Below are positions 1 through 64,000 of a stretch of 64,000 bases of DNA, one piece after another; the first letter of the stretch is position 1, and every line of letters starts with the position of its first letter. The DNA is from a virus. Lineage: Duplodnaviria > Caudoviricetes. The stretch lies in the IMG/VR virus record IMGVR_UViG_3300024346_000006; one strand, written 5' to 3'. Both the position numbers and the translations under genes were made by a program. The notes beneath the pieces are model-generated. The model had not been told where the DNA came from. It ran no database searches and was given only the letters and a program-made list of their open reading frames with translations.

Positions 1-166
1 TACAGATACCCTGCATATCTAGAGGAAAGTATCCATACCCTTCTCCACCAGCAGTCACTGCAAGTTGTTCTCGTTCTGCAAAACATTCATACATTGTATT
101 GTATGTACCTACGTTTGTTGCGACTACTTCGGTTTCCATTAAGACTATAAAAATTAATGTCCACAT
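1..166 (-). CDS. Small hypothetical protein, 3' end runs off the window (MWTLIFIVLMETEVVATNVGTYNTMYECF...)
   Basis: Manual translation; ATG at 166 with a purine-rich RBS upstream; open to the window edge. Confidence 0.55.
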   Translation of the reverse strand, partial: MWTLIFIVLMETEVVATNVGTYNTMYECFAEREQLAVTAGGEGYGYFPLDMQGIC

Positions 167-443
167 TGCTCTTCTACCTTTCTCCATTTCAACATTCCAT
201 GATAGTTGAATGAGGGGCACTAAGATGCCCTTTGACTAACTCAGAAAAAGACGATATGCTTCCCTTTTTCTCCATAAAGGTATTTAGAGATTTTACTCCC
301 CAAAAAAAAATTTTAAAAAACACCTTTTGCAAAACTTGAAGACTTTTTAGAGGCATGTCGGGTGACTATATCATCTCCGCAATATTTTGTAGGAGTCCCA
401 TAAATTTAAACTTACACTCTAAGTATTTTCCGAAGTGACAAAT

Positions 444-488
444 AAAAAAACCCTTAGAGACTTCCAGAGTTTCCAGAGTCTCTAAGGG
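444..488 (-). terminator. Intrinsic terminator after the 549-788 gene
   Basis: 12-bp stem cccttagagact/agtctctaaggg (451-488); A-run at 444-450 gives a U-tract on the minus strand. Confidence 0.7.
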
Positions 489-548
489 TCAGGCACCATC
501 ATCTAAGGAGATATTTCAGTCAGTTCATACTACTACTTAGGTAAAATA

Positions 549-788
549 TCATGCACCGATGGTCATATAATAGCCATCAGCACTCACAGTCACACACTCA
601 TCTTCACTACTCATAATTCTCAATTCACTACCTGTAAAATGAATACAGGCTTCATTCATGATGTCGAAATCCTTTGAGAATATTCTAACATTCTCTATAG
701 GATCTTTCCAATTCTCCATACCATTTGTCAATTCATCAAAGGCTTCTGACAGAATGGCTTGTCTTTGCATATCATATGCTCTATTCAT
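549..788 (-). CDS. Hypothetical early phage protein
   Basis: 79-aa ORF, RBS-like ggagagag upstream, co-oriented with neighbours. Confidence 0.7.
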   Translation of the reverse strand: MNRAYDMQRQAILSEAFDELTNGMENWKDPIENVRIFSKDFDIMNEACIHFTGSELRIMSSEDECVTVSADGYYMTIGA

Positions 789-800
789 ATCTCTCTCCTA

Positions 801-1049
801 TTAACTCATAGCACGAACATGTTTTCCTACTTGTCCGTCTAAGAAGTCTCCCTTACTAGTCCAGTTACGAAAGGCTGAACATTCAGTTGCTAAACTTGCA
901 CATGAAGCATTCAAAGGACATGTATCACAAGGACATGGTCTCTTATTGAGGGGTCCTAAGATTTCTTCAATCTTCTCTGAGAAAAGATCAATTACAGTAT
1001 CAGGAATACCATGCATAGCTTCAGTATCAATCCAAATTTCATGAGTCAT
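801..1049 (-). CDS. Hypothetical Cys-rich phage protein
   Basis: 82 aa with CPCDTCPLNASC...C cluster; sigma70-type promoter upstream (about 1102-1130). Confidence 0.65.
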   Translation of the reverse strand: MTHEIWIDTEAMHGIPDTVIDLFSEKIEEILGPLNKRPCPCDTCPLNASCASLATECSAFRNWTSKGDFLDGQVGKHVRAMS

Positions 1050-1150
1050 TTCGTATCTCCATAGTGTATTTAATATTAGTCTTAATCATCATCAGCATAG
1101 TTATATTAACAGCTTGTCAAGAGGAAGTCAAGCACTTTTTTAAGTTTTTT

Positions 1151-1327
1151 TTAATTATTTTCAGTTTTTTTTGAAACGTTCTGGGGAGCGTACAGACCTT
1201 CCAACCCACGAACCTCATTGAAGACACGGATTCGTTTGGGAGTCATTCCAGTAACAACACCAGAAACCCAACAGTCAGTACCGACACACTTAACCAAAAC
1301 TTTCTCACCTTCTTTATACTTACTCAT
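1151..1327 (-). CDS. Small hypothetical protein, SH3/KOW-like beta pattern (58 aa)
   Basis: Manual translation MSKYKEGEKVLVKCVGTDCWVSGVVTGMTPKRIRV...; start abuts the stop of 1327-1536. Confidence 0.55.
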   Translation of the reverse strand: MSKYKEGEKVLVKCVGTDCWVSGVVTGMTPKRIRVFNEVRGLEGLYAPQNVSKKTENN

Positions 1328-1536
1328 TATACAACCCTCACAATGTAAGCGGGTTTACTAGGGTCAAGTTTAATCTCAGGATTAGTCACTTCTGTCACTA
1401 CATCCCATATTTCTGCATTCTTCAGTGCGTCAAACAAAAACTCAGAAACAACTCCCTCTCTTTTGGCCGCACGATCAGCAACATACTCAGAGTAGGTTTC
1501 AAAGTCAGTAATATGGTCAGTCATTTTTTCTCTCAT
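1327..1536 (-). CDS. Hypothetical early protein
   Basis: 69-aa ORF directly downstream of the promoter repeat copy at 1536-1626. Confidence 0.65.
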   Translation of the reverse strand: MREKMTDHITDFETYSEYVADRAAKREGVVSEFLFDALKNAEIWDVVTEVTNPEIKLDPSKPAYIVRVV

Positions 1537-1626
1537 TTCTCATTGAATACAGGTGTATTATGACAGGTTTCCAAGGATAAGTCAAAGATTATTTTGGAAC
1601 AAGAAAGGGTTTTTTAAGAACTTTTT
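1536..1626 (-). repeat. Promoter-containing direct repeat, copy 1 (about 91 bp; TTGACT-17-CATAAT)
   Basis: Aligns with 2193-2283 at offset 657; -35 at 1580-1585, -10 at 1557-1562. Confidence 0.8.
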
Positions 1627-1632
1627 GATATA

Positions 1633-2181
1633 TCAGGCAGCACGAGCGAAGACAAACATCTCCTTCATTCCATCGTATATTTCTTTAGTAGGATGCCATA
1701 TTTCACGTTCCTCTTCGTCAATACCAACGACAAAAGGCATACCACGTTTTGACTTAGTATATACTTCAAGGTCATTAGATTGAGCAAGATCAAACCAAAT
1801 CTTTCGGCCACCTTTCGACTGAGCCGTGCCAGCTTGTAAAGTAATTCCCAGTTTCTTAATGATATAACGGTAAGCTTTAGCAGCAATACCACGACCACCA
1901 TAACGATGATCCAGTCGAGCCATGTTGATATGGAAAGCATCTTTGAAGTATTCTGTTGATAGGTTGATCTCAAGGACGATTTTAACTCGCTGAGGACTTC
2001 TTCCATGAACCACACTGGTATCTACTACCATTACCTCAAGGTAACCTTCAGGCGATTGCATCGAGTTATCAACCCAAACTTGTAGCTTGGAGAAAGAACC
2101 TAAACGAACCCAAGTATCATCATTTGCTTTAGTATCAAAGTATCCTAATGCAAATTTCTTCTTCATCTCAATACGATCCAT
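1633..2181 (-). CDS. GNAT-like (acetyltransferase-fold) phage protein
   Basis: RYGGRGIAAKAY resembles GNAT motif A (R/Q-x-x-G-x-G/A); AQSKGGRKIW follows. Confidence 0.5.
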   Translation of the reverse strand: MDRIEMKKKFALGYFDTKANDDTWVRLGSFSKLQVWVDNSMQSPEGYLEVMVVDTSVVHGRSPQRVKIVLEINLSTEYFKDAFHINMARLDHRYGGRGIAAKAYRYIIKKLGITLQAGTAQSKGGRKIWFDLAQSNDLEVYTKSKRGMPFVVGIDEEEREIWHPTKEIYDGMKEMFVFARAA

Positions 2182-2192
2182 TCTTGTTTCCT

Positions 2193-2283
2193 TTTCTCAT
2201 TGAATACAAGTGTATTATGTCAGATTGGCGGGAATAAGTCAAAGATTATTTTGGAATAAGAAAGGGAGTTTTAAGAACTTTTT
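2193..2283 (-). repeat. Promoter-containing direct repeat, copy 2
   Basis: Near-identical to 1536-1626 except in the promoter spacer. Confidence 0.8.
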
Positions 2284-2666
2284 TTCCAGTTCTTTCGAAA
2301 TAACTTTTCTTCTTGAGCGTAAGCAGAGATTTCCCAAGGCTGTGTCTCGTAGTCACAGGCAGAATAATTGCGGCCTTTGTACATATATCCGTCAACTAAT
2401 TCCTTTTTGATAAATTGTTTCGCATGTACCATTTCATGGGCGAGTGTCTGCATCATCTGAGGCATATCCCCAGACTTCCAGATGTCAATATAGACGAATT
2501 TCTCAGAACCCCAACAGAGTCCAAGACAATCATCTAAATCTTTTCGAAAGCGAATTTGAATTAAACGGGAATAATATCGGGAAATACCTAGATCTTTTTC
2601 TAGATCTTTTACATATTGGTATACTTTTTCAGAGTCTTTAATACGTCCTAATGCAACAACCGCCAT
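2271..2666 (-). CDS. Putative zinc metallopeptidase (HExxH)
   Basis: TLAHEMVHAKQ zincin motif and downstream PWEISAY Glu ligand. Confidence 0.65.
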   Translation of the reverse strand: MAVVALGRIKDSEKVYQYVKDLEKDLGISRYYSRLIQIRFRKDLDDCLGLCWGSEKFVYIDIWKSGDMPQMMQTLAHEMVHAKQFIKKELVDGYMYKGRNYSACDYETQPWEISAYAQEEKLFRKNWKKSS

Positions 2667-3220
2667 ACAGAGAATTCTCTAACCAAACAATATGCATATT
2701 TTCGCATAGCTAGAGGCCTATGTCAAGCGTATTCTGAAGTTTTTTTCATGAATTTTTTCGATGATTCTCTGAGTATTCATCGATTTTCCCTATGATTTGT
2801 TTGAAACCCCTCAGCGGCGCTCAGAAAAATGCTCTGCAGATTTAGACCAAGGGGGTAAATCTTTGTAGCCTCCATATTTCTATGGTTTCTGCAACAGATT
2901 CAATGGTTTTTTGTGGGTCTCAGTGGGAAATCGTGGGATATTTGAAAGAATTTCTAAAAACCTTCGACTATTCTTGGAAGGCAATTCAGTATTAGACAGT
3001 GCATTTCCAATCCTAATAGTACTCCAAATGCAAAGCATTCTTCTTTACTGCAATACTCTATAAATGTATAGAATTTTTCCATTGGTTTTCATCCTCTGAG
3101 GACTATTTATACTAATTCCATATATGTCCATGTAAGACTAAAAACCACTATCAGAATACTCAAGCATTCTGTCTTTGTAATAACTCTAAACATTATTGAA
3201 CTTTTCATTTACCTTTCTTA

Positions 3221-3427
3221 TTATCCTATTGTATTTACATATCCAGTGCGATTAAATAAATCTGCAGGGTTGCACTGTGGCTGACTCCTACAGTTCCTTA
3301 TATTTTGTTCCCATTGTGATGGTTCCGGCATCCAATCAAAATCAGGCCTCTCCTTGCGTTCTGTAGTCGATGAACTACACGCAAAGAGGACTAACGATAG
3401 TATTGGAATTATAAGTGTTTTTTTCAT
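3221..3427 (-). CDS. Small lipoprotein
   Basis: Probable start MKKTLII (3427), hydrophobic stretch and lipobox LFAC. Confidence 0.55.
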   Translation of the reverse strand: MKKTLIIPILSLVLFACSSSTTERKERPDFDWMPEPSQWEQNIRNCRSQPQCNPADLFNRTGYVNTIG

Positions 3428-3497
3428 AGCATTTCTCCAGTGTGTTGAATAGAGCATACTACGAAATTACTCTTATATAGGTTTTCTTACTTTTGTG

Positions 3498-3671
3498 TTA
3501 AATTGTAACTTCTACGAACTTTCTTCGTGACTTACTGAACTGCTTAGAGGGTGAAGAAAAGTACTTTAATTCCTTTGTACCTTTTTGTATGTATCCTACA
3601 CATTGTCCATTCTTAAAAGCATAGGTATGATTAGGATATTCCCACTCTGTAACTTCTTTTAGAAATTTCAC
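3498..3671 (-). CDS. Small hypothetical phage protein (57 aa, GTG start)
   Basis: Manual translation VKFLKEVTEWEYPNHTY...KQFSKSRRKFVEVTI; RBS ggaagag upstream. Confidence 0.5.
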   Translation of the reverse strand: MKFLKEVTEWEYPNHTYAFKNGQCVGYIQKGTKELKYFSSPSKQFSKSRRKFVEVTI

Positions 3672-3970
3672 TCAGTCTCTTCCTGTATGATAAAATTAAC
3701 TTTTACGATATTATCTTTTTCTTTCTTTATAAAGAATTCTAATTCATTCTCTATAAAAATCTTTCTTAATTCATTCAGCGTAACTTGTCTTAATTCCATT
3801 TTCATTCAGTCTTTTCCTTAGAATCTACTGGTTTCTCAGTCACTGTACTCAATCGGGCATTGTTAAATTCTTCCTCATGAGCTTTCTTTGCTTTTTTCTT
3901 TCCAAAGATACGATCCCAACCATCATCAAATGTTTTTTGATCTACTGTGCGTGGACGTTGTTTACTTCCT

Positions 3971-4387
3971 TTACTCATTCGATACCTCTATAAATTTACC
4001 ATCTACAATTTTAAATACACCGTCAAGTCCAGTAGAGCGAATGTATTGTCTACCACCATCAATCATTTTACCATCATTGAAAATACAATCGTGATGAGAA
4101 GACGAATAGTACCAATTGTTGTCTGAGTCTTTGATCATACCAAACTCAAAGTCTTCTACAATATCAGCATTAGTAATCATCATAGAATCTCTAATGTTGT
4201 CGTGGTACAAACCAAAGTAACGATTACCAAACTCTGGATGTGGTGTATCTCTATAGTAAACATCAACTGGCACATCACTTGCGGTTAAATCAGTAGTACA
4301 CACATACTTAACAGGAACACCGTCTTTTTCTGTGTAATGTGATTCTACTTTGTCAATGTTAAATACATTTGCATGTTTAATGTCCAT
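3971..4387 (-). CDS. Hypothetical phage protein
   Basis: 138-aa ORF translationally coupled to 4387-4809. Confidence 0.7.
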   Translation of the reverse strand: MDIKHANVFNIDKVESHYTEKDGVPVKYVCTTDLTASDVPVDVYYRDTPHPEFGNRYFGLYHDNIRDSMMITNADIVEDFEFGMIKDSDNNWYYSSSHHDCIFNDGKMIDGGRQYIRSTGLDGVFKIVDGKFIEVSNE

Positions 4388-4809
4388 TAGAACTCCTTTA
4401 GTTCTCTCTTTGTCGAATATAATGCAGCAGCATTTCTCATGATATTAGGGTCATCTCTGAAATTACTTGCACCAGTATTGCATATATGACAAACCCAAGC
4501 AATAAACTTTCCTGTCTTATGACAATGATGCAAGACGAAATCTTGTCTCCACTTCACATAACCCTTTTCTCTCATATCGTCTACACTATCATGACAGGCA
4601 GGACAACGATATGTTCTTATATCTGGTTTTGGATGAAACTTCTTCAAGATCTTTAATTGATCTTCTGATTTCTTTCTACACTCTTTGCACTTGCTACGAA
4701 CATATGTCGTATCCATAGCAAATTCATTGAGAGGTTTACTTTCTCGACATTCACTACATTTCCTACATGCAATCTCTATCGATTCACCAAAAACATCTAC
4801 GACTTGCAT
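4387..4809 (-). CDS. Endonuclease VII-like (His-Me finger) nuclease
   Basis: CxxC pairs plus LHHCHKTGKFIAWVCHICNTGASNFRDD, matching the EndoVII DHxH..G.RG.LC..CN..G pattern. Confidence 0.7.
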   Translation of the reverse strand: MQVVDVFGESIEIACRKCSECRESKPLNEFAMDTTYVRSKCKECRKKSEDQLKILKKFHPKPDIRTYRCPACHDSVDDMREKGYVKWRQDFVLHHCHKTGKFIAWVCHICNTGASNFRDDPNIMRNAAALYSTKRELKEF

Positions 4810-4816
4810 CTACTTC

Positions 4817-5191
4817 TTACTTTATTTGTTCATCTTCTGGAAAGTCTGCAGCATCAACTTGAAAAGAAGGATATCCATACGGCAAACTTCCATCAGAAAC
4901 TGAATTGAGTTTACTAGGGGCACGATCCCAATCAATCTCAGAAGTCTCTGCACGTTTCCGCATCTCATGATACTCTGTGCAGACTGCTTCGAAGGTGTCC
5001 CATAATTTCGAAAACTTCACATCATACAGTTCTTTGATACCAAAGTAACGATTCATCAATGCGTCACATACTTTGGGATCCAGTCCTTCCCAAGTAGGAC
5101 TATCTACGAAGTTGGATGTAACGACATCGATATCATCACATACATTCCAACAATTCATTATCTCTTGTTCTAAATCAAAAATTTTACTCAT
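4817..5191 (-). CDS. Hypothetical acidic phage protein
   Basis: 124-aa ORF in the early operon. Confidence 0.65.
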   Translation of the reverse strand: MSKIFDLEQEIMNCWNVCDDIDVVTSNFVDSPTWEGLDPKVCDALMNRYFGIKELYDVKFSKLWDTFEAVCTEYHEMRKRAETSEIDWDRAPSKLNSVSDGSLPYGYPSFQVDAADFPEDEQIK

Positions 5192-5351
5192 GTGTCATTG
5201 CACTCTTTAGTTGTTGAAGGTAAATTTCGAACTTCTCAATCATTCCTTGTGCAGCGTCTACCGCACGATCATCACCCATTTCTTTGTATGTCTGAATGTT
5301 ACTTTCACACGCAGCGATATAACCTTGGAGTTCAGAAATCATTCCTTGCAT
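5184..5351 (-). CDS. Small hypothetical helical protein
   Basis: Probable start MQGMISE downstream of the promoter at 5382-5410. Confidence 0.55.
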   Translation of the reverse strand: MQGMISELQGYIAACESNIQTYKEMGDDRAVDAAQGMIEKFEIYLQQLKSAMTHE

Positions 5352-5381
5352 TTTTCTACCCTTCTTGCATATTACTCTATC

Positions 5382-5410
5382 ATTATAGAGAAAGTACTTC
5401 ACAATGTCAA
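5382..5410 (-). promoter_or_regulatory. Consensus sigma70-type early promoter TTGACA-17-TATAAT
   Basis: Minus strand reads TTGACAttgtgaagtactttctcTATAAT. Confidence 0.85.
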
Positions 5411-5472
5411 GCACTTTCTCAGAGAAATGTGAAAAAATTTACGGGCGTAATCAGCAGGGCGGTCACAGGCGG

Positions 5473-6993
5473 TCAGGTCAGATTGACAGAACCCATTGAT
5501 CTATTCTCCCCAGAGTCTTGAAGAACAAGATTCTCAGTAGAGTTAGATCCCCCATTATGTTTAGAGACTATGTGTCCTCTATCGAATCGATTCAAATCAC
5601 GAATAGATACCCGATTTCCTTTTGAGTCTTTTCGGTCGTTTGCTTCCCATACGACTTCTTTCTGTGACATTGGTACTGAAAGAGCTGCATCGATAACGAT
5701 GTTGTCATTTTTCAAATGTTCCTCATTTTCGATGAATTTTTTGCAGAGCAATTCTACTCGACAACGAATAAACTCATCTTTGGATTCGGAACATGCCCAG
5801 AAGAAACCATTCGGTACTTTTGTAGGTGTTGGTAATTTTACTCCATTAGTGCCATGAGTGATACGTCCAGCCGGGTCATCTCTCATTGATTTTTGTGCTG
5901 CATCATACTCTTTTACAAAAGCTTCTACATCTTTTATTTTCCATGAAGGAGTCGCAATATCCGTATACACTCGATTGTCCAGTTGATATCGGAAATAGAT
6001 ATAGTTTCGTACCATTACATTGTTATACGTTTTTGCAGAAGACATGGTTTTCATTCCTTTTGCAAATTCACGAAGATAACCCCTTACTTGTTCTACTTGA
6101 GTTTTTGTAACAGTCTCTGTACCAGCAAACATGAGTTCATGAGCACCGATTTTTGAAGAAGATGGTTGTGTGCCTTTCGCAATCCAGTAAAATACTTCTG
6201 ACAAAAACAATTCGTTTCCTGCAAGGTCTTCACTATATGTTTTCCCAGAAACACTTTGCAGTGCAGTAATTGCAATTTTGTCATGAATAATTGATGACAA
6301 TTGGCGGCGATAAGTTGAGAACCAGAAACGTGTAATCATTTTCTGCCATTCTGTCCATGGATATCCTTCATTTTTCGCAATCAATGCGTTTACGAGTTCT
6401 TGAATATCTCCCTCTTCTGCAACCATGTACAACAATTCGATGTTCAAAAATGCGTGTTGAAGAGATTCGTGCAACTCTTTGAAATGTTTTCCTTGTGCAT
6501 ACTCTACAACTTTTCCATTCTCATCTACAACTGGAATATCTGTAGCCCCAAGAGGAAATTCGTTGTTGATAAACGGAGCAATAGCATTTAAAATTCGGTT
6601 TTGTCCGTCAATGATATAGTTTTCAACACCAGCGGCAACATCTTTTCGAATTTCTTCAATCTCCTGTGCAAGTGCTGTTTTTCGTTCTTTTTCAATAGTG
6701 CGGTCGTGTTCATTAAGTAAACCTTGCAATAGAAGGTTCGCAGGCACAACGATAATTTTATCCAAGAATTCCAATCCTTGAATTACAGTATTGAGATAGG
6801 ACTGCCTACGGTGGTTGTCCCATGCATCTTTTTGTAGTTTTCGTTGAAGTAATCCTGCCGCAGTTGATAATACTGCATATGGGGTGTTGTTCCCATTTTC
6901 ATCTTTTATTGGTGTTGCAAGTTTGAATAAATCACCAACAGTAATAGTTTCCAGAAAAAATCTAGTTTTTTTTGCGAATTGTAGCTTTGACAT
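5473..6993 (-). CDS. DUF262 (ParB/Srx-like) + C-terminal HNH protein, GmrSD-like endonuclease
   Basis: N-terminal LLQR...W...YIIDGQNR (DUF262 signatures); C-terminal DRGHIVSKHNGGSNSTENLVLQDSGENRSMG (HNH). Confidence 0.7.
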   Translation of the reverse strand: MSKLQFAKKTRFFLETITVGDLFKLATPIKDENGNNTPYAVLSTAAGLLQRKLQKDAWDNHRRQSYLNTVIQGLEFLDKIIVVPANLLLQGLLNEHDRTIEKERKTALAQEIEEIRKDVAAGVENYIIDGQNRILNAIAPFINNEFPLGATDIPVVDENGKVVEYAQGKHFKELHESLQHAFLNIELLYMVAEEGDIQELVNALIAKNEGYPWTEWQKMITRFWFSTYRRQLSSIIHDKIAITALQSVSGKTYSEDLAGNELFLSEVFYWIAKGTQPSSSKIGAHELMFAGTETVTKTQVEQVRGYLREFAKGMKTMSSAKTYNNVMVRNYIYFRYQLDNRVYTDIATPSWKIKDVEAFVKEYDAAQKSMRDDPAGRITHGTNGVKLPTPTKVPNGFFWACSESKDEFIRCRVELLCKKFIENEEHLKNDNIVIDAALSVPMSQKEVVWEANDRKDSKGNRVSIRDLNRFDRGHIVSKHNGGSNSTENLVLQDSGENRSMGSVNLT

Positions 6994-7123
6994 CGCATTC
7001 TCCTTTTTAATAAGCGTCTTCGATCTTCGATAGACTGTCCAAATACTTGGATGTTTTTTTAGGTCGTTACCAAGTTTATCGACTCAAAGTGTGGGGGGCA
7101 TTGCACCCCCCTAGTTTTTATTG

Positions 7124-7396
7124 TTATACCGCTTGTGCAGCCAATGCCCTATAACCAGCAGCAACAACTGAACGAGGTGGAGTACCAAGACGGTAGAAAG
7201 TCTTAGAGCGTCCCTTAGTATCAGTGTGCTGGTTTGCAAAAATTGCAAAACCCTTCATACGAAGACTAGATACTGTTGCTCGAGCGTTTCCAACCTTGAA
7301 TTGGTTTTCAATCTGAGCAGCAGTCAAGCCCTTATCATTATTACGAAGAGCCTCAAGGACTCGATCTTGTTTTGTCACAACATTTGCATTAGCCAT
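7124..7396 (-). CDS. Small winged-helix DNA-binding protein
   Basis: RVLEALR..GLTAAQI..F.V.NARATVSSLR..G wHTH pattern; own promoter at 7456-7485. Confidence 0.6.
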   Translation of the reverse strand: MANANVVTKQDRVLEALRNNDKGLTAAQIENQFKVGNARATVSSLRMKGFAIFANQHTDTKGRSKTFYRLGTPPRSVVAAGYRALAAQAV

Positions 7397-7490
7397 GTTT
7401 TACATTCTCCATGTTTTAGTTTAAGAAATACAGTTAGTGATTAACTGTTATAGACAGTATAACACAAAAAAACACTCTTTGTCAAGAAGT

Positions 7491-7700
7491 TTATTCATTA
7501 ATATACTGAATTATTTTAGACTTTACTGTTCCACCAGCAAGTCCAAGATTGACAACATATGATTCAGCATCATCATACGAGTCAAATACTACAGGCACCA
7601 TGTTAAAGTCACATCTGCCAGTATCTTCGGTTATATACATCCAAGTATCCTCTCTATCAGAAGGATTAATCATAACAACATATCTATTTTCATTTGACAT
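7491..7700 (-). CDS. Hypothetical protein
   Basis: 69-aa ORF. Confidence 0.55.
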   Translation of the reverse strand: MSNENRYVVMINPSDREDTWMYITEDTGRCDFNMVPVVFDSYDDAESYVVNLGLAGGTVKSKIIQYINE

Positions 7701-7832
7701 TTTGATTGCCTTTTAGAAATTTGTATAGTTTTACATAATATGCAAAACTTTTTGGATAGTGTATAGGACTTGGATGATGAGGAAACATCAATAGAAATTT
7801 TTTATATTCTAATTCTGCCTCCTCATAAGACA

Positions 7833-8108
7833 CTATACAATTAATCCACTAGTCTGTTCTGTCCATGCCTTTTGGACATCATCATTCGCCTCTGTAATGA
7901 ATACCGCATGTCGGATCTTCATTTCTTTAGGGTCTGGATTACCAGTTGCAGCAATACCATGTGCGAACCCCATATTTTGATTTTCACCAAACACAATCAT
8001 TCTGGGGTTACTAATAGTAATACCAGTGGAATCATCTTCGACTAATCGTCCAATAAACTCACCAACAGGCGTCACTACAGTGATAATTTGATTTTTTTCA
8101 TAACTCAT
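7833..8108 (-). CDS. Hypothetical small beta-barrel (Sm/SH3-like) protein
   Basis: IITVVTPVGEFIGRLVE...ITISNPRMIV alternating beta pattern. Confidence 0.55.
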   Translation of the reverse strand: MSYEKNQIITVVTPVGEFIGRLVEDDSTGITISNPRMIVFGENQNMGFAHGIAATGNPDPKEMKIRHAVFITEANDDVQKAWTEQTSGLIV

Positions 8109-8119
8109 TTTAGTTTCCT

Positions 8120-8560
8120 TTAAGTATTTAATCTAGATTGGGTTTGCATTCTCTCTTTTAGGTAAGTTTGATAGTGAACCCATTCACCATCTTTGATAAA
8201 TCCCCATTCTTTTTTCTTACCAAATCGAAAGAACAGTGTCCATACTGAACCACCTTGAGGAACTTCCAAATAGTGCAGACTTTCTGCCTTTGAAAATCTC
8301 ATGTGTCCAGGCCCTCTCCAAAACTTACCTTCTGGAGTGTGTTCCCAATAACCACCTTTTAGAATAATAGTAAAATAATCCCATGGATGGTCATGAAAAA
8401 CTGGTTCATCGGATAAAACTATTTTGTGTAGGTAGGCGTTAAAGGGAACTGCCCGTCCCTTTGAAAAATTATCTACCTTATCTCTAAACAATAAATGCCA
8501 GCGATGCATATATGGTGTACTACCATCTCTGTCATAGATAATTCTTTTCCTACCGAACAC
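8120..8560 (-). CDS. Cupin-fold phage protein
   Basis: YLHKI...FHDHPWDYFTIILKGGYWE...LHYL cupin His motifs; GTG start. Confidence 0.6.
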   Translation of the reverse strand: MFGRKRIIYDRDGSTPYMHRWHLLFRDKVDNFSKGRAVPFNAYLHKIVLSDEPVFHDHPWDYFTIILKGGYWEHTPEGKFWRGPGHMRFSKAESLHYLEVPQGGSVWTLFFRFGKKKEWGFIKDGEWVHYQTYLKERMQTQSRLNT

Positions 8561-8588
8561 TCAATTCTCCAATTCAAGTACTACGTCT

Positions 8589-8617
8589 ATAATACACTAA
8601 ATATTATGTAATGTCAA
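8589..8617 (-). promoter_or_regulatory. Early promoter TTGACA-17-TATTAT with extended -10 TG
   Basis: Minus strand TTGACAttacataatatttagtgTATTAT upstream of 8560. Confidence 0.7.
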
Positions 8618-8624
8618 TATGTTT

Positions 8625-9137
8625 TTATAAAATTCTTTCGTATGCCCATTCTGGTGTGTCTGTTCTACTCTTACCATTTACTACACCATCTGCACCAAAA
8701 GATGCGGCCCAACTATTTGGTTTTAATTTTGGTTCAATACCAGTCATACCAAGAACATAACCAGCTGCCTCTGATGCTGCACAATTAGAACCGTGTTGCG
8801 GATTTGTGTTAATGTCCAAATGTATTTCAACATCAAACTCATCAATAAAAGGTATCACTTGTGTATATAATTCACATACCTTTCTTACTTCATTTAACAT
8901 TCTCATTTTAGGTCTGTTTTTCTTTAAATCATAATCATCTTCATATGATATATTAGAAAATATCCGACAACCACTGTTTCCATTCATATGGACAATACAC
9001 ACTGCAGCGTATCTGGCCTTTTTCTTTCCTTTTTTAGTGAGAAAACGAACACTGTCGCACCCTAGATATATCTTTGTTCGATTATCTAGGGTGGATAACA
9101 GTTCTACCATATTCTCTATTTGAGTTGCTGTTAACAT
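8625..9137 (-). CDS. RNase H-like fold protein (DUF458-type)
   Basis: KIYLGCDS...EIHLDIN...SWAASFGAD acidic motifs typical of this family. Confidence 0.6.
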   Translation of the reverse strand: MLTATQIENMVELLSTLDNRTKIYLGCDSVRFLTKKGKKKARYAAVCIVHMNGNSGCRIFSNISYEDDYDLKKNRPKMRMLNEVRKVCELYTQVIPFIDEFDVEIHLDINTNPQHGSNCAASEAAGYVLGMTGIEPKLKPNSWAASFGADGVVNGKSRTDTPEWAYERIL

Positions 9138-9766
9138 TATTGTAACATGGCCCTTAAATTAAATGACATTGTTATTCTTTCATCACCAATATGTTCTGCA
9201 ACCCCATGTTCATAATCGGCGGGGAAGATTGCAACATAACCTTCTTTACCAGTATACTGAACCTCATTATTGAAATTTGTCGGCGAAGATTCAGTATTTT
9301 TTACATATAGAACACCAGATAGTTGGCCAACATGAGTATGCATTGGATTTACATCACCAGTATTTGCATAATTAATCCAAACACCCCAATCATAGTGATC
9401 TTGATTTCCATATAAAGAAACTCTATGACGTAAAATTTCTAACCTTTCTTCCATACTCTTTTTTCGCAATGGTGGATATGTTTTTGCAATATACAACTTT
9501 CCAAGTGCAATCAAATACGCCTGTGTGAAAGAAGACTCCTGTAAATGTTTAGGAACACTAATTTGATAACTGTTTAGTCCAGCATTAATATGTTCTAGTA
9601 ATATACTTAACTCATGATCTTTAAACTTTCTACAATGTTCAGTCCACTCCAGTAATTCTTGGTGTATCGCAGTTGGAAGTTTACCAACAAAAACTGGAGT
9701 ATTTTCTAAGAACTGAAACCCTTCGTATATGTTTAACAGATCCTTTACAGATTGTTGTTTCATCAC
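9137..9766 (-). CDS. 2OG-Fe(II) oxygenase-like protein
   Basis: WINY...NPMHTH...LSGVLYV...IFPADYEHGV...RITMSFN. Confidence 0.75.
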   Translation of the reverse strand: MMKQQSVKDLLNIYEGFQFLENTPVFVGKLPTAIHQELLEWTEHCRKFKDHELSILLEHINAGLNSYQISVPKHLQESSFTQAYLIALGKLYIAKTYPPLRKKSMEERLEILRHRVSLYGNQDHYDWGVWINYANTGDVNPMHTHVGQLSGVLYVKNTESSPTNFNNEVQYTGKEGYVAIFPADYEHGVAEHIGDERITMSFNLRAMLQ

Positions 9767-10146
9767 ATACTGTTTTCTGGATACTTTTCTGGTTCTTGTG
9801 TATCTTCATCGACTACAGTTGTATCCTCATCAACTACAACTTCTGCATCTTCCACTACAGTTTCGTCAAGGTTTTCTGGATTGACAAATACTTCCTTTTC
9901 AATTTGTGTTTCAGTACCCTCTGCATCAACCATATTAATTTTAGCGGATGATTGTGGGGCAACTTGCCCCGACAACCCCTGAGTTCTCATTGCATGAGCA
10001 ATCATTCTTCTAATACGTTTTTCTTGCAATTTTTGATTATTTTCTGCAACTTTCAACGCAAGCCGATGTTTTCTACGTTTAGTATTATGCAGGCCATGTT
10101 TTTTAGCCCTTTGTGCAACACCAGCTCTATCTTTTAGTTTATACAT
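9763..10146 (-). CDS. Hypothetical protein with basic N-terminus and acidic C-terminus
   Basis: 127-aa ORF, overlapping stop/start with neighbours. Confidence 0.6.
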   Translation of the reverse strand: MYKLKDRAGVAQRAKKHGLHNTKRRKHRLALKVAENNQKLQEKRIRRMIAHAMRTQGLSGQVAPQSSAKINMVDAEGTETQIEKEVFVNPENLDETVVEDAEVVVDEDTTVVDEDTQEPEKYPENSM

Positions 10147-10363
10147 TCAATTCTTCTCCAAGTTTTTTAATTCCAAGTGCCCAATTTTCTGCAGCATCCT
10201 CTACATAGTTTATAGAGTTTTGCGGAAAATCTTCTGTGAAAAATAACAATCCTTCATTGTCAAAATATTTGATAAGATTGATATTTTGTACAAAATCGAC
10301 ATGCACCTCTGCATATCCTTTTTGATTATCAGCGTAATAGGTAGATATTTTTCGTGTTTTCAT
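10139..10363 (-). CDS. Hypothetical phage protein
   Basis: Probable start MKTRKIS with ggagaat RBS. Confidence 0.6.
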   Translation of the reverse strand: MKTRKISTYYADNQKGYAEVHVDFVQNINLIKYFDNEGLLFFTEDFPQNSINYVEDAAENWALGIKKLGEELNV

Positions 10364-10397
10364 TTTATTCTCCCTGTATAAACTGCACACTGTGCAT

Positions 10398-10429
10398 AAA
10401 AAAGGGGATGTAGAAATTTACATCCCTTT
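10398..10429 (-). terminator. Intrinsic terminator
   Basis: Stem gggatgta/tacatccc; A-run gives a U-tract on the minus strand. Confidence 0.65.
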
Positions 10430-10433
10430 GTCT

Positions 10434-10706
10434 TTAATTCGTATTCTTAGTCGCAATCCGATTCATCATATCATTAAATTCATTGGGATCTAGTAATCGA
10501 TCTCTATTTTTTTCAAAGTGGTTATCTAATATTTCTATCCTAACTAACTCCATCAGAGTTTCTGCAATTTGTCTTTTTTTCGGCGAACATGAAGTCAAAT
10601 ATATTGACAATTCGGCATTCGATGTACAACTCCACAATTCGTCCATAATACCATGATATTTTTTTGGTATGTTATCGACTCTAAGTTCCATATTGGTCTC
10701 CTCATT
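10434..10706 (-). CDS. Hypothetical protein
   Basis: Probable start MNEETNMEL; the longer ORF call overlaps the hydrolase. Confidence 0.5.
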   Translation of the reverse strand, partial: NEETNMELRVDNIPKKYHGIMDELWSCTSNAELSIYLTSCSPKKRQIAETLMELVRIEILDNHFEKNRDRLLDPNEFNDMMNRIATKNTN

Positions 10707-10714
10707 CATATTTA

Positions 10715-11281
10715 TTACCATTTTGCACGATAAAATATGTGCGAACCAATTCGGCCTATACGATCCTTTTTTGTTGTCCAATATGGTTTAACGTATGTTG
10801 CATGATAGTGTGTGGCACCCTCTGTCAATCCACGGTACGAACCAAGATAATAATCTCTTGCAAATTTTCTAGAACGATCCCATGAAGTAATATCTTTTGG
10901 AACATCCGATTTTCCATCACAATACCAAGAAAACTGACATTTGTGACGAGCCATTACTAATTTATTTGGATCTTTCCAAGATGGTTTCTTGTGCCCTTGA
11001 TATATCACATCACAAATTGTATCTGGAAAATGTTTATGGTTTACCCTATTCATTACAACATCACTAACAGCCATAGCATCAGCGAGTGAAACTGCCCTAG
11101 TTTCCCAATATACATTCAGTGCAAGACATTCTATAGAAGCAATATCATCAACAGTCATGGGGTTTTTATCTTCCATGTGTGTTGCAGCAGAAGCTACTGA
11201 GAGCATACTAACAACTATAAGTCCATTTAATGCAATTGTTGCAGTGTTTTTAAGTTTTCTTCCGAATTGTGTAAGTGTCAT
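10715..11281 (-). CDS. Cell wall hydrolase, SleB/Hydrolase_2 family, with N-terminal hydrophobic anchor
   Basis: CLALNVYWETR...VVMNRV...FPDTICDVIYQ...CQFSWYCDG...GATHYHA...IGSHIFY. Confidence 0.85.
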   Translation of the reverse strand: MTLTQFGRKLKNTATIALNGLIVVSMLSVASAATHMEDKNPMTVDDIASIECLALNVYWETRAVSLADAMAVSDVVMNRVNHKHFPDTICDVIYQGHKKPSWKDPNKLVMARHKCQFSWYCDGKSDVPKDITSWDRSRKFARDYYLGSYRGLTEGATHYHATYVKPYWTTKKDRIGRIGSHIFYRAKW

Positions 11282-11483
11282 TATGTGCCTCTTCCCATAT
11301 TAAATCATCACCAATATCCCAACCCATCTGATTTAGTAATTCAATAGGTAGGGGTAGTACAAGGTTTCCATCTGTGTCTTCCTCTAATTGTACTGACATC
11401 AGTTCATTTTCTTTCGCCTGTTCTTCTCTAAGGCGTCTGCCCATATAGTCCCAATAAGATTCACGACCAATATTATCAACCAT
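11250..11483 (-). CDS. Small protein with AbrB/SpoVT-like C-terminus
   Basis: DGNLVLPLPIELLNQMGWDIGDDLIW swapped-hairpin pattern. Confidence 0.5.
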   Translation of the reverse strand: MVDNIGRESYWDYMGRRLREEQAKENELMSVQLEEDTDGNLVLPLPIELLNQMGWDIGDDLIWEEAHNDTYTIRKKT

Positions 11484-11854
11484 TAACTAGGTTCTCCGTC
11501 ATTTTTGTTTTTATATGGTATAAAATTATCACCATTTAATATAAGACAACCATATCCATTTGGAAATACTGCTATAATACTGTATGAACCTTTCTCTGGA
11601 TTCATTAACCAAAAAGTCTCAACTTTGATCCACTGTCCATTTAACAATCTTAAAGTTGATATTGAACTACCTAATGGAAGTTCTCCGTATTGGTTTTGAA
11701 CCAACTCAAATAGGTAAGATGATTCGGTATCACAACTATGCATGGTTGCTAGTGGTGTTGGTGCTGGTCTTGGTTTTGGTTGGACTTCTTGTCCGTTTGC
11801 AAAACCCACTGTCATAAAGAGCAGGGGTAATGCTAGTACTGCTCTTTTGAACAT
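11483..11854 (-). CDS. Secreted/periplasmic hypothetical protein
   Basis: N-terminal signal peptide (MFKRAVLALPLLFMTVGFANG). Confidence 0.6.
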   Translation of the reverse strand: MFKRAVLALPLLFMTVGFANGQEVQPKPRPAPTPLATMHSCDTESSYLFELVQNQYGELPLGSSISTLRLLNGQWIKVETFWLMNPEKGSYSIIAVFPNGYGCLILNGDNFIPYKNKNDGEPS

Positions 11855-11891
11855 CTTGATACCTCTCTGTTGGGGGATTCCCAGCTACTAT

Positions 11892-12428
11892 TTATGCAGC
11901 TTCATACTCTTTATAGGAAACCACATCAAGAAGACGTTTTACCAGTTCACGACCATAATCCGTAAACATAATACCTTTGTCCCAAACCCATGACTCCACA
12001 CACTGAAAGTTATAAAACTCTTCGTCTTGAGTCAACCAACGCAAGGCAGTTTCTTCATCGGCCGCACCCAAATCGATAGTCTTTTGAACTAACGACTTGA
12101 AATTCTCAACAGCCTCTTCTTCCATACGCTCTTCATAACGAATTTGGTCGGCGGCTGCATTACCATAACTGTCAGCCATTTCTTCCAACTCTTTCATAGA
12201 CATATTTTCATAGTCTACCCAATATTTACGACCATATGCAGTTTTTGCACACTCCGCAATATCAACTGCGAATTGATACTTCTGATACTGCTCTATAGTA
12301 TAGATACCATACTCCGCCCAATGATCTGGATCAGAAACAGTTGTGGTATAAAAAGTCGAACCATTAGCTTCGCACTCTGCGACCCACTTGGCGTTTTGAG
12401 TTTCGATGTATTGTTGAAGTTCTGTCAT
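11892..12428 (-). CDS. Hypothetical acidic phage protein
   Basis: 178-aa ORF with ggagatat RBS. Confidence 0.7.
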   Translation of the reverse strand: MTELQQYIETQNAKWVAECEANGSTFYTTTVSDPDHWAEYGIYTIEQYQKYQFAVDIAECAKTAYGRKYWVDYENMSMKELEEMADSYGNAAADQIRYEERMEEEAVENFKSLVQKTIDLGAADEETALRWLTQDEEFYNFQCVESWVWDKGIMFTDYGRELVKRLLDVVSYKEYEAA

Positions 12429-12437
12429 AGATATCTC

Positions 12438-12683
12438 CTAGTAATCAATCGGGTCTTCATTATCATCATATCGAATTGGAGCGAAGTTGTCAAGCTCTTT
12501 TTCATCATATTGTGCAAAATATTCGTCCCAATATTCTTCAATATACCCCAACCAGACCCTCTCAGGGATTGCAGAAGGGCTCAGGCACATATTCTGGGGA
12601 AACAAGTGAGCATATTTTTTCAATGCCCATTCAAGGATATCGTCTGATACCATCTCGACCATGGACTTATGATTCCAACTCAT
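12438..12683 (-). CDS. Hypothetical protein
   Basis: 81-aa ORF coupled to its neighbour. Confidence 0.55.
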   Translation of the reverse strand: MSWNHKSMVEMVSDDILEWALKKYAHLFPQNMCLSPSAIPERVWLGYIEEYWDEYFAQYDEKELDNFAPIRYDDNEDPIDY

Positions 12684-12907
12684 CGAGCCATTCCTTCTCC
12701 AATACCATCTAGATAGATAAGGGATTGTTCTTCAACCCAAGCATCATATGCTTCTACCTCTACCAACTTTTGGCTGAAAAGGTTTTCCAAAGAAGTAAGT
12801 GCCATCCGCTTTTCGTCACTTGCACCTTCTTTGAATGCAATTATTGCATTCTCTAATACATCCAATTCTTCAAACATTCCAACAGTCATAATTAGCTCCC
12901 ACACCAA
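12680..12907 (-). CDS. Hypothetical protein
   Basis: 75-aa ORF; start uncertain. Confidence 0.5.
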   Translation of the reverse strand: MVWELIMTVGMFEELDVLENAIIAFKEGASDEKRMALTSLENLFSQKLVEVEAYDAWVEEQSLIYLDGIGEGMAR

Positions 12908-13203
12908 AGTTCTAAGTTTCCATCCTCAGTCACATCAAAGTTTTCGATAAAGATATGATTATTATCACCAGAGTTTTCGACTACCTCATTAGCAGCACGA
13001 TATAAATCCAACCAAGTATTTCCTTCAATTTTCGCACTCATTCCGTCATAAAGAACATAACGAACCTTTTTTGCTCGGAGAGGCATTTTTTCATTACAAC
13101 TGTTAATATGGTCGTAGATACTCCACCGAGCGGTGAATTGATTTGCCTCCTTGACACCATCCCAATACTGCATTTGACGTTCAAAAGGTAATTGACGTAA
13201 CAT
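12892..13203 (-). CDS. Hypothetical protein
   Basis: 103-aa ORF coupled to the upstream gene. Confidence 0.6.
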   Translation of the reverse strand: MLRQLPFERQMQYWDGVKEANQFTARWSIYDHINSCNEKMPLRAKKVRYVLYDGMSAKIEGNTWLDLYRAANEVVENSGDNNHIFIENFDVTEDGNLELWCGS

Positions 13204-13400
13204 TATACAAACTCCACATTATTTTCGAACATGTCGAAAGCAGATACGAAATCGACCTCCCCATTAGGGAGTTCAACAGTAAATTGAATATCGGGTAGTG
13301 AACCATATTCGACACGGCGGTCAACAACCGTGTTACCTGAGATTGAAGTAGCAGTCCAAACTGCATCCATGAAAGCTTTGAGTTCTGGAGTGACTGTCAT
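13203..13400 (-). CDS. Hypothetical early protein
   Basis: Probable start MTVTPELK just downstream of the promoter repeat. Confidence 0.55.
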   Translation of the reverse strand: MTVTPELKAFMDAVWTATSISGNTVVDRRVEYGSLPDIQFTVELPNGEVDFVSAFDMFENNVEFV

Positions 13401-13412
13401 AACGAATCCTTT

Positions 13413-13468
13413 TTTATTAACCTTACATGTATAATATAAGGGTTTTCGAACCAAATGTCAAGCCTTTT
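13413..13468 (-). repeat. 56-bp promoter repeat, copy A (TTGACA-17-TATATT)
   Basis: Matches 14307-14362 with one mismatch; -35 at 13456-13461, -10 at 13433-13438. Confidence 0.85.
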
Positions 13469-13660
13469 CTTCAAAAAAGAATCGTTTAAAATCAATGACT
13501 TATGATTTTTTTTGATCTTTTTTTCGAAAATCTTTTTCCCATGGAAGAGGGATTGTTTTCCCTCTTTTTTTCTCTTCAACAAGATGATCACTCATGTATG
13601 CAAAGAACCCCATGACAATCAGTACGAAAATGGAAAAAATTGTTTCTACAATTTCCACAG

Positions 13661-13984
13661 TTAATTTTCCTCAAATCCAATACCAGCGACACGATACTTC
13701 GTAGTACCCATTAACATTTGGTCACCAACACTGGTTGAACGCAAACCCCACTGTTTTCCATACTCGTCTGTATGTAGAGGAGCCATGACAGTAACATCAT
13801 CATTGTAATCGCCATTTACTTCATCTCCAAGATATTGTTCTTTGACACTCCAAGAACCCATTACATTATTAGTCCAACGATACGCATACTCTAGAGCTTC
13901 TGTACCGATTCGTTCACCAACTTCCACAAACGCAACAGTGCGTGGTGAATCTTCAAACGCTGTGTGAATAACTGCAACTTGCAT
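13661..13984 (-). CDS. Hypothetical phage protein
   Basis: 107-aa ORF ending GLRSTSVGDQM. Confidence 0.65.
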   Translation of the reverse strand: MQVAVIHTAFEDSPRTVAFVEVGERIGTEALEYAYRWTNNVMGSWSVKEQYLGDEVNGDYNDDVTVMAPLHTDEYGKQWGLRSTSVGDQMLMGTTKYRVAGIGFEEN

Positions 13985-14159
13985 TATTGTATTTCCTCTT
14001 TACGATAAACTTTAACTGCACCATCTTCATACATGACGGTAACTAATTCGTCACCACTCTCATCAGTATGAAGAGATGTCACTTCACCATTCACTGTCCA
14101 GTACCCATAATCAGTAATGATAGGGGCACCAATTTCCAACTCTTGGAACATCACATTCA

Positions 14160-14303
14160 TTATGCTACATCCAATTCTGCGTATGTTACTTTGGGGGATT
14201 TGCGAATCTCGTGAAAGAACTTTTTTGCCTGTTCATATGATTCGAATGAATAGACATGGGAATACTTTCCGTAGATTTTGTATATCACTTTGTACATCAT
14301 CAT
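14160..14303 (-). CDS. Small hypothetical early protein
   Basis: Probable start MMMYKVI immediately after promoter repeat copy B. Confidence 0.5.
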   Translation of the reverse strand: MMMYKVIYKIYGKYSHVYSFESYEQAKKFFHEIRKSPKVTYAELDVA

Positions 14304-14306
14304 TCC

Positions 14307-14362
14307 TTTATTAACTTTACATGTATAATATAAGGGTTTTCGAACCAAATGTCAAGCCTTTT
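14307..14362 (-). repeat. 56-bp promoter repeat, copy B
   Basis: See copy A; followed by hairpin aagtccttg-aaaaa-caaggactt at 14383-14405. Confidence 0.85.
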
Positions 14363-14425
14363 GTAAAAAAAAGATCAAAAAAAAGTCCTTGAAAAACAAG
14401 GACTTATAATTTTTTTAAAAAAATG

Positions 14426-14761
14426 TTAAATATTTACACTAACACCACACCCACAAGAACTCTTTGCTTGTGGATTGTCTACTATTAACATACTACCAGC
14501 GAGACTTTCTTGATAGTCAATGGTACTACCTAATACATAGATTAAACTATGACTATCTACTACAAATACTTTACCATCTGATAATTCTATAATTTCATCG
14601 GAGTCTTTTATAGGTTCTTCACTTCCAAGTTTCCAAAAGTACTCAAAACCAGCACACCCACCACCTTGCAATCCAAACATTATGTAAGTTTCGTTGTTTT
14701 TATTTAAAATATTCAGTAGGTGTGTTTTGGCGTTATTGGTTATCGATAAGACTGTAGGCAT
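14426..14761 (-). CDS. iscA: IscA/HesB-family Fe-S cluster assembly A-type carrier
   Basis: GGGCAGFEY and C-terminal SSCGCGVS motifs; GSTIDYQESLAGS. Confidence 0.9.
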   Translation of the reverse strand: MPTVLSITNNAKTHLLNILNKNNETYIMFGLQGGGCAGFEYFWKLGSEEPIKDSDEIIELSDGKVFVVDSHSLIYVLGSTIDYQESLAGSMLIVDNPQAKSSCGCGVSVNI

Positions 14762-14805
14762 TTAATTATCATTTTTTTGTTTCCCCAATTTTTCAGTATA
14801 TAAAT

Positions 14806-15048
14806 TTATTTATGTTTATTTTTATGTGAATTCGATTTTAACTTGGCCTTTAATTTGTCCATTTCACTACTGGTGTTCTCTTTTTTGTCCCTCTTTTCCA
14901 CTTCGACAACTTGTTCCCGCCGTAAGGAATGAATATAGTCTGTCTCAGCGAGTCCTTTTCTAAGTTCCGCAGCTCTACGTTTAATATCTCCCGTTCTTTC
15001 TTGGAGTCTATATGCTGGTTCATTTTGTTGTTGCTCTAAATATTCCAT
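14806..15048 (-). CDS. Hypothetical charged coiled-coil protein
   Basis: Probable start MEYLEQ; overlaps the end of the cyclase gene. Confidence 0.4.
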   Translation of the reverse strand: MEYLEQQQNEPAYRLQERTGDIKRRAAELRKGLAETDYIHSLRREQVVEVEKRDKKENTSSEMDKLKAKLKSNSHKNKHK

Positions 15049-17062
15049 CCCAATTTTCTGGGAGATCTTGCGTTGACATGTAATCACAACGTTCCATCCA
15101 CATATCGTAATATCCATCCATTTTACCATCAAAGTGTCCTTTCAGTAACTCACACAGTTCTATGGCCTTGTCGAACTGTTTCTTTCTATAAAACTTTAAC
15201 ATATTTCTATGTACTAATTTATACTTTGACCAATCGGCCTTTTCCTCATCTAATACCGTGTATATTGGCAACCCGATACTTTTTCCCTTTACCGCAAGGT
15301 CGTCTAGTTTTAAATAAAAGAAATCACCTTTAGTTCTTCTATATGTTTCTGGGCCGATAATCAATAATACACCATATGCCTTACATTGTCCTTCTAAACG
15401 TGCCGTAGTAGACACCGAATCTCCAAGGACATCATAACTATATCTTTTAGACGAACCCATCTCTCCAATATAACCAACACCAGTATTAATACCAGCACCC
15501 ATACCAACTGGTGGTCTTCCATCGGCAACAAGTCTATCGTTAAACTTCTCAACCGCCTTTAACATCTCCAATCCTGTTCTTACAGATGTATGTGCATGTG
15601 ATTCGTCATCAATTGGTGCGTTGTGAATATGCATAGATGCATCACCAATATACTTAATTATCATTCCGTTATTTTTTAGTACTGGTTCTGTAATAGCATC
15701 CATATATCCGTTCATTATCTCAGTCAGTCCCTGCACATCATCACCAAAAGATTCTCCTAACGGAGTGAATCCTCTCAAATCAGAAAAACAGATACTGATA
15801 TCTCTTTTAGTACCTTTCTTTACAAGGTCTGGATTTTCTTGTAATATTTTAACCACTGCTGGCGAAGCATATCCCTCAAACTGTTTCTTAATAGCCTGTT
15901 TCTGTAAGAACTCATCTAAAAATTTTACAACATATCTACTAAGTCCAACCAATAGTAATATTGCAGAAATGGTTGCACCATCAATGAGTAGATTCTCTGT
16001 TCTAAATGCATATATTGATCCACCAACAAATCCTACTATTGATACAACATAAAATCCCAATCCTAGATATGTCCACTTTGATAATAATATAATAAGAAGT
16101 CCTGCAACCACTAATGCAGTAATTTCTCCCCACACCTTTGCGTCTGGATGTCTTATTATATTAGATTCGTTGAATACGGTTCCTAACATCGCCGCCTGTA
16201 TTTCGTGTGGCCATACTCCACCTTTTGCGGTAGAAATTGGTTGTGTGACTCCAGATGCACTAACTCCAACAAATACAACTGCACCGTCAAAACTATCTGG
16301 TAAATCCATAATACTTGCACTTCTATATTTCTGCGACCAATCAATCCAAACTTCTCCCAATTCATTTGTCTGAATGGGCCCATATTGTGGTATTCTAAGT
16401 TTATCTACCCCCAATGGTGATAACTTAATTTGGAATGATTTGTCACCAGCAAGTACTCTCAATACTTCCATTGTCAAACTAGGGTATAAGTCACCACCAG
16501 ATTCAAAAACTAATGGGGCCCTTCTTGTAACACCATCAATTTCTGGATAAGTATCGGTTATCCCTGAACCAAGTGCATAAGTTTCAAGTAATTTAATATT
16601 AGATGTGATGCCAGATACACTTGGAATGAGATGCATAAACTCAGGATTAATAATTCCAGCGCCAGGGTTAATCGGTTCATTTTTATTCTCCTCTGATCCT
16701 ATAATACTCAGAATGACTGGATATTCCATCATTACTCTTGATAGAACTTCATCCTTTTCAAATCTATCACTTTCACTCATAAGTACATTAAATACAACTA
16801 ATCCTGCACCTCTATCGTACAAATCTTTAATTATATCTGCGTATATGTTTCGTGGAAACGGCCATTGTCCATATTGATTGATAGTTGCATCATCAATATT
16901 AACCGCATAGATATTGTTTTCTTGGGTTGGTTGATTTACTATAAGACTATCGAAATATCTAAGTCTTAAACTTTCTAATAAATTTGGATTGGTATAGTAC
17001 CCATAAGTACACAAAAGAAGTATGATAATACTCCATATTGGGGATAACAAAAACTTTCTCAT
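15020..17062 (-). CDS. CHASE2-domain membrane class III adenylate cyclase
   Basis: N-terminal TM; CHASE2 motifs (VNIDD..I..YGQWPFPR, DGVTRRAPL, HEIQA); three TMs; catalytic FSDLRGFT, IKYIGDA, GINTG, YDVLGDSVSTTARLE. Confidence 0.9.
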   Translation of the reverse strand: MRKFLLSPIWSIIILLLCTYGYYTNPNLLESLRLRYFDSLIVNQPTQENNIYAVNIDDATINQYGQWPFPRNIYADIIKDLYDRGAGLVVFNVLMSESDRFEKDEVLSRVMMEYPVILSIIGSEENKNEPINPGAGIINPEFMHLIPSVSGITSNIKLLETYALGSGITDTYPEIDGVTRRAPLVFESGGDLYPSLTMEVLRVLAGDKSFQIKLSPLGVDKLRIPQYGPIQTNELGEVWIDWSQKYRSASIMDLPDSFDGAVVFVGVSASGVTQPISTAKGGVWPHEIQAAMLGTVFNESNIIRHPDAKVWGEITALVVAGLLIILLSKWTYLGLGFYVVSIVGFVGGSIYAFRTENLLIDGATISAILLLVGLSRYVVKFLDEFLQKQAIKKQFEGYASPAVVKILQENPDLVKKGTKRDISICFSDLRGFTPLGESFGDDVQGLTEIMNGYMDAITEPVLKNNGMIIKYIGDASMHIHNAPIDDESHAHTSVRTGLEMLKAVEKFNDRLVADGRPPVGMGAGINTGVGYIGEMGSSKRYSYDVLGDSVSTTARLEGQCKAYGVLLIIGPETYRRTKGDFFYLKLDDLAVKGKSIGLPIYTVLDEEKADWSKYKLVHRNMLKFYRKKQFDKAIELCELLKGHFDGKMDGYYDMWMERCDYMSTQDLPENWDGIFRATTK

Positions 17063-17069
17063 TTTTACC

Positions 17070-17753
17070 TCAATTGTTTCCGTCTACAGTTACCGAGCAT
17101 CCTGCCGAATTTGTACAATATCCTGTAATACTATAAGATCCAGTAGATGAATTTACATTTTGACTCAAGTTTAATGTATATGCACCACCAGAATTAGTTA
17201 AATCTATTGCAGCTGTTGCACTATGACTACCTCTTTGGTTTACATCGACTGTATGTCCATCACCTGTAAGTACAATATCTGCCCATTTCTGTCCGTCATT
17301 CCCTCTTTGATACAGGTCTACTGTGTTACTGTCGCCCTGTATCTCTACAAAACCATCATGTCCAGCCTTACCCATTTGTATATGTTCTACTGTATTACTA
17401 TCGCCATTTACTATATTTGCTAAGTGGTGTGCTGCGCCGCCTCCACCACCTCTATTGGTATCTGTTTGATAACTTCCAACTGTATTTCCATCACCTGTTA
17501 CAGTCCAATATGCCTCATGGCCGCCCGTTTCATCACCATCATATGTATTATCATCATGAATACCTTGACGTATAGTAATATCGTTATTTGGGCCTGTAGA
17601 ATTTAGATTGATATAATTGTTTTCACTGCGTTGTTGAATCTCCAAAGTAAGATTGTCACCACTTTGAGTAATGTAGATTTCATTACTACTGACTTTGGAC
17701 GATATCAATAGTGTTGCTACCAACACCAAGGCGGTAATCGTATATTGCCTCAT
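17070..17753 (-). CDS. Curlin-repeat (CsgA/CsgB-like) secreted protein 1
   Basis: Signal peptide, then NEIYITQSGDN and repeated x-G-D-x-N-T-V-x-x-x-Q units. Confidence 0.75.
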   Translation of the reverse strand: MRQYTITALVLVATLLISSKVSSNEIYITQSGDNLTLEIQQRSENNYINLNSTGPNNDITIRQGIHDDNTYDGDETGGHEAYWTVTGDGNTVGSYQTDTNRGGGGGAAHHLANIVNGDSNTVEHIQMGKAGHDGFVEIQGDSNTVDLYQRGNDGQKWADIVLTGDGHTVDVNQRGSHSATAAIDLTNSGGAYTLNLSQNVNSSTGSYSITGYCTNSAGCSVTVDGNN

Positions 17754-18810
17754 CTCCCTGCTCCATGTTTATTGTATAACCATTTTCTTGGTGCAATTTT
17801 AAATCTAATCTTTGAGTAACACCAGCATCTTCTCTTAGAATTCTCCACATAGGATTGATATCTTCAATAGTAATTCTTGTTGCTTCGTCATATCCATACA
17901 CCCTTTGTGCAAAAAATTCTTCATTCTGTGTATCTAACTCATCTCTAAACATCTCTGCAAGAGACAAGTTTAACTGATCCAACATATCATGTAATAGTTC
18001 TTGTAAATAATAATCTGAATCATGCAATTCTGTTACCCATATATTTTTTACATCTTCAGTTAATGCATCCTGATCCAAATCATCAAATTCTAGAAAGTCT
18101 ATGTCCAGAAAATCAAACATTTTTCTGGCCTTTCTCATAATTTCTTTTTCTTCTTCTTCGTATGGCGTCTTTTTTCTTAACATCAATAAATTATTAATAT
18201 CGCCTTCAGATATATCTAATAGAAGTGGTGGTAATGGTTTCGACCACATACTCTTTACAATAGTAGATTGAAACGCTTGAGTCATTATAACAAACCCTGT
18301 ATCAGTTTCAACTAAGATTTCACCTGTAACACACATACCACTTATATCACAACTTGGTAGTAGTGTAATCATACTACCACCAATTTCATCAACAACCATA
18401 ATAAAATCTGTACCCCTCACACTAATTTTTGCGCTAGGGGTTCTGATATTCACTCTCTGTCTACTATTTGTGGCAATTTTACCACTCGCATAACGAATAG
18501 TACCTAAAGTCGCCCTCAATCCAAGAGAACCAGTTCCACTATTAGGGTCATAAACAAAGTCATCTATTAATAATCTGGTGTGTTCTGTCAAGTCTACTCT
18601 AGTATCATCAATGAAATCTATTCGCATCTTACCACGTTCAGTGACTGCGACATCCATAGACTCAACACTAACACCATAATTACCAGTAATAACATTAGTA
18701 TCTCTTTCTAACACTCCACTTCCACTCAGGTCGGTTATAGTCCCAGCTGCACCATAGAGGTTGTGTGGAAAACATAACACTAAGAGTACTAAGAAGATGT
18801 ACTTAAGCAT
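17686..18810 (-). CDS. Secreted FecR-domain protein
   Basis: Signal peptide; FecR-like segment (G.MRIDFIDDTRVDLTEHTRLLIDDFVYDP...G.IRYASGKIA...IRTPSAKISVRGTDF); curlin-like C-terminus. Confidence 0.8.
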   Translation of the reverse strand: MLKYIFLVLLVLCFPHNLYGAAGTITDLSGSGVLERDTNVITGNYGVSVESMDVAVTERGKMRIDFIDDTRVDLTEHTRLLIDDFVYDPNSGTGSLGLRATLGTIRYASGKIATNSRQRVNIRTPSAKISVRGTDFIMVVDEIGGSMITLLPSCDISGMCVTGEILVETDTGFVIMTQAFQSTIVKSMWSKPLPPLLLDISEGDINNLLMLRKKTPYEEEEKEIMRKARKMFDFLDIDFLEFDDLDQDALTEDVKNIWVTELHDSDYYLQELLHDMLDQLNLSLAEMFRDELDTQNEEFFAQRVYGYDEATRITIEDINPMWRILREDAGVTQRLDLKLHQENGYTINMEQGDEAIYDYRLGVGSNTIDIVQSQ

Positions 18811-19544
18811 CAGTCTTGTTGTGTTATATTAACGTCTGCACCATCACCAGAAAAAGTTGCGTCAATTAAATTATCATAGATTCCTGACTGTGATATTTTA
18901 TACATACCACCGCCACCAGTAATGTTTAGTGTGATACTGTGTCCGTTAATATCTCCGTTTCCAGTTTGATCTATATCAATGTAGTTTCCTGGCGCACTTG
19001 TAGAAAGTCCTGTAGTTCCATGCGTAAGTGTACCAGATGCAAGACTTGAAGAAGAATCAACTGTAACAGTGATATCTGCATTTGTTCCGTCTTGTATCAA
19101 ATCGATAACATTACCATCTCCAGTAACTGTGAAATCAGCGACTAAATTTTCTGCGTCATTATTCTCACCAATATACATTTGGAATTGATTATTATCACCA
19201 GTAGTAGTAATATCTAATGTAACTGTTTCGCAGTTAACACCCGAAGTAGTATCACAAGTTAAATCTACTGTATTTGTATCTCCAGTAAACACCCAAGTTC
19301 CTGTATAAGTATTACCCTTAATGATAGCATCAATTTCATTGAAGTTACCAGTTTGGGTGATACTAAAAGTCATAGTATCTCCTGTCAAGGTCATATCAGT
19401 AGTAGAATCGCCAATTTTATTATCTTGTCCATCTTGTACAATATCTAAGTCCAGATTATCGCCAGATTGTGTAATATAGATCTCATTAGCGTATGCTGGA
19501 ATACCGTACAAAAGTGCAAAAATTATTAGTATTTTTTTAAACAT
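18810..19544 (-). CDS. Curlin-repeat (CsgA/CsgB-like) secreted protein 2
   Basis: Signal peptide, NEIYITQSGDNL, repeated Q/T-G-D/N-x-N-x-I/V-D-L units. Confidence 0.75.
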   Translation of the reverse strand: MFKKILIIFALLYGIPAYANEIYITQSGDNLDLDIVQDGQDNKIGDSTTDMTLTGDTMTFSITQTGNFNEIDAIIKGNTYTGTWVFTGDTNTVDLTCDTTSGVNCETVTLDITTTGDNNQFQMYIGENNDAENLVADFTVTGDGNVIDLIQDGTNADITVTVDSSSSLASGTLTHGTTGLSTSAPGNYIDIDQTGNGDINGHSITLNITGGGGMYKISQSGIYDNLIDATFSGDGADVNITQQD

Positions 19545-19545
19545 A

Positions 19546-20364
19546 TTATTCCTCTTGTTTTAGTTCCATTTTCCAGAGTTGTTTTTTTACTCCACCATAA
19601 ACTAACTCGATCACACCCTGTTCAATTGCCGCTCTGACAGCATAATTAACGGGTTCATTTGATGAAAAGCCGGTTTCAGTTTCTACGAGTTTTGTACCGA
19701 GGTCTAAAAATTTAAATACATCTGCACCACTTCTATAACTTGCAATTGTTTTATCCGTAGCAATACTCATTAACACCTTACCTGTACCAACACTTACTAG
19801 TCGCATAACAACAGTAACAGTATCTATTCTGTATTCTGTTTGTATGCCAACACCCAAGTATCTAGCACCGGCGCCGCCTGTCGCCGTATTTGAATCATAA
19901 CCAACCACTCCCCCTTCAAGGATAAGTCCTGCAAAAATCATAGGACTTAATGGTTCTGGGCCTCCTGGCTTGCTTTTATCATAAACATCCCTTGTCTGTC
20001 TAATCAATTGTCTTTCTTTTATTAAATTATCCATACCAACACGTTCTACAACATCAAACCATGTTCCATTACCCACATCTTGAAGTGCCTTTATAACCCA
20101 AACTTCTGATCCTTGAGTTACTGCAGAACTTAAACTTGCAATATTCGTTGCCGACTTTCTTTGTCCAGTCTTATCCAAAAACTGATAAACAGCGATTGTA
20201 ATTTTTGGGCCATCAATTGGTGGCACGGCCGCAAGACGTTCCTTAATTGGACTCTCTTGCAATTCTGGTGAAATATTAACATCCCGTAAAGTTTGAAGAC
20301 TCTTGTTGGTTGCACACCCAGATAACACTAAAAGAGAGAGTATTACAGGTATTAACTTTCTCAA
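19546..20364 (-). CDS. csgG: Curli secretion channel lipoprotein CsgG
   Basis: Lipobox LSGC; IAVYQFLDKTGQRK, VTQG, WFDVVER.GMDNL.KERQ, EGGVVGYDSN, GGAGARYLG. Confidence 0.92.
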   Translation of the reverse strand: MRKLIPVILSLLVLSGCATNKSLQTLRDVNISPELQESPIKERLAAVPPIDGPKITIAVYQFLDKTGQRKSATNIASLSSAVTQGSEVWVIKALQDVGNGTWFDVVERVGMDNLIKERQLIRQTRDVYDKSKPGGPEPLSPMIFAGLILEGGVVGYDSNTATGGAGARYLGVGIQTEYRIDTVTVVMRLVSVGTGKVLMSIATDKTIASYRSGADVFKFLDLGTKLVETETGFSSNEPVNYAVRAAIEQGVIELVYGGVKKQLWKMELKQEE

Positions 20365-20822
20365 AAACCAAACTCCCCTGTTGGAATTGTTATTTCAGTA
20401 ATACTTCCATCTTCTTCAGTAACGCTTAATGTTATAGTGCCAGCAATCGGGTCTTTTATCCAAGTTATAGTAGAACCCTCAATAGTAGCAGTTCCAGTAT
20501 TAGAACATATATCTCCACAATCTGCAAACATTGCATCAACCATTTGTTTAGATAGTGTTGCATAAATTCTAGATTCGATGTTTCTTAAAAATTTGGCGAG
20601 AGTTGTATTTTCAAGTTCTCTTTCAATTCTTGCGGCCTCTGCTTCTGCTGATTTTCTCAAGTCTTCTTTTCTGTTATGTTGTAACTGTTCAACACTCAAA
20701 ACATGAGTGGAGTAACCATTTCCATAATGAAAGGCCGGATTCTTAAATCCCCATGTCAGTTCAGAAGCATATAGATTACTGCTCATCAATATTAAACTTA
20801 CAACTATCAGTATTCTGTTCAT
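20361..20822 (-). CDS. csgF: Curli assembly protein CsgF-like
   Basis: Signal peptide, then SELTWGFKNPAF (CsgF N-terminal motif); directly upstream of csgG. Confidence 0.75.
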   Translation of the reverse strand: MNRILIVVSLILMSSNLYASELTWGFKNPAFHYGNGYSTHVLSVEQLQHNRKEDLRKSAEAEAARIERELENTTLAKFLRNIESRIYATLSKQMVDAMFADCGDICSNTGTATIEGSTITWIKDPIAGTITLSVTEEDGSITEITIPTGEFGF

Positions 20823-20832
20823 GAGTTTTCCT

Positions 20833-21129
20833 CTAAGAATTTTCTTTTCGTTTTTTTATAATTTTTTCTACTTCTTCGTCAGTTGGGATAACAACTCCCT
20901 TCTGTTGTAAGATCATATTTAACTTTGTATTTAATCGAATTAAATCATTGTCTAGCATTCTAACCCTGTCGATCAATGCAATGAGAGTCATATGCGACTC
21001 CTCAATGACAGGATCTACCTCTTCTGTCACCCAATACCATATATAGTATATAAAATATCCTAACCCAAATGCGGCTATGATAGGAAATCCATATTGTCCT
21101 ATTAATGTTCCTAATTCAATACTGTCCAT
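20833..21129 (-). CDS. Small single-TM membrane protein (holin-like), GFPI paralogue 2
   Basis: QYGFPIIAAFGLGYFIYYIW, then coiled coil IDRVRMLDNDLIRL. Confidence 0.6.
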   Translation of the reverse strand: MDSIELGTLIGQYGFPIIAAFGLGYFIYYIWYWVTEEVDPVIEESHMTLIALIDRVRMLDNDLIRLNTKLNMILQQKGVVIPTDEEVEKIIKKRKENS

Positions 21130-21130
21130 T

Positions 21131-21331
21131 TTAGTCTCTATTTACACCTTCATCACCAGAGATGTGACATAACCAACCATTTTCATTTACACGAAAAACA
21201 TCACCAGGCTTATAAAGGTAATTCTTTTTTTTATTTCCATCTGCTTCAAGCCCCATAACTTCACCTTCGTATTCACCACGAATTTTAAAGTTCTTTCCAG
21301 CCTGATCGATGATATAATCTAACCACATCAT
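21131..21331 (-). CDS. Small hypothetical protein
   Basis: 66 aa, PGDVFRVNENGWL. Confidence 0.55.
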   Translation of the reverse strand: MMWLDYIIDQAGKNFKIRGEYEGEVMGLEADGNKKKNYLYKPGDVFRVNENGWLCHISGDEGVNRD

Positions 21332-21513
21332 GACGCAATATCCTCCGATACACTTCCAATTTTTTCAAAATAACCATTAGGGCCAACTTGATATAAATCG
21401 CCTATCTGTATCTTTACATCATCAATGACAAAAAATTTATCATCTGGGTTTTTTGCAGACGTAATTCTAAATCCATTTGCAAATTTCGTTAATAGTAAGT
21501 TTTTCCAAAGCAT
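21328..21513 (-). CDS. Small hypothetical protein, paralogue of 21131-21331
   Basis: 61 aa, IGDLYQVGPNGYF. Confidence 0.55.
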   Translation of the reverse strand: MLWKNLLLTKFANGFRITSAKNPDDKFFVIDDVKIQIGDLYQVGPNGYFEKIGSVSEDIAS

Positions 21514-21800
21514 TAATCTTTCCTCGCATCTGTTTGTCCATCCGCTCTTGCAATTCTATTGAGGTCTGCAGGCAGTAATGGAATGTTAAATGATCTACAC
21601 ATTAGTATATCAATTCGCAAGAGTTCATTATTCATGGTCTTAACTCTATTATCTAAAGATTGCACAAATCCTCTCTGTGTTTTGATATTATCTAAAACAC
21701 CAGCCAGAATGAATTTTAATGTTAGGAAAACAAAAAAGCCGCCTGCAAGTGCAGAAGCGATGGGAAATCCAACGTCTGCTACTAACGATAAAAAGTCCAT
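21513..21800 (-). CDS. Small single-TM membrane protein (holin-like), GFPI paralogue 1
   Basis: DVGFPIASALAGGFFVFLTLKFI, then LDNRVKTMNNELLRI. Confidence 0.6.
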   Translation of the reverse strand: MDFLSLVADVGFPIASALAGGFFVFLTLKFILAGVLDNIKTQRGFVQSLDNRVKTMNNELLRIDILMCRSFNIPLLPADLNRIARADGQTDARKD

Positions 21801-21847
21801 ATAAAAATCCTCTCAACCCTATTTATGATTTTGAGTCATTCTAGGCC

Positions 21848-21874
21848 AAAAAAAAGACAGTATAATACTGTCTT
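21848..21874 (-). terminator. Probable terminator separating upstream genes from the curli-type operon
   Basis: Hairpin aagacagta-taa-tactgtctt with an A-run (U-tract on minus); late-like CATAAATA at 21820-21827 lies downstream. Confidence 0.55.
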
Positions 21875-21897
21875 ATGTAACATTTGTCAGATTTACA

Positions 21898-22065
21898 TCA
21901 GGATATATACCATACTACCAAAGATGCAAGAACAATCCACAAAGAATACTGCAGTCCAAACTTGATGAACCCAAACATAATACTAAGAAATATTCCTATA
22001 GAAACACCAACTACTGCAAGTATTGTTATTATGTCCATCGCTAGTTGTAAATTGCTTCCCATCAT
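21898..22065 (-). CDS. Small two-TM membrane protein (55 aa)
   Basis: Manual translation MMGSNLQLAMDIITILAVVGVSIGIFLSIMFGFIKFGLQYSLWIVLASLVVWYIS. Confidence 0.5.
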   Translation of the reverse strand: MMGSNLQLAMDIITILAVVGVSIGIFLSIMFGFIKFGLQYSLWIVLASLVVWYIS

Positions 22066-22071
22066 AAAAAT

Positions 22072-22464
22072 TCATGTCCTAGTAATTAATTCAACAAGAT
22101 TTAAAGCAACAGAAGTGCCAGATATAGAACTTCCTATCATGATCGCTCTGTCACCCCATTGCATTCCTACTACAACCCATCCTATACTTGCAATCACATA
22201 TAGAATTTGTCCTATCATTTCAAAACCAGAGCTCAATGAAAAAATACCCAAAACTGCAAAGATAGTAGACATCCATTTAATATACCAGTCAAATGTACCG
22301 ACTGGTGTTGTTGGAGTAAGGTCGTCTACTTCACTTTGTAGTTGGGCAAGTTCTTCTTTAAGTCGTTTGCGCTCTTGAGAAAGTTCCATGGCGATTTTTC
22401 CTGCCTTGGACATTTGACTATTTTCAAACTTTTGCTTAATTTTTGGGTCTAAATCATCATCCAT
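22072..22464 (-). CDS. Coiled-coil plus multi-TM membrane protein
   Basis: N-terminal heptads, three hydrophobic C-terminal segments. Confidence 0.6.
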   Translation of the reverse strand: MDDDLDPKIKQKFENSQMSKAGKIAMELSQERKRLKEELAQLQSEVDDLTPTTPVGTFDWYIKWMSTIFAVLGIFSLSSGFEMIGQILYVIASIGWVVVGMQWGDRAIMIGSSISGTSVALNLVELITRT

Positions 22465-22474
22465 AAAAAATATT

Positions 22475-22750
22475 TCACTTTTCTAGTTTATCGATTCTTT
22501 TTTCTAACTCATCAATCTTACCAGTCATTTTAGGATATCTTTTTCGCCATGCATCTGGTGGTTCTTGCAACCAAACAATACCCCATCTCTCTGCAAGATA
22601 TGCCATAAAAGTATCAAACTTGGCGTATCCCCATAGTCCCATGCGAGTATCTTTAAACCACATTAAAAATGCGGCACCAAAAAGACTTCCTGCAATACCT
22701 GTATAAATCCACAACCTATCGGTTGCCATCCTCTCTATCATTTCCCACAT
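22475..22750 (-). CDS. Hypothetical membrane protein
   Basis: One TM plus a C-terminal short coil. Confidence 0.6.
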   Translation of the reverse strand: MWEMIERMATDRLWIYTGIAGSLFGAAFLMWFKDTRMGLWGYAKFDTFMAYLAERWGIVWLQEPPDAWRKRYPKMTGKIDELEKRIDKLEK

Positions 22751-22769
22751 TGTTATTTTCCAGTATCCT

Positions 22770-23570
22770 TCAATTTTTATCTCCTATGGGTTCATTGAAT
22801 CCTTCCGTATATCTCATATAATATTTCATACTATGGTCATAAGCACCATCAAAGAGTTGTCTTTTCTTTAGTGCGATCCATCGCCCTCTCATCTGATCTT
22901 TAAATCTCTGCCATGGTGTCAATTTACGAACATTGCCATAAAAATTAATGTAACGCAACTCACCATGATGTTTATAAGTAAAGATTGAAGGCGGCACACT
23001 TGGTACTATGTCATTGTTGTTTACAAATCTAACATGATTTGCAATATTAGATTTACAGTATTCACGATTTCCAACTCTTGGAGAACCAAAAGTACATAAA
23101 CATGTTACTGACGGCAACCTTCCGGCAACGATTGTCGCCATAGCACCACCCAATGAATGTCCAGTCACAAACAATTTTCTATTTTTTTGAAGTGTCTGAT
23201 TAAACCTCACATCTAAAACTTGTTTTTTTACTAATTCCCATAATTTGGAAACTTCTGTTTCAAATCCTAAATGAACTCTTCCTGCAAGAAGAGATTTTTT
23301 CGGCCATGCCTTAAGGTCTGCCTTGACATCATTAAACTGTTCTGGTTGGGTTCCTCTAAATGCAACAATGACATTATCTTCGTTCCAAACTACATATGCT
23401 TGGGCGCCTGAATTATCATAGTATCTTACATGCGGATATCCCATTTTATAGAACTTTGGGTCTGCTTCGTTTTTTGTTAAATATGCATAACTTGACGCTT
23501 TTGCCAAGTCATGCACAGTTACTGCGTACTCATACATTTTTTGCCTCGTATACTCTGTTATGTGTATCAT
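22770..23570 (-). CDS. Class 3 lipase (alpha/beta hydrolase)
   Basis: VIVAFRGT, VHLGF, FVTGHSLGGAMA nucleophile elbow, TFGSPRVGN, NDIVPSVP, C-terminal DH. Confidence 0.88.
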   Translation of the reverse strand: MIHITEYTRQKMYEYAVTVHDLAKASSYAYLTKNEADPKFYKMGYPHVRYYDNSGAQAYVVWNEDNVIVAFRGTQPEQFNDVKADLKAWPKKSLLAGRVHLGFETEVSKLWELVKKQVLDVRFNQTLQKNRKLFVTGHSLGGAMATIVAGRLPSVTCLCTFGSPRVGNREYCKSNIANHVRFVNNNDIVPSVPPSIFTYKHHGELRYINFYGNVRKLTPWQRFKDQMRGRWIALKKRQLFDGAYDHSMKYYMRYTEGFNEPIGDKN

Positions 23571-24690
23571 TGCACAAAATAAAAGTTGTACATTTACTTA
23601 GTCTTTTTAATTTGTCTGCACCAACATAAGTACATGTTGAACGCAATCCACCAAGGATATCTTGAACAGTAGATGCAACAGTACCTCTATATGGAACGAG
23701 TACTTCTCTACCTTCACTACTTCTATATTCTTTTAGTCCACCAAAATGTTTATCATTTGCAGCGACTGAACTCATACCATAGAACCGCACAAACTGTTTT
23801 TCTTCAATCTTATGTGTAAGATTATCTAAATGATGACCAAGTTCATACGTTAGTTCATTTGTTTTATAGAACTTTGTAATCACTTCACCACCACCTTCAT
23901 CGTGTCCGGCAAGCATCCCTCCCAACATAACAAAATCGGCTCCTCCAGCGAATGCCTTAGCAACATCGCCAGGAGTAGAGCAACCGCCGTCAGCAATAAT
24001 GTGTCCACCAAGGCCATGAGCTGCGTCAGCACACTCGATGACCGCAGAGAGTTGAGGATAACCCACCCCAGTCTGAAGGCGAGTGGTGCAAACACTGCCA
24101 GGACCAATGCCCACTTTGACAATATCAGCTCCATTTAGAATTAACTCCTGTGTTTGATCTGCAGTTACAACATTCCCTGCAATAATTACAATATTTGGAT
24201 AGTTTTGTCTGAAAGATTTTACAAACTCTACAAATCTTTCTGTGTATCCATTTGCGACATCAATACAAACATATTTCAGAAGAGAATCAACCTGTTCATA
24301 AACCATTCGAAATTTATTTTCATCTGCCTGTGCAATTCCAATAGACATCGCAACATGTTCAGTTCTTTCTGGAATATCACTATCAAAGTAAGTAACAAGT
24401 TCACCGACAGTATATGTCTTAACGAGGCATGTAAAAAGTCCACCTTCTGCAAGTTTATCTGCCATTTGAAAGGTGGCAACACTATCCATATTAGCAGCCA
24501 TAATAGGGATTCCTTTATAATGGGGATTACTATCTGGGCGCAAAACTTCCATACTCATTTCTTCTGGACGATAATTACGGAACCGATAACTACGTTCTAG
24601 ACAAACTTCTTTTCTAGAAGTTAATGTACTTCTCTTAGGACGAATTAGAACATCATTGTAATCTAGTTTTACTTCACTATCGATTCTCAT
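23530..24690 (-). CDS. guaC: GMP reductase
   Basis: KLDYNDVLIRPKRSTL.SR, AANMD, CIDVANGY, VKVGIGPGSVCTTR, SEG, GGLRSTCTYVGA. Confidence 0.92.
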   Translation of the reverse strand: MRIDSEVKLDYNDVLIRPKRSTLTSRKEVCLERSYRFRNYRPEEMSMEVLRPDSNPHYKGIPIMAANMDSVATFQMADKLAEGGLFTCLVKTYTVGELVTYFDSDIPERTEHVAMSIGIAQADENKFRMVYEQVDSLLKYVCIDVANGYTERFVEFVKSFRQNYPNIVIIAGNVVTADQTQELILNGADIVKVGIGPGSVCTTRLQTGVGYPQLSAVIECADAAHGLGGHIIADGGCSTPGDVAKAFAGGADFVMLGGMLAGHDEGGGEVITKFYKTNELTYELGHHLDNLTHKIEEKQFVRFYGMSSVAANDKHFGGLKEYRSSEGREVLVPYRGTVASTVQDILGGLRSTCTYVGADKLKRLSKCTTFILCNDTHNRVYEAKNV

Positions 24691-25322
24691 GCAATTTCAC
24701 CAATCGCATGTTCATTGCGCCACAACTTTAGACTTGTAACAAAATTGGCCGCATCTTCCCATTGACGTTCACTCAATGATTCCCACATAACATCTTGAAA
24801 AAAATCTGATGATTCATGATCTTCCCATTGCAAATCATCAAAATTATATTTTCCATGCAACTCTTTAGGGTATTCTGCAATTACAGCATCAACGATCTCT
24901 TCATACTCATCTTCCCATCCATCATACATTTCATCTCCGTCATATACATAAGTGCCTGCAAAATTAGGGCCCTCATCTTCGTATGTAAAGATAGTAATAA
25001 TTTCTGGGTCGAATTCACTCAATTCTTCCAATAGATAAGTTAATGCACCCTCTGGAGGACTCCATGCAGACTGTCCATTTAAATATCCAGCATCTGCATC
25101 CATGTCTTCGATATAACTCCATTTGGGCCCGACATGTTCAGTAGTCCAACTATACTGTTCTGTTTCTTCATATGTTGTAGAACCTTTAGGGTCTACAAAA
25201 ATATCTCCCAACCATTGGTGAGGTGTATCTGTTCGAACACGTTCTAGAATTTCTTTTAATTTTTCTTTTGCTGCATCGTTGATCGAGTCAAAGTTGATGC
25301 TCCAGTTTACATGATTTGCCAT
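24687..25322 (-). CDS. Hypothetical protein with DUF1281/Api92-like ferredoxin-fold segment
   Basis: GPKW...SAWSPP....L....YEDEG.NFAG. Confidence 0.5.
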   Translation of the reverse strand: MANHVNWSINFDSINDAAKEKLKEILERVRTDTPHQWLGDIFVDPKGSTTYEETEQYSWTTEHVGPKWSYIEDMDADAGYLNGQSAWSPPEGALTYLLEELSEFDPEIITIFTYEDEGPNFAGTYVYDGDEMYDGWEDEYEEIVDAVIAEYPKELHGKYNFDDLQWEDHESSDFFQDVMWESLSERQWEDAANFVTSLKLWRNEHAIGEIA

Positions 25323-25324
25323 TA

Positions 25325-25522
25325 TTAATCTCCAAAAGGTCTATCAGTTTTAAAACATAGTACTTTATAGTTCAAAGGCTCCCCAAGATTGGAAACAATA
25401 AAAGATTTTGCTTCCTCACATCTCTGTTCGGTTTTGAATAATTCTTGGTCGAAGATTGTTACTTCGCCAGTGGGGCCAGACATTAAAAATACTAAAATCC
25501 AATATAAAGGTAATTCAACCAT
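25325..25522 (-). CDS. Small hypothetical protein
   Basis: 65 aa, hydrophobic N-terminus, two Cys. Confidence 0.5.
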   Translation of the reverse strand: MVELPLYWILVFLMSGPTGEVTIFDQELFKTEQRCEEAKSFIVSNLGEPLNYKVLCFKTDRPFGD

Positions 25523-25571
25523 AAAGTAATCTCCAAATTTTCAATAACCATAATATACCATTCTTTTATAC

Positions 25572-25841
25572 TTATGTCAAGAATATATTTGAATATTCTC
25601 TAAGTTTTTCTTTCTTTCTCTGAACTCTTTCATCAATCTCACTGAAAGAAACTAAGTCAAATTCGTGCAAAAAATCGATCATACATTGAATATCACCTAT
25701 CTCTTCTGCTAACTGTTTTGTTTTTTCAGAGTCCCTTCCAAATCTGATTATTTTAGACGCAACTTTCTGCAACTCCGAACACTCTTCGATTAAAATTACC
25801 AACATTTCAATCTCTGGGTCTGTAAGTCTAGGTTTGTTCAT
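25572..25841 (-). CDS. MazG-like nucleotide pyrophosphohydrolase
   Basis: LIEECSELQKVASK...LAEEIGDI (EExxE...ExxD). Confidence 0.7.
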   Translation of the reverse strand: MNKPRLTDPEIEMLVILIEECSELQKVASKIIRFGRDSEKTKQLAEEIGDIQCMIDFLHEFDLVSFSEIDERVQRKKEKLREYSNIFLT

Positions 25842-26049
25842 TTTTTTACCTCAATGAAGTGTCTTCGGGCGATTCCTTATTAAATACTCAAGTACTTGAG
25901 TCCAATATTGATATACCCAACTAGATTTATTATTTTCAAATTTTTCAACTATTCTAGCCACGTTTTCTATACGTCTGTCCATTAATTGTTCATATGTCAT
26001 TGGCAACTCCATTTTTGACTATACTAACACCATTCATCATTTTTGTCAA

Positions 26050-26057
26050 TATAAATA
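26050..26057 (+). promoter_or_regulatory. T4-type late promoter TATAAATA
   Basis: Exact gp55 consensus 30 nt upstream of the ATG at 26087. Confidence 0.8.
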
Positions 26058-26086
26058 GTAAAAAAACTTTTAACATTGGGCGAAAA

Positions 26087-28555
26087 ATGGCGACAAACTA
26101 TACGAATTATGTAAATCCAAGTAGCTTTCAAACAGTTTGGATTAATCACTTAGAAAGTTCAGATATTGATGGAGCAGTCAATGCACAAGTTCCGACATTA
26201 ACAGTCAATGCAAGTTCTTTAAAAGGAACATGGTCTTTGATAGTAGATGGTGTTGTAATATTAAGAAATTATGATTTTGGTTCTAGAGTACCAACACTAT
26301 CTCTATTAAATGGTAATAAGTATGAGGCGGGAGATGTGATCGACTCTTCATCATATAATGTATTTACAACGAGTACTATTACAGATAATGTTACTGTATA
26401 TGGAGAAGACTTTCAAAATCTATTAACCGGCAGTCCTGCAACTGGTTCTTTAATTTCTGGATGGGTAGAAGCAACCGCAAGTGCAGAACAAGGAACCACC
26501 ACAAATGGATTTACTGGAATACAAACCATTACATCTGGAATTACAACTCAATATAGTTCATTTGGTACTGGAAGTTACTCTACAGTCGATTCATCATGGA
26601 CATATGATACCAATGGAAATGTGAGTCTATGGTCTCCAGATTATGTTTTAATGATGTCAAACTCAGAATTTGATGATATGATAAATGATGGACTAGCAGT
26701 TGGTGATACTATTATTTCACCTTCAGTACTGGCTGGAAGAAAAGTAAAATCATTAATTAATTATGCAGGAACCGCCCAATTTACAGGAATTGTCGTAGAC
26801 GGAAGAGTTGGGGATACTTTATGGAATTATACAACAACTCCAACTGCAATTACAGGCACAACAGACCAAATACTCCACCAGTTTTGGATGCAAGGAATTG
26901 GTTCTCGCCCTGCAAATATGACATACAGTATTTTTGATGATTGGAACAATCAAACTATTATTACAACATCAAGGCCGTTTGGGGGGTTAACTGATGGTAC
27001 TGTAGGTAGTTGGGGAATAATTGAAAATAGTAATATTATAACTAGTCAAAACACACCAAGTGCAACTACTCATACAACCACTTCAAATTCTACATATACA
27101 AGAAAACAATTAGTTTCTCAGTATCAAGGTTATAATGTATATAGGATGGATGTTGATAATCCTGATACTACAATATCTAGAACAAGAGATGTCACCATTG
27201 CTGAAAGTTCTGACTATCGTTATTATGATGTTCTGGCAACCGCTGCGGAAGAAGTAGAAAACTTTGATGCAAATGTTGCAGTTGTCTTTCCAATTGATAT
27301 GATGATGCGAAGATTGGAGACTGCGTTTGGAGGCAATCAACTAGATTGGAGTTTTATCAAAGTCACAGAAAATATGAACGCAGCAAATGCTGAAGTTCTA
27401 CATTTAAAAGAAACATATGGAGTAACTGCAGTTGCGGTGCCACTAAAAATGACAGTAGGAGCAAATTTTGTGAAAATTACATCAAATCAATTAGAAGATT
27501 TTGACACATTCGGTGCTCAAACAGATGACATTCTTCAGTATTATGAAACAGAAAATCTACAAAAAGTTTGGAGAAATGTAACTCTAGACTATACACTATC
27601 AGAAACATATCCAAATAAAATTTTCATGGATTACGATACTCCATCTGATAGAACCAACAATCTTGCATTTAGTTCTGTCCAATCCATTTGTATGTTTTTA
27701 GATACTAACAATAACGAAGCAGATAATTATTTCGCAGTATTCAATAACTATAATACTGATGTATCTCTTAGCAAAGAGGATGCAATCTTTAGAGTAGATG
27801 AAAATGGTGACATTATAGGAACAAATGATTTAAGTATTGCAAATAATGCAACCATCTCTAATAATTTAACTGTACAAAACGAGTTAATTTTTAATGAGGG
27901 TGCATCAATTAGTGAATTTGGTGGCGAGTTATTAATCAATGCAAGTTCAGAGGGAAGTAAAGTTGAATTTTTTGTACCAGATGCAGATTCTGTAACTATC
28001 AACAATGATCCTATCGCAACCCATTCTCATGTATCTAGTGCAATTGCAGCACTAGTAGATGGCGCACCAGAAGCATTGGATACATTAAACGAACTTGCAG
28101 CTGCAATCAATGATGACGCATCAGTTTACGATACAATTATAGATGCACTTGCACTTAAACTAGACGCTACGGATGCGGTTAGGTCAACAGTCGGAACATC
28201 TGCACCAGCAAGTCCTTCTACTGGAGATTTCTGGATGGACACTGGTGGTGGCGAATTCTATGTAAGAAATAATTCAAACACATGGACGCAAGTAAATATT
28301 TCAGATATCAATCAACTAAGTGACGCATCTGGACTTTTGAGTAGTGGAGGAATAACAGGAATTGGTTCTACGACTACTCCATCAGATGGGAGTAATTCAA
28401 CAGTGACAGTTGCAGCTGCTGCAGGACGCACAGTTGTTGCATGGTCTCCCACTTTTTCTAACAGATCACAAACACTAACGGCAGATGCAAATGGTTTATT
28501 TACAATCATTGGATTCAGTGCGTCTGATCCTGTTGCATGGTATTATATCTATTAA
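26087..28555 (+). CDS. Large virion structural / tail fibre-like protein
   Basis: Thr/Ser/Asn-rich; ALVDGAPEALDTLNELAAAINDD fibre motif; PSTGDFWMD motif; late promoter (ORF track starts at 25994, likely start 26087). Confidence 0.65.
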   Translation: MATNYTNYVNPSSFQTVWINHLESSDIDGAVNAQVPTLTVNASSLKGTWSLIVDGVVILRNYDFGSRVPTLSLLNGNKYEAGDVIDSSSYNVFTTSTITDNVTVYGEDFQNLLTGSPATGSLISGWVEATASAEQGTTTNGFTGIQTITSGITTQYSSFGTGSYSTVDSSWTYDTNGNVSLWSPDYVLMMSNSEFDDMINDGLAVGDTIISPSVLAGRKVKSLINYAGTAQFTGIVVDGRVGDTLWNYTTTPTAITGTTDQILHQFWMQGIGSRPANMTYSIFDDWNNQTIITTSRPFGGLTDGTVGSWGIIENSNIITSQNTPSATTHTTTSNSTYTRKQLVSQYQGYNVYRMDVDNPDTTISRTRDVTIAESSDYRYYDVLATAAEEVENFDANVAVVFPIDMMMRRLETAFGGNQLDWSFIKVTENMNAANAEVLHLKETYGVTAVAVPLKMTVGANFVKITSNQLEDFDTFGAQTDDILQYYETENLQKVWRNVTLDYTLSETYPNKIFMDYDTPSDRTNNLAFSSVQSICMFLDTNNNEADNYFAVFNNYNTDVSLSKEDAIFRVDENGDIIGTNDLSIANNATISNNLTVQNELIFNEGASISEFGGELLINASSEGSKVEFFVPDADSVTINNDPIATHSHVSSAIAALVDGAPEALDTLNELAAAINDDASVYDTIIDALALKLDATDAVRSTVGTSAPASPSTGDFWMDTGGGEFYVRNNSNTWTQVNISDINQLSDASGLLSSGGITGIGSTTTPSDGSNSTVTVAAAAGRTVVAWSPTFSNRSQTLTADANGLFTIIGFSASDPVAWYYIY

Positions 28556-28565
28556 GGATAAATAA

Positions 28566-30332
28566 ATGACGAACTTTCCTTCTGCACCTTCTAATGATGA
28601 TGAACATACTATAGGAAGTAGAACTTGGGTCTATAACTCAAGTAAAGTTGCGTGGCTAAGGAAGGCAATAATAGAACTTCCTGCGCCAGCGGAACCACCA
28701 CCCCCGCCGGCAGATCCTGCACCAGAACCAAGTATAGATAGTTTTTCTCCAAACTCAACAAGTATATCAGAGGGACAGACTGTAACATTTACATTAAAAA
28801 CATCCAATGTACCAGACGGCACAGTATTTAATCTTTCGCTTGTGGGAACCTCTTCCAGTGCAGATTATCCAGCAGCAATACAAATAGATGAGCCAGTTCC
28901 AAGTACTATTACTATCAATTCCGACACCGTTTATGTCAGTATTACATTCGAAGATGATGGATTGAGCGAAGGAATCGAAACATTAATTGCAACTATAAGT
29001 GGGAATGTCACCTTTACTGATGGAACCAACACTATAACTAGAGCATTATCAGAGACAGCGGATACGGTTTCAATTTCTGATGTAGATGTTCCTACCTACA
29101 CAATTTCGAGTCCAGCATCTATCAATGAAGGAGACACTAGAACATTTGTAGTTAATACGACACTTGTTCCAAACAATACAACTTTGTGGTTTACTGTGAG
29201 TCCTTCAGAAGACCTTTCTCCAGAAAACGGTTCATTTACAATTAATAATAACACAGCAAGTTTTGATATTTCCGCAACCGAAGATGCAACTACTGAAGGT
29301 ACTGAACAAGGAACAGTTGAAATTAGAACTGGAAGTGTAACAGGTACAATTGTGGCGACTGATGCATTTGCTATCAATGATACTTCGACTTCACTAGCAA
29401 ATTATACAGTAACAGCACCAGATTCTATAGATGAAGGTTCTTCTGGTACGATAACTGTTACCACAACTGATGTTCCAAACGGAACAACATTATATTGGGC
29501 TGTAAGTCCATCAACGCAATTCATGACAAACTCTGGTTCTTTTAGTATTACAAACAACTCAGGTTCATTTACGGTTGTGCCTACCGCCGACTCGTTGACA
29601 GAAGGTGATGAGAATGCGGTCATTCGAATTGGCACATCTGCTGGGCCCACAATACCCACCCAAGTTGCATCTGATACATTCATTATCAATGATACTTCAT
29701 TAACACCACCAGACCCAGTTAGTTTTGATCCAAGATTTGATATTTCTGATTGGAACACTGTTCATGCCTATGCCAACACAATTGGATTTGTTGAGGCATG
29801 GTGTTATCTAGGATTTACACACGATTCAACAAACGAAAGAATAATTGTCACAAAGGCATGGGGGGATAGTGGAGCAATGGCAATCCCTACCAAAACATAT
29901 ATCAACTATACAGGATTGACAGGTATCACCTCTGTACAGGCAAGATATCGTGTACAAAATCAGGCGGCAAGTGGTGATGTAAATACGGGGCATATGTATG
30001 CATTTGGTCCAACTCCAGTTTTAGACGTACAGGGGCCATATCAATCCAACCATTTCTATCAAGTGCCCAATACTGGATCAGGACGATTGACATTTGGATG
30101 GATGGCGCAGGCAGACCCAAATGATTCTGCATCAGGTAATACTTCAGTTGTGGCCCAAATGGACACTTTTGGTAGACTTCCCAGAATGCCAGAGGATTGG
30201 GGCGAATTGGGTTATTTTGATTTCCAAGTACAGGTTACTTGCGACCAAGGAAACTTCAATTCATGGGCATTTTCCGAGAATGGATTGATCCGTCTAAACG
30301 CCCAAGTTCAAGGTGGCCGTCAAATCCAATGA
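28566..30332 (+). CDS. Virion accessory protein with three Calx-beta/Ig-like repeats
   Basis: N-terminal FPSAPS...TWVYNS..W; repeats of YT.S.P.SI.EG...TF.V.TT.VP..TTLYW. Confidence 0.7.
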   Translation: MTNFPSAPSNDDEHTIGSRTWVYNSSKVAWLRKAIIELPAPAEPPPPPADPAPEPSIDSFSPNSTSISEGQTVTFTLKTSNVPDGTVFNLSLVGTSSSADYPAAIQIDEPVPSTITINSDTVYVSITFEDDGLSEGIETLIATISGNVTFTDGTNTITRALSETADTVSISDVDVPTYTISSPASINEGDTRTFVVNTTLVPNNTTLWFTVSPSEDLSPENGSFTINNNTASFDISATEDATTEGTEQGTVEIRTGSVTGTIVATDAFAINDTSTSLANYTVTAPDSIDEGSSGTITVTTTDVPNGTTLYWAVSPSTQFMTNSGSFSITNNSGSFTVVPTADSLTEGDENAVIRIGTSAGPTIPTQVASDTFIINDTSLTPPDPVSFDPRFDISDWNTVHAYANTIGFVEAWCYLGFTHDSTNERIIVTKAWGDSGAMAIPTKTYINYTGLTGITSVQARYRVQNQAASGDVNTGHMYAFGPTPVLDVQGPYQSNHFYQVPNTGSGRLTFGWMAQADPNDSASGNTSVVAQMDTFGRLPRMPEDWGELGYFDFQVQVTCDQGNFNSWAFSENGLIRLNAQVQGGRQIQ

Positions 30333-30406
30333 CAATAAAAAAATCATAAATATAAGAAACATAAATGGTTATATAGACACTTATGTTCCAGTTATAGGAG
30401 GACTAA

Positions 30407-31258
30407 ATGGCTATATGGAATAAACTATCACAAGCATATTTATCACGCAATAACACATTATTTGAAGCGTTTAACCTTGCGGATAAAGACGGTAACATTA
30501 TTAACTCATTTGGAGTTGCGTCTAATATTCCTATCGCAAACGGCGATGTTGATGGATACGCAGCAATTCATAAATTTGGTAGAAATCCAAATGTAGGGAA
30601 CGCTCCAGAAACTGTTTGGATGCATGGTGGCAAATATCAATACCTTGATGTTGGGTCAGCAAGTACCTTATATGCATATAGTGCTGACTCAGAAGATTCA
30701 GCAAGTGGAGACGGTGCGAGAACCATAACAATTCTGGGATTAGATAACAACTTTAATGAAATAGAAGAAACAGTTACGGTAGGTGGAGCGGCAACAACTT
30801 TAGAGTTTTTAAGAGTTTATCGTGCCTTCGTTGCCACTGCTGGGGTTACCACTACAAACGAAGGGAATGTTTTAATTTCTACTGGTGCAGGCGGCACAGG
30901 TACAGTTCTAGCAGATATTGGAACTATTGGATCTGGAACAACATTTGGTTTAGGCCAAACACAACTTTCTCTTTATACAATTCCTGCTGGAAAAACTGGT
31001 TATCTTACAACTTGGAATGTTGGTTGTGCTCCAATGAACAATAAAGCTACTGTGCTTTTGAATTCAAGAGAACTTGACGGTGATACTCCATTTAGAACAA
31101 AAGATATTGTAGATTTAGTGGGTGGATATCATACTCAAAATTATTCAACCCCGCTTAGATTTCCAGAAAAAACTGATATTGAAGTAGTGGCAGCTGCAGA
31201 TACAAGTACGATTATATCATCTTCATTCGACATAATATTGGTTGACAACCCTGCCTAA
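30407..31258 (+). CDS. Late structural protein of unknown function
   Basis: 283 aa, IHKFGRNPNV; preceded by late-like CATAAATA at 30345-30352. Confidence 0.6.
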   Translation: MAIWNKLSQAYLSRNNTLFEAFNLADKDGNIINSFGVASNIPIANGDVDGYAAIHKFGRNPNVGNAPETVWMHGGKYQYLDVGSASTLYAYSADSEDSASGDGARTITILGLDNNFNEIEETVTVGGAATTLEFLRVYRAFVATAGVTTTNEGNVLISTGAGGTGTVLADIGTIGSGTTFGLGQTQLSLYTIPAGKTGYLTTWNVGCAPMNNKATVLLNSRELDGDTPFRTKDIVDLVGGYHTQNYSTPLRFPEKTDIEVVAAADTSTIISSSFDIILVDNPA

Positions 31259-31420
31259 TGTCACAGTTGCATTGTAAGTAAACCGGCTATATCAAATTGG
31301 TAGCCATTGTTTACCTATTTCCCCAATAAATATATTTGTAAAAGGATTAAACCTAAGCATACGGCCTAGGATCGGATCACATACATTTATTAATGGAAAC
31401 GGAAATGACAATAAAAAACA

Positions 31421-31428
31421 TATAAATA
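31421..31428 (+). promoter_or_regulatory. T4-type late promoter TATAAATA
   Basis: Exact consensus upstream of 31459. Confidence 0.75.
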
Positions 31429-31458
31429 GAAGAAACATAATCACAAAGGTTAATTAGG

Positions 31459-32457
31459 ATGGCAGATACAAATCTATCGACATCAATAAGTGCAATTCGT
31501 ACAAAAATACTGAATGACGCCCCGACTGCAACTGTTGATGGATTAGTTTCTCTTGCAAGAGCGGCAAAATCTATTGGACTTACCGAAGATACATCAATAG
31601 AAACTGCAATCAACTCTAGAGCAAACACTTTATCATCAAATGCGTCTACAAATGATATGGTGAAGTTATCAAATGCCATAAAACAACTTAGAAATACGAC
31701 TGCAGGGGCAATATCCCCATCAACAACATCTGATGATATTGTAGAGGGAACATCAAATCTTTATTATACGGATGCAAAAGTTCAAACAAAACTTGGCGAT
31801 GTTTCTGGACACATCATTCCAGACACAAATGAAGTATATGACTTAGGATCTGCGACAAATAAATTTAGAGATTTATATCTTAGTGGCAATAGTATCACAC
31901 TTGGTTCTGTCGAAATTTCAGATAATAACGGTTCATTACAGGTTACACCAGTTAGTGGTGGGGGCAGTGCAGAGGCATTTGCAACTGAAGCATATGTTAC
32001 AACTCAAGTAAATAATTTAGTAGATGCAGCGCCGGGCGCATTAGATACTCTCAATGAACTTGCAGCAGCACTTGGAGATGATGCCAACTTCTCCACAACA
32101 GTTACTAACTCAATAGCGAATATTACCAATGTTGTTGCCTTAACTCACACAGGAACATTAAGTGCATATACTGGTACTAAAAGATGGTATGCACCAAAAA
32201 ATATTACAATTAGTAAAATTAAATCAAGAGTAGACACTGCACCAACAGGAGCTGGAGTAGTCATACAAATAAACAAAACAAGTTCAGGAGTCACCACAAA
32301 CCAACAATTGACTGTTGCAAATGGAACTACACTGATATCTGATACATCTCCAATAATCTCTTCTATGTCAGAAGACGATTTCTTAACTATTGATATTGTT
32401 TCAGTTGGGTCTACGGTTGCTGGAGAAAATTTAACAGTAGAAATAACATATAAATAG
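31459..32457 (+). CDS. Tail fibre/appendage protein, cassette 1 gene A
   Basis: IIPDTNEVYDLGSATNKFRDLYLSG and APGALDTLNELAAALGDD fibre motifs; N- and C-termini paralogous to 33874-35931. Confidence 0.65.
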   Translation: MADTNLSTSISAIRTKILNDAPTATVDGLVSLARAAKSIGLTEDTSIETAINSRANTLSSNASTNDMVKLSNAIKQLRNTTAGAISPSTTSDDIVEGTSNLYYTDAKVQTKLGDVSGHIIPDTNEVYDLGSATNKFRDLYLSGNSITLGSVEISDNNGSLQVTPVSGGGSAEAFATEAYVTTQVNNLVDAAPGALDTLNELAAALGDDANFSTTVTNSIANITNVVALTHTGTLSAYTGTKRWYAPKNITISKIKSRVDTAPTGAGVVIQINKTSSGVTTNQQLTVANGTTLISDTSPIISSMSEDDFLTIDIVSVGSTVAGENLTVEITYK

Positions 32458-32478
32458 TTAAAAATTAGGAGATAACAA

Positions 32479-33600
32479 ATGTACATCAAATATGTCATCA
32501 ATAGTACTGCACAGGACACTGCATGGGATTTGATGAGACTCATTACAGGACAAATCACAACCATTGGACAGTGTGTTGGTGCTGGATCGGGATCATCTAT
32601 CACTGGAACAGGGCCAACTACTGGTACTTATCATACACCTGTGATTGGTACAGATTATTCAACCGCATTTACTACGCAAGGACAAGACGATTATTTTGCA
32701 GTAACTAAAAAACATGTTCAATATGATGGAACAACTTTTGATGTAGAATGCCAATTAAAAATATTGGGTTCTTCTGGACATGGTGGATTTACTGCATACT
32801 CAAGGGATGGACTTCAGAGTCCATTAGGGTCAACCGCCACTGTTGCCGGAATGAGCCAGCTGAGTATAACGCACACCACCAATAGAGAATATCATCTCAT
32901 TGTAAATGATACAACACTGGCGTTTCAATCAATAGATACAACAACAGCAGATCCAACAAACCAAAAATATAAGTTAACTGTCTGGTCAGATTTTGTTAAA
33001 AATGACTACGATGTAGATGCTCTTAGTCAAAATAGTAATTATTATCCTGGCTGTTGGATGGAATGTGGTTCAGAAAACCCAACAGACAACTATCATACCG
33101 AAACGAATTGGAGTAACAATGGTTTCGTAATTGGCAGATTTGAGGCATGGAAACCAAATGGTACATTTTTCAACACACAAATGGATAGTACTTACGGAAG
33201 TTCATACAATATGTATATGTTCAGAACAGCGGAATCTTCACAAAATTATGAGAACTTTTGTACAATGGTTCCTTCGCCTGCCGCAAGAATTCCAGAAACA
33301 CCAACTTCTGCTGGACAACAACCCCCACTAATTCCTTGTCAATGGTTTCCAATGAACTGGGCAGGGTATGCATACAATGATACAAATCCAGATGTTGATA
33401 CAAGATATCATTCTGTGATGTTGAATACTTACAGAACTGCAGATTCGGTTGGATATATTGGAGATACTTTACAAACAGCAGATACAACGGAGTATGTCAT
33501 TTTTAGAGGACACAGAAGTTCGAGTTATATGAATAGCGCTACAAACAACGCATATCAACCAACATGTTGGGCATTTCCAACTAATAATGTTGGTGTCTAA
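32479..33600 (+). CDS. Late virion-associated protein, cassette 1 gene B
   Basis: 373 aa, Thr/Gly/Asn-rich; TATAAATA at 32449-32456. Confidence 0.55.
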   Translation: MYIKYVINSTAQDTAWDLMRLITGQITTIGQCVGAGSGSSITGTGPTTGTYHTPVIGTDYSTAFTTQGQDDYFAVTKKHVQYDGTTFDVECQLKILGSSGHGGFTAYSRDGLQSPLGSTATVAGMSQLSITHTTNREYHLIVNDTTLAFQSIDTTTADPTNQKYKLTVWSDFVKNDYDVDALSQNSNYYPGCWMECGSENPTDNYHTETNWSNNGFVIGRFEAWKPNGTFFNTQMDSTYGSSYNMYMFRTAESSQNYENFCTMVPSPAARIPETPTSAGQQPPLIPCQWFPMNWAGYAYNDTNPDVDTRYHSVMLNTYRTADSVGYIGDTLQTADTTEYVIFRGHRSSSYMNSATNNAYQPTCWAFPTNNVGV

Positions 33601-33857
33601 TGGCGTTAATTTCTCCATCAGCAGTATTATTTAAACTTGCTGCAGAACCAACTATGGTTACTGCTGCAAATATTATAATTCCAGTTAGTACTTCTGCAGT
33701 ATCATTTAAACTTGCTGCAGAACCAACTATGGTTACTGCTGCAAATATTATACTTCCAGTTAGTACTTCTGCAGTAAGTTTTATTCCTGCAGCTTCTGGT
33801 GGTGGTGGTGGTGGAGCTCCAACTCCAGTAGATCAACAAAACTGGTCAAATTATTAA
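33600..33857 (+). CDS. Small late protein with 25-aa tandem repeat, cassette 1 gene C
   Basis: SAV.FKLAAEPTMVTAANII.PVST x2, then GGGGG linker. Confidence 0.55.
   Translation: MALISPSAVLFKLAAEPTMVTAANIIIPVSTSAVSFKLAAEPTMVTAANIILPVSTSAVSFIPAASGGGGGGAPTPVDQQNWSNY
33619..33783 (+). repeat. 75-bp near-perfect tandem duplication (about 2.2 copies)
   Basis: ttaaacttgctgcagaaccaactatggttactgctgcaaatattata begins at 33631 and 33706. Confidence 0.9.
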
Positions 33858-33873
33858 AAATAGGATTCTATAA

Positions 33874-35931
33874 ATGGCAGATAATAACTTAAACACATCA
33901 ATTGCATCACTAAAAACAGAATTACTAAGTGCAATTCCAACTGCAACTGCAAGTGGTTTGTTGGATCTTGCTCGTTCTGCAAAGGGTATAGGTTTATCTG
34001 AAGATGCCGATATTGAAAATGCAGTAAACTCCAGAGCAAACACACTTATTTCAACTGCAACTACTGACGAATTGATTAGAATTTCTTCTGCAGTAAAACA
34101 ACTTAGAAATCCAACAAATATCACAGTAACAAATATTACTTCTGTTACTGGTGATTTAATTCCAGATACTAACGAGGCATATGATTTAGGTAGTGTATCG
34201 AATAGATTTCGTGATCTTTACATCAGTGGAAACACACTAAACATTGGTGGTACTGAAATTTCGATTGATGCAGAAGGAAATGTTGTTCTACCATCTGGTT
34301 CTAAAGTAGGTACGGATGCAATTCCAAGGAATATAGACGATTTAGCAAATGTTGATACTGATGTACAACCAGAAACACTAGAAATTCAAGTTGCAGACCC
34401 AACTGCAGGACATGGAACTGCATGGCAATGGACTTGGACACAATCTGCACTACCATACGCAAGAACAACAATTACAAATCAAACTCAAACAAGTGTTCCG
34501 CTATACATGCAAGGTACATATCAAATCAATAACTTTGCAAATACTCAATATGGGTCAATGACACAGGCACATCAGTTTAAGTTGAAATGGATTGAAGGTG
34601 CAGGAGATGATAATTTAGTTTCTTGGGCGACCTCTTCGACAGTCAATCATTCCCATCCAGACATTAACAGTGGCAACACAACTAGTGTTCAAAGACTTGC
34701 TGTTTCTGTTCCATCTTCAATTACATTACCAACTCTTACTGCACCATCGGTTTCTTACACAGTAACAGCAGTAACTGGGGCATATGTGTTTAGTGGAACT
34801 GCAAGTGGTAATAATCCAGAGATTGGCCCATTCTATCGTGGTGGTACATATACTGTAGATATTAATGCTGTAGGACATCCATTCTATTTTACTACTGATA
34901 ACGGTACTGGATTTGTTGCAGGAGATTATATTGGTGAATGGACAAGTGGTGTTACAAACTCTAGAGCTGATAACGGCACAATCACATTTACTGTTCCTTT
35001 AAATGCACCAGACGAATTATATTATCAGTGTGGAAATCACGCAAACATGAGAGGAACAATTCGTGTAAAGGATTTGACAGTAGAACAGAATGAAAATGGA
35101 AACTACATCATTTATGGACAACACTCGCAAGAAAAACATGCTCAAAAAATAGAAATTCGTCCAATTCCAACTCTTACATCACAAATGTGTCTGGTATATG
35201 ATGCAACAACCTCTAAATTTGTACCACAAGACTTATCAACATATGTAGAAAACACTCCAGCATTTAAAAACAAGATTAAAGAAGTTGCTGGTACTGCAAC
35301 ATTAGTTGCACCAGATGGAACATCTTTAGTTGCATCTGTAGAAATTTATTCACTAGAATCATATCTACCTCTTGTTGGAAATACTAATGGAGACATTGCA
35401 TTTGCACAAGATACAAGTAAGTTGTATATTTGGGATGGTTCTCAATGGATCACTGCAGTCGCAGATGGTAGTGCAACTGGTTCTGGTGGGGCAGGAGTCA
35501 CAACATATGCACTTTTAGCAGATTTACCAACAACAGATAATACTCAAGGTGATCTTGGATTTGTTACCGCAACCAAAGCACTTTATGTATGGGATGGAAC
35601 GTCTTGGGTAAATTCAAATGCAAACACCACATTTTATATGTTACGAGCAGGAAACTTTGTCGCACCTTTGACTGGAACAAAAACATTCAGTCCAGATAGA
35701 ACTGTTTCATTACAAACATTAACTGCGACAATAGAACAATCAGTAAATGCTGCCGTAATTTTTTCAATAAATAAAAATGGAAGTGAATTGCAACAGTTTA
35801 CAATTCCAACTGGACAAAATACAGTCACAGCAAATTTCACAACAAATTCAATTTTAACTACAGATACACTAACCTTAGATGTAGATAGTGGTTCGGGAGA
35901 AAATTTAACAGTAAAAGTTGATTATGTATAA
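33874..35931 (+). CDS. Tail fibre/appendage protein with cupredoxin-like domain, cassette 2 gene A
   Basis: Paralogous termini to 31459-32457; GHPFYF...LYYQCGNHANMRG; GDIAF...LYIWDGS.W repeats. Confidence 0.7.
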   Translation: MADNNLNTSIASLKTELLSAIPTATASGLLDLARSAKGIGLSEDADIENAVNSRANTLISTATTDELIRISSAVKQLRNPTNITVTNITSVTGDLIPDTNEAYDLGSVSNRFRDLYISGNTLNIGGTEISIDAEGNVVLPSGSKVGTDAIPRNIDDLANVDTDVQPETLEIQVADPTAGHGTAWQWTWTQSALPYARTTITNQTQTSVPLYMQGTYQINNFANTQYGSMTQAHQFKLKWIEGAGDDNLVSWATSSTVNHSHPDINSGNTTSVQRLAVSVPSSITLPTLTAPSVSYTVTAVTGAYVFSGTASGNNPEIGPFYRGGTYTVDINAVGHPFYFTTDNGTGFVAGDYIGEWTSGVTNSRADNGTITFTVPLNAPDELYYQCGNHANMRGTIRVKDLTVEQNENGNYIIYGQHSQEKHAQKIEIRPIPTLTSQMCLVYDATTSKFVPQDLSTYVENTPAFKNKIKEVAGTATLVAPDGTSLVASVEIYSLESYLPLVGNTNGDIAFAQDTSKLYIWDGSQWITAVADGSATGSGGAGVTTYALLADLPTTDNTQGDLGFVTATKALYVWDGTSWVNSNANTTFYMLRAGNFVAPLTGTKTFSPDRTVSLQTLTATIEQSVNAAVIFSINKNGSELQQFTIPTGQNTVTANFTTNSILTTDTLTLDVDSGSGENLTVKVDYV

Positions 35932-35942
35932 AGGATAAAATA

Positions 35943-36623
35943 GTGAAAATTAAAAAATTTGATACCACATCTTTAGATGATGGTGTGTTTATTGGTAATG
36001 CAAATAATAGTTTTCCATTGAGAGGACACCATCATTATTCTGGGAGTGGTTATGTAAATGTTATAGAAATAGATTTCCCATATTCGAATATGATTAAAGA
36101 AAACTTTGAAGACGAAATTGTTCAAAGATATAATTCCGTAATAGATCAACAAATTGTAGATAATATGGGTTTTAACACTCCTTATAATAACCCCATTTTT
36201 TTAGAAAAAATCACTCCATTATATCACCAAACTATAAAACAGATTTTATGTTGTCTTGAAGGATACGGCATAGAATCTGCAGAACGCCGTAAAGTAATAG
36301 ATTTTCAATGGGAACCAGAAGTGTATATATATGTACAAACAGAAAAGAAAAGTTATAATTTCTGGCACCATCATCAAAGGAAAGGGCATTCCGTTTCTTC
36401 AACATTCTATATAAATATACCAGAAGATGGTGGAGAAATAAAATTTAAATTTGCCGAAGAAGAAATATCTATAAAAGTGCAAGAAGATAAACTCTATCTT
36501 TTTCCGTCTTGGTTATATCATGTTCCAGCAGAACATACAGGAGATAATACAAGAATTTGCATCAATGCAGACTTTTATACACCAAACAGACCATTTTTGA
36601 AAGGTCATAATCAATTTTGGTGA
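35943..36623 (+). CDS. 2OG-Fe(II) oxygenase-like protein
   Basis: WHHH...SSTFYINIP..GGEI.F...LFPSWLYHVP...RICIN. Confidence 0.7.
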   Translation: MKIKKFDTTSLDDGVFIGNANNSFPLRGHHHYSGSGYVNVIEIDFPYSNMIKENFEDEIVQRYNSVIDQQIVDNMGFNTPYNNPIFLEKITPLYHQTIKQILCCLEGYGIESAERRKVIDFQWEPEVYIYVQTEKKSYNFWHHHQRKGHSVSSTFYINIPEDGGEIKFKFAEEEISIKVQEDKLYLFPSWLYHVPAEHTGDNTRICINADFYTPNRPFLKGHNQFW

Positions 36624-36629
36624 AGCTAT

Positions 36630-36643
36630 TATAAATATAAATA
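36630..36643 (+). promoter_or_regulatory. Two overlapping T4-type late promoters (TATAAATATAAATA)
   Basis: TATAAATA at 36630-36637 and 36636-36643 upstream of 36684. Confidence 0.7.
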
Positions 36644-36683
36644 AGTATAGAATCGAACAACCGAATTAACATAGGAGAAAACC

Positions 36684-38225
36684 ATGGCAGTCACTATCAA
36701 TGGTGGTAATTTAAGTACCAATTGTAAATATCTATCATACGGAGCATCTACGGCTGCAGCAGATGCGAAAACATTTCTTGTTGATATTACAGAAACCCTC
36801 ATCACAATGGGATGGACAAGATTTGATACAGCAGGAGCAGGACTCGTTCTAGGTACAGATGATAACTGTACTAGAGTTATTAGAAGACCAACTGCAGACA
36901 ATGCAACTTCTGGAAACTATCAATATCTTGGTATCACAATCTCACAAGGTGGAACAGCAAACGGTGGTGCAAACTACAGATTGCAATTCAATTATGCAGC
37001 AGATTGGACAGATGCAGCATCCGCAACAGGATATTCTAACCCAATCAGACTTCCTCATGGAACCGAAAGTAGTTGGTGGAAAAATGATGCTGGAGGCCCA
37101 TATGTAGATACAATGATTGGATATACTGCAGCTGGAACCATTTGGTTGTTTAACAGTCCTTACGCAACATCAATAGTATTTACAAATGCCGCACAGGTTA
37201 ATGACGGAACAAATGTTTTCTTCTTTGGAGAATACAACAAATCATTTGGTGAAAACATGCCGAGTGCAGGACAATATATCCACAATGGAATCTCATTTAA
37301 CGGAAGAGAACTTTGCGACCATGCTGGTGCAAACAGAGGAAACTCACCACTAATCTGTCAGTTGACAAATGGATATTCTTATAGTTATTATAGAGTCGAT
37401 GGTTGGAACAGTAACACCTATGGTGGTGCAAAGTCGATGGACGAAGGAAATATGTCTACAACCCAAAACAACTTTTCGTACCAAATCAACCAAAGAGGAT
37501 ATTCAAGACCACAATTTGTTCTAACTGAATATCCGACACATACAAATGGTTCGACTGGTAGAAGTGCTGGTAGAGGTATTGAAGGAACCCCAGAGGCATG
37601 GAACAACTCATATATTGGTGGTTGGAATACTCAATCTCCAACTAGATTGCATATGGGATGGTTAGGATGGGTTGGCCACCAAGGCCCAATGGCATATTGT
37701 CTGAGTTCTTATGGTACAACTTCAGGGACTCAGAACTCATCGACCTATCTGAATGGCGTAGGTAAAGCTTTCAATTCACACTTCTTTAATGGATTGGATT
37801 ATACTTGGGCTGGTGCAAAGGGTTGGTTGTCGGAATTTGGAGGTAAATCTCTTGACAGTCAAGATGATGGATTTGTAATATACGAACCATCTGTTAGTGT
37901 GGGTTCTACAGGAAAAATGGCCGGTACTAATATTTCCACAGGATTGAGCTGGCAAACAGGTAACTACACAAACACTAATTATACTCTTTATTCCGCATTC
38001 AATACACAGTCCTATGCTGGTACAAATATTAAATTCTCAGTAATGGGTAAAATTGCTGGTTTGAAGTTGTCTATGGGATTTTCAGACAACTTCATTGCAT
38101 TCTTGGATGCTGCATCAATTCCTGTTGACGCTGGTGGATATTTCCAGACAGGTGGTACTGACACAGATCACTGGTGTATTCCACTCAATGAAGGTGGCCA
38201 GGTTGTAATGTGGATGCCAAAATAA
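36684..38225 (+). CDS. Late virion-associated Gly/Asn/Ser-rich protein, cassette 2 gene B
   Basis: 513 aa, late promoter, positional equivalent of 32479-33600. Confidence 0.55.
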   Translation: MAVTINGGNLSTNCKYLSYGASTAAADAKTFLVDITETLITMGWTRFDTAGAGLVLGTDDNCTRVIRRPTADNATSGNYQYLGITISQGGTANGGANYRLQFNYAADWTDAASATGYSNPIRLPHGTESSWWKNDAGGPYVDTMIGYTAAGTIWLFNSPYATSIVFTNAAQVNDGTNVFFFGEYNKSFGENMPSAGQYIHNGISFNGRELCDHAGANRGNSPLICQLTNGYSYSYYRVDGWNSNTYGGAKSMDEGNMSTTQNNFSYQINQRGYSRPQFVLTEYPTHTNGSTGRSAGRGIEGTPEAWNNSYIGGWNTQSPTRLHMGWLGWVGHQGPMAYCLSSYGTTSGTQNSSTYLNGVGKAFNSHFFNGLDYTWAGAKGWLSEFGGKSLDSQDDGFVIYEPSVSVGSTGKMAGTNISTGLSWQTGNYTNTNYTLYSAFNTQSYAGTNIKFSVMGKIAGLKLSMGFSDNFIAFLDAASIPVDAGGYFQTGGTDTDHWCIPLNEGGQVVMWMPK

Positions 38226-38237
38226 AGAGTCGTATAA

Positions 38238-38756
38238 ATGGCAACGTTAACAGATACCATACCTAATATTACATATGCAGATGACCCTGTAATTACTGCA
38301 GTTACAGGATATACATTTGATACTCAGATGGAATCATATGATTCTTCTGCGGTAGAGTATAATGGAGAAGTCACATACTTACTAGAAAAAACTAGTAGTC
38401 AAATAAATTGGACTGCAGATGAAAATTTTGGTGGATTAGAGGCAAATAGTAATAATGTTCTGGATTCTTCTTTAGTAGAATATACAGGACAGTTAACTGG
38501 TTATCAAATTAAAACCAGTTCTCAGTCGAATTTGAATTTTAATAGTTATGCAATAATAGAAATAGAAAATAATACTTTAACACAAGAACCTTCGTTTACT
38601 GGACAATTACAGTTTACTATTGTAAAAGTGAGTTCTGCAATTCCATTCACTGGTTTTACACATGCATCAAGTTCATTTGGAGAAGGTACTGGAGCATCAA
38701 CAACCACAGGAACCGGCCCAACACAAGACGATAGTTACGAAATTTTAATACAATAG
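38238..38756 (+). CDS. Late protein with degenerate internal repeats, cassette 2 gene C
   Basis: Repeats DSS.VEY.G...Y..KTSSQ.N; Gly/Thr linker before a short C-terminus. Confidence 0.55.
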   Translation: MATLTDTIPNITYADDPVITAVTGYTFDTQMESYDSSAVEYNGEVTYLLEKTSSQINWTADENFGGLEANSNNVLDSSLVEYTGQLTGYQIKTSSQSNLNFNSYAIIEIENNTLTQEPSFTGQLQFTIVKVSSAIPFTGFTHASSSFGEGTGASTTTGTGPTQDDSYEILIQ

Positions 38757-38766
38757 GAGATAAAAA

Positions 38767-39117
38767 ATGGCAACAGCAGAAGAATGGACAAATTTTGTAG
38801 GGGGCAATCTCCCAACAGATATGGCCAAAGTTTATATTTACAAAACAGAACTCGCAGAAGGAGAGTTTCTAAGGAAACTTGCAGGCGAATGTATTAGTGG
38901 AATGATTCTAATTCTAAATCCAAATAATGATGAAGTGAACGAACCAATTGTTCTTACTAATGCCCAACCTCATACTAGTGCTGAAAGATGGACATTAGTA
39001 AAAGAATTTGACAATGTATCTAAACTGGATTTAGCTGTGGTAATTGAGGAGGAACCAGAAATGCCCCCACATGAAGATCCAAATTGGGAAGGCGAAGGCG
39101 AGGCATATAGTTACTAA
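38767..39117 (+). CDS. Hypothetical acidic protein
   Basis: 116 aa with aggaga RBS. Confidence 0.6.
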   Translation: MATAEEWTNFVGGNLPTDMAKVYIYKTELAEGEFLRKLAGECISGMILILNPNNDEVNEPIVLTNAQPHTSAERWTLVKEFDNVSKLDLAVVIEEEPEMPPHEDPNWEGEGEAYSY

Positions 39118-39134
39118 TACTACAATTAGAAGAT

Positions 39135-39165
39135 AAAAAATAGGGGATTTAATCCCCTATTTTTT
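39135..39165. terminator. Bidirectional intrinsic terminator between convergent genes
   Basis: Perfect inverted repeat aaaaaataggggatt-t-aatcccctatttttt. Confidence 0.85.
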
Positions 39166-39864
39166 TGGCAAATACCTTTCTGCAAGTGGAAACACTTCAG
39201 AAATCACTTTCGCACATTGATGTGCAATTTGCATATGTTCTTTTTGAGTTCCGTTTGCACCACGGAGTTCGATATAATGAATCCAGCTACGAATACTTCC
39301 CTTCATATACAGTCTGGTTTTTGTAAGGCCTTCTGGAAGTAGAGCTCTTGCCTGTTCTTTTGCGATACCATTTTCAATCGCCCAGTCATATGCCTTTCGT
39401 GCAGTTTCAATAACACCAGATTGTCTTCTATTCCATTCTGCAATTAATTCCTGATGGCTGATATTTTGCACAAGACTTGGGTCAGTTTCAATCTCAATAG
39501 AGTTTTGTCTGTTTTCATGATCTTGCAATCTACATTCTCTCTTTACAAACATGTCTCCCATTTCTTTGGGATTTGCATACCTTTGTGAAAATTCTTGAAA
39601 TGAAAAACTACGGTGTCTCACCATTTGATGGGCAATGTCTCTAGTAGTTTCAATTTCCAAACAAACATCAACCATCTCAAATGGACTCCAATGTTTGTGT
39701 TTGATAAGATAAGAAATCAATCTACTATTAGTTTTTTTATTTGACTGATTCGCAGGGTTTGATACTTTTGCAGCATAAGCAATCAAGTCGGTTATATTTT
39801 CTAACTTGACTTCAAAATCATCATTGGGTTGAGTATAACTCACCAATTTTACTATGTTTAACAT
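39157..39864 (-). CDS. thyX: Flavin-dependent thymidylate synthase
   Basis: HWSPFE, RDIAHQMVRHRSFSFQEFSQRY ThyX motif, KEQARALLP. Confidence 0.95.
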   Translation of the reverse strand: MLNIVKLVSYTQPNDDFEVKLENITDLIAYAAKVSNPANQSNKKTNSRLISYLIKHKHWSPFEMVDVCLEIETTRDIAHQMVRHRSFSFQEFSQRYANPKEMGDMFVKRECRLQDHENRQNSIEIETDPSLVQNISHQELIAEWNRRQSGVIETARKAYDWAIENGIAKEQARALLPEGLTKTRLYMKGSIRSWIHYIELRGANGTQKEHMQIAHQCAKVISEVFPLAERYLPKK

Positions 39865-39872
39865 GAATTCTC

Positions 39873-41117
39873 CTATTCTAAATTCTCGTGGTCTTTAAGT
39901 TTTTCTCTTGACCAGTTCTCAATTGTATCGTGGGCGGTCGGTTTTTTTTTAAAATCGATTTTCATATCGACTTCTGATTCTTTAAATTCTTCTTCTGAAA
40001 GATGCGTTATATTTTCGCCCTTTTTTAATCTTCTATAATATCGTATACTTTGAGAACTTGCAATAACCAATAAAACAGCAAGAGGGTCAAAAACGAATAT
40101 TAAACACAAAATAACAAATCTAACAGCGTCTTCTAAAACTGTTTCATTTACATCATCATATGCGACCTCTGCAACATAACGGATTGGGCCAACTTCTGCC
40201 TCCAACTCTCTATAACTCTTTTCCAGTTCAATTTTTTCTTCATTTAATACTTGAGTTTCTTCAGTAGAAGTTCTAATCTTATTTTTTAAGATTTCTATTT
40301 GTGAAAGTTGAGATACAGATAATTCTAGAACACCAATCTGCGACTTCAACCTATTAATTAACTCTGTACTTTTATTTCTTTCTTCTCTTTGGTTGTCTCT
40401 TAATTCATTGACTCTTTTTCTAGCAGAAGCAATCAATTCACCAACACGTTCTTCTTCTTGTGTTCTAAACTCATCTACTTTTTTTGCAGTCGCACGGCCA
40501 TACTTTCCATCTGGATTTGTCCCTACAAGAGATTGCATAGCAACTACATCATTTTCTGCAAGATATTTTTCTAATAAATCTAAGTTCTTTCTTGCACCAT
40601 TTATAATTTCATTTTGTTCATCAACAAGCAACTGATAATCAGCAACCGCCTGTCTGACTCTATCCTCTTCTCTTTTAATCTCTGCATTTATTTCATCGTT
40701 TCTTACAGAGACAGAGTTTTCAATCTTTGTAATTTCTGCCTGAGAATCTGCAATGATATTATCATTGTTCTCAATCTTAGTAATTACAGTTTCTATCTGT
40801 GCAACGTTCTCTTTTGCATTAGAGGTTTGTTGAATGTGAGCCTTTGAAAGAAACCCGAAGATACCCAAACTGGTTATTAACATTAACACAATTACGGCAA
40901 AAGTCAAGTAACTTTTTAGAAAAAAATTAACTTTTTTCCAGTTCTCAGCTAACCATGCAGCAGTTAATACTTTTGCGACTTCTAGAACAGAAGCCATGAT
41001 TGCAGTAGGCAATACCGCAGCTGCAAATATTGTAACTAAACCAATAATAGAATAATAAGCAGCGACCGTTGATATTGCTATTGCAACCATAAGAAGCAAT
41101 ATTGAAAGAAACATCAA
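39873..41117 (-). CDS. Membrane protein with long coiled coil and a peptidoglycan-binding-like motif
   Basis: Three N-terminal TMs, coiled coil, MQSLVGTNPDGKYGRAT, C-terminal TM (IFVFDPLAVLL). Confidence 0.65.
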   Translation of the reverse strand: MMFLSILLLMVAIAISTVAAYYSIIGLVTIFAAAVLPTAIMASVLEVAKVLTAAWLAENWKKVNFFLKSYLTFAVIVLMLITSLGIFGFLSKAHIQQTSNAKENVAQIETVITKIENNDNIIADSQAEITKIENSVSVRNDEINAEIKREEDRVRQAVADYQLLVDEQNEIINGARKNLDLLEKYLAENDVVAMQSLVGTNPDGKYGRATAKKVDEFRTQEEERVGELIASARKRVNELRDNQREERNKSTELINRLKSQIGVLELSVSQLSQIEILKNKIRTSTEETQVLNEEKIELEKSYRELEAEVGPIRYVAEVAYDDVNETVLEDAVRFVILCLIFVFDPLAVLLVIASSQSIRYYRRLKKGENITHLSEEEFKESEVDMKIDFKKKPTAHDTIENWSREKLKDHENLE

Positions 41118-41145
41118 ATTCTCCGTTTTAAAAAAGTTATAATTA

Positions 41146-41159
41146 TATTTATATAAATA
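41146..41159. promoter_or_regulatory. Palindromic bidirectional late promoter TATTTATATAAATA
   Basis: TATAAATA on both strands between divergent genes 41117(-) and 41221(+). Confidence 0.75.
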
Positions 41160-41220
41160 ATAGAAACGATATTCTCATATTAAAGGTTTAAAATGGCAAT
41201 TAGTTAAATAAGGTAAAAAA

Positions 41221-41661
41221 ATGGCATATGAATATAGTTGTAAAATTTTAAGAATTGTTGATGGAGATACAGTGGATGTAGACATTGACTTAGGCTTTGG
41301 AATTTGGATGCACAGAGAAAGAGTTCGAATCATGGGAATCGACACTCCAGAATCTAGAACAAGAGATAAAGTAGAAAAACAGTTTGGACTTGCTGCAAAA
41401 GCATACCTAAAAGAATTACTTCCGATTGGTTCTATTCAAACGATCAAAACACAAAAAGACAAAACAGGAAAGTTTGGAAGAATTCTTGGAGATTTTGAAA
41501 TCGAATATAAAGATTCTAAAAATAACTTTTCAAAAAGAACTATTACTTCACTGATGCTAGACAACCATCATGCAGTCCCATATAAAGGACAGAGTAAAGA
41601 AGAGTTGGTAGAGTTACATCTCATAAATAGAGAGAAACTAAGAGAAAAAGATCTTATCTAA
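41221..41661 (+). CDS. Thermonuclease (SNase-like) family nuclease
   Basis: RIVDGDTVDVDIDLG...RVRIMGIDTPESR...DKTGKFGRILG. Confidence 0.85.
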   Translation: MAYEYSCKILRIVDGDTVDVDIDLGFGIWMHRERVRIMGIDTPESRTRDKVEKQFGLAAKAYLKELLPIGSIQTIKTQKDKTGKFGRILGDFEIEYKDSKNNFSKRTITSLMLDNHHAVPYKGQSKEELVELHLINREKLREKDLI

Positions 41662-41725
41662 TGCCTGCATCAAAAGCAAGAAAACTATCACAAATATTAC
41701 CCAAGGTAGTACTATTGCTGTTTAA

Positions 41726-42310
41726 TTAACCAGTAATCAAACCGTAAATTTCTTTCCAGTTTTGAACCCGAAGAGCGTTTCCGTTGTAACCGACATTGTG
41801 GTCATGGGCAATCAGAAGACTTTCCAATCCAACCCGAAGTCCGACATCTGCGTTCTCAGGTTTGTCTTCAACCCAGAAACAATCTGTACCAGCATACTCT
41901 AGAAGTGCTTCATCTTTGTCTGCACCAGTATCCAAATAAACATACCGTTCAAAGACACTATCTCCAAACAACTCCCGAAGGTTTTTAGTCCGTAGATGTT
42001 GTGCATACTGGTCGTTACTTAAACTAGTAATCGCATGGAAAATGTATCCATGTTCTTCGTGAAGTTTTTTCACATATTTGATTGCGTCCCGAAGAGGAGG
42101 CAACTTTCGAATCCAAGCACTTTCATTGAACATCCGACAAAGACGATTTGCTTCATTCTTAGTCAAACCGTACTTTAAATTCATTTTGTACTCGCCTTCA
42201 CAGACGGCTTCATAACCGTGACGAGTCATCCAACAGTCAAAGGCGTACTCCCAATCAAGGAGAACACCATCACAGTCAACTAATATTGTTTTTTCTTTTG
42301 TTGCTATCAT
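41726..42310 (-). CDS. HAD-family 5'(3')-deoxyribonucleotidase-like protein
   Basis: ILVDCDGVLLDW (DxD), ITSL, WVEDKPEN. Confidence 0.75.
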   Translation of the reverse strand: MIATKEKTILVDCDGVLLDWEYAFDCWMTRHGYEAVCEGEYKMNLKYGLTKNEANRLCRMFNESAWIRKLPPLRDAIKYVKKLHEEHGYIFHAITSLSNDQYAQHLRTKNLRELFGDSVFERYVYLDTGADKDEALLEYAGTDCFWVEDKPENADVGLRVGLESLLIAHDHNVGYNGNALRVQNWKEIYGLITG

Positions 42311-42341
42311 TCACACTCTTTCATAACTAACTTACATGTAT

Positions 42342-42370
42342 AATATAACCCTTTTCATCACAAATGTCAA
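42342..42370 (-). promoter_or_regulatory. Early promoter of the repeated family (TTGACA-17-TATATT)
   Basis: Shares TATATTATACATGTAA with copies at 13.4, 14.3 and 44.3 kb. Confidence 0.75.
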
Positions 42371-42398
42371 GCCTTTTGATGAAAAAATTTGATTTTTT

Positions 42399-42474
42399 TG
42401 GTGGGCCCAGTAGGATTTGAACCTACGGTCAATGCGTTATGAGCGCACGGCTTTAACCACTAAGCTATAGGCCC
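42399..42474 (-). tRNA. trnI: tRNA with CAT anticodon, most likely tRNA-Ile2 (lysidine type)
   Basis: Cloverleaf GGGCCTATAGCTTAGTGG...CTCATAA...TTCAAAT...GGGCCCACCA; G1-C72 and no GGG/CCC anticodon stem (not initiator); C4-G69 and C5-G68. Confidence 0.85.
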
Positions 42475-42483
42475 TATAAATCT

Positions 42484-42639
42484 TTACGCAGAGGTTTTCC
42501 CAGACTGAGATGCTGCTTCCATTCGTTTCTTGGCAAGCACCAAAGGTGAGTTTGGTTTACGTTTTGCACGATATGAACCATGCGAACTCATCTTTGCAGT
42601 TTTTCTTACCTTCCCACTAACTTTGATTGTCTTTGCCAT
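42484..42639 (-). CDS. Small basic protein (51 aa)
   Basis: Manual translation MAKTIKVSGKVRKTAKMSSHGSYRAKRKPNSPLVLAKKRMEAASQSGKTSA. Confidence 0.5.
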   Translation of the reverse strand: MAKTIKVSGKVRKTAKMSSHGSYRAKRKPNSPLVLAKKRMEAASQSGKTSA

Positions 42640-42809
42640 TATTTTCCATCCCAATTCATTTTGGTAACTTGTTTTTGTTTGATAATTTGGTTCTTGTCAA
42701 GAAATGATTTGCTATCACTCTTTAAAGAGTGATTGATAACTTTATCAATTCTACCACACTTCAGAAACTTATTAATCTTTTTAAGTTTTTTGTTTTTTAA
42801 GAATTTCAT
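42639..42809 (-). CDS. Small Lys-rich protein (56 aa)
   Basis: Manual translation MKFLKNKKLKKINKFLKCGR...; TAATG overlap with the next gene. Confidence 0.45.
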   Translation of the reverse strand: MKFLKNKKLKKINKFLKCGRIDKVINHSLKSDSKSFLDKNQIIKQKQVTKMNWDGK

Positions 42810-42857
42810 AAGGGTTATTTAGTAAATTTTTATGATTTTTTTGATCTTTTTAAATAT

Positions 42858-42931
42858 TGGCATCGGCGCACAGAGTCGAACTGCGGCTTCCAGTTTTGGA
42901 GACTGGCGTGCTACCGTAACACTTCCCCGAT
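42858..42931 (-). tRNA. trnW: tRNA-Trp (CCA)
   Basis: Anticodon arm CCAGT-CTCCAAA-ACTGG, T loop TTCGACT, encoded 3' CCA. Confidence 0.9.
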
Positions 42932-43032
42932 GTGATTAAAAATATTCACACAACTGCCACAATATCCAAAAGATAGGTATTGAGGAAAGCATTGCAATTC
43001 CAATAATTGCCTTTCCTAATTCGTGTTCGTCA

Positions 43033-43236
43033 TCATTCATCTTCTTCAACCGTCACACGATAACGTTTACCATTCTTATCCCACATCAACAAAGTCTTTT
43101 TCGTTGACTTCATCCATCCAGCAGGCGCAAGGTCAAACTTAATAGGGCCGACTTCCTCAATCAGTCCTTCAAAGTCTCCATCTCCTGTGAGAGATGTTTT
43201 GATACGATTTGCGATGTAATCACAATATGCTAACAT
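43033..43236 (-). CDS. Hypothetical phage protein
   Basis: 67 aa. Confidence 0.6.
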   Translation of the reverse strand: MLAYCDYIANRIKTSLTGDGDFEGLIEEVGPIKFDLAPAGWMKSTKKTLLMWDKNGKRYRVTVEEDE

Positions 43237-43244
43237 AAGTTCTC

Positions 43245-43481
43245 CTAGTGGAGTACAAACTCCAATTGTTCTGCAGTTTCTACCGAAGTGCGTTCTGAGT
43301 CAATGTCCTTTGCGATTTCATCAAACACTTCGTAGAATGCTTCTGAATCCTTAAAGAATTCTGAACATGTCCAATATGCATCTGCATCGACAAAATTCCA
43401 GTTAATAGAACCATCTTCGTTGATGTTCTCTTCTCGTTTAATTGCACAACGCATTGACGATTCTAACAATGAGTAAATCAT
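43245..43481 (-). CDS. Hypothetical acidic protein
   Basis: Probable start MIYSLL with aaggaaagga RBS. Confidence 0.55.
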   Translation of the reverse strand: MIYSLLESSMRCAIKREENINEDGSINWNFVDADAYWTCSEFFKDSEAFYEVFDEIAKDIDSERTSVETAEQLEFVLH

Positions 43482-43494
43482 ATTAATCCTTTCC

Positions 43495-43845
43495 TTAATC
43501 CAACCGACTTCCAGCGTAGGCAACGAAACCATACTTTTGAAGAACCCCTGCGGCCGCACGAGCACCCGCTTCCAGAGTATCAACATTTTGCGTAGGAAAC
43601 TTTGAAGGATTCCATACTGAGAAAACTCGTTCCCAATTTTGATCGATACCAGCGGATTTCAACGCACGACCAATCTTGGTGTTACCTTTAAGTTTCTGTC
43701 CTTGGTATTCGTAAATATTTACCCAAGCAAAACCACACATACCCCAACCATTGTTTGGGAAGTATTTGTTTTCGAATTCCGAAGCTGCCTCATAAGCGGC
43801 GGTATGAGCTTCGGACATCATCTGAGAAATTTGAGAAACGTTCAT
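43495..43845 (-). CDS. Hypothetical phage protein
   Basis: 116 aa, WGMCGFAWVNI...YAGSRLD. Confidence 0.65.
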   Translation of the reverse strand: MNVSQISQMMSEAHTAAYEAASEFENKYFPNNGWGMCGFAWVNIYEYQGQKLKGNTKIGRALKSAGIDQNWERVFSVWNPSKFPTQNVDTLEAGARAAAGVLQKYGFVAYAGSRLD

Positions 43846-43870
43846 AATGTATATCTCCTATTGGAAGTTA

Positions 43871-44224
43871 TTAAAGGTAAAGGGGGCCAGTCCATTGAAT
43901 AGTGTAACCACCATCCATGATGTTACCACGGGCAGCATTCCGAGCAGGAGCAGCCCAACCAGCAGCTTTCAAGATATCACCCTTGCGGAATTTTTTGTCA
44001 TTTTCAGTATTGACAATAAAACCCCAAACGGATTTACTAGAGAAAACTTTGATGTACTTGTTACCAACTTTGTAGTGAAGTTCATCATTAAACTCTGTAA
44101 TCATTTTTTTGTTGATGTCAGTAAGTTCACCATCAGTATCAAGTTTCCTACGAGCACAACGACTAGTCCACTCAAAGTAGTCTTTCTTGATGTTCTCTAA
44201 AAGGGTTTCTATCTGTTCGTTCAT
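43871..44224 (-). CDS. Hypothetical early phage protein
   Basis: 117 aa, GDILKAAGWAAPARNAARGNI; directly after the promoter at 44258-44286. Confidence 0.7.
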   Translation of the reverse strand: MNEQIETLLENIKKDYFEWTSRCARRKLDTDGELTDINKKMITEFNDELHYKVGNKYIKVFSSKSVWGFIVNTENDKKFRKGDILKAAGWAAPARNAARGNIMDGGYTIQWTGPLYL

Positions 44225-44257
44225 AATTTATCCTCTATCAATCAACCTTACATGTAT

Positions 44258-44286
44258 AATATAAGGTATTTGAACCCAAATGTCAA
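44258..44286 (-). promoter_or_regulatory. Early promoter of the repeated family (TTGACA-17-TATATT)
   Basis: Minus strand TTGACAtttgggttcaaatacctTATATTatacatgtaagg. Confidence 0.8.
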
Positions 44287-44307
44287 GCTTTTTCGAAAAA
44301 AAGATTT

Positions 44308-44369
44308 CCTTTAAAATCAATAACTTATGATTTTTTTTGATCTTTTTTTTAAGTTATTGATTTTAAAGG
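44308..44369. repeat. Perfect 20-bp inverted repeat upstream of an early promoter
   Basis: cctttaaaatcaataactta (44308-44327) / taagttattgattttaaagg (44350-44369). Confidence 0.85.
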
Positions 44370-44419
44370 AAAAAAAAGTCCTTGAAAACCAAAGACTTAT
44401 AATTTTTTTTATTTTTTTA

Positions 44420-45064
44420 TCAAATCCAGTCAATATTGACGTTAATTACCGCTCTCAAATGCGAATTTATTGGATTTTGTCCTGTATGAAGGATAGAACC
44501 ATCGAAGAAAACGATTCTGTTCTTTTTACTCTCAACTCTGTGTTCTATCTCTAGAGGAGAGTTCTTATCTTTACTTTCATCAGTAAAAAATATGGTATGG
44601 CCATCATTATCATTTATATAATAGATGAATGAAATATGTTTGGCCATAGTGTCTACATGAGGCACATTAAAATAGGTAGGTTTATTATTTGTCAATTGAG
44701 TTTGTAAGTTGCATTTTGCTCTTTGAACAGGGACTCTTTCGACACCAAAATGCGAATCCATTTTAAAAAGAATTTTGGATAGGTACTCTTTGTAAAAATT
44801 TTGAGAAACAACTTCTCTTTCTTTGACGATATGATGAACCGCTTGAACTCCATCATTTACCAGTGGATGGTTGTGAAGTCCAAACGGATCGCCTTTAATA
44901 ACTGTGGAAAAATTGTCTTTTCGTTTTGCTTCTGCATAACCAAAGTACCAAGGAAATTGATAATCTAGACAAAGGTCTTCCATGTCATTTGCGGTTCTTT
45001 CATCTAAAAAAGAATCAATTACTAGATATTTTTCCCCTCTGAGAATACTACTCGCATATGTCAT
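44420..45064 (-). CDS. 2OG-Fe(II) oxygenase family protein
   Basis: PHVDT (HxD), FIYYINDNDGHT.FF, FFDGSILHTG, RAVINVN. Confidence 0.8.
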   Translation of the reverse strand: MTYASSILRGEKYLVIDSFLDERTANDMEDLCLDYQFPWYFGYAEAKRKDNFSTVIKGDPFGLHNHPLVNDGVQAVHHIVKEREVVSQNFYKEYLSKILFKMDSHFGVERVPVQRAKCNLQTQLTNNKPTYFNVPHVDTMAKHISFIYYINDNDGHTIFFTDESKDKNSPLEIEHRVESKKNRIVFFDGSILHTGQNPINSHLRAVINVNIDWI

Positions 45065-45081
45065 TACAAAACTTTCTTTAA

Positions 45082-45645
45082 TTATCGAAGCTGATAGTTA
45101 GCGTATACTTCGATTGAATCACCGACATTATAACGTGTACCAGTTCTCTGACTAACTAAAGTGCCGTTCACATCTACTGTTACAAAATAATGTGTAATGA
45201 ATGTTTCTTGCTGGTGAGTATAGGTTGTATAACACCTGTTTTGAATCTGAGTTGAAACAACTCCGCCAGGCTGATATACATTACCATAAGTATTTGGCAT
45301 CTGTTGACTTCCTATAATTCCACCAATTACAGCACCAACATTACGATTATGTTTTCTGGAGTCGCCTCTACCAATCTGATGTCCAATAATACCACCAATG
45401 ATAGCGCCACCAAGAATATTACCAGTGTTGTTATTTACAATACCACCACCGTTATAAATGGTTCCACCATTATAGACAGGAACACGATGTTCACTACAAA
45501 CTTGTTGTGGTACTCTGTTTACATGTGTGCCGTAGATTGGATCCACTTGTACAACTGTACCAATAACACCCTGTGCATTGAGGGAAGGTGCAGTGAAAAC
45601 AGCAACTAGTGCAACAACTGCAGAGAAGATTTTAAACTTGTTCAT
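45082..45645 (-). CDS. Exported glycine-zipper (YcfJ-like) protein
   Basis: Signal peptide; GGAIIGGIIGHQIG...GAVIGGIIGSQ. Confidence 0.7.
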   Translation of the reverse strand: MNKFKIFSAVVALVAVFTAPSLNAQGVIGTVVQVDPIYGTHVNRVPQQVCSEHRVPVYNGGTIYNGGGIVNNNTGNILGGAIIGGIIGHQIGRGDSRKHNRNVGAVIGGIIGSQQMPNTYGNVYQPGGVVSTQIQNRCYTTYTHQQETFITHYFVTVDVNGTLVSQRTGTRYNVGDSIEVYANYQLR

Positions 45646-45813
45646 ATATTTTTCCTCTAAAAGTTATCATTTATATATATGATACGACATTATACTATAT
45701 ATGTCAAGCACTTTTTACTTATTTAATCCCTTGAGAATCAATGAGTTACAACTTTTTTTAAAAAACCAATAGAATCAATAAGTTAGAGATCTATAAAAAT
45801 CAATAGGTTAGCG

Positions 45814-46221
45814 TTAATCCCAGAGGCTCTCAAAGTACCTGCCAAAAAGTCTGAAACCATTTGATAACCTGTCTTGTACTTCCGACACATTTTCTTCCAA
45901 TATAGTATCAAAGTTATCACGTTTGTATGTAAACGCCCAAATCATTTCATCCAATATCCAATCCCATCGTATAAAGAAATATGGATCTGTTTCACCATCA
46001 TATTTGTATCGTTTAATCCATTCTTCACTTGGCCTAAGTTCTTCTGGAACATCATCACAGTCAACATTCGGTGCGCCATGCTTTGTATCTTTCAATTGAA
46101 TAAGCATAGGTACAATAATGTATGACAGAGTAATATCCATCGACCATGTATCCCATTCGTGTATTGTAATCTGAGTGCCCAGTTGATCTATTTCTTCTGG
46201 ATGGGGTATGTGAATTTTCAT
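45814..46221 (-). CDS. Hypothetical phage protein
   Basis: Probable start MKIHIP; DTWSMD.TL..II.PML.QLK..KHG...LFG.YF..LWD. Confidence 0.6.
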   Translation of the reverse strand: MKIHIPHPEEIDQLGTQITIHEWDTWSMDITLSYIIVPMLIQLKDTKHGAPNVDCDDVPEELRPSEEWIKRYKYDGETDPYFFIRWDWILDEMIWAFTYKRDNFDTILEENVSEVQDRLSNGFRLFGRYFESLWD

Positions 46222-46239
46222 TATGAGTTCTCTAAAAAT

Positions 46240-46324
46240 TGGTGGGTGGGGTTGGATTCGAACCAACTCAACTTTCGTGTCAGATTTACAGTCTGATGCG
46301 ACTCGCCATCTTCGCCGCCCACCC
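46240..46324 (-). tRNA. trnY: tRNA-Tyr (GTA)
   Basis: Anticodon arm TCAGA-CTGTAAA-TCTGA, long variable arm, TTCGAAT, CCA end. Confidence 0.92.
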
Positions 46325-46330
46325 ATTGTT

Positions 46331-46418
46331 TGGTAGCCGCAGCCGGACTTGAACCGGCAAGGCCATTACAGCCGAGGGATTTTAAGTCCCTTGTGTATAC
46401 CAATTCCACCATGCGGCC
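46331..46418 (-). tRNA. trnL: tRNA-Leu (TAA)
   Basis: Anticodon arm AGGGA-CTTAAAA-TCCCT, long variable arm, TTCAAGT, CCA end. Confidence 0.92.
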
Positions 46419-46424
46419 AAACAA

Positions 46425-46622
46425 TCAAGTACGCATACTTTCTGCATACTCGGCTGCTTTCGTTTCGTCAATAAAAAACTTTTTAGTGACTACTGGTTTG
46501 CCATTTCGTGACCATTTACTATTAAATTCGGTCACTTTTACTTCAAAACCACAGACATGGGCGTGATGAACGATTGGGTTCACCTTTGAAATGGACTTAT
46601 AATCTTTTGAATACGTTTTCAT
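46425..46622 (-). CDS. Small hypothetical protein
   Basis: 65 aa, ATGA overlap with rnh. Confidence 0.55.
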   Translation of the reverse strand: MKTYSKDYKSISKVNPIVHHAHVCGFEVKVTEFNSKWSRNGKPVVTKKFFIDETKAAEYAESMRT

Positions 46623-47512
46623 AGCTCTACCATATTGTTATAAGTTTGATACTCTTTTTCTTTAAAGTTTTCAATTTCTTCCATAAGTAACATCATTCTG
46701 TTTTCGACAAAATAGTTGAAAACTTTATTCATATTACCTCTTGGGGGTTTAGTGAACTTGTTAAGAATTTTAGCCTTAAGTTCTTCTGGAACTTTAGACA
46801 AATCTACAAGCGCCTCGTTTCTTTTCCAATACTTAATCATGTTTGCATCGCAAAAATCCTCTGGTTCTCTACTCATATCTAACCAACCACTAAGATTCTT
46901 TTTGGTGATAGGTCGTTGACGGCGGTTTTCTACGAAAACCTCGTCTTCTGAAAGAAAGTTTGGAATGCCATCTGACTTATCTCCACGAATAATATGTTCA
47001 CGAAGATATTTTTTCGGATCGTACTCCTTAAGAAACTTCTTAAGAATAGGACTGTACTGAGAAACCTTTGGGTATTTCTGCAGTTGTTTAAAGTCCTTAT
47101 CACTTGATATAATCAAAATCTTTTCGCATGGAGCATACTTTTCTACAATCACTGCAATGATATCATCTGCCTCTGCACGTTCTTCTTCGATACACTTGTA
47201 AGGAAAATGTTCACGCAATTCACGTTTGACTTCATGCATTGTATTAAAGATCAATCCCCAATCAACACCAGAATCCTCTCGTTCTTTCTTTCTAGAAAAC
47301 TTATAAAATGGAAAAATATCCTTTCTCCAATAGTTTCTGTTGTCGCAACAAATAACTATATTACCATACTCTCCCGAAAACTTTTTCTTTATGTTCAATA
47401 TAGAATTCAAAATCATATGACGGATAAGCCCATCATCTATGTCATCAGTATTTTTTCCAACTTGTGTCATTAAATTGGAAATAATAACCTGACTTAAATC
47501 TATTAAAATCAT
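46619..47512 (-). CDS. rnh: T4-type RNase H (5'-3' exonuclease)
   Basis: ILIDLSQ, CCD.RNYWRK, EADDII, SSDKDFKQL, HIIRGDKSDGIPN. Confidence 0.92.
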   Translation of the reverse strand: MILIDLSQVIISNLMTQVGKNTDDIDDGLIRHMILNSILNIKKKFSGEYGNIVICCDNRNYWRKDIFPFYKFSRKKEREDSGVDWGLIFNTMHEVKRELREHFPYKCIEEERAEADDIIAVIVEKYAPCEKILIISSDKDFKQLQKYPKVSQYSPILKKFLKEYDPKKYLREHIIRGDKSDGIPNFLSEDEVFVENRRQRPITKKNLSGWLDMSREPEDFCDANMIKYWKRNEALVDLSKVPEELKAKILNKFTKPPRGNMNKVFNYFVENRMMLLMEEIENFKEKEYQTYNNMVEL

Positions 47513-47569
47513 AGTTCTATAACCTGTTTTGTTTTATTACTCTTAATATACCATTACACTTGTTTAATG

Positions 47570-48130
47570 TCAAGCAGTTTTTAAAACAAACCATTCGGGA
47601 ATTGGTCTTTTACTCCACACCATCTTGAATCTATCTTGTTTAGTCTGATAGAATGCACGATATGATTCTACTACATCTGACATCATACATTCTGGATTAG
47701 ACTTCATAGCAAGAGGTTGTTGTGTTTTGTAACCAACAGGAATATTTTTGGGGGGTGATGCAAGAATTTCTCTCAGTCGCAAATCAGCACCATGTTTTCT
47801 TCCATATCTAAACTCATACTCATCGCACAATGCACAAAAGTGTACATAGTGCCAATTGTAATTATTGTTTGATTGCATAGTCCATAAAGTAGAAGGATGT
47901 TTGTGATGTACTGCCTTGTACAACACATTCTCCAAATTACTATCTGGATGCACCCAATAGTCAATCATTCTTTTACCAGACTTAGATGGGCGTTTTTCTA
48001 CATAACCATCTAATATTCTGTGTGTAGTTGATAACATCTGTGCAGATTCCGTAGGCATCTTTACAACATGTTTATCACACTGTTCGATTGCAGAAACTAT
48101 AGGGTCTTTATTGAGAACAAAAATATTCAT
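47570..48130 (-). CDS. Pyrimidine-dimer DNA glycosylase (DenV-related) family protein
   Basis: MNIFVL..DP...A..QCDKHVVKM..ESAQMLST, H..HPSTLW, EY..RYG..H. Confidence 0.7.
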   Translation of the reverse strand: MNIFVLNKDPIVSAIEQCDKHVVKMPTESAQMLSTTHRILDGYVEKRPSKSGKRMIDYWVHPDSNLENVLYKAVHHKHPSTLWTMQSNNNYNWHYVHFCALCDEYEFRYGRKHGADLRLREILASPPKNIPVGYKTQQPLAMKSNPECMMSDVVESYRAFYQTKQDRFKMVWSKRPIPEWFVLKTA

Positions 48131-48209
48131 GAGTCCCTCATTTGTTTTAATAACTACTAATATATAGTAGCATCTAACAAATGTCAATAGGTTTTTTAAA
48201 ATAAGTGAT

Positions 48210-48776
48210 TTATATTGAAGTAGAATATTTGCATATAAAATAAGAATCTACGACATCTGATATGGGGTTTCCTATTTTTTCTGATTTTTGTGAAAATTCT
48301 TCTATAAGATTTCTTGATGTTTCATCGAAAAATGATTGATACATCAATTCTTTTTTTGCATTTCCTTTACCAGTTGCAAATTTTTTTATTTGAGTTGGTG
48401 CAACCAAAGTAACCTTAATGTCTGCTTGCCACATTTTATATTTTAGAAGTCCACAGTTTTCTGCAATATGGAAAACCTTTCCAGTAGAACCATAACTATA
48501 ATCCTCAAGAAATACTTCTTCAACTTCGTGAGATATTAAAATGTCCATTGCCCAATCAGATATAAAATCATACCTTTCTTCGGCAGTGACAAAACTGGAC
48601 AAATTTTCTTGTCCATCTATATTTTTATAATTGTAGTCTGAAAATTTTTTTGTGTTTGATAAAAAATATACCTTACAACCATCAAACTTCATTTTTTCAA
48701 TCTCTCCCTCATATACACATACGGAAGGAGAGGTTAAACTATAATCAATTCCTGCTATTCTTCTAATTCTTCCCAT
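48210..48776 (-). CDS. RuvC/RNase H-fold nuclease-like protein
   Basis: IAGIDYSLTSP, VFLEDY, IKKFATGKGNA.K, DVVDSY; late promoter at 48808-48815. Confidence 0.65.
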   Translation of the reverse strand: MGRIRRIAGIDYSLTSPSVCVYEGEIEKMKFDGCKVYFLSNTKKFSDYNYKNIDGQENLSSFVTAEERYDFISDWAMDILISHEVEEVFLEDYSYGSTGKVFHIAENCGLLKYKMWQADIKVTLVAPTQIKKFATGKGNAKKELMYQSFFDETSRNLIEEFSQKSEKIGNPISDVVDSYFICKYSTSI

Positions 48777-48922
48777 TCATCTTTATCCATATAGTCATCC
48801 TCTTCTATATTTATATAGTCTTCTAGAGGTTCACCACAGACTGGACAAAAACGAATTTGTTCAAAATTATGGGTTTCTATTGTATATTCCCCAGCACACA
48901 AATTACAGCCTATTTTTTGCAT
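48755..48922 (-). CDS. Small zinc-ribbon protein with acidic tail (55 aa)
   Basis: Manual translation: CNLC...FCPVCGE, then D/E-rich tail. Confidence 0.55.
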   Translation of the reverse strand: MQKIGCNLCAGEYTIETHNFEQIRFCPVCGEPLEDYINIEEDDYMDKDEWEELEE

Positions 48923-48934
48923 TTTTTACATCCT

Positions 48935-50170
48935 TTATGCTGTGTAGGCTTCTTCCCATGATCCTTTCAACCCTGCTACTTCATATTCAGTCACACGATT
49001 CTCAAAGAAATTAGTGTGATCTGCACCATTAAGAATCCACTCTAACCAAGGGAGAGGATTTTCTTTTACTTTAAAATTGGTTTTGAGTCCCAACTGAAGA
49101 AGTCTTCTGTCTGTTATATATCTAATATAAGTTTTTACATCATCGGAACTGAGTCCATCTATATCACCAAGATTATATGCAAGATCAATAAACTTATCTT
49201 CAAGTTCTACTGACATTCGTGCCATTTCATAAATTTCTTTTTTAAAGGTGTCATCAACAATTCTAGAGTGTTCGTTGCAGTATGTTCTGAAAAGTTTTGA
49301 AACACCCTCAACATGCATAGATTCATCACGAATACTCCATTCGACAACTTTACCCATACCCTTCATCTTACCATAACGTTGAAAGTTTAACAACATTACA
49401 AATGAAGCAAATAGTGCAACACCTTCATTGAATACTGCCTTTGCAAGTGCCAAACCCAAACCTCTCACCGTAGATGGGTCAGAAGCTGTCATAAAATCAA
49501 CCTTATCCGTCATTTCATCATATTCTAAGAATGCATGATATTCACTATCTGGAAGTCCAAGAGTATCATTGAGCAAAGCATATGCACGTTGGTGGATTCC
49601 TTCTCTTGTTGCAAACGAACCCAACATGTTGCGAACTTCGTTATTTTTAAATTTTGGAATAAAATGTTCAAAATAATTTTTACCAACCTCAACATCAGAT
49701 TGTGTAAAAAGTCTTAAAATGTTTGTAATATAATCTTTTTCAACTTCTGTAACTCTACCAGTTTTCCAATCAGTCACATCTTCAGAAAGATCAACTTCAT
49801 CCTCAATCCAGTGAGCCTTTTCGTGTCTAGTAGTAATCTCTACTGCCCATGGATAAAAAAATGGTTTGTACGCAATAGATGGTTTCATCAATCCACCAGA
49901 CAATTTTTTCATCATCTTTTCTGCGTTATTCATCAAATCATCATAACCACCAAGACGTTTTCCATCCACAAAAATTTGTGGCATAGAATTTACAGGTCTC
50001 GCAGAATGTGCAATAGTTTCCTTTACACCATTTAATCTTTGGTAAAATTGCAAACGCTGTTCTTCATCATCTAAAACAATTTCTGAAAAACTAATACCAT
50101 GGTCATCAAACCAACTTTTTGCCTTTACACAAAAGGGACACCCCGATTTTGAATATAACTGAACTTCCAT
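48935..50170 (-). CDS. nrdB: Class Ia ribonucleotide reductase beta subunit with N-terminal glutaredoxin
   Basis: YSKSGCPFC glutaredoxin; di-iron motifs (FTQSDVEV, EGIHQRAY, FNEGVALF, DESMHVEG); NFFENRVTEY. Confidence 0.93.
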   Translation of the reverse strand: MEVQLYSKSGCPFCVKAKSWFDDHGISFSEIVLDDEEQRLQFYQRLNGVKETIAHSARPVNSMPQIFVDGKRLGGYDDLMNNAEKMMKKLSGGLMKPSIAYKPFFYPWAVEITTRHEKAHWIEDEVDLSEDVTDWKTGRVTEVEKDYITNILRLFTQSDVEVGKNYFEHFIPKFKNNEVRNMLGSFATREGIHQRAYALLNDTLGLPDSEYHAFLEYDEMTDKVDFMTASDPSTVRGLGLALAKAVFNEGVALFASFVMLLNFQRYGKMKGMGKVVEWSIRDESMHVEGVSKLFRTYCNEHSRIVDDTFKKEIYEMARMSVELEDKFIDLAYNLGDIDGLSSDDVKTYIRYITDRRLLQLGLKTNFKVKENPLPWLEWILNGADHTNFFENRVTEYEVAGLKGSWEEAYTA

Positions 50171-50181
50171 AATTATCCTCT

Positions 50182-51942
50182 TTATCCTTGACATGCAAGA
50201 CATTCATCTTGCGAATCTTCTGTTGTTTGTTGTACGGCAAAATCTTTTAATGCATCTCTCTCAATTTTTTGTGCAACATTTTCTGCACGATTCGATGTTT
50301 CGGTTCTCAAATAATAAAGTCCCTTACACCCCTGTTTCCATGCCTCATAATGAATTTTATGTAGGTATGCCTTTGTTGCGCCGGCGGGGAAGAATACATT
50401 CAATGACTGTCCTTGACAGAGATATTTTTGTCTGTCTCCAGCAAGTTCAATCACTTTTAGTTGGTCTATTTCAATTGCAGTCTTAAATACATTTTTAATA
50501 TGTTCATCCAAATTTAAATGTTGGACGGAACCACCATTTGTAATAATAGAAGACCAAATCTCATCTGTATTCATACCAACTTTTTCAAGTTCTTCTTCCA
50601 AATAAGAATTTTTAATCAAATGAGAACCAGCTCTAGTTCTATGAGTATATGCATTTGCCTTAGATGGTTCAATTGAAGGTGAAGTTCCTGCAATAATAGA
50701 ACTATTCGCATTTGGTGCAATGGCGAGAAGATGAGAATTTCTCACACCATATCCCTTCATATCTGGGCATTCGCCCTTTTCAATCGCAATTTCTTTAGTA
50801 GATTCCACAGCATGTTCTTTGATTCTTTTGAACATCTCTTCATTTATAATTTTTGCATCTTCTGATTCAAAAGGAACTCTATGTTTATGTAAATATGAAT
50901 GGAATCCCATTGCACCTAGTCCAAGCGATCTTTCCTGTTCTGCAGAATATTTTGCTCTACTAATTTCATCTGGTGCATTATCAATAAAATATTGAAGAAC
51001 ATTGTCTAAAAATTTAATTAAGTCTTTCACCAAAGACGTATCTTTCCACTCATCATATAATTCTAAATTCAGTGAAGAGAGACAACACACAGCAGTTCTG
51101 TCATCCGATGTTGGTAAATGGATTTCATTACAAAGATTTGAACCATGGATTTGTAAACCCTTATCTTTCATAGGAGATGGTAATGCACGATTTGCCGTAT
51201 CGATAAAGTTTAAATAGGGTTCTCCTGTTCTATATCTAACTTCTAATATTTGTTCCCAAAGTTTACGGGCTGATGTTGTCTCTCTTACTGATTTGTCAGC
51301 AGGGTCAATAAGATCCCATTTTTCATTATCTTTCACTGCCCTCATAAAATTATCTGTAATATTAACTGCATGATGAATATTAAAACATTTTCTATTCGCA
51401 TCTCCTGTCGGCACACGAATGTTAAGAAACTCTATAATATCTGGGTGATCGATGTCAATATAAGCGGCATAAGAACCCTTACGAGTGCGACCCTGACGAT
51501 ATGCAGTCATATCCGCATCAACAGTCCTAAGAAAAGGAATAGGGCCTGGCGCCTTATTAGAAACCGACCTAACATGCGACCAGTGTCCTCCGACACCACC
51601 ACCTTTGACTGACAACCATCTTAATTCAGATGAATGGTCAATAAGTCCCTCTAGGGTATCTGGCACATATGCCAAGAAACACGAAATGGGCAACGCCTTA
51701 GCCTTCTCTCTGTATTTTGGAGCGTTTGACAATACTGGAGAAGAATACATGAACCACCCTCTAGACACTGCATCATAAATCGACTGGGCGAGTTTTTTAT
51801 CGCCGTAACTATACGCAATTGCAGCTCTAGCAAAAGCGTCTTGTGGGGATTTTTCTTCTTCTGTGCAGTAGTAGTCTTTTAATAATTTTAGGGATTGTTC
51901 GGAAAAGTTGGCATCTCGTTCATAATCGATTTTTATTTTCAT
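50182..51942 (-). CDS. nrdA: Class Ia ribonucleotide reductase alpha subunit (no ATP cone)
   Basis: PISCFL, GGGVG, SNLCNEI, AIAPNANSS, CQGQS, LYYLR, C-terminal CxxC. Confidence 0.95.
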   Translation of the reverse strand: MKIKIDYERDANFSEQSLKLLKDYYCTEEEKSPQDAFARAAIAYSYGDKKLAQSIYDAVSRGWFMYSSPVLSNAPKYREKAKALPISCFLAYVPDTLEGLIDHSSELRWLSVKGGGVGGHWSHVRSVSNKAPGPIPFLRTVDADMTAYRQGRTRKGSYAAYIDIDHPDIIEFLNIRVPTGDANRKCFNIHHAVNITDNFMRAVKDNEKWDLIDPADKSVRETTSARKLWEQILEVRYRTGEPYLNFIDTANRALPSPMKDKGLQIHGSNLCNEIHLPTSDDRTAVCCLSSLNLELYDEWKDTSLVKDLIKFLDNVLQYFIDNAPDEISRAKYSAEQERSLGLGAMGFHSYLHKHRVPFESEDAKIINEEMFKRIKEHAVESTKEIAIEKGECPDMKGYGVRNSHLLAIAPNANSSIIAGTSPSIEPSKANAYTHRTRAGSHLIKNSYLEEELEKVGMNTDEIWSSIITNGGSVQHLNLDEHIKNVFKTAIEIDQLKVIELAGDRQKYLCQGQSLNVFFPAGATKAYLHKIHYEAWKQGCKGLYYLRTETSNRAENVAQKIERDALKDFAVQQTTEDSQDECLACQG

Positions 51943-51958
51943 TTTTTTCCTCTTTGTC

Positions 51959-52972
51959 CTAACATTTTTTCCACTGAGAATATCTTAATTTTGCTTCAAG
52001 ATCATCAACGGTATTTTTACTTATAATGTCCATTAATTCTAAAGTGTCTATTCCAGAGAGAATAATGTCATTAATATCTTTTTCTTTAATTTTTTCTGGC
52101 CACAGTACAACCTTAAAACCATCGTTGATAATATTTAACAGTTTATCCGCAATTTGTTGATTTCTTGGTTCGTTGTCAAGGATAAAGACTACATCAGAAA
52201 AGTCACTGAAATATGATTTATCTATATCACTTCCTGCCATGGCAAGTGTGTTTTCTACAAATAGAGAGTCTAATGGCCCCTCTACTATATAGACTGTTTT
52301 TTCTGGGTCAACACGTTCCAACCCATAAATTTTTGGTACTTCTTTGATTTTTATTGTTATATATCTCATCGAAGAATTTGGATTGAGACTTCTACCTTGT
52401 AAGGCAATCAACTCACATTTTTCATTGAAGAAAGGTATAACAATTCTTTTATCAAACTTCTGAAGATTATATCCTTCTTTACTAACTTTGTCAACAATTG
52501 ATTTGAAGTCATCTGTATAGTATAATAATTCTTGATTTGGTAATTTTCTTTCATCACAATACTTTTTTGCTGGATGTGATTGGTGTAAGTCAGAAACTTT
52601 CTCTCCATAATCAAAAGAACACTTGGTTTTAAAGGTAGGAGTAAAGTCAAATTTATAGTCTACATCTTTTTCAAAGTTACCTTTAGTTTTACCACTCTGC
52701 CCGTCTTTCCATTTTTCAATCGCATACTCTTCATATAAAGATGGATTTACCTCTTTCATAAACTGTGCAAGGCCCATACTCGCACCACAATTGTGACACA
52801 TGTATCTGAAGTTATTTTTCTTCTCGTAGAGAAATCCCCTCATCTTATAAGTTTTCTTTTTAGAGTCACCACAAATAGGACACCTAAAGTTATACAAGGT
52901 GTCTCTCTTTTTGGTAAAACCTTCTAATTGTGGGGAAAGCCTTTGGATAAAGGTTCGGTCAATGTAAAGCAT
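51959..52972 (-). CDS. gp61: T4-type DNA primase
   Basis: NFRCPICGDS...YMCHNC zinc finger; TOPRIM VEGPLDS, LDNEPRN, KDIND. Confidence 0.93.
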   Translation of the reverse strand: MLYIDRTFIQRLSPQLEGFTKKRDTLYNFRCPICGDSKKKTYKMRGFLYEKKNNFRYMCHNCGASMGLAQFMKEVNPSLYEEYAIEKWKDGQSGKTKGNFEKDVDYKFDFTPTFKTKCSFDYGEKVSDLHQSHPAKKYCDERKLPNQELLYYTDDFKSIVDKVSKEGYNLQKFDKRIVIPFFNEKCELIALQGRSLNPNSSMRYITIKIKEVPKIYGLERVDPEKTVYIVEGPLDSLFVENTLAMAGSDIDKSYFSDFSDVVFILDNEPRNQQIADKLLNIINDGFKVVLWPEKIKEKDINDIILSGIDTLELMDIISKNTVDDLEAKLRYSQWKKC

Positions 52973-53047
52973 TAATCATTCCAAAATAAAAAAAAATAGT
53001 GTAGTTTTGTATACTACACTATTCTGAGCGGTAAGTCAAGTAGTTTT

Positions 53048-53338
53048 TTAACCCATCATATATATGTTGGCAACGATAGATGAGACTGCTGCAGCGAAAA
53101 TAACCCAAAAGGCCTTTTGAAAAATTGCAGTTGTTCTAGAATTTTCTTCTACTTTAAGTGTCAATGTGTCTAGTTTTTCAGAAAAACGATTTAGTCTCTC
53201 ATACTGATGGGAATACTTTGCTTCCATTGCTACCAGCTTTTCTTCTGCTCTAGCAATAGAAATCATCGCTTCGGACAACTTATCAATTTTTTCTTCAATT
53301 CTATCCAGTCTGTTTGCGGCTACAGTTTCTTGTACCAT
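53048..53338 (-). CDS. Coiled-coil protein with C-terminal TM (possible lysis accessory)
   Basis: RLDRIEEKIDKL heptads; AFWVIFAAAVSSIVANI. Confidence 0.55.
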   Translation of the reverse strand: MVQETVAANRLDRIEEKIDKLSEAMISIARAEEKLVAMEAKYSHQYERLNRFSEKLDTLTLKVEENSRTTAIFQKAFWVIFAAAVSSIVANIYMMG

Positions 53339-53366
53339 TTTTATTAAACCCTAAAAATTATTACTT

Positions 53367-53720
53367 CTATTTATTATTTTCATAATATTCTTTATATTCT
53401 ATAATTATTATTCTTTGTTCTCCGATATATCTCTTCATATCGTTTACAACCAATGATAAATTCTTATAAGATTCTTCATCGACTGCGAACAAGGCAACAC
53501 TTTTACCACCTTCTCTAAGTTTTTTTATTACATCTTCATAATTTTCTGGGGTCACAACTAAAAATTCAAAATCTACCCAATTTACAGGTTTTGGCATAGG
53601 AAGATTCAATGGAACCTTTTCTGTAAAAACCTGTTCTGTAACAACAACCTCTTTTGGCGTAAAGACAGAACATCCCGCCAATAAAAAAATCGAAGACATT
53701 AGTATATATTTATTCATCAT
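53367..53720 (-). CDS. Putative o-spanin (outer-membrane lipoprotein)
   Basis: Lipobox LLAGC, Pro-rich segment, directly after the i-spanin-like gene. Confidence 0.65.
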   Translation of the reverse strand: MMNKYILMSSIFLLAGCSVFTPKEVVVTEQVFTEKVPLNLPMPKPVNWVDFEFLVVTPENYEDVIKKLREGGKSVALFAVDEESYKNLSLVVNDMKRYIGEQRIIIIEYKEYYENNK

Positions 53721-54121
53721 TCATTTTCCACTACAACGTCTGAAGTCAATTCTTCTATTCCTGCCCTTAAACTATTTTGAATGTCTTTATTAATTATTCG
53801 TTCTACTAGTCCAGGCTTGTTCTCAGCAAGATAACCAATGTCGTGTTTTGATAATTTGTTTCGTAGAACATCAACTTCATTATTTAATTTTCTACTTTCT
53901 TCCGTTACTCTATTATTTGCTTCTCTGACTTCTACAATTTCTTCATTCAATCTATTAATTTCTCGATCTTTCGAATTTACAGCTGTCTCTAACAATACAT
54001 TATTTTTAGCTAGTCTGTCAACATCTTTCTGTAAGTTTTTTACATACAAGTAACCACCACCAGCAACCGATAGTAGTACTAATACAAGTGCAATCTTTGC
54101 TCCACTGAAAATGCCCATCAT
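53717..54121 (-). CDS. Putative i-spanin
   Basis: N-terminal TM plus periplasmic coiled coil, ENKPGLVERIIN. Confidence 0.65.
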   Translation of the reverse strand: MMGIFSGAKIALVLVLLSVAGGGYLYVKNLQKDVDRLAKNNVLLETAVNSKDREINRLNEEIVEVREANNRVTEESRKLNNEVDVLRNKLSKHDIGYLAENKPGLVERIINKDIQNSLRAGIEELTSDVVVENE

Positions 54122-55023
54122 AAATCTCTGTGTAAAATTATCATTGTTCCGTGTTGTTGATCTTGCAAAACTATTCTCTTATTTGGGTTTGATTTTATGT
54201 ATTTTCTAATATCAACAGCATCATCTTTTTCGATGAAGTTCTCCCATCTACCATACTTCTTTTTACCTCTCATAAATTTGTTAAAAGAATCTGGTTTTAC
54301 CTTGAATATTTTCATTCCAGCAAATTGATATGGATCTTGAATAAATCCACCAATGTTGGAAGAATCACCTACTACATTTGCAATATCCTCAACAACAAAT
54401 TCTTCCGCTATTTCTGGATATGTTTGTTTCATGATCTTTGCAAGAGTTCTTCCATCTACTCCAGAATATGTTTTTGCAATCTGGTCAGAATAATAATTAA
54501 TACTGTGTCTTAGACCTCTTATACCACCTTCTTTTTTCTTTCTCTGCAAAACTTTTAACAAAGTATCAAGAGCATGGTCGTATACTTTCTTTTTACCAGT
54601 TTTTGATTTAATGACATTTATTACGTCATTAGACCACATTTCATTTAGAAGTTCAGACTCTTTGTTATGGTATTCTTCTTCTAAAATATTAATATAATCT
54701 AACAATGCAACTTCCAGTAGTTGCAGGTCGTCTTCTTTTAAATTTTCTTTATTCTCTTTAAGAAGTGCCATTGCAGCTGCATAAGTTGCAATTCTAGATC
54801 TACCGCCTGGAAACTTTTCTAAAATTCTTTTGAGGTTAAAAATAATCTTATGAAAAACTGTGAAAGATTTTTTTTCTGCGTCTGTTTTCAGTTCATTAGT
54901 TTTTTTTAACTTATTCCCTTTATCATCAATAACACCATTCTTAAACGCCTCAGTGTCGCTCCAAGGAGTTGTTAGAATTTTAATAAACTGATATGCAAGG
55001 TAGGCATTAAATACTGATGCCAT
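54118..55023 (-). CDS. Hypothetical T4-like protein
   Basis: AYQFIKILTTPW...GVID..G...KK N-terminus; 301 aa. Confidence 0.65.
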   Translation of the reverse strand: MASVFNAYLAYQFIKILTTPWSDTEAFKNGVIDDKGNKLKKTNELKTDAEKKSFTVFHKIIFNLKRILEKFPGGRSRIATYAAAMALLKENKENLKEDDLQLLEVALLDYINILEEEYHNKESELLNEMWSNDVINVIKSKTGKKKVYDHALDTLLKVLQRKKKEGGIRGLRHSINYYSDQIAKTYSGVDGRTLAKIMKQTYPEIAEEFVVEDIANVVGDSSNIGGFIQDPYQFAGMKIFKVKPDSFNKFMRGKKKYGRWENFIEKDDAVDIRKYIKSNPNKRIVLQDQQHGTMIILHRDL

Positions 55024-55418
55024 TATATCTCTCCTAGAATTTGTACTATGTGGCTATCTCTTCCAATCATACTACTATCAATAGTCTTACCATTAACTCC
55101 TTCAATTTTATTTGGCAATCTATTTAAAAAGTCCAAAAAAGTTGCAAGAATATAATGTTGTTCTTCATCAATTTTCAAAAACAAAACTCTATTACAAGGC
55201 AATGTATTTAATACATTTAGTAATACTACTAAATGATTTATTATCAACCTTTCCTTCAAAACGCCTTTAGTATGATACTTATGGAAAAGTCTTTTGACAT
55301 ATTTTATTCTTTTCATGTCATCAAGAAACTCTTCCATATTATGACATTGAGGATTGTCATAATGTTTCATTTGATAATTGGCTACAGTTGTCTCCGTCAA
55401 ATTTTCAAAATTTTCCAT
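55023..55418 (-). CDS. Hypothetical T4-like protein
   Basis: HYDNPQC...EEF.DDMKR.KY.KRL...ERLI.NH. Confidence 0.65.
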   Translation of the reverse strand: MENFENLTETTVANYQMKHYDNPQCHNMEEFLDDMKRIKYVKRLFHKYHTKGVLKERLIINHLVVLLNVLNTLPCNRVLFLKIDEEQHYILATFLDFLNRLPNKIEGVNGKTIDSSMIGRDSHIVQILGEI

Positions 55419-55439
55419 GTTATATTTCTTTTTATTTTA

Positions 55440-55802
55440 TTATTGTGGTAAAACCTCTGTCAATTCAGTGATCAAATCTTCTTTCTTTTTTCTTCTGTCC
55501 AACTCAAGTCCATGGTCTCTACCAAGGGACTCTAATTCGATTTTAGTTAAATCACTTAATTCAACAGGCCGGTCTGATTCCTCAGAATCAGATTCTTCAG
55601 AACCAGATTCTGGTGTTTCAACAACCTCTACATTTTTCTTCGCAGAAGATTTTTTCTTTGGTGGAGCAAGTTCATCAATCTTATCTTTTAATCCATTGAT
55701 TTTTTTGTATACTTCACCAGTATTTTCGTTTTCCCATCCACGATTGGTTGCTACTGCATTTTTCATCCACTTCGCTGGGGTTGCCCATTTAGGTAATGAC
55801 AT
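55440..55802 (-). CDS. Small protein with C-terminal Rho-N/HeH-like motif
   Basis: LSDLTKIELESLGRDHGLELDRRKKKEDLITEL. Confidence 0.6.
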   Translation of the reverse strand: MSLPKWATPAKWMKNAVATNRGWENENTGEVYKKINGLKDKIDELAPPKKKSSAKKNVEVVETPESGSEESDSEESDRPVELSDLTKIELESLGRDHGLELDRRKKKEDLITELTEVLPQ

Positions 55803-55814
55803 TTAAGTTCTCCT

Positions 55815-58800
55815 CTATTTTATATAACTTGCAATTTTTTTGGCTCTGGGTTTATTACCGTATTTTTCCATCGCCATTTGTTCTACTTCTTTTTTAACTT
55901 GGTTCGTATTATATTTAGGGTTCATTTCTCTAACGATTTCTTCCATTTCCTTTGCATCTTTTTTATCGGAATTTTCAATGATTATATTGATTTCGTTAAT
56001 CTCTTCCCTTTTCATAATTTTATATGCAAGATCAACTAACTTAGGCAATGGAAGTTTTTCCATCTTAGACTTATTAGAGTCGTTGACCTTATCGTATATT
56101 TGAACAACTGCAGATGCAGTAAACAAATCAACGATAGTCCCTTTAATTTTCTTTGCCTGTTTGTTATCAACGATATCTCTCATATCATCAATAATAGACT
56201 CTGCAAAAAGTTCGGCCTCTTCTTTTAGTCCAAGTTTTTTTGCAAGGTCTGCGGCATCTTTGCCCATTCCATAAGAGTTGTCTTTGATTCTCTGTTTAAA
56301 CCAATTTTTAATTACTGGACGAGCATCACCCTTTGGATTTTTCTTACCAGCATCCGCAAGATCGTCAAACAATTCATCGTCACCCAAAAGACTATAAAGT
56401 ACCTCTGTTGCATCATCTCCCTCTTTTCCGAGAGTAATTGGTTTAGACATCAATTTCTTTAATGCAGTCACTTCGGATGACTTGTCAGCAAATGCCCAAG
56501 TACCTTCTTGCAAATCTTCATTTGTTAATTGGATTGCTTTGGAAATTGCAGGATCATCAGAAAGTCCTTTTGCAATCTTTTCAATTGTTCCGATAATCTG
56601 TGTCATATTACCACCCTTCCAACGAGGGTCATTAAGAACACCAAATGCCATCTTGTACTGTTTCGTAGAATACTTTTTCTCACTAATAGTTTCTAATTCT
56701 TCGAAAATTCTTGCTGCCTGTCCAAGAGATATAGTGTTAATCGCACCCATATCATCTAAAGTTCTAAACTTAATACTTGTTCTGTCTAGTTGTAGTTCGA
56801 CATCATAAACTTTTCCGTTTTTACCACGAATACTATAGATAATTCCATTTTTCATTTTTGGGCTACTACCCTTAATTTTTGGAGCACGTTCTGTAATTTC
56901 TTCTTTTATATCTACAGGCGAAACTGCCATATCTCCGAAAGCCATTGTAACTCCTCCATCTCTTTTGTACAAATATCTTTTAGCACTAGTAGGACTATCT
57001 TTTCTTGCCAGAGTAATTTTTTCTACTGTGCCGTTACGAACCATGTTCTTAGACTTGACAATATACTCAATAAAATCTTTACCCTTCTCTAACGCAGAGT
57101 CATGTTTGATTTTAACAGTAGAACCCTTTTTTAGTTTATCAAAAACTCTAAGTAACTTAGGGTCGTTCATCTTCATACCTTCAACCATTTCTGCCTTTGA
57201 AGACGCCTCTTGGACTTCTTCCTGTTTATGTTTTGCTCTGATTGTTGCAAGAAGTTCTTCACCCATTCTCTTACCCTGAGATGCACTAACATTAGTTGGA
57301 AACTTATCCATATTTGATGGTAAAGGCCTTCCAATCATTTTTTCGGATTCTTTTTGGCTCTGTGGTTTTGTAAGAGTAACAATCTTTAGAGTATTCTTAT
57401 TCTTGATCGACATAGGCGGCAGTTCTGCAGAAGCTCTAGACTGTTTAACACCCTTTTCGCTAGATGCCATCGCAACAACTTTGTTACCGTTTGCAGTATC
57501 AATCAGTGCATGGGTGTTTTTCATTGCTTCATTCATTTCTGGGGTTTCGTGAGAATATCCTAGTTTTTTCATGCGTTCATGATCTTCTGGTTTTTCTGCT
57601 TTGTAACCTTTACCTGTCTTTGGATCATACATCATATGTGGTTTGAATTCGCCTTCACCAAGTTCTACTTCTTCTTTGTACATGTTCAGTTCATATCTCT
57701 TGTTGTCAAGATTTGCAACTTGAATTTGTACACCTCTAGATTTACCCTTCTTATCAGTACCCATCAAACGATACGAATTAGTTTTTCCATTAGATGGTTT
57801 TTTAGGGCCCATAGCAACTTTATCGTCAATTTCATCTGGGTCGATTTCAATTCCAAGTTTTTTCTTTGCATGGTCATATGCATGTTTCATTGCACTAGAA
57901 AAGTCTTTGTGATATAACTCGTAACCAGTCGCAGACTTTGCTTCATCGAACCGCATTGAGTGTTGCCCAGTACTTCGAACCTTCTCTGCATCCTTCATAG
58001 TCTTGTAAGGTTTACCTTGGTTTACAAATTTACCCTTAGTCATAACCTGTACTTGGAAACCTTTGTTTGGGAGTTTATCAACACCCAACTCTTTACGAAT
58101 TTTGTCTTGTGCTTTGTTACCCAAATCAATGATACGAACCGTACCTTCTTTAGATGCTTCATCAAGATCTTCTCCAACAAGTCTTTTTGCATACGCATTA
58201 AACGACTTTTGATCTTCTACAGAGTCTTTACCTTTACCTAGACCTTGGAAAATTTCTCTCCATGCCTTTCCGTCATTCGTCTTTTTGAAGTATGCCTGCA
58301 GTTTAGCAGCAGTTTTTTTGTCAACATTTATAATTTCTTTATCATCATAAGATAGACTCCCAATTGCATGTTTACCAGCTCTAACTTCCCAACGTTCTTC
58401 TAAAATTTTATTAAAAATTTCTTCGGTGGTGATATCTTCTTTTCTATATCCAAGTTTCTTCAATTTCTCTTTAAATGCAGATTGTCTACCATCAAATTGC
58501 TTTTCGTTAGAAAGGTCTTTTTTACCTTGATCTTTATACATCAATTTCTGGAGTTTTTCTTTAAAGGCCTTTGTTCTACCATCCAATTCTTGTTTTTTAA
58601 TTTCGATAGAATCTTTTACAGCGTTTTCTAAATTTCCCCTGTCGTTACACATATCACATCCTTTACCTTCACACTTAACGCAAGGCATCTTTCCTTCTTT
58701 TACCGCCTTCGCAACTTTGTCAGAAATAGTGACAGGATACTCCTTATCGCCGAATTTAAATTTTGTCTTGCCTGCTGATTTCGCAGCACTAGCAGCACCA

Positions 58801-58970
58801 ATAAAGTCAGCAACATCTTCTTCTCTTACTTTTTTTGCAACATCCTTACTGATAGTGACAGGATACTCTTTATCGCCAAGTTTAAATTTTTTCTCACCAG
58901 CGGCCTGCGCTGCAGACGCTGCACCAATAAAGGCGGCAATGTCTTCAATTGTCATATTCTTTTTAAACAT
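55815..58970 (-). CDS. 1051-aa multi-module protein, putative capsid-internal polyprotein
   Basis: 42-aa N-terminal tandem repeat, CxxC-CxxC finger, many short modules separated by Glu-rich linkers. Confidence 0.6.
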   Translation of the reverse strand: MFKKNMTIEDIAAFIGAASAAQAAGEKKFKLGDKEYPVTISKDVAKKVREEDVADFIGAASAAKSAGKTKFKFGDKEYPVTISDKVAKAVKEGKMPCVKCEGKGCDMCNDRGNLENAVKDSIEIKKQELDGRTKAFKEKLQKLMYKDQGKKDLSNEKQFDGRQSAFKEKLKKLGYRKEDITTEEIFNKILEERWEVRAGKHAIGSLSYDDKEIINVDKKTAAKLQAYFKKTNDGKAWREIFQGLGKGKDSVEDQKSFNAYAKRLVGEDLDEASKEGTVRIIDLGNKAQDKIRKELGVDKLPNKGFQVQVMTKGKFVNQGKPYKTMKDAEKVRSTGQHSMRFDEAKSATGYELYHKDFSSAMKHAYDHAKKKLGIEIDPDEIDDKVAMGPKKPSNGKTNSYRLMGTDKKGKSRGVQIQVANLDNKRYELNMYKEEVELGEGEFKPHMMYDPKTGKGYKAEKPEDHERMKKLGYSHETPEMNEAMKNTHALIDTANGNKVVAMASSEKGVKQSRASAELPPMSIKNKNTLKIVTLTKPQSQKESEKMIGRPLPSNMDKFPTNVSASQGKRMGEELLATIRAKHKQEEVQEASSKAEMVEGMKMNDPKLLRVFDKLKKGSTVKIKHDSALEKGKDFIEYIVKSKNMVRNGTVEKITLARKDSPTSAKRYLYKRDGGVTMAFGDMAVSPVDIKEEITERAPKIKGSSPKMKNGIIYSIRGKNGKVYDVELQLDRTSIKFRTLDDMGAINTISLGQAARIFEELETISEKKYSTKQYKMAFGVLNDPRWKGGNMTQIIGTIEKIAKGLSDDPAISKAIQLTNEDLQEGTWAFADKSSEVTALKKLMSKPITLGKEGDDATEVLYSLLGDDELFDDLADAGKKNPKGDARPVIKNWFKQRIKDNSYGMGKDAADLAKKLGLKEEAELFAESIIDDMRDIVDNKQAKKIKGTIVDLFTASAVVQIYDKVNDSNKSKMEKLPLPKLVDLAYKIMKREEINEINIIIENSDKKDAKEMEEIVREMNPKYNTNQVKKEVEQMAMEKYGNKPRAKKIASYIK

Positions 58971-58998
58971 GAAAAATCTCCGTTTTTTTACTATTTAT

Positions 58999-61125
58999 CT
59001 ATTTTTTAACCTTGGCCCACAAATCTGCATCACCAGTAGTTCTTGTTTTCCCACCTGTGATAAAAGAATTCACTCTCGCAAACGCCCATTGTTGTGGAGT
59101 AGTTCCCGGCCTGTGGCCACCCTTCCAGGCCGCCATACCTCTATCATATACCTTTTTTAGAATTTCATATGAAATACCAGATTTATCTGCCTTTTTAACT
59201 AATCCAGCAATCTTTGCTTCGTCTAATGTCTCTGTACTATCTTCGCCAAACATCTGCTTATATTTCTTAGTATATTGTGAAGGTTTCGTTTCTGCATCTG
59301 TATCTCCAGGCGCTGGTTTATAAGAAGAATCTTTTCTATCTGGTTTAGATGCCTGTTTTTTAAAATGAGCAGCTCTTTTATCTTTAGTAGACTTGGACAT
59401 CTCATCACCATCAGCATCTTTTGCATAATACTTTTTTGGTTGAGATCCCTCTTTGTCTTTGATATCTGGGTCTTGAGTTGTCTTTCTTTCGTAAATAAAT
59501 TGTGAAAAACTTTTTATATTCTCTTCTAAATCTTCCGCAGAATAACCAAGTTTCTTTTTTAGTATATTCATTGCAGTTGCCATCTTAACTTGCATCCACT
59601 CATCGCCGTATCTTTTCTTAAAATCATCATCTGGCAAATCTTTTGCAATCTTTTCTAAATCCTTTTCTCTTTCTGGATTCATCTTAAAATCTTCTAGTTT
59701 ATTTCCGTCCTTGTCGTACTTACCAGATTTCTTTTTCGCAATCGCAATCGCAGCCTGTTGAGCTCTAGATACACCTTCATCTTTTCCAGAAATCCTGTCA
59801 CGGAAATCTTTTTTAATTTCTCCATCTGTCACTTTCTCAACATCTTGAATAATCTTTGGATTTTTTAATAATTTGCGTAGGTTGTTTTTAACTTCCCCAG
59901 CACTACTTGCATCTATATAAAAAGTAGGTAATCCTTCAATATCTACTTGATAATTTGCTTCCTCAAGACTTTCATATTTTAATTCTTTACTTGATGTAGA
60001 AAAATTCTTTTTACGCATGATTGTTTTATGTACAACTTCAAACTCACCATTCTTGTAATTGATGACTACAGGCAGATTTAAATTAGTTGACATGTCTTTG
60101 AGAACTGCTTCGATATCAGGATTTGACTTAATCTGCGAACCTTTTTTCTTTTGAATCTTTTTGAAAAACTTTTGAAGTTCTGCAACTTTAATCTCTGGGT
60201 CATTTCTTTTATCATTCATTCTGTCAACAAAATGTCTTGTAAATGTAACATCAATATCATACTTTGCAAGCATTCTATCTGCAAACTTTTCTAAATCATC
60301 AATTTGTTTTTGAGACACTTCCTCATTATTGTATATTTTTTTATATACCGTATCATAATCATCATCAATACCAATTTTAAAATCTAACTCTTTATAAACA
60401 GATTCCATCAATATTTCATCTTCGATATCTTCTACAATCTCTACAAATTCTGTTTCAATAAAACGTGAAAAGTCTGCATTGGTTGCTTCAAGAAACTCTA
60501 ACAATTCTTCACTTATATTCATTGACTTTCTGAGAGTATCAAATAATTTTTTTCCATTAGACTTTTCAAAGTCAGAAGGCAAACCAGATTTAAATCCGTT
60601 GAGTATTTTACCAGTTTTCGGGTCTTTCTCATCTTCATATCTATTTGCAGCTGCTGCTGCTCTCATTTTAGATGCTGACATACCAGCAACACCCTCTGCA
60701 TCAGGATCTCTTTCCCCCGCAGAAACTACTTCAATACCATCTTTAAAATCATAGAAACCATGGCTTCCTTCTTTACCATTATATTTGTTAAGTGTAGTTT
60801 TAAATTCTGTAACTCTATCTCCACCGACAACCATAATACATCTCTTATAACCCATGTCATATAACATAGGAGCAATCATAAATGCAGTCTTTGCATTTCT
60901 ATTAGAGATGATATTGCGAGAATACTTTGGAAACATCTTTTTCATAAAACCAACTTTAGTTTTATGATCTAAAGGATCTTTTTTGTCATTTTGTGAATGA
61001 CTAGGAAATACCATAAAGTCGGCGCCTTCTTTTTTAGCAACCGATGCAAGTTTTTTTATTAATTTTTCGTGTCCTGTGGTTGGGGGATTAAACCTACCAA
61101 ATGTAAAAATTACTGTATCTTTCAT
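58999..61125 (-). CDS. Cytidylyltransferase-like (HIGH-family nucleotidyltransferase) fused to several further modules
   Basis: TFGRFNPPTTGHEKL, VVGGDRV, MSASKMR; C-terminal VYDRGMAAW...HRPGTTPQQWAFARVNSF module. Confidence 0.8.
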   Translation of the reverse strand: MKDTVIFTFGRFNPPTTGHEKLIKKLASVAKKEGADFMVFPSHSQNDKKDPLDHKTKVGFMKKMFPKYSRNIISNRNAKTAFMIAPMLYDMGYKRCIMVVGGDRVTEFKTTLNKYNGKEGSHGFYDFKDGIEVVSAGERDPDAEGVAGMSASKMRAAAAANRYEDEKDPKTGKILNGFKSGLPSDFEKSNGKKLFDTLRKSMNISEELLEFLEATNADFSRFIETEFVEIVEDIEDEILMESVYKELDFKIGIDDDYDTVYKKIYNNEEVSQKQIDDLEKFADRMLAKYDIDVTFTRHFVDRMNDKRNDPEIKVAELQKFFKKIQKKKGSQIKSNPDIEAVLKDMSTNLNLPVVINYKNGEFEVVHKTIMRKKNFSTSSKELKYESLEEANYQVDIEGLPTFYIDASSAGEVKNNLRKLLKNPKIIQDVEKVTDGEIKKDFRDRISGKDEGVSRAQQAAIAIAKKKSGKYDKDGNKLEDFKMNPEREKDLEKIAKDLPDDDFKKRYGDEWMQVKMATAMNILKKKLGYSAEDLEENIKSFSQFIYERKTTQDPDIKDKEGSQPKKYYAKDADGDEMSKSTKDKRAAHFKKQASKPDRKDSSYKPAPGDTDAETKPSQYTKKYKQMFGEDSTETLDEAKIAGLVKKADKSGISYEILKKVYDRGMAAWKGGHRPGTTPQQWAFARVNSFITGGKTRTTGDADLWAKVKK

Positions 61126-61508
61126 GACCCTGCTCTTGTGATTTTAGTGATTCTTTCAATCTGTTGATTGATAATAGCCTCTCTATTGGGCCAGTAAATA
61201 TACTCTTTTTCTTTATTCTTCATTAGATTATTTAGAAGAGGCATTATCAAGTTCTCCACCTCTTGTAATTTATTTGATACAATAACTTTCTCATTTTCAT
61301 AGTAATCTTTTACTATAGAAACTTCATCCAACATACTTCCAAGGCGGTCTGCAAGATTGTCCATTTTATATTCTAAAAGTTTTACGCTCTCGCCTGTAGT
61401 CTCCAACTGAGAAGACATCTCTTGAGTATGGGTAGATGTACCAGTTAATCCTTTAAGATCATCTTCATCTACTGCTGTAAAACCAAAATCTATATCGTCT
61501 TGTGTCAT
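61122..61508 (-). CDS. Hypothetical coiled-coil protein
   Basis: DFGFTAVDE...PLLNNL.KN.EKEYIYWPNR. Confidence 0.6.
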   Translation of the reverse strand: MTQDDIDFGFTAVDEDDLKGLTGTSTHTQEMSSQLETTGESVKLLEYKMDNLADRLGSMLDEVSIVKDYYENEKVIVSNKLQEVENLIMPLLNNLMKNKEKEYIYWPNREAIINQQIERITKITRAGS

Positions 61509-61786
61509 GTGTCAAACCTATGAATTTTTATTTCTAATTTTCCACAGTCATATCCTTTTATGACTCTGTGAAAAACTCCTTTTTTTATTTTCAACATCAT
61601 TCCTTCCAAAAGGAGAAAAGGAAATTCGTCATCATACTGAAAGTGCCATCCATCGGAGTATAATATTTCAACCAATCTAGTTTCATTGTCTCTGTGCCAC
61701 ACTAAATCATTTACATCAGAATCGCCAGAAAATGTTCTCTTTACTGTTCTTTCATTAATTACTGTTTCAATATATGGAACCATCAT
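61505..61786 (-). CDS. Small cupin-like protein
   Basis: LVWHRD...GWHFQYDDE.P...IKKGVFHRVIKG. Confidence 0.6.
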   Translation of the reverse strand: MMVPYIETVINERTVKRTFSGDSDVNDLVWHRDNETRLVEILYSDGWHFQYDDEFPFLLLEGMMLKIKKGVFHRVIKGYDCGKLEIKIHRFDT

Positions 61787-61796
61787 AAATCACCTA

Positions 61797-62339
61797 TTAC
61801 CAGAAAAAATTACCACCACCACTTAATCCAAGTTGTTTTGCATACTTTGGAAGTCTACATGCCCAATAGCCTGGTTTTGTCTTATCGTTTTTCTGATCGC
61901 AATTATGTCTTGCAACAAAACTCTTTCTTGCCTCTGGGTCATTAATTTTTGCAGTCAATCCTGTTGTATCCCCAAATGAAATCTTAATTACATTTCCTTT
62001 ATCATTTTTAACATATACATAATACTTTTTCTTACCACCCCTCTTTGGGGAATTCAATTCTACATCTTCTTCCATCAAGGGGCAGTCTAAAGGAACATAT
62101 ACGGCATCAAATTCTTGTTTCTCAAACATCGCCCACTCACCAATATCTGTTTGTAACATTTCAATGTCGTAAAGGTCAAACTCGAGCTTACCTTCTTCAT
62201 ATAATTTTCTCGCCACTCTAAAGGTTTTGTAAAAATTATTTGAACCTAGACGAAAGACATTATCAATTAGTGGTATTTCATTCTGTCTATGATACAACAC
62301 CATTTCTTCTATATTTTGAAACTGTTTATAAGTTTTCAT
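61797..62339 (-). CDS. Putative capsid-internal protein with CTS-like N-terminus
   Basis: Probable start MKTYKQFQNIEE (ATGA overlap at 62336-62339); C-terminal KKYYVYV...ISFGD...RKSF.ARH.C. Confidence 0.6.
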   Translation of the reverse strand: MKTYKQFQNIEEMVLYHRQNEIPLIDNVFRLGSNNFYKTFRVARKLYEEGKLEFDLYDIEMLQTDIGEWAMFEKQEFDAVYVPLDCPLMEEDVELNSPKRGGKKKYYVYVKNDKGNVIKISFGDTTGLTAKINDPEARKSFVARHNCDQKNDKTKPGYWACRLPKYAKQLGLSGGGNFFW

Positions 62340-62839
62340 CTCAATAACTTCTCCAATTCTCTCATAGTCTTCGCTGGATTGATATGACGAATACCAATAC
62401 CACCTTTCGCTTCCCATTCTTTTATATTCTTAGGATAATCATCAATTAGAATATTTGGTTTATCATTTGTTGTAGCAAATTTCTGTTTATCTTCTCGTTG
62501 GACTAAATGTATTTTTCCATTCAATCTCAAATTTTTTGAAATCCAAGCTCTTTTACCTTTTTGCGAATTCGAATCTCTTTTGGAATATGCAGATAAAATG
62601 TTTGCATTGTACTTGTTTAACATTTTCCACATCTTTTCCGAGCCTGACATCCATGGTAGGGTGTGCCAAAAATCTTTCTTGGATTTAATATCTTCCCATC
62701 TTTCTTCTTTGTCGGTTGATGCAAAGTCTTTATTAAATGCGGTTGTATAACCGCCTGTGAAATTACAAAGAACTTCGTCCATATCACAATAAATTTCTGG
62801 CATTTCTTTTTCAAAAATATATTGATTGAAAGTTTTCAT
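62336..62839 (-). CDS. HAD-family 5'-nucleotidase-like protein with CTS-like N-terminus
   Basis: MKTFNQYIFE; IYCDMDEVL (DxD), ILS, LIDDYPKN. Confidence 0.75.
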   Translation of the reverse strand: MKTFNQYIFEKEMPEIYCDMDEVLCNFTGGYTTAFNKDFASTDKEERWEDIKSKKDFWHTLPWMSGSEKMWKMLNKYNANILSAYSKRDSNSQKGKRAWISKNLRLNGKIHLVQREDKQKFATTNDKPNILIDDYPKNIKEWEAKGGIGIRHINPAKTMRELEKLLR

Positions 62840-63129
62840 TTCATTAAACCTTTTATTACTTTTAGTGCCATCTTACCATCTGGGTGATGCGGATTAATAC
62901 TGACTTCATCCCCATTAACAAAATCAGAAATACTAGCTGACTTGCCAAGAGCAGTAATTGCTTTGTGTAGTGGATCTTTTGGATCGTATCTTCGTTCAAA
63001 ATTGGGTTTTCCTCTTAGTTCGACCCAGCTCTTTTCTTTAGTATCCCACATCTTAAGTACATCTTGATCTTTACCACGAACCAATTTGAGCTTAATACCT
63101 TCAGAAAGATATTGAGTAAAACCTAACAT
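62836..63129 (-). CDS. Small protein with CTS-like N-terminus
   Basis: MLGFTQYLSE; 97 aa. Confidence 0.55.
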   Translation of the reverse strand: MLGFTQYLSEGIKLKLVRGKDQDVLKMWDTKEKSWVELRGKPNFERRYDPKDPLHKAITALGKSASISDFVNGDEVSINPHHPDGKMALKVIKGLMK

Positions 63130-64000
63130 CAGTCATCGTCCATTTCGTCCATGATACTGTAATCATAAACAGCGTCGATGTAATCCTTTGCCTTCGTCAC
63201 TTTAGAAACTACCCACGCCTCCATTTCATATTCATTATTTTGTGGATTATCGACTTCTTCCATAAGTGCCTCTGCAAGTTCTGTGGACTTATTAGAAAGA
63301 ATGATGAGTTGTCTCAACATCATCTCCAAACTATCCTGTGCAAACTCTGCGTCTTCTATAAATAGTTCTTCTTTAATTCCTCTTGCGGCCTTTTCTGCAG
63401 AAATCCACTTTTTAGCGACAGTTTTAGTTGGTGATTTCTTTGTCCACGCTCCAATAGTTCTATATGCCCTCATAACATCTCTTTCAAAGTCTGCGCCGTC
63501 AGAGTTATCAATTACAAACATTTTTTCCTTAAATGCAGACTGAAATTTACCAATGTTTCCTTGAACACCTTTCCACATAGATTCAACTTCATTGTCTGGA
63601 AGACTTCTCGCTCTTAATCTATTTCGGTTTAATGCGGTGTCTAAATCGGTATTGACAAAAATCATTGCGGTTTCGTAACCCATCGCCTCTAACTTGTCTT
63701 TTTGTTTTTTAATTTTATCATAATCTTTTCCAGTACCATCGACAACAAGTCCAAGTCTACCCCTCATATATCCCGCCTGTTGCGCCGCAGTAAGTGCTTT
63801 TGCTTTACCTCTTACTTGTTGTCCAAGGTCAGAGAAAATATCATCTGGATTTCCTTTGTCCAGTCCCGACTTATCCAACGCCCTTTCAAATGCAGGGTCG
63901 GAGTTTACAACTCTCAATCCAAAAGAAGTAAGTGCAGTTCTACCTACAATAAAAGATTTACCAGAACCTGGCCCACCGGCGAGGAACACCGCCTTAAAGA
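63129..64000 (-). CDS. Zeta-toxin/AAA_33-like P-loop kinase, 5' end outside the window
   Basis: KAVFLAGGPGSGKS Walker A, VVNSD, LVVDGT, MIFVNT..A..RN..R.R; frame open to the window edge. Confidence 0.75.
   Translation of the reverse strand, partial: FKAVFLAGGPGSGKSFIVGRTALTSFGLRVVNSDPAFERALDKSGLDKGNPDDIFSDLGQQVRGKAKALTAAQQAGYMRGRLGLVVDGTGKDYDKIKKQKDKLEAMGYETAMIFVNTDLDTALNRNRLRARSLPDNEVESMWKGVQGNIGKFQSAFKEKMFVIDNSDGADFERDVMRAYRTIGAWTKKSPTKTVAKKWISAEKAARGIKEELFIEDAEFAQDSLEMMLRQLIILSNKSTELAEALMEEVDNPQNNEYEMEAWVVSKVTKAKDYIDAVYDYSIMDEMDDD

Follow-up and report, generated by a model that had tools for sequence, protein, structure and literature searches.

The window analysed here, a 64,000-nt stretch of viral DNA (Caudoviricetes; IMG/VR record IMGVR_UViG_3300024346_000006), probably carries the type VIII secretion (curli) module already published for pelagiphages, joined to an adenylate-cyclase sensor of the FecR/CHASE2 type; the phage would be an uncultured, T4-like marine myophage of the Melnitz/HTVC008M kind. 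Fibre export, fibre formation and coupling to cAMP would be its functions. The cassette itself is already in print (PMC7029224, PMC9599517): Wittmers et al. 2022 (PMC9599517) described the module 'HK'-CsgF-CsgG-CsgA/B-FecR-(CsgA/B)-adenylate cyclase in HTVC023P-type podophages and in pelagimyophages, and proposed aggregation, superinfection blocking and import as its roles. The window is one more copy. It matches that module in genes, in order and in the absence of CsgE, C and D; its second curlin and its cyclase are typical of the myophage version, and nothing essential differs, two small genes being added between the small membrane proteins.

Ocean viromes contain the module in abundance, and with it SAR11 and OM43 cells, which have no such secretion system, acquire one; if fibres are made, infection could alter aggregation, superinfection and carbon export, a case that is also in print. 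The points added here are the reading of the FecR-domain protein as a putative partner of the CHASE2 sensor, the lack of support for the 'HK' label, the presence of curlins contrary to the Melnitz paper, a conserved Asn-to-Ser change in the cyclase, a beta-solenoid model of the first curlin with a match to CsgA, a late-type motif conserved upstream, and the absence of the FecR/CHASE2 pair from the closest alphaproteobacterial CsgG loci sampled.

Organization of the locus and its phage relatives

The original prediction had described a tightly coupled minus-strand run and named its genes, and both the run (21800-15020, ten ORFs in close succession) and the identities were confirmed by ORF positions and Pfam. 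An HMM search, which it had put forward as a check, matched CHASE2 and placed CsgG, CsgF, FecR and the Curlin_rpt repeats of Cur2 above the Pfam cut-offs and Cur1 just below. Read from upstream, the genes follow in the order of Table 1, from TM_a to the cyclase, and the successive 5' to 3' junctions are a 1-nt overlap, a 4-nt overlap, a 1-nt gap, a 10-nt gap, a 4-nt overlap, a 1-nt gap, a 1-nt overlap, a 68-nt overlap (the start of the Cur2 gene lying within the FecR gene) and a 7-nt gap.

Table 1 Features of the cassette and its borders. Positions are those of the window; features are ordered from upstream to downstream along the minus strand.
Feature	Position	Strand	Remarks
Terminator-like hairpin, 9 bp stem and T run	21854..21874	-	Closes preceding unit
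CATAAATA, late-promoter-like motif	21827-21820	-	7/8 match to T4 late promoter TATAAATA; 20 nt 5' of first ATG
TM_a, 95-aa membrane protein, C-terminal coiled coil	21513..21800	-	phrog_18771
61-aa protein, no assigned function	21328..21513	-	Position differs among relatives
66-aa protein, no assigned function	21131..21331	-	
TM_b, 98 aa, TM_a paralogue	20833..21129	-	phrog_18771
CsgF	20361..20822	-	Pfam CsgF 2.2e-12; phrog_35372
CsgG outer-membrane lipoprotein channel, TTG start	19546..20364	-	Pfam 1.8e-48
Cur1, curlin-like secreted protein, 244 aa	18810..19544	-	AlphaFold2 model, CsgA match
FecR-domain periplasmic protein, 374 aa	17686..18810	-	Pfam FecR 1.3e-7
Cur2, curlin-repeat secreted protein, 227 aa	17070..17753	-	Pfam Curlin_rpt 2.2e-9
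CHASE2 receptor class III adenylate cyclase	15020..17062	-	CHASE2 3.7e-35; Guanylate_cyc 4.6e-16
HesB/IscA-type gene	14426-14761		Downstream of cyclase, past a small ORF
Strong terminator-like hairpin, first one downstream	14383..14405	-	3' of small ORF and HesB/IscA-type gene; probable end of transcription unit

The prediction of one ten-gene operon stood in part. The six genes from CsgF to the cyclase form a constant core; the four upstream genes are not fixed members, and in most relatives the TM pair lies downstream of the core on the opposite strand. All six core genes have dN/dS of 0.06-0.13, and every envelope part carries an export signal in its sequence, namely a lipobox in CsgG and signal peptides in CsgF, Cur1, Cur2 and the FecR-domain protein.

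Methylophilales phage Melnitz (MZ577097, gp97-106) and Pelagibacter phage HTVC008M (KC465899, 7.5-13.8 kb) have the identical six-gene core in identical order, with protein identities of 43-55% and 35-55%, respectively. The prediction had mentioned only csgG and csgF for these two phages and had taken the cargo and the signalling arm as distinguishing the window from them; this does not hold, since both carry the whole core. Conservation of gene order, which it had suggested surveying, extends from these two phages to all of the 80 related viral contigs fetched, as far as each contig reaches. The flanks differ: in the window they are lipase, IMPDH-like and HesB/IscA genes, whereas in Melnitz and HTVC008M an ssDNA-binding protein and thyX lie on one side and tape measure and baseplate hub genes on the other. 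A host-phage chimera at this locus is unlikely, because identical flanks are shared by several viral contigs that are independent of one another, and composition is uniform. No near-identical phage turned up when the phage collection was searched by megablast with the first 25 kb of the window. For the 270-320 kb contigs that contain Cur1 homologues, a bacterial origin was considered and rejected, the one inspected (L083) having phage-type genes and long-read-type frameshifts.

The terminator and late-like motif that had been reported upstream of the run were both found, as a hairpin and as CATAAATA (Table 1). In 44 of 60 distinct relatives, the 100 nt that precede the first cassette gene contain ATAAATA, in most cases 22-28 nt from the start codon, compared to only 2.8% of random 100-nt segments. 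Across the whole window the motif is not enriched (24 observed, 28 expected), so that only its placement before gene starts carries information. The conserved motif suggests that the cassette would be transcribed from a T4-type late promoter. An RNA-library contig of an approximately 90% identical relative covers FecR, Cur1 and most of CsgG, a weak signal for which DNA carry-over is possible; as the RNA contigs come from that relative only, they carry no information on transcript ends, strand or level, and uncovered parts mean nothing.

Secretion channel and curlin-like subunits

CsgG scores 165 bits in Pfam against a cut-off of 20.8 bits and aligns over its full length to E. coli CsgG 3x2r (8e-49, residues 7-271). 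Its lipobox LSGC (residues 14-17) is kept in all relatives listed. The constriction of E. coli CsgG is formed by Tyr51, Asn55 and Phe56; the window has Ala, Ser and Leu at these positions. In all of 82 phage CsgG copies the Phe56 position is Leu; the Asn55 position is Asn or Ser in 76 of them, and a small residue stands in place of Tyr51. These substitutions appear conservative, not identical. CsgF passes its Pfam cut-off (47.7 against 25.8 bits) over profile positions 4-132 of 132, and its signal peptide is followed by an N-terminal FKNPAF..GNGY(S) motif, kept in relatives, that resembles the CsgG-inserting peptide of E. coli CsgF. A phmmer search of CsgF against PDB matched no CsgF chain. 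In agreement with the prediction that no csgE is recognisable, none of the ten ORFs matched CsgE in Pfam at E <= 0.1.

The two proposed cargo proteins were examined as curlins. Cur2 reaches 37.6 bits for Curlin_rpt, in two stretches, against a cut-off of 20.7 bits, and Cur1 falls slightly below the same cut-off (20.0 bits, 6.8e-4); by hhalign, Cur1 and the Cur2 family are homologues (99.5%, E 7e-23). As had been noted, the two have a common mature N-terminus, NEIYITQSGDNL following the signal peptide in both. The AlphaFold2 model of Cur1 is all beta (pLDDT 84.4, pTM 0.80). In a wide search with VIA-align its top match was CsgA 8c50_A (Z 17.4, 194 residues aligned, rmsd 8.9, 23% identity), and the E. 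coli CsgA fibril 8enq_A was matched with Z 11.7; Foldseek returned no significant match for the model in PDB or AFDB Swiss-Prot. Failure of the curlin-like ORFs to model as beta-solenoids had been named as an outcome that would speak against the prediction, and Cur1 does model as one, with CsgA as its best solved match. This match, the homology of Cur1 and Cur2 and the purifying selection on both (dN/dS about 0.09-0.13) support the curlins as cargo of CsgG and CsgF. In GenBank, the Melnitz genes are already named curlin repeat (two), FecR, cyclase, CsgG and CsgF. The statement of Buchholz et al. 2022 (PMC9004378) that csgA and csgB are absent from Melnitz is incorrect, as curlin subunits are present.

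Bacterial curli systems (E. coli; alphaproteobacterial csgGF loci) share with the phage cassette the CsgG lipoprotein channel, the CsgF cap and secreted subunits that are repeat beta-solenoids; the phage cassette differs in having no CsgE, C or D, in Leu for Phe56 and in the Cys pairs of its curlins. By analogy to E. coli curli, CsgG would serve as the outer-membrane channel and CsgF as its cap, and the two curlin-like beta-solenoid subunits would be secreted through CsgG and assemble on the surface of the infected cell. We counted against a fibre the absence of clumping in Melnitz, the missing CsgE, the altered CsgG constriction, and the Cys pairs and composition of the curlins.

The last of these bears on the form of the exported product. 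Cur1 and Cur2 each have a conserved Cys pair, and the mature proteins are acidic and Asp/Thr-rich rather than Gln/Asn-rich, with 4-6 Q-x-G motifs only, features that by their sequence could suit a monomeric coat protein instead of an amyloid. The solenoid proteins might accordingly be exported as a surface coat or adhesin layer that does not polymerise and that would mask receptors against superinfection, a possibility to which we give some weight while doubting it. General beta-solenoid adhesins are also found among the fold matches of Cur1, and the genes lie in a variable host-interaction region of such phages (PMC7029224); however, CsgA fibril subunits rank first among the structural matches and are alone in reaching 23-24% identity, and Cur2 passes the Pfam cut-off for Curlin_rpt.

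Two further explanations dispense with exported fibres. According to Buchholz et al. 2022, CsgG and CsgF could have been turned into a gated pore of the envelope that resembles a pinholin or secretin and sets the time of lysis, with the curlins accessory. The late-type promoter, the missing CsgE, the small membrane proteins that are always close by and the fact that the authors observed no clumping in Melnitz cultures (PMC9004378) are consistent with such a role. We consider it unlikely nevertheless: as an outer-membrane channel CsgG could not depolarise the inner one, the two curlins are conserved, have signal peptides and are constrained as strongly as CsgG, and the claim in the source paper that csgA and csgB are absent is not so. 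Still more improbable is an ungated pore importing nutrients or cofactors during infection, as proposed by Zaragoza-Solas 2020 and Wittmers 2022 (PMC7029224, PMC9599517); it accords with the lack of a CsgE gate but leaves CsgF, two conserved secreted solenoid proteins and the sensor pair unexplained.

FecR-domain protein, CHASE2 cyclase and small membrane proteins

The FecR-domain protein (Pfam 32.4 bits against a cut-off of 24) consists of a signal peptide, a FecR beta domain, a helical linker and a small C-terminal beta domain. Its N-terminal domain was modelled with pLDDT of about 90, and the fold of the FecR domain matches the anti-sigma/PupR cell-surface signalling domains 4m0n and 6ovk_R (probability 1.0). 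A signal-peptide-like helix (residues 1-21) leads directly into the beta domain, and because no cytoplasmic anti-sigma domain or membrane anchor precedes it, the phage FecR is a periplasmic FecR-domain protein and not an iron-citrate regulator.

The cyclase has one TM segment, a periplasmic CHASE2 domain (residues 16-324), three TM segments and a cytoplasmic cyclase domain (416-594), the hydrophobic segments lying at about 5-23 and 329-395. Class III cyclases have six canonical catalytic residues: two Asp that bind metal, a Lys and an Asp for adenine, and an Asn and an Arg for the transition state. Five of the six are kept here (D428, D474, K470, D544, R555), and Ser551 stands at the position of the transition-state Asn. 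The same Ser is found in 47 of 48 phage cyclase copies; the metal, adenine-specifying and Arg residues are conserved across the 48 aligned, with the exception of HTVC008M at the specificity Asp. Since Ser replaces the transition-state Asn, the cyclase may have low activity. A search of three related phage contigs (70-85% complete) for cNMP-binding proteins gave none, and we counted this null, together with the Ser, against the cAMP arm.

Gene neighbourhoods offer a context for this arm. FecR and CHASE2 form a sensor gene pair common among bacteria, SAR11 hosts included: of 70 bacterial loci, at least 24 have a CHASE2 gene next to FecR, with a cyclase or PP2C as output. These pairs likewise encode a periplasmic FecR-domain protein beside a CHASE2 membrane sensor, and their output domain is a cyclase in some and a PP2C phosphatase or a histidine kinase in others; unlike the phage cassette, they have no csgG linkage in the loci retrieved. 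Burkholderia has LysM-FecR and CHASE2 kinase operons (BiofilmReg operon; PMC5192318). In S. meliloti, the cAMP regulator Clr has the FecR-domain protein SMc02177 among its targets, and a CHASE2 cyclase, CyaD1, is present (PMC5498481). Among the alphaproteobacterial CsgG loci sampled, the seven closest gave no match to FecR or to a CHASE2 cyclase in the surrounding 10 kb or so. These neighbourhoods suggest that the FecR-domain protein and the cyclase would be a bacterial sensor pair in its own right that was added to the secretion genes, the former pairing with the CHASE2 domain in the periplasm and the latter making cAMP with its cytoplasmic domain. A complex prediction of FecR (21-374) with the CHASE2 periplasmic domain (25-326) scored 0.00 and carries no weight either way on binding. 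A more extended arrangement, in which the two proteins and the small TM pair form one trans-envelope sensor, FecA-FecR-like, that phages joined to curli genes and that reports the state of the outer-membrane channel or the exported surface protein as cAMP, is a speculative one that we think rather improbable.

Wittmers et al. 2022 probably meant TM_a by their 'HK'. The label 'histidine kinase' for the small upstream proteins (PMC9599517) is unsupported: TM_a and TM_b gave no HisKA or HATPase match in Pfam at E <= 0.1, and no His is conserved, 39 of 50 TM_a homologues and 16 of 39 TM_b homologues having none at all. The nearest ESM Atlas clusters of the TM proteins are unnamed viral proteins.

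A bacterial copy of the cassette was sought among the best FecR matches in 'bacterial' MAGs. Six of these loci (L086-L091) have the full phage cassette and phage-type membrane-pair genes, are assigned to five unrelated lineages, and are most likely mis-binned phage contigs. The cassette is present too in a 103-kb contig of a Luteolibacter MAG (L092). In at least one marine alphaproteobacterial locus (L099), the set of FecR-domain protein, CHASE2 cyclase and small membrane-protein pair is joined to an exporter of the TolC/HlyD type and to a FecR-domain protein of 1317 aa.

Gene layout and phage origin

The ten minus-strand ORFs of the original prediction were all located at its positions, and its gene calls proved correct in the domain search. 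Every named domain (CsgG, CsgF, FecR, CHASE2 cyclase, Curlin_rpt) is backed by Pfam, Cur1 alone falling slightly below the cut-off, and CsgE, which had also been reported missing, has no Pfam match in any of the ten. The nine junctions consist of overlaps of 1, 4, 4, 1 and 68 nt and gaps of 1, 10, 1 and 7 nt. Since the terminator-like hairpin listed last is the nearest strong one downstream, the transcription unit may run on beyond the cyclase. Two alternative small ORFs (14806-15132 and 14850-15023, minus) overlap the cyclase 3' end. As the 108-aa frame there still matches distant relatives (33-38% identity; L056, L066, L089), it may be a genuine small gene.

Features of the cassette and its immediate surroundings (Cur1 and Cur2, curlin-like proteins; TM_a and TM_b, paralogous small membrane proteins)
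Feature	Position	Strand	Remark
Hairpin with T run	21874-21854		upstream of block
CATAAATA	21827-21820		ends 20 nt ahead of first ATG
TM_a	21800-21513	minus	ORF, first of ten, upstream end
Small ORF 1	21513-21328	minus	between TM_a and TM_b
Small ORF 2	21331-21131	minus	between TM_a and TM_b
TM_b	21129-20833	minus	ORF
CsgF	20822-20361	minus	Pfam
CsgG	20364-19546	minus	Pfam
Cur1	19544-18810	minus	Curlin_rpt 20.0 bits, cut-off 20.7 bits
FecR-domain protein	18810-17686	minus	Pfam
Cur2	17753-17070	minus	Pfam
CHASE2 cyclase	17062-15020	minus	Pfam
Terminator-like hairpin	14405-14383		first strong one downstream, after small ORF and HesB/IscA-type gene

The window is phage DNA, with tail-fibre, baseplate and ribonucleotide reductase genes and a uniform base composition. 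Megablast of its first 25 kb against a phage collection found no near-identical cultured relative. Several independent IMG/VR contigs (26-136 kb, ~90-97% protein identity) contain both this cassette and its flanking genes, and the stretch is present in many marine metagenome runs. A host-phage chimera at this locus, a possibility that the original prediction had raised against itself, is therefore unlikely. The flanks (22072-24690 and 14426-14761, minus) hold auxiliary-type genes for a DUF6552 membrane protein, a class 3 lipase, an IMPDH/GMP-reductase-like protein and a HesB/IscA Fe-S assembly protein, whereas the cassette flanks of Melnitz and HTVC008M are unlike these.

The six-gene core in relatives and in the literature

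The curlin cargo and the FecR/CHASE2 signalling arm had been taken to distinguish the window from HTVC008M (Pelagibacter phage, KC465899) and Melnitz (Methylophilales phage, MZ577097). This distinction fails: both phages already hold the whole six-gene core in identical order, and the Melnitz genes are already named in GenBank. A close CsgG is encoded by 138 viral contigs, of which we fetched 80; the predicted gene order, CsgF-CsgG-Cur1-FecR-Cur2-cyclase, was kept in 80/80, as far as each contig reaches. The relatives vary in the placement of the four upstream genes and in the curlins; many (L009, L010, L012, L021, L031, L040, L043, L044, L059, L062, L066, L069) have a third curlin-like gene between FecR and Cur2, and a few (L065, L070, L071) have no detectable Cur2 match. 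In some relatives the TM_a/TM_b pair lies upstream of the core and on its strand, as in the window; in others it follows the cyclase on the opposite strand. Judging by these two placements, it is a linked yet separable unit.

The module is already known, and its putative functions are those already published. The cluster was described by Zaragoza-Solas et al. 2020 (PMC7029224), with 'sibling capture' as their proposal; Buchholz et al. 2022 (PMC9004378) suggested a pore that times lysis and reported csgA/csgB to be lacking. Wittmers et al. 2022 (PMC9599517) gave the order 'HK'-CsgF-CsgG-CsgA/B-FecR-(CsgA/B)-adenylate cyclase explicitly in podo- and myophages, found the module at all 65 ocean virome stations examined (GOV2.0) and expressed in metatranscriptomes, noted that FecR, HK and cyclase are not part of bacterial curli operons, and proposed roles in aggregation, superinfection defence and import.

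Some copies call for comment. In L080:2006-3800 (IMGVR_UViG_3300025771_000012) the Cur1 match is in two pieces (~54% and ~51% of the query), suggesting either an assembly error or a curlin gene that is broken or frameshifted. The cassette-bearing ENA contig L083 (322 kb, 'pilon') is about double the usual genome size; FecR and cyclase are each called as two genes on it, and it probably represents a long-read concatemer containing frameshift errors. The full phage cassette also occurs in MAGs labelled Rhodobacteraceae, Legionellales, Pirellulales, Polynucleobacter and Flavobacteriaceae (L086-L091), five unrelated lineages; these are most likely mis-binned phage contigs. A Luteolibacter MAG contig (L092, 103.6 kb, phage or bacterial) carries a divergent cassette in which the cyclase is encoded on the opposite strand and there are three TM-pair genes.

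The secretion arm and its curlins

The window CsgG aligns with E. coli CsgG over its full length (8e-49), and the lipobox is present in every relative. At Tyr51/Asn55/Phe56, the constriction positions of E. coli CsgG, the window has Ala/Ser/Leu; among 82 phage copies the Phe56 position is Leu in all 82 and the Asn55 position Asn or Ser in 76. In CsgF, the N-terminal motif FKNPAF..GNGYS, which follows the signal peptide, is conserved.

In each of the two curlins a signal peptide precedes NEIYITQSGDNL; both are rich in Asp/Thr, and each contains a conserved Cys pair. The predicted Cur1 model is all beta (pLDDT 84, pTM 0.80). Foldseek gave no match to it in PDB or AFDB Swiss-Prot. The top match in the exhaustive structure search VIA-align was CsgA of Pontibacter korlensis (8c50_A; Z 17.4, 194 residues, 23% identity); the E. 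coli CsgA fibril (8enq_A) aligned across all its 111 residues (Z 11.7, 24% identity), and the remaining matches were generic beta-solenoids at 5-16% identity. Cur1 thus models as the all-beta solenoid expected of a curlin. Homology between the Cur1 and Cur2 families is shown by hhalign (99.5%), and dN/dS against relatives is 0.06-0.13 for all six core genes, including the curlins. On the CsgA-like model, this homology and the low dN/dS, we regard the curlins as real, constrained, predicted-secreted solenoid proteins, which contradicts the absence of csgA/csgB stated in the Melnitz paper.

The signalling arm, the small membrane proteins and timing

The FecR protein is predicted to be secreted, and its N-terminal domain model (pLDDT ~90) matches periplasmic signalling domains of anti-sigma factors (4m0n; PupR 6ovk_R); its C-terminal half is confined to the phage family. 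When one genome per bacterial species was searched with a profile, 70 FecR loci besides phage-like ones were obtained; at least 24 of them have a CHASE2 gene within the fetched flanks. Two FecR-domain genes adjoin a CHASE2 cyclase on an alphaproteobacterial chromosome (L134), and in SAR11 single-cell genomes (L159) a CHASE2-SpoIIE (PP2C) gene stands two genes upstream of a FecR-domain gene. In Burkholderia a LysM-FecR protein is paired with a CHASE2 kinase (PMC5192318); S. meliloti encodes the CHASE2 cyclase CyaD1, and one target of its cAMP regulator Clr is the FecR-domain protein SMc02177 (PMC5498481). Within ~10 kb of the seven closest CsgG genes from 401 alphaproteobacterial genomes, no FecR or CHASE2 cyclase match was found. 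Since FecR-CHASE2 pairs occur in bacteria and the sampled csgG loci are without them, the phage cassette appears to combine two bacterial modules. The label of iron regulator is not warranted for this FecR protein, which has no cytoplasmic anti-sigma domain and whose FecR domain is encoded near CHASE2 genes in bacteria.

The SAR11 locus (L159:6458-11431, Pelagibacteraceae) is the host's own operon, directly after PBP2 and RodA genes; it encodes the CHASE2-SpoIIE phosphatase, a 455-aa protein (weak DUF2860 match), a 191-aa FecR-domain protein and a 345-aa unknown, a layout repeated in L153 and L160-L162.

Among the presumed catalytic residues, the window cyclase retains both metal-binding Asp, the adenine-specifying Lys/Asp pair and the transition-state Arg; the position of the transition-state Asn is Ser in 47/48 phage copies. 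Complex prediction for the FecR protein with the CHASE2 domain scored 0.00, which speaks neither for nor against binding. A cNMP-binding protein was not found in three related phage contigs, all incomplete.

TM_a/TM_b are probably the 'HK' of Wittmers et al. 2022 (PMC9599517). The histidine kinase label is not supported for them: Pfam finds no kinase domain in either, and their homologues have no conserved His. TM_a (21513-21800) has zero non-synonymous changes against relatives at dS ~0.5; no other gene in the block is as constrained. An apparently bacterial 22-kb contig of a MAG labelled Rickettsiales (L099:5210-15365) encodes a 1317-aa FecR-domain protein, a TolC-like OEP and a HlyD-like protein, with a CHASE2 adenylate cyclase downstream of these and TM_a/TM_b homologues (44% and 54% identity) directly after it; CsgG is absent at this locus. 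This arrangement hints that the pair is part of the sensor arm rather than of curli.

One RNA-library contig from a relative (~90% identical) covers FecR, Cur1 and most of CsgG, which is weak evidence of expression. Of the 60 distinct relatives, 44 have ATAAATA in the 100 nt preceding the first cassette gene, mostly 22-28 nt ahead of its start codon and regardless of whether that gene is TM_a or csgF; of random 100-nt windows, only 2.8% contain it. Because this motif is conserved there and also stands directly ahead of several structural gene starts elsewhere in the window, it supports a putative late transcription of the cassette.

Follow-up and report, generated by a model that had tools for sequence, protein, structure and literature searches.

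The P0001 locus

The window, a stretch of 64,000 nucleotides from a virus of the Caudoviricetes, carries on its minus strand a long open reading frame, P0001 (55815..58970; 1051 amino acids plus stop codon). The reading frame proposed in the initial annotation is genuine, and its product, as computed from the translation, has a mass of 118 kDa, a pI of 9.3 and a lysine content of 15.8%. Searches of P0001 against Pfam and PHROG gave no match, the domain search detected no protease domain inside it, and megablast of the locus returned no useful match. Among cultured phages, tblastn found family matches in four Melnitz isolates only; in Melnitz, which infects OM43 and is cultured on Methylophilales H5P1, two genes, 20 and 21, belong to the family. 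No description of this bead-polyprotein family or of its peptides was found in the literature.

The gene is bordered by a nucleotidyltransferase gene on one side and by endoVII-like, DUF7207 and spanin genes on the other, placing it amid replication, nucleotide-metabolism and lysis genes and not in the head cluster. Ahead of P0001 lie a ribosome-binding site, GGAG (58978..58981, minus strand), and, 22-29 nucleotides upstream of the ATG, a late-promoter-like box, GATAAATA (58992..58999, minus strand), which overlaps the upstream gene's stop codon. Such a box is found upstream in P0001 and all orthologous loci, with a perfect TATAAATA at -31 in locus L003 and at -39 in locus L025, and exact TATAAATA boxes also stand ahead of tail-fibre genes within the window. 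When all family ORFs were compared with other ORFs, upstream enrichment of ATAAATA was not significant (p=0.12), the promoter-like box being consistent only in the P0001 orthologue group.

Neighboring genes share features with the family. The upstream gene (58999..61125, minus strand) encodes a 708-residue nucleotidyltransferase protein with an internal segment resembling a capsid-targeting sequence (CTS), NIKSFSQFIYE/R (a slash marks a candidate cleavage point here and below), a TLDE/A site and a DUF5824 bead; this bead also occurs in the polyprotein family, and the protein has the same build as P0001. Further upstream, two genes (62336..63129, minus strand) start with N-terminal decapeptides resembling the T4 CTS, MKTFNQYIFE/K and MLGFTQYLSE/G.

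Bead architecture of P0001

P0001 is best explained as a chain of about 14 small (42-107 amino acids), mostly basic, independently folding domains, termed beads, with acidic, disordered linkers between them, each closing in hydrophobic-X-Glu. Among the 15 predicted fragments, 11 have a pI of at least 8.2, and bead M13 (pI 5.1) is the only clearly acidic one. All beads lie on the minus strand, and the number in each site refers to its Glu. Bead 1 (residues 1-50; 58821..58970) joins a non-canonical N-terminus, MFKKNMTIED, to the first copy of a FIGAASAA...GDKEYPVT repeat and ends at VRE50/E, and bead 2 (residues 51-92; 58695..58820) is the second copy, ending at VKE92/G. The 42-residue tandem repeat described at the outset is thus confirmed, with 31 of 42 positions identical (74%) between residues 9-50 and 51-92; TRF did not detect it in the DNA because the two copies have diverged too far at that level. 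A further repeat, of 19 residues, spans positions 128-146 and 158-176. The zinc-knuckle bead region (residues 93-191; 58398..58694; end ILE191/E) contains a CxxCxGxGCxxC finger and two DGRxxAFKEKLxKLxY copies. The finger (residues 97-108; 58647-58682, minus strand) bears out the N-terminal CxxC-CxxC motif noticed earlier and reads C97-x2-C100-x4-C105-x2-C108, of the DnaJ type (CxxCxGxG); a unit covering residues 94-130 is present in two to three copies in orthologues.

The central part of the chain begins with M5 (residues 192-271; 58158..58397; end LDE271/A) and M6 (residues 272-343; 57942..58157; ASKEGT...QHSM; end FDE343/A), the latter missing from orthologues L002, L007 and L013. These are followed by M7 (residues 344-439; 57654..57941; end LGE439/G), the most widespread bead, found in 129 of 150 relatives, and by M8 (residues 440-481; 57528..57653; end MNE481/A), which bears a PHMMYDPKTG...GYxHE motif. 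M9 (residues 482-588; 57207..57527; end VQE588/A) differs in position in orthologues L002 and L007, and is separated from the next bead by a nine-residue spacer, ASSKAEMVE (57180..57206), that lies between the candidate sites VQE588/A and MVE597/G. The beta-rich M10 (residues 598-694; 56889..57179; GMKMNDPK...; end ITE694/R) leads into M11 (residues 695-764; 56679..56888; end ISE764/K) and M12 (residues 765-822; 56505..56678; end LQE822/G). The chain closes with M13 (residues 823-924; 56199..56504; GTWAF...; end FAE924/S), M14 (residues 925-993; 55992..56198; SIIDDM...; end INE993/I) and M15 (residues 994-1051; 55818..55991), which has a conserved KKIASxxK end and is C-terminal in all 16 of the relatives that have it.

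AlphaFold models of M7 and M10 show compact domains with confident cores, both flanked by linkers with pLDDT below 50, and the M7 alignment contains 17 invariant columns. The Foldseek comparison suggested earlier for every module was carried out for these two beads, and no known fold was matched by either one, with best E values against the PDB of 0.016 and 0.038 and TM scores of at most 0.46. Nothing significant came out of profile comparisons of the two beads with PDB sequences (best E 0.009), and a feature search of the ESM Atlas with M7 returned unnamed viral clusters only (0.78-0.82). A PAS- or cystatin-like alpha+beta fold for M7, raised by generic matches in a wide VIA-align search, was set aside, as its best Z of 5.6 is under the noise level of the tool.

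Bead shuffling among relatives

The family comprises 3,721 clusters at 50% identity, from which 150 representative relatives were analyzed. These proteins display 101 bead architectures and 67 ordered neighbor pairs, and segments of P0001 recur independently and reordered within them, in keeping with the early description of the modules as unrelated. When 118 bead fragments were aligned with the full protein in a single MAFFT run, 104 were misplaced, and per-bead alignments were used instead. Even orthologues with 69-79% identity differ by loss, duplication and translocation of whole beads, with breaks at positions 272/341, 437/596 and 920-924.

A search for modules as stand-alone genes had also been proposed, and M7 does occur as one. 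A 95-residue gene consisting of a CTS and a single M7 bead (MKSFKHMMYE/K...) is recorded on 26 contigs, and it also turned up at a syntenic locus in which separate CTS-led genes make up the cargo. Beads with enzymatic domains are rare among relatives, examples being the Zeta-toxin/AAA_33 kinase that P0007 carries and fusions with a nucleotidyltransferase; the domain search of 10 long relatives found a kinase domain in one, and DUF5824 plus a DnaJ finger in one. The suggestion that the cassette gains or loses beads was borne out by these comparisons, which strongly support the view that beads behave as autonomous units, gained, lost, duplicated and moved. The best explanation of the sequence patterns is that the linker travels together with its bead and that beads move between genes.

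Sites and linkers at bead boundaries

All 12 hydrophobic-X-Glu sites listed in the initial annotation, from ILE191 to INE993, were found, and two more (VRE50 and VKE92) lie at the ends of the N-terminal repeat copies. The cleavage rule of the T4 prohead protease gp21 is L/I-X-E (PMC9026906). With L or I at P3, half of the 14 candidate sites in P0001 fit the gp21 context that had been proposed for them, while the other seven, with F, M or V, fall outside the T4 rule. The motifs are no more abundant in P0001 as a whole than expected by chance, with 27 occurrences of [LIVMF]-x-E against 21.3±3.9 in shuffled sequences (p=0.09) and 12 of [LI]-x-E against 10.8.

The placement of the sites is what sets them apart. 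Homology breakpoints between P0001 and the 150 relatives, derived without use of the motif, fall at residues 340, 440, 477, 553, 570, 594, 695, 761, 821, 897, 920 and 993, and 10 of the 12 lie within 5 residues of a Phi-x-E site, a result equalled in none of 20,000 random placements (p<5e-5). Among the 150 relatives, Phi-x-E reaches 98 per 1000 residues along the edges of beads against 4.7 in bead interiors; the sites are thus about 20-fold denser at the edges, contrary to the earlier reservation that they might be no commoner at domain boundaries than elsewhere. For [LI]xE[AGS], the corresponding densities are 32 and 0.5.

Across the 150 representatives, the junction consensus is (E)EVELDE/[AGS]. 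VELDE alone occurs 161 times in 95 of these proteins, against 0.2 expected, and L[DE]E[AGS] exceeds its expected number 19-fold; A, G and S are enriched at P1' and D at P2. The same motif precedes the non-homologous beads M6, M7, M9, M10, M12, M13 and M14. These patterns give strong support to the linker as a conserved motif that fits the L/I-X-E rule of gp21.

The linkers could also be read in another way, with P0001 as an intact multidomain protein in which the EEVELDE segments are flexible spacers or recombination joints (micro-homology), and which functions without being cut, perhaps by binding DNA or serving as a multivalent hub inside the infected cell or the capsid. The extensive shuffling of beads exactly at linkers would suit such a protein, as would the seven sites that are non-canonical at P3. 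Codon usage bears on this as well: linker Leu codons are partly conserved, CTT being used in 21 of 33 linkers against a background of 30% and TTA in two of 33 against 33%, so part of the uniformity of the motif may reflect recombination or shared descent and not protease selection. However, synonymous codons also vary where the linker residues are fixed, with four Val codons, six Leu codons and both GAT and GAC in use, and the depletion of the motif from bead interiors would not be required of a mere spacer. The pattern of L/I at P3, E at P1 and A/G/S at P1' also matches the ends of family leaders and sites in the head proteins of related phages, as described below. On balance, an uncut P0001 is rather unlikely.

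Leaders, protease and head proteins

The CTS of T4 is MKTYQEFIAE (PMC8442874). Of 145 relatives, 35 have their first Phi-x-E ending at residue 10 and 14 at residue 9 (49 of 145 together), as in MTRYSKTMSE/A and MKTLKQIRE/A, which strongly supports the assignment of putative T4-CTS-like leaders of 9-10 residues to the wider family. P0001 and its close orthologues begin instead with MFK[KR]N[MI]TIED, which scores -2.3 with a weight matrix made from the leaders of the family itself. The same matrix found no CTS-like segment anywhere in P0001, where no position scored above 2.6, the median best score of shuffled sequences being 5.1; this absence is a further point in favor of the uncut protein. 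An anticorrelation between M15 and a canonical leader was considered and not retained, being marginal (Fisher p=0.014) and weakened by the 13-residue leaders of L025 and P0065.

The gp21 family (PF03420) was detected in five of nine records with family members: the contig with a 74%-identical P0001 orthologue, Melnitz, where it is gene 207, and three further carrier contigs. That related contigs carrying family members encode a gp21-type protease is therefore strongly supported at the level of predicted domains. In the P0001-orthologue contig and Melnitz, sites of the same form occur in the head proteins gp68 (DDLDE/A), gp23 (QLNE/T and FLSE/A) and gp22 (LEE/A and LEE/G). The genes for gp67, gp68, gp21 and gp22 of the relatives lie in a portal-to-capsid head cluster, away from the polyprotein gene.

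The position of P0001 amid DNA-metabolism genes would also suit a cytoplasmic protein, polyprotein or multidomain, that has no relation to the head, the likeness of its linkers to gp21 sites being coincidental or due to another protease. Such a protein is very improbable, given the CTS-like leaders on many relatives and on neighboring genes, the co-occurrence of the family with gp21-type protease genes and the lack of any other protease domain in P0001.

A proposed cargo polyprotein for packaging

The recurrence of the same domains, reordered, in thousands of uncultured ocean phages suggests that P0001 probably serves as a precursor, loaded into the head and divided into numerous small proteins. 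We consider it somewhat likelier than an even chance (roughly 0.55) that P0001 is a cargo polyprotein, encoded by a marine T4-type myophage resembling Melnitz and loaded into the prohead, cut by the protease and ejected with the DNA. The packaged cassette envisaged in the initial annotation gains from the modular beads, the gp21-type linkers, the leaders of relatives and the proteases of related phages; one weak point is that P0001 itself has no recognizable CTS. We infer late expression, packaging, cleavage, retention and ejection from sequence features. P0001 would be made late in infection and would enter the prohead core, where a gp21-type prohead protease would cut behind the Glu of the linkers; the beads so released, which at 4-12 kDa resemble T4 internal proteins, would then remain with the DNA and pass into the host alongside it. 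Any effector or anti-defense role for the beads is guesswork that leans on the analogy of T4 IPI.

A protein cut in the prohead need not be injected. P0001 might instead be a filler of the core or scaffold type, cut by the protease like gp22, gp67 and gp68, with pieces that are discarded or only condense or space the DNA. T4 core proteins are likewise cut into fragments at many L/I-X-E sites (PMC9026906), the beads are mostly basic, and no enzyme or inhibitor fold was matched in the fold searches with M7 and M10. This filler role is nonetheless improbable: the beads are folded domains with conserved cores that also exist as separate conserved genes, the P0001 gene lies outside the portal-to-capsid cluster, and rare relatives carry the enzyme beads described above.

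A broader form of the cargo reading is possible, though distinctly tentative. It posits an ocean-wide combinatorial library, carried by marine T4-like phages, of dozens of bead families of 40-110 residues, which would enter capsids either singly, led by a targeting peptide of the T4 kind, or as long polyproteins, be freed by the head-maturation protease at joints of the EEVELDE/A type and reach the host as a mixture of injected mini-effectors. Such a joint would serve as both protease site and recombination handle, and leaderless proteins of the P0001 type would be targeted by a new signal, either the C-terminal M15 or the N-terminal FIGAASAA bead.

If the cargo polyprotein is real, the T4 scheme of targeting peptide, protease and injected protein would extend from a few proteins of Escherichia coli phages to a very large uncharacterized family in abundant ocean phages, and a dsDNA phage would be loading many small proteins at a constant ratio by way of a polyprotein. 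Leader plus linker would then form a simple rule for predicting injected cargo in metagenomes, and thus a route to new anti-defense or host-takeover mini-proteins; the pair could also bring foreign proteins into the capsids of marine phages, in the way that the CTS of T4 serves that phage. The cargo idea is directly testable, since the cultured Melnitz carries two family members.

Comparison with known systems

The closest parallels are the internal proteins of T4, namely IPI, IPII and IPIII (and Alt), whose genes also lie outside the head cluster. They are head proteins that a CTS targets, gp21 processes and the phage injects. Like the fragments predicted for the family, they are small basic products cut at L/I-X-E with a small residue next, and a gp21-family protease is encoded in their genome, as in genomes related to that of P0001. 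Many relatives share with them a leader of the length and pattern of MKTYQEFIAE, and the 95-residue CTS-M7 gene has exactly their architecture. T4 internal proteins have been described as 'highly basic' (PMC8442874). They differ from P0001 in being single proteins with one cut, whereas P0001 chains about 14 unrelated beads, would need about 14 cuts and has no recognizable CTS. Its beads have no sequence similarity and no detectable fold similarity to IPI-III.

The T4 core proteins gp22, gp67 and gp68 resemble P0001 in having several L/I-X-E cuts per chain, and DDLDE/A in the gp68 of a relative has the form of a bead linker. However, they are scaffold proteins of acidic or coiled-coil character, their genes lie between those for portal and capsid, and their fragments mostly leave the head, whereas P0001 is a basic chain of folded beads with its gene at another place. 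In giant phages, head and ejection proteins are cut at an S/A-X-E motif by the gp21 homologues phiKZ gp175 and SPN3US gp245 (PMC9026906, PMC10052503). Many head-internal proteins of giant phages are, as predicted for P0001, processed after the Glu of a three-residue motif, with several sites per propeptide (PMC9026906, PMC10052503). In these cases one mature fragment is kept while the propeptide is chopped and removed, and the sites are not linkers of interchangeable domains.

The polyvalent proteins of phages and conjugative elements have 2-15 domains in mosaic arrangements and are predicted to be packaged and delivered with DNA (Iyer et al., 2017, PMC5512222). P0001 and its relatives also place many domains in one polypeptide (about 14 beads) in mosaic architectures (101 among 150 proteins). 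Polyvalent proteins, in contrast, consist of recognizable conflict enzymes (metallopeptidase, ART, ParB-like, nucleases, lysozyme and others) and, in the cases for which processing is proposed, would be cut by their own peptidase domain, whereas the beads of P0001 are tiny, almost all without a Pfam match, and joined by a conserved linker that points to the prohead protease. By analogy only, P0001 also recalls the polyproteins of RNA viruses such as the 3C-processed picornaviruses, in which one open reading frame gives many products through short junction motifs and a viral protease. The protease family and the virus class are different there, and processing of P0001 would occur inside a capsid precursor.

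Gene, composition and locus

P0001, encoded on the minus strand of the window at 55815-58970, is a protein of 1051 aa (118 kDa, pI 9.3, 15.8% Lys) for which Pfam and PHROG searches matched no family. The source of the window is a T4-like marine myophage; its sole cultured relatives are the Melnitz phages of Methylophilales (OM43), family Kyanoviridae. Along the minus strand, genes with starts resembling the T4 capsid-targeting sequence (CTS) are followed by a 708-aa nucleotidyltransferase-DUF5824 protein, P0001, an endoVII-like gene, DUF7207, spanins, primase and ribonucleotide reductase; the CTS-like N-termini near P0001 are MLGFTQYLSE/G and MKTFNQYIFE/K (the slash marks the predicted cut). 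The P0001 ATG is preceded at 22-29 nt by the sequence GATAAATA, which is followed by GGAG, and a perfect TATAAATA, the T4 late-promoter consensus, occupies the same place at two loci orthologous to that of P0001. Exact TATAAATA boxes are also found upstream of tail-fibre genes in the window.

Bead boundaries and shuffling

The initial annotation described P0001 as short modules, or beads, punctuated by prohead-protease-type sites. All twelve hydrophobic-X-Glu (Phi-x-E) sites that it listed are present, as are the 42-aa tandem repeat (aa 9-50 and 51-92, 31/42 identities), both copies of which terminate in V-x-E, and the CxxC-CxxC finger, a DnaJ-type CxxCxGxGCxxC knuckle that follows this repeat. 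A second, short repeat lies C-terminal to the 42-aa repeat. P0001 has no significant excess of [LIVMF]-x-E tripeptides (27, with 21.3±3.9 expected by chance, p=0.09), thus counting alone is no proof and the proof lies in position. With bead boundaries set independently of the motif, as the start and stop points of local homology to 150 representative relatives, 10 of the 12 breakpoints fall within 5 residues of a Phi-x-E site, a result equalled by none of 20,000 random placements, which contradicts the alternative that such sites are no commoner at boundaries than elsewhere. In half of the P0001 sites, P3, the hydrophobic position, is F, M or V, which weakens their reading as prohead-protease sites.

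An exhaustive HMMER search places P0001 in a family of 3,721 clusters (50% identity) at E<=1e-3 and 1,485 at E<=1e-10. Among 150 proteins, P0001 beads reappear in other positions and orders, giving 101 architectures and 67 different ordered neighbour pairs; a fixed, C-terminal place is kept by M15 alone, the final bead of P0001, which closes with ...KKIASxxK. Orthologues of 69-79% identity differ from P0001 by the loss of M6 and M8 and a translocated M9, with most rearrangement breaks at candidate sites. The zinc-knuckle unit (aa 94-130) is present in two copies at the orthologous loci L002, L007 and L013 and in three at L008; its 93/94 end adjoins VKE92, while the 130/131 break lies away from Phi-x-E, so the joint is not used by every rearrangement. 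Taken comparatively, these data strongly support a polyprotein of modular design, with shuffled beads and joints of protease type.

The M8 motif, PHMMYDPKTG...GY(T/S)HEKP (P0001 aa 440-481, window 57528-57653; loci L039-L079), occurs in many otherwise unrelated proteins from diverse viral contigs of up to 184 kb. It is frequently found at the extreme N- or C-terminus, as in ...KKMGYTHEKPKA ending 353-aa proteins; instead of a domain, it may represent a peptide signal that is widespread at protein termini. In addition, one bead of the relative P0007, a bead polyprotein of 956 aa, is a P-loop kinase (Pfam Zeta_toxin/AAA_33) of the kind encoded in the neighbourhood of P0001 (window 63129-63989, minus strand). 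Locus enzymes and small beads therefore form one exchange pool.

The joint and the beads

Irrespective of the flanking beads, the junction consensus is (K)EEVELDE with A, G or S in the next position. Of the 150 proteins, 95 contain VELDE, with 161 occurrences in total where 0.2 would be expected, and L[DE]E[AGS] shows a 19-fold enrichment. Per 1000 residues, Phi-x-E sites number 98 at bead edges and 4.7 in bead interiors, and [LI]xE[AGS] sites 32 and 0.5, respectively. Orthologous sites keep P3 and P1 and vary P2 (ITE to LQE, ISE to LNE). Synonymous codon use in the linkers is biased, which weakens the protease-site reading: in loci L002-L080, 21 of 33 distinct linker contexts use CTT for Leu against a 30% background, although TTA is the most frequent Leu codon in the genes carrying linkers. 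Fixed residues with varying synonymous codons nevertheless argue for selection on the linker peptide. The joint DNA of these loci is unusually uniform (GAAGAAGTTGAACTTGATGAAGC), which is compatible with micro-homology for bead exchange; the joint is probably also a recombination handle, or else reflects recent shared descent.

AlphaFold models from deep single-bead alignments gave a compact M7 (mean pLDDT 77, core near 88) of order beta-alpha-beta-alpha-beta3 and a beta-rich M10 with a compact core (mean pLDDT 66). The linkers flanking both fall below pLDDT 50, and thus are probably exposed. Comparison of the two models with PDB structures gave no convincing match, and sequence-profile searches with M7 and M10 returned nothing. 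The predicted P0001 fragments are 42-107 aa in length, with a pI of at least 8.2 in 11 of 15.

Leaders and the prohead protease

T4 internal proteins are loaded through a 10-residue N-terminal CTS, MKTYQEFIAE, which is removed by the prohead protease gp21 (PMC8442874), an enzyme that cleaves after Glu in L/I-X-E (PMC9026906). Of the 145 relatives starting with Met, 35 have a first Phi-x-E that ends at residue 10, 14 have it at residue 9 and 12 at residue 14, with leaders such as MTRYSKTMSE/A, MKSFKQIRE/A and MKTLKQIRE/G. A 95-aa gene recorded on 26 contigs consists of MKSFKHMMYE and a lone M7 bead, in a locus syntenic with the window cargo locus (DUF6267, nucleotidyltransferase, DUF5824, ..., DUF7207). 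In this locus, L086 (357-10078 of a 53-kb JGI 3300017737 contig), the cargo is divided among about 10 small genes, the majority of which start with a leader of 6-11 residues ending in Phi-x-E (MNFTDFITE, MKKLTQITE, MKSFKHMMYE, MKGFKQFTE). L086 thus corresponds to the polyprotein in a naturally 'unfused' state.

The gp21-family protease (PF03420) was found in 5 of the 9 family-carrying records, all of them fragments except Melnitz, including a contig with a 74%-identical P0001 orthologue. Sites of the same form as those of the bead family occur in carrier-phage gp68 (MHSFLEFLEDDLDE/A), gp23 (...QLNE/T and ...FLSE/A), gp22 (LEE/A and LEE/G) and the gp21-type protease itself (...ILVE/S). On the 171-kb contig G003 (loci L083 and L057), a weak Peptidase_S77 match (40578-40925, minus strand; E 1.6e-13) falls in a 548-aa open frame, which would be unusually long for a protease-domain protein; a few kb away is a 195-aa CTS-led protein (MKGYREFLNE/S) with the M8 motif at its end.

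The N-terminus of P0001 and of its orthologues reads MFK[KR]N[MI]TIED, and a matrix built from family leaders detected no CTS-like segment anywhere in P0001. The 708-aa protein upstream (58999-61125, minus strand) begins right at its catalytic domain (MKDTVIFTFGRFNPPT) and has lost the N-terminal leader of its homologues in Melnitz (MKKFSEIIE/A...) and L086 (..KNFKSYLVE/E...). Its sole CTS-like peptide is internal (EDLEE/NIKSFSQFIYE/R), and its DUF5824 bead is fused, in contrast to the separate 72-aa gene in L086. By inference, candidate prohead-targeting parts of these two large proteins would be M15, with its fixed place, or the FIGAASAA bead, which is usually N-terminal. The proposal of a virion polyprotein is partly supported: strongly for the modular design, the shuffling and the protease-type joints, and moderately, at a probability of roughly 0.55, for packaging and cleavage of P0001 itself.

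Also on the minus strand, the listed start of a 206-aa ORF (61797-62417) is probably an internal Met, with ...VIE-MKTYKQFQNIEE/M as a CTS-like leader. Its C-terminus (...GGGNFFW) is identical to the end of Melnitz gene 18.

Comparison with known systems

A literature search found no paper describing the bead family. Closest in predicted working are the T4 internal proteins and Alt, with a leader, a gp21 site and small basic products. The T4 internal proteins are small and highly basic (PMC8442874), and the predicted P0001 fragments are comparable; P0001 departs from this class in having no CTS-like leader and in chaining about 14 beads. The T4 core proteins gp22, gp67 and gp68 are alike in number of cuts, whereas P0001 differs in location, charge and fold. 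Each substrate of the prohead protease in phiKZ and SPN3US ends up as a single mature fragment (PMC9026906, PMC10052503). Polyvalent proteins, unlike P0001, consist of recognisable enzymes with their own peptidase, and share with it a mosaic multi-domain design and predicted delivery (PMC5512222).
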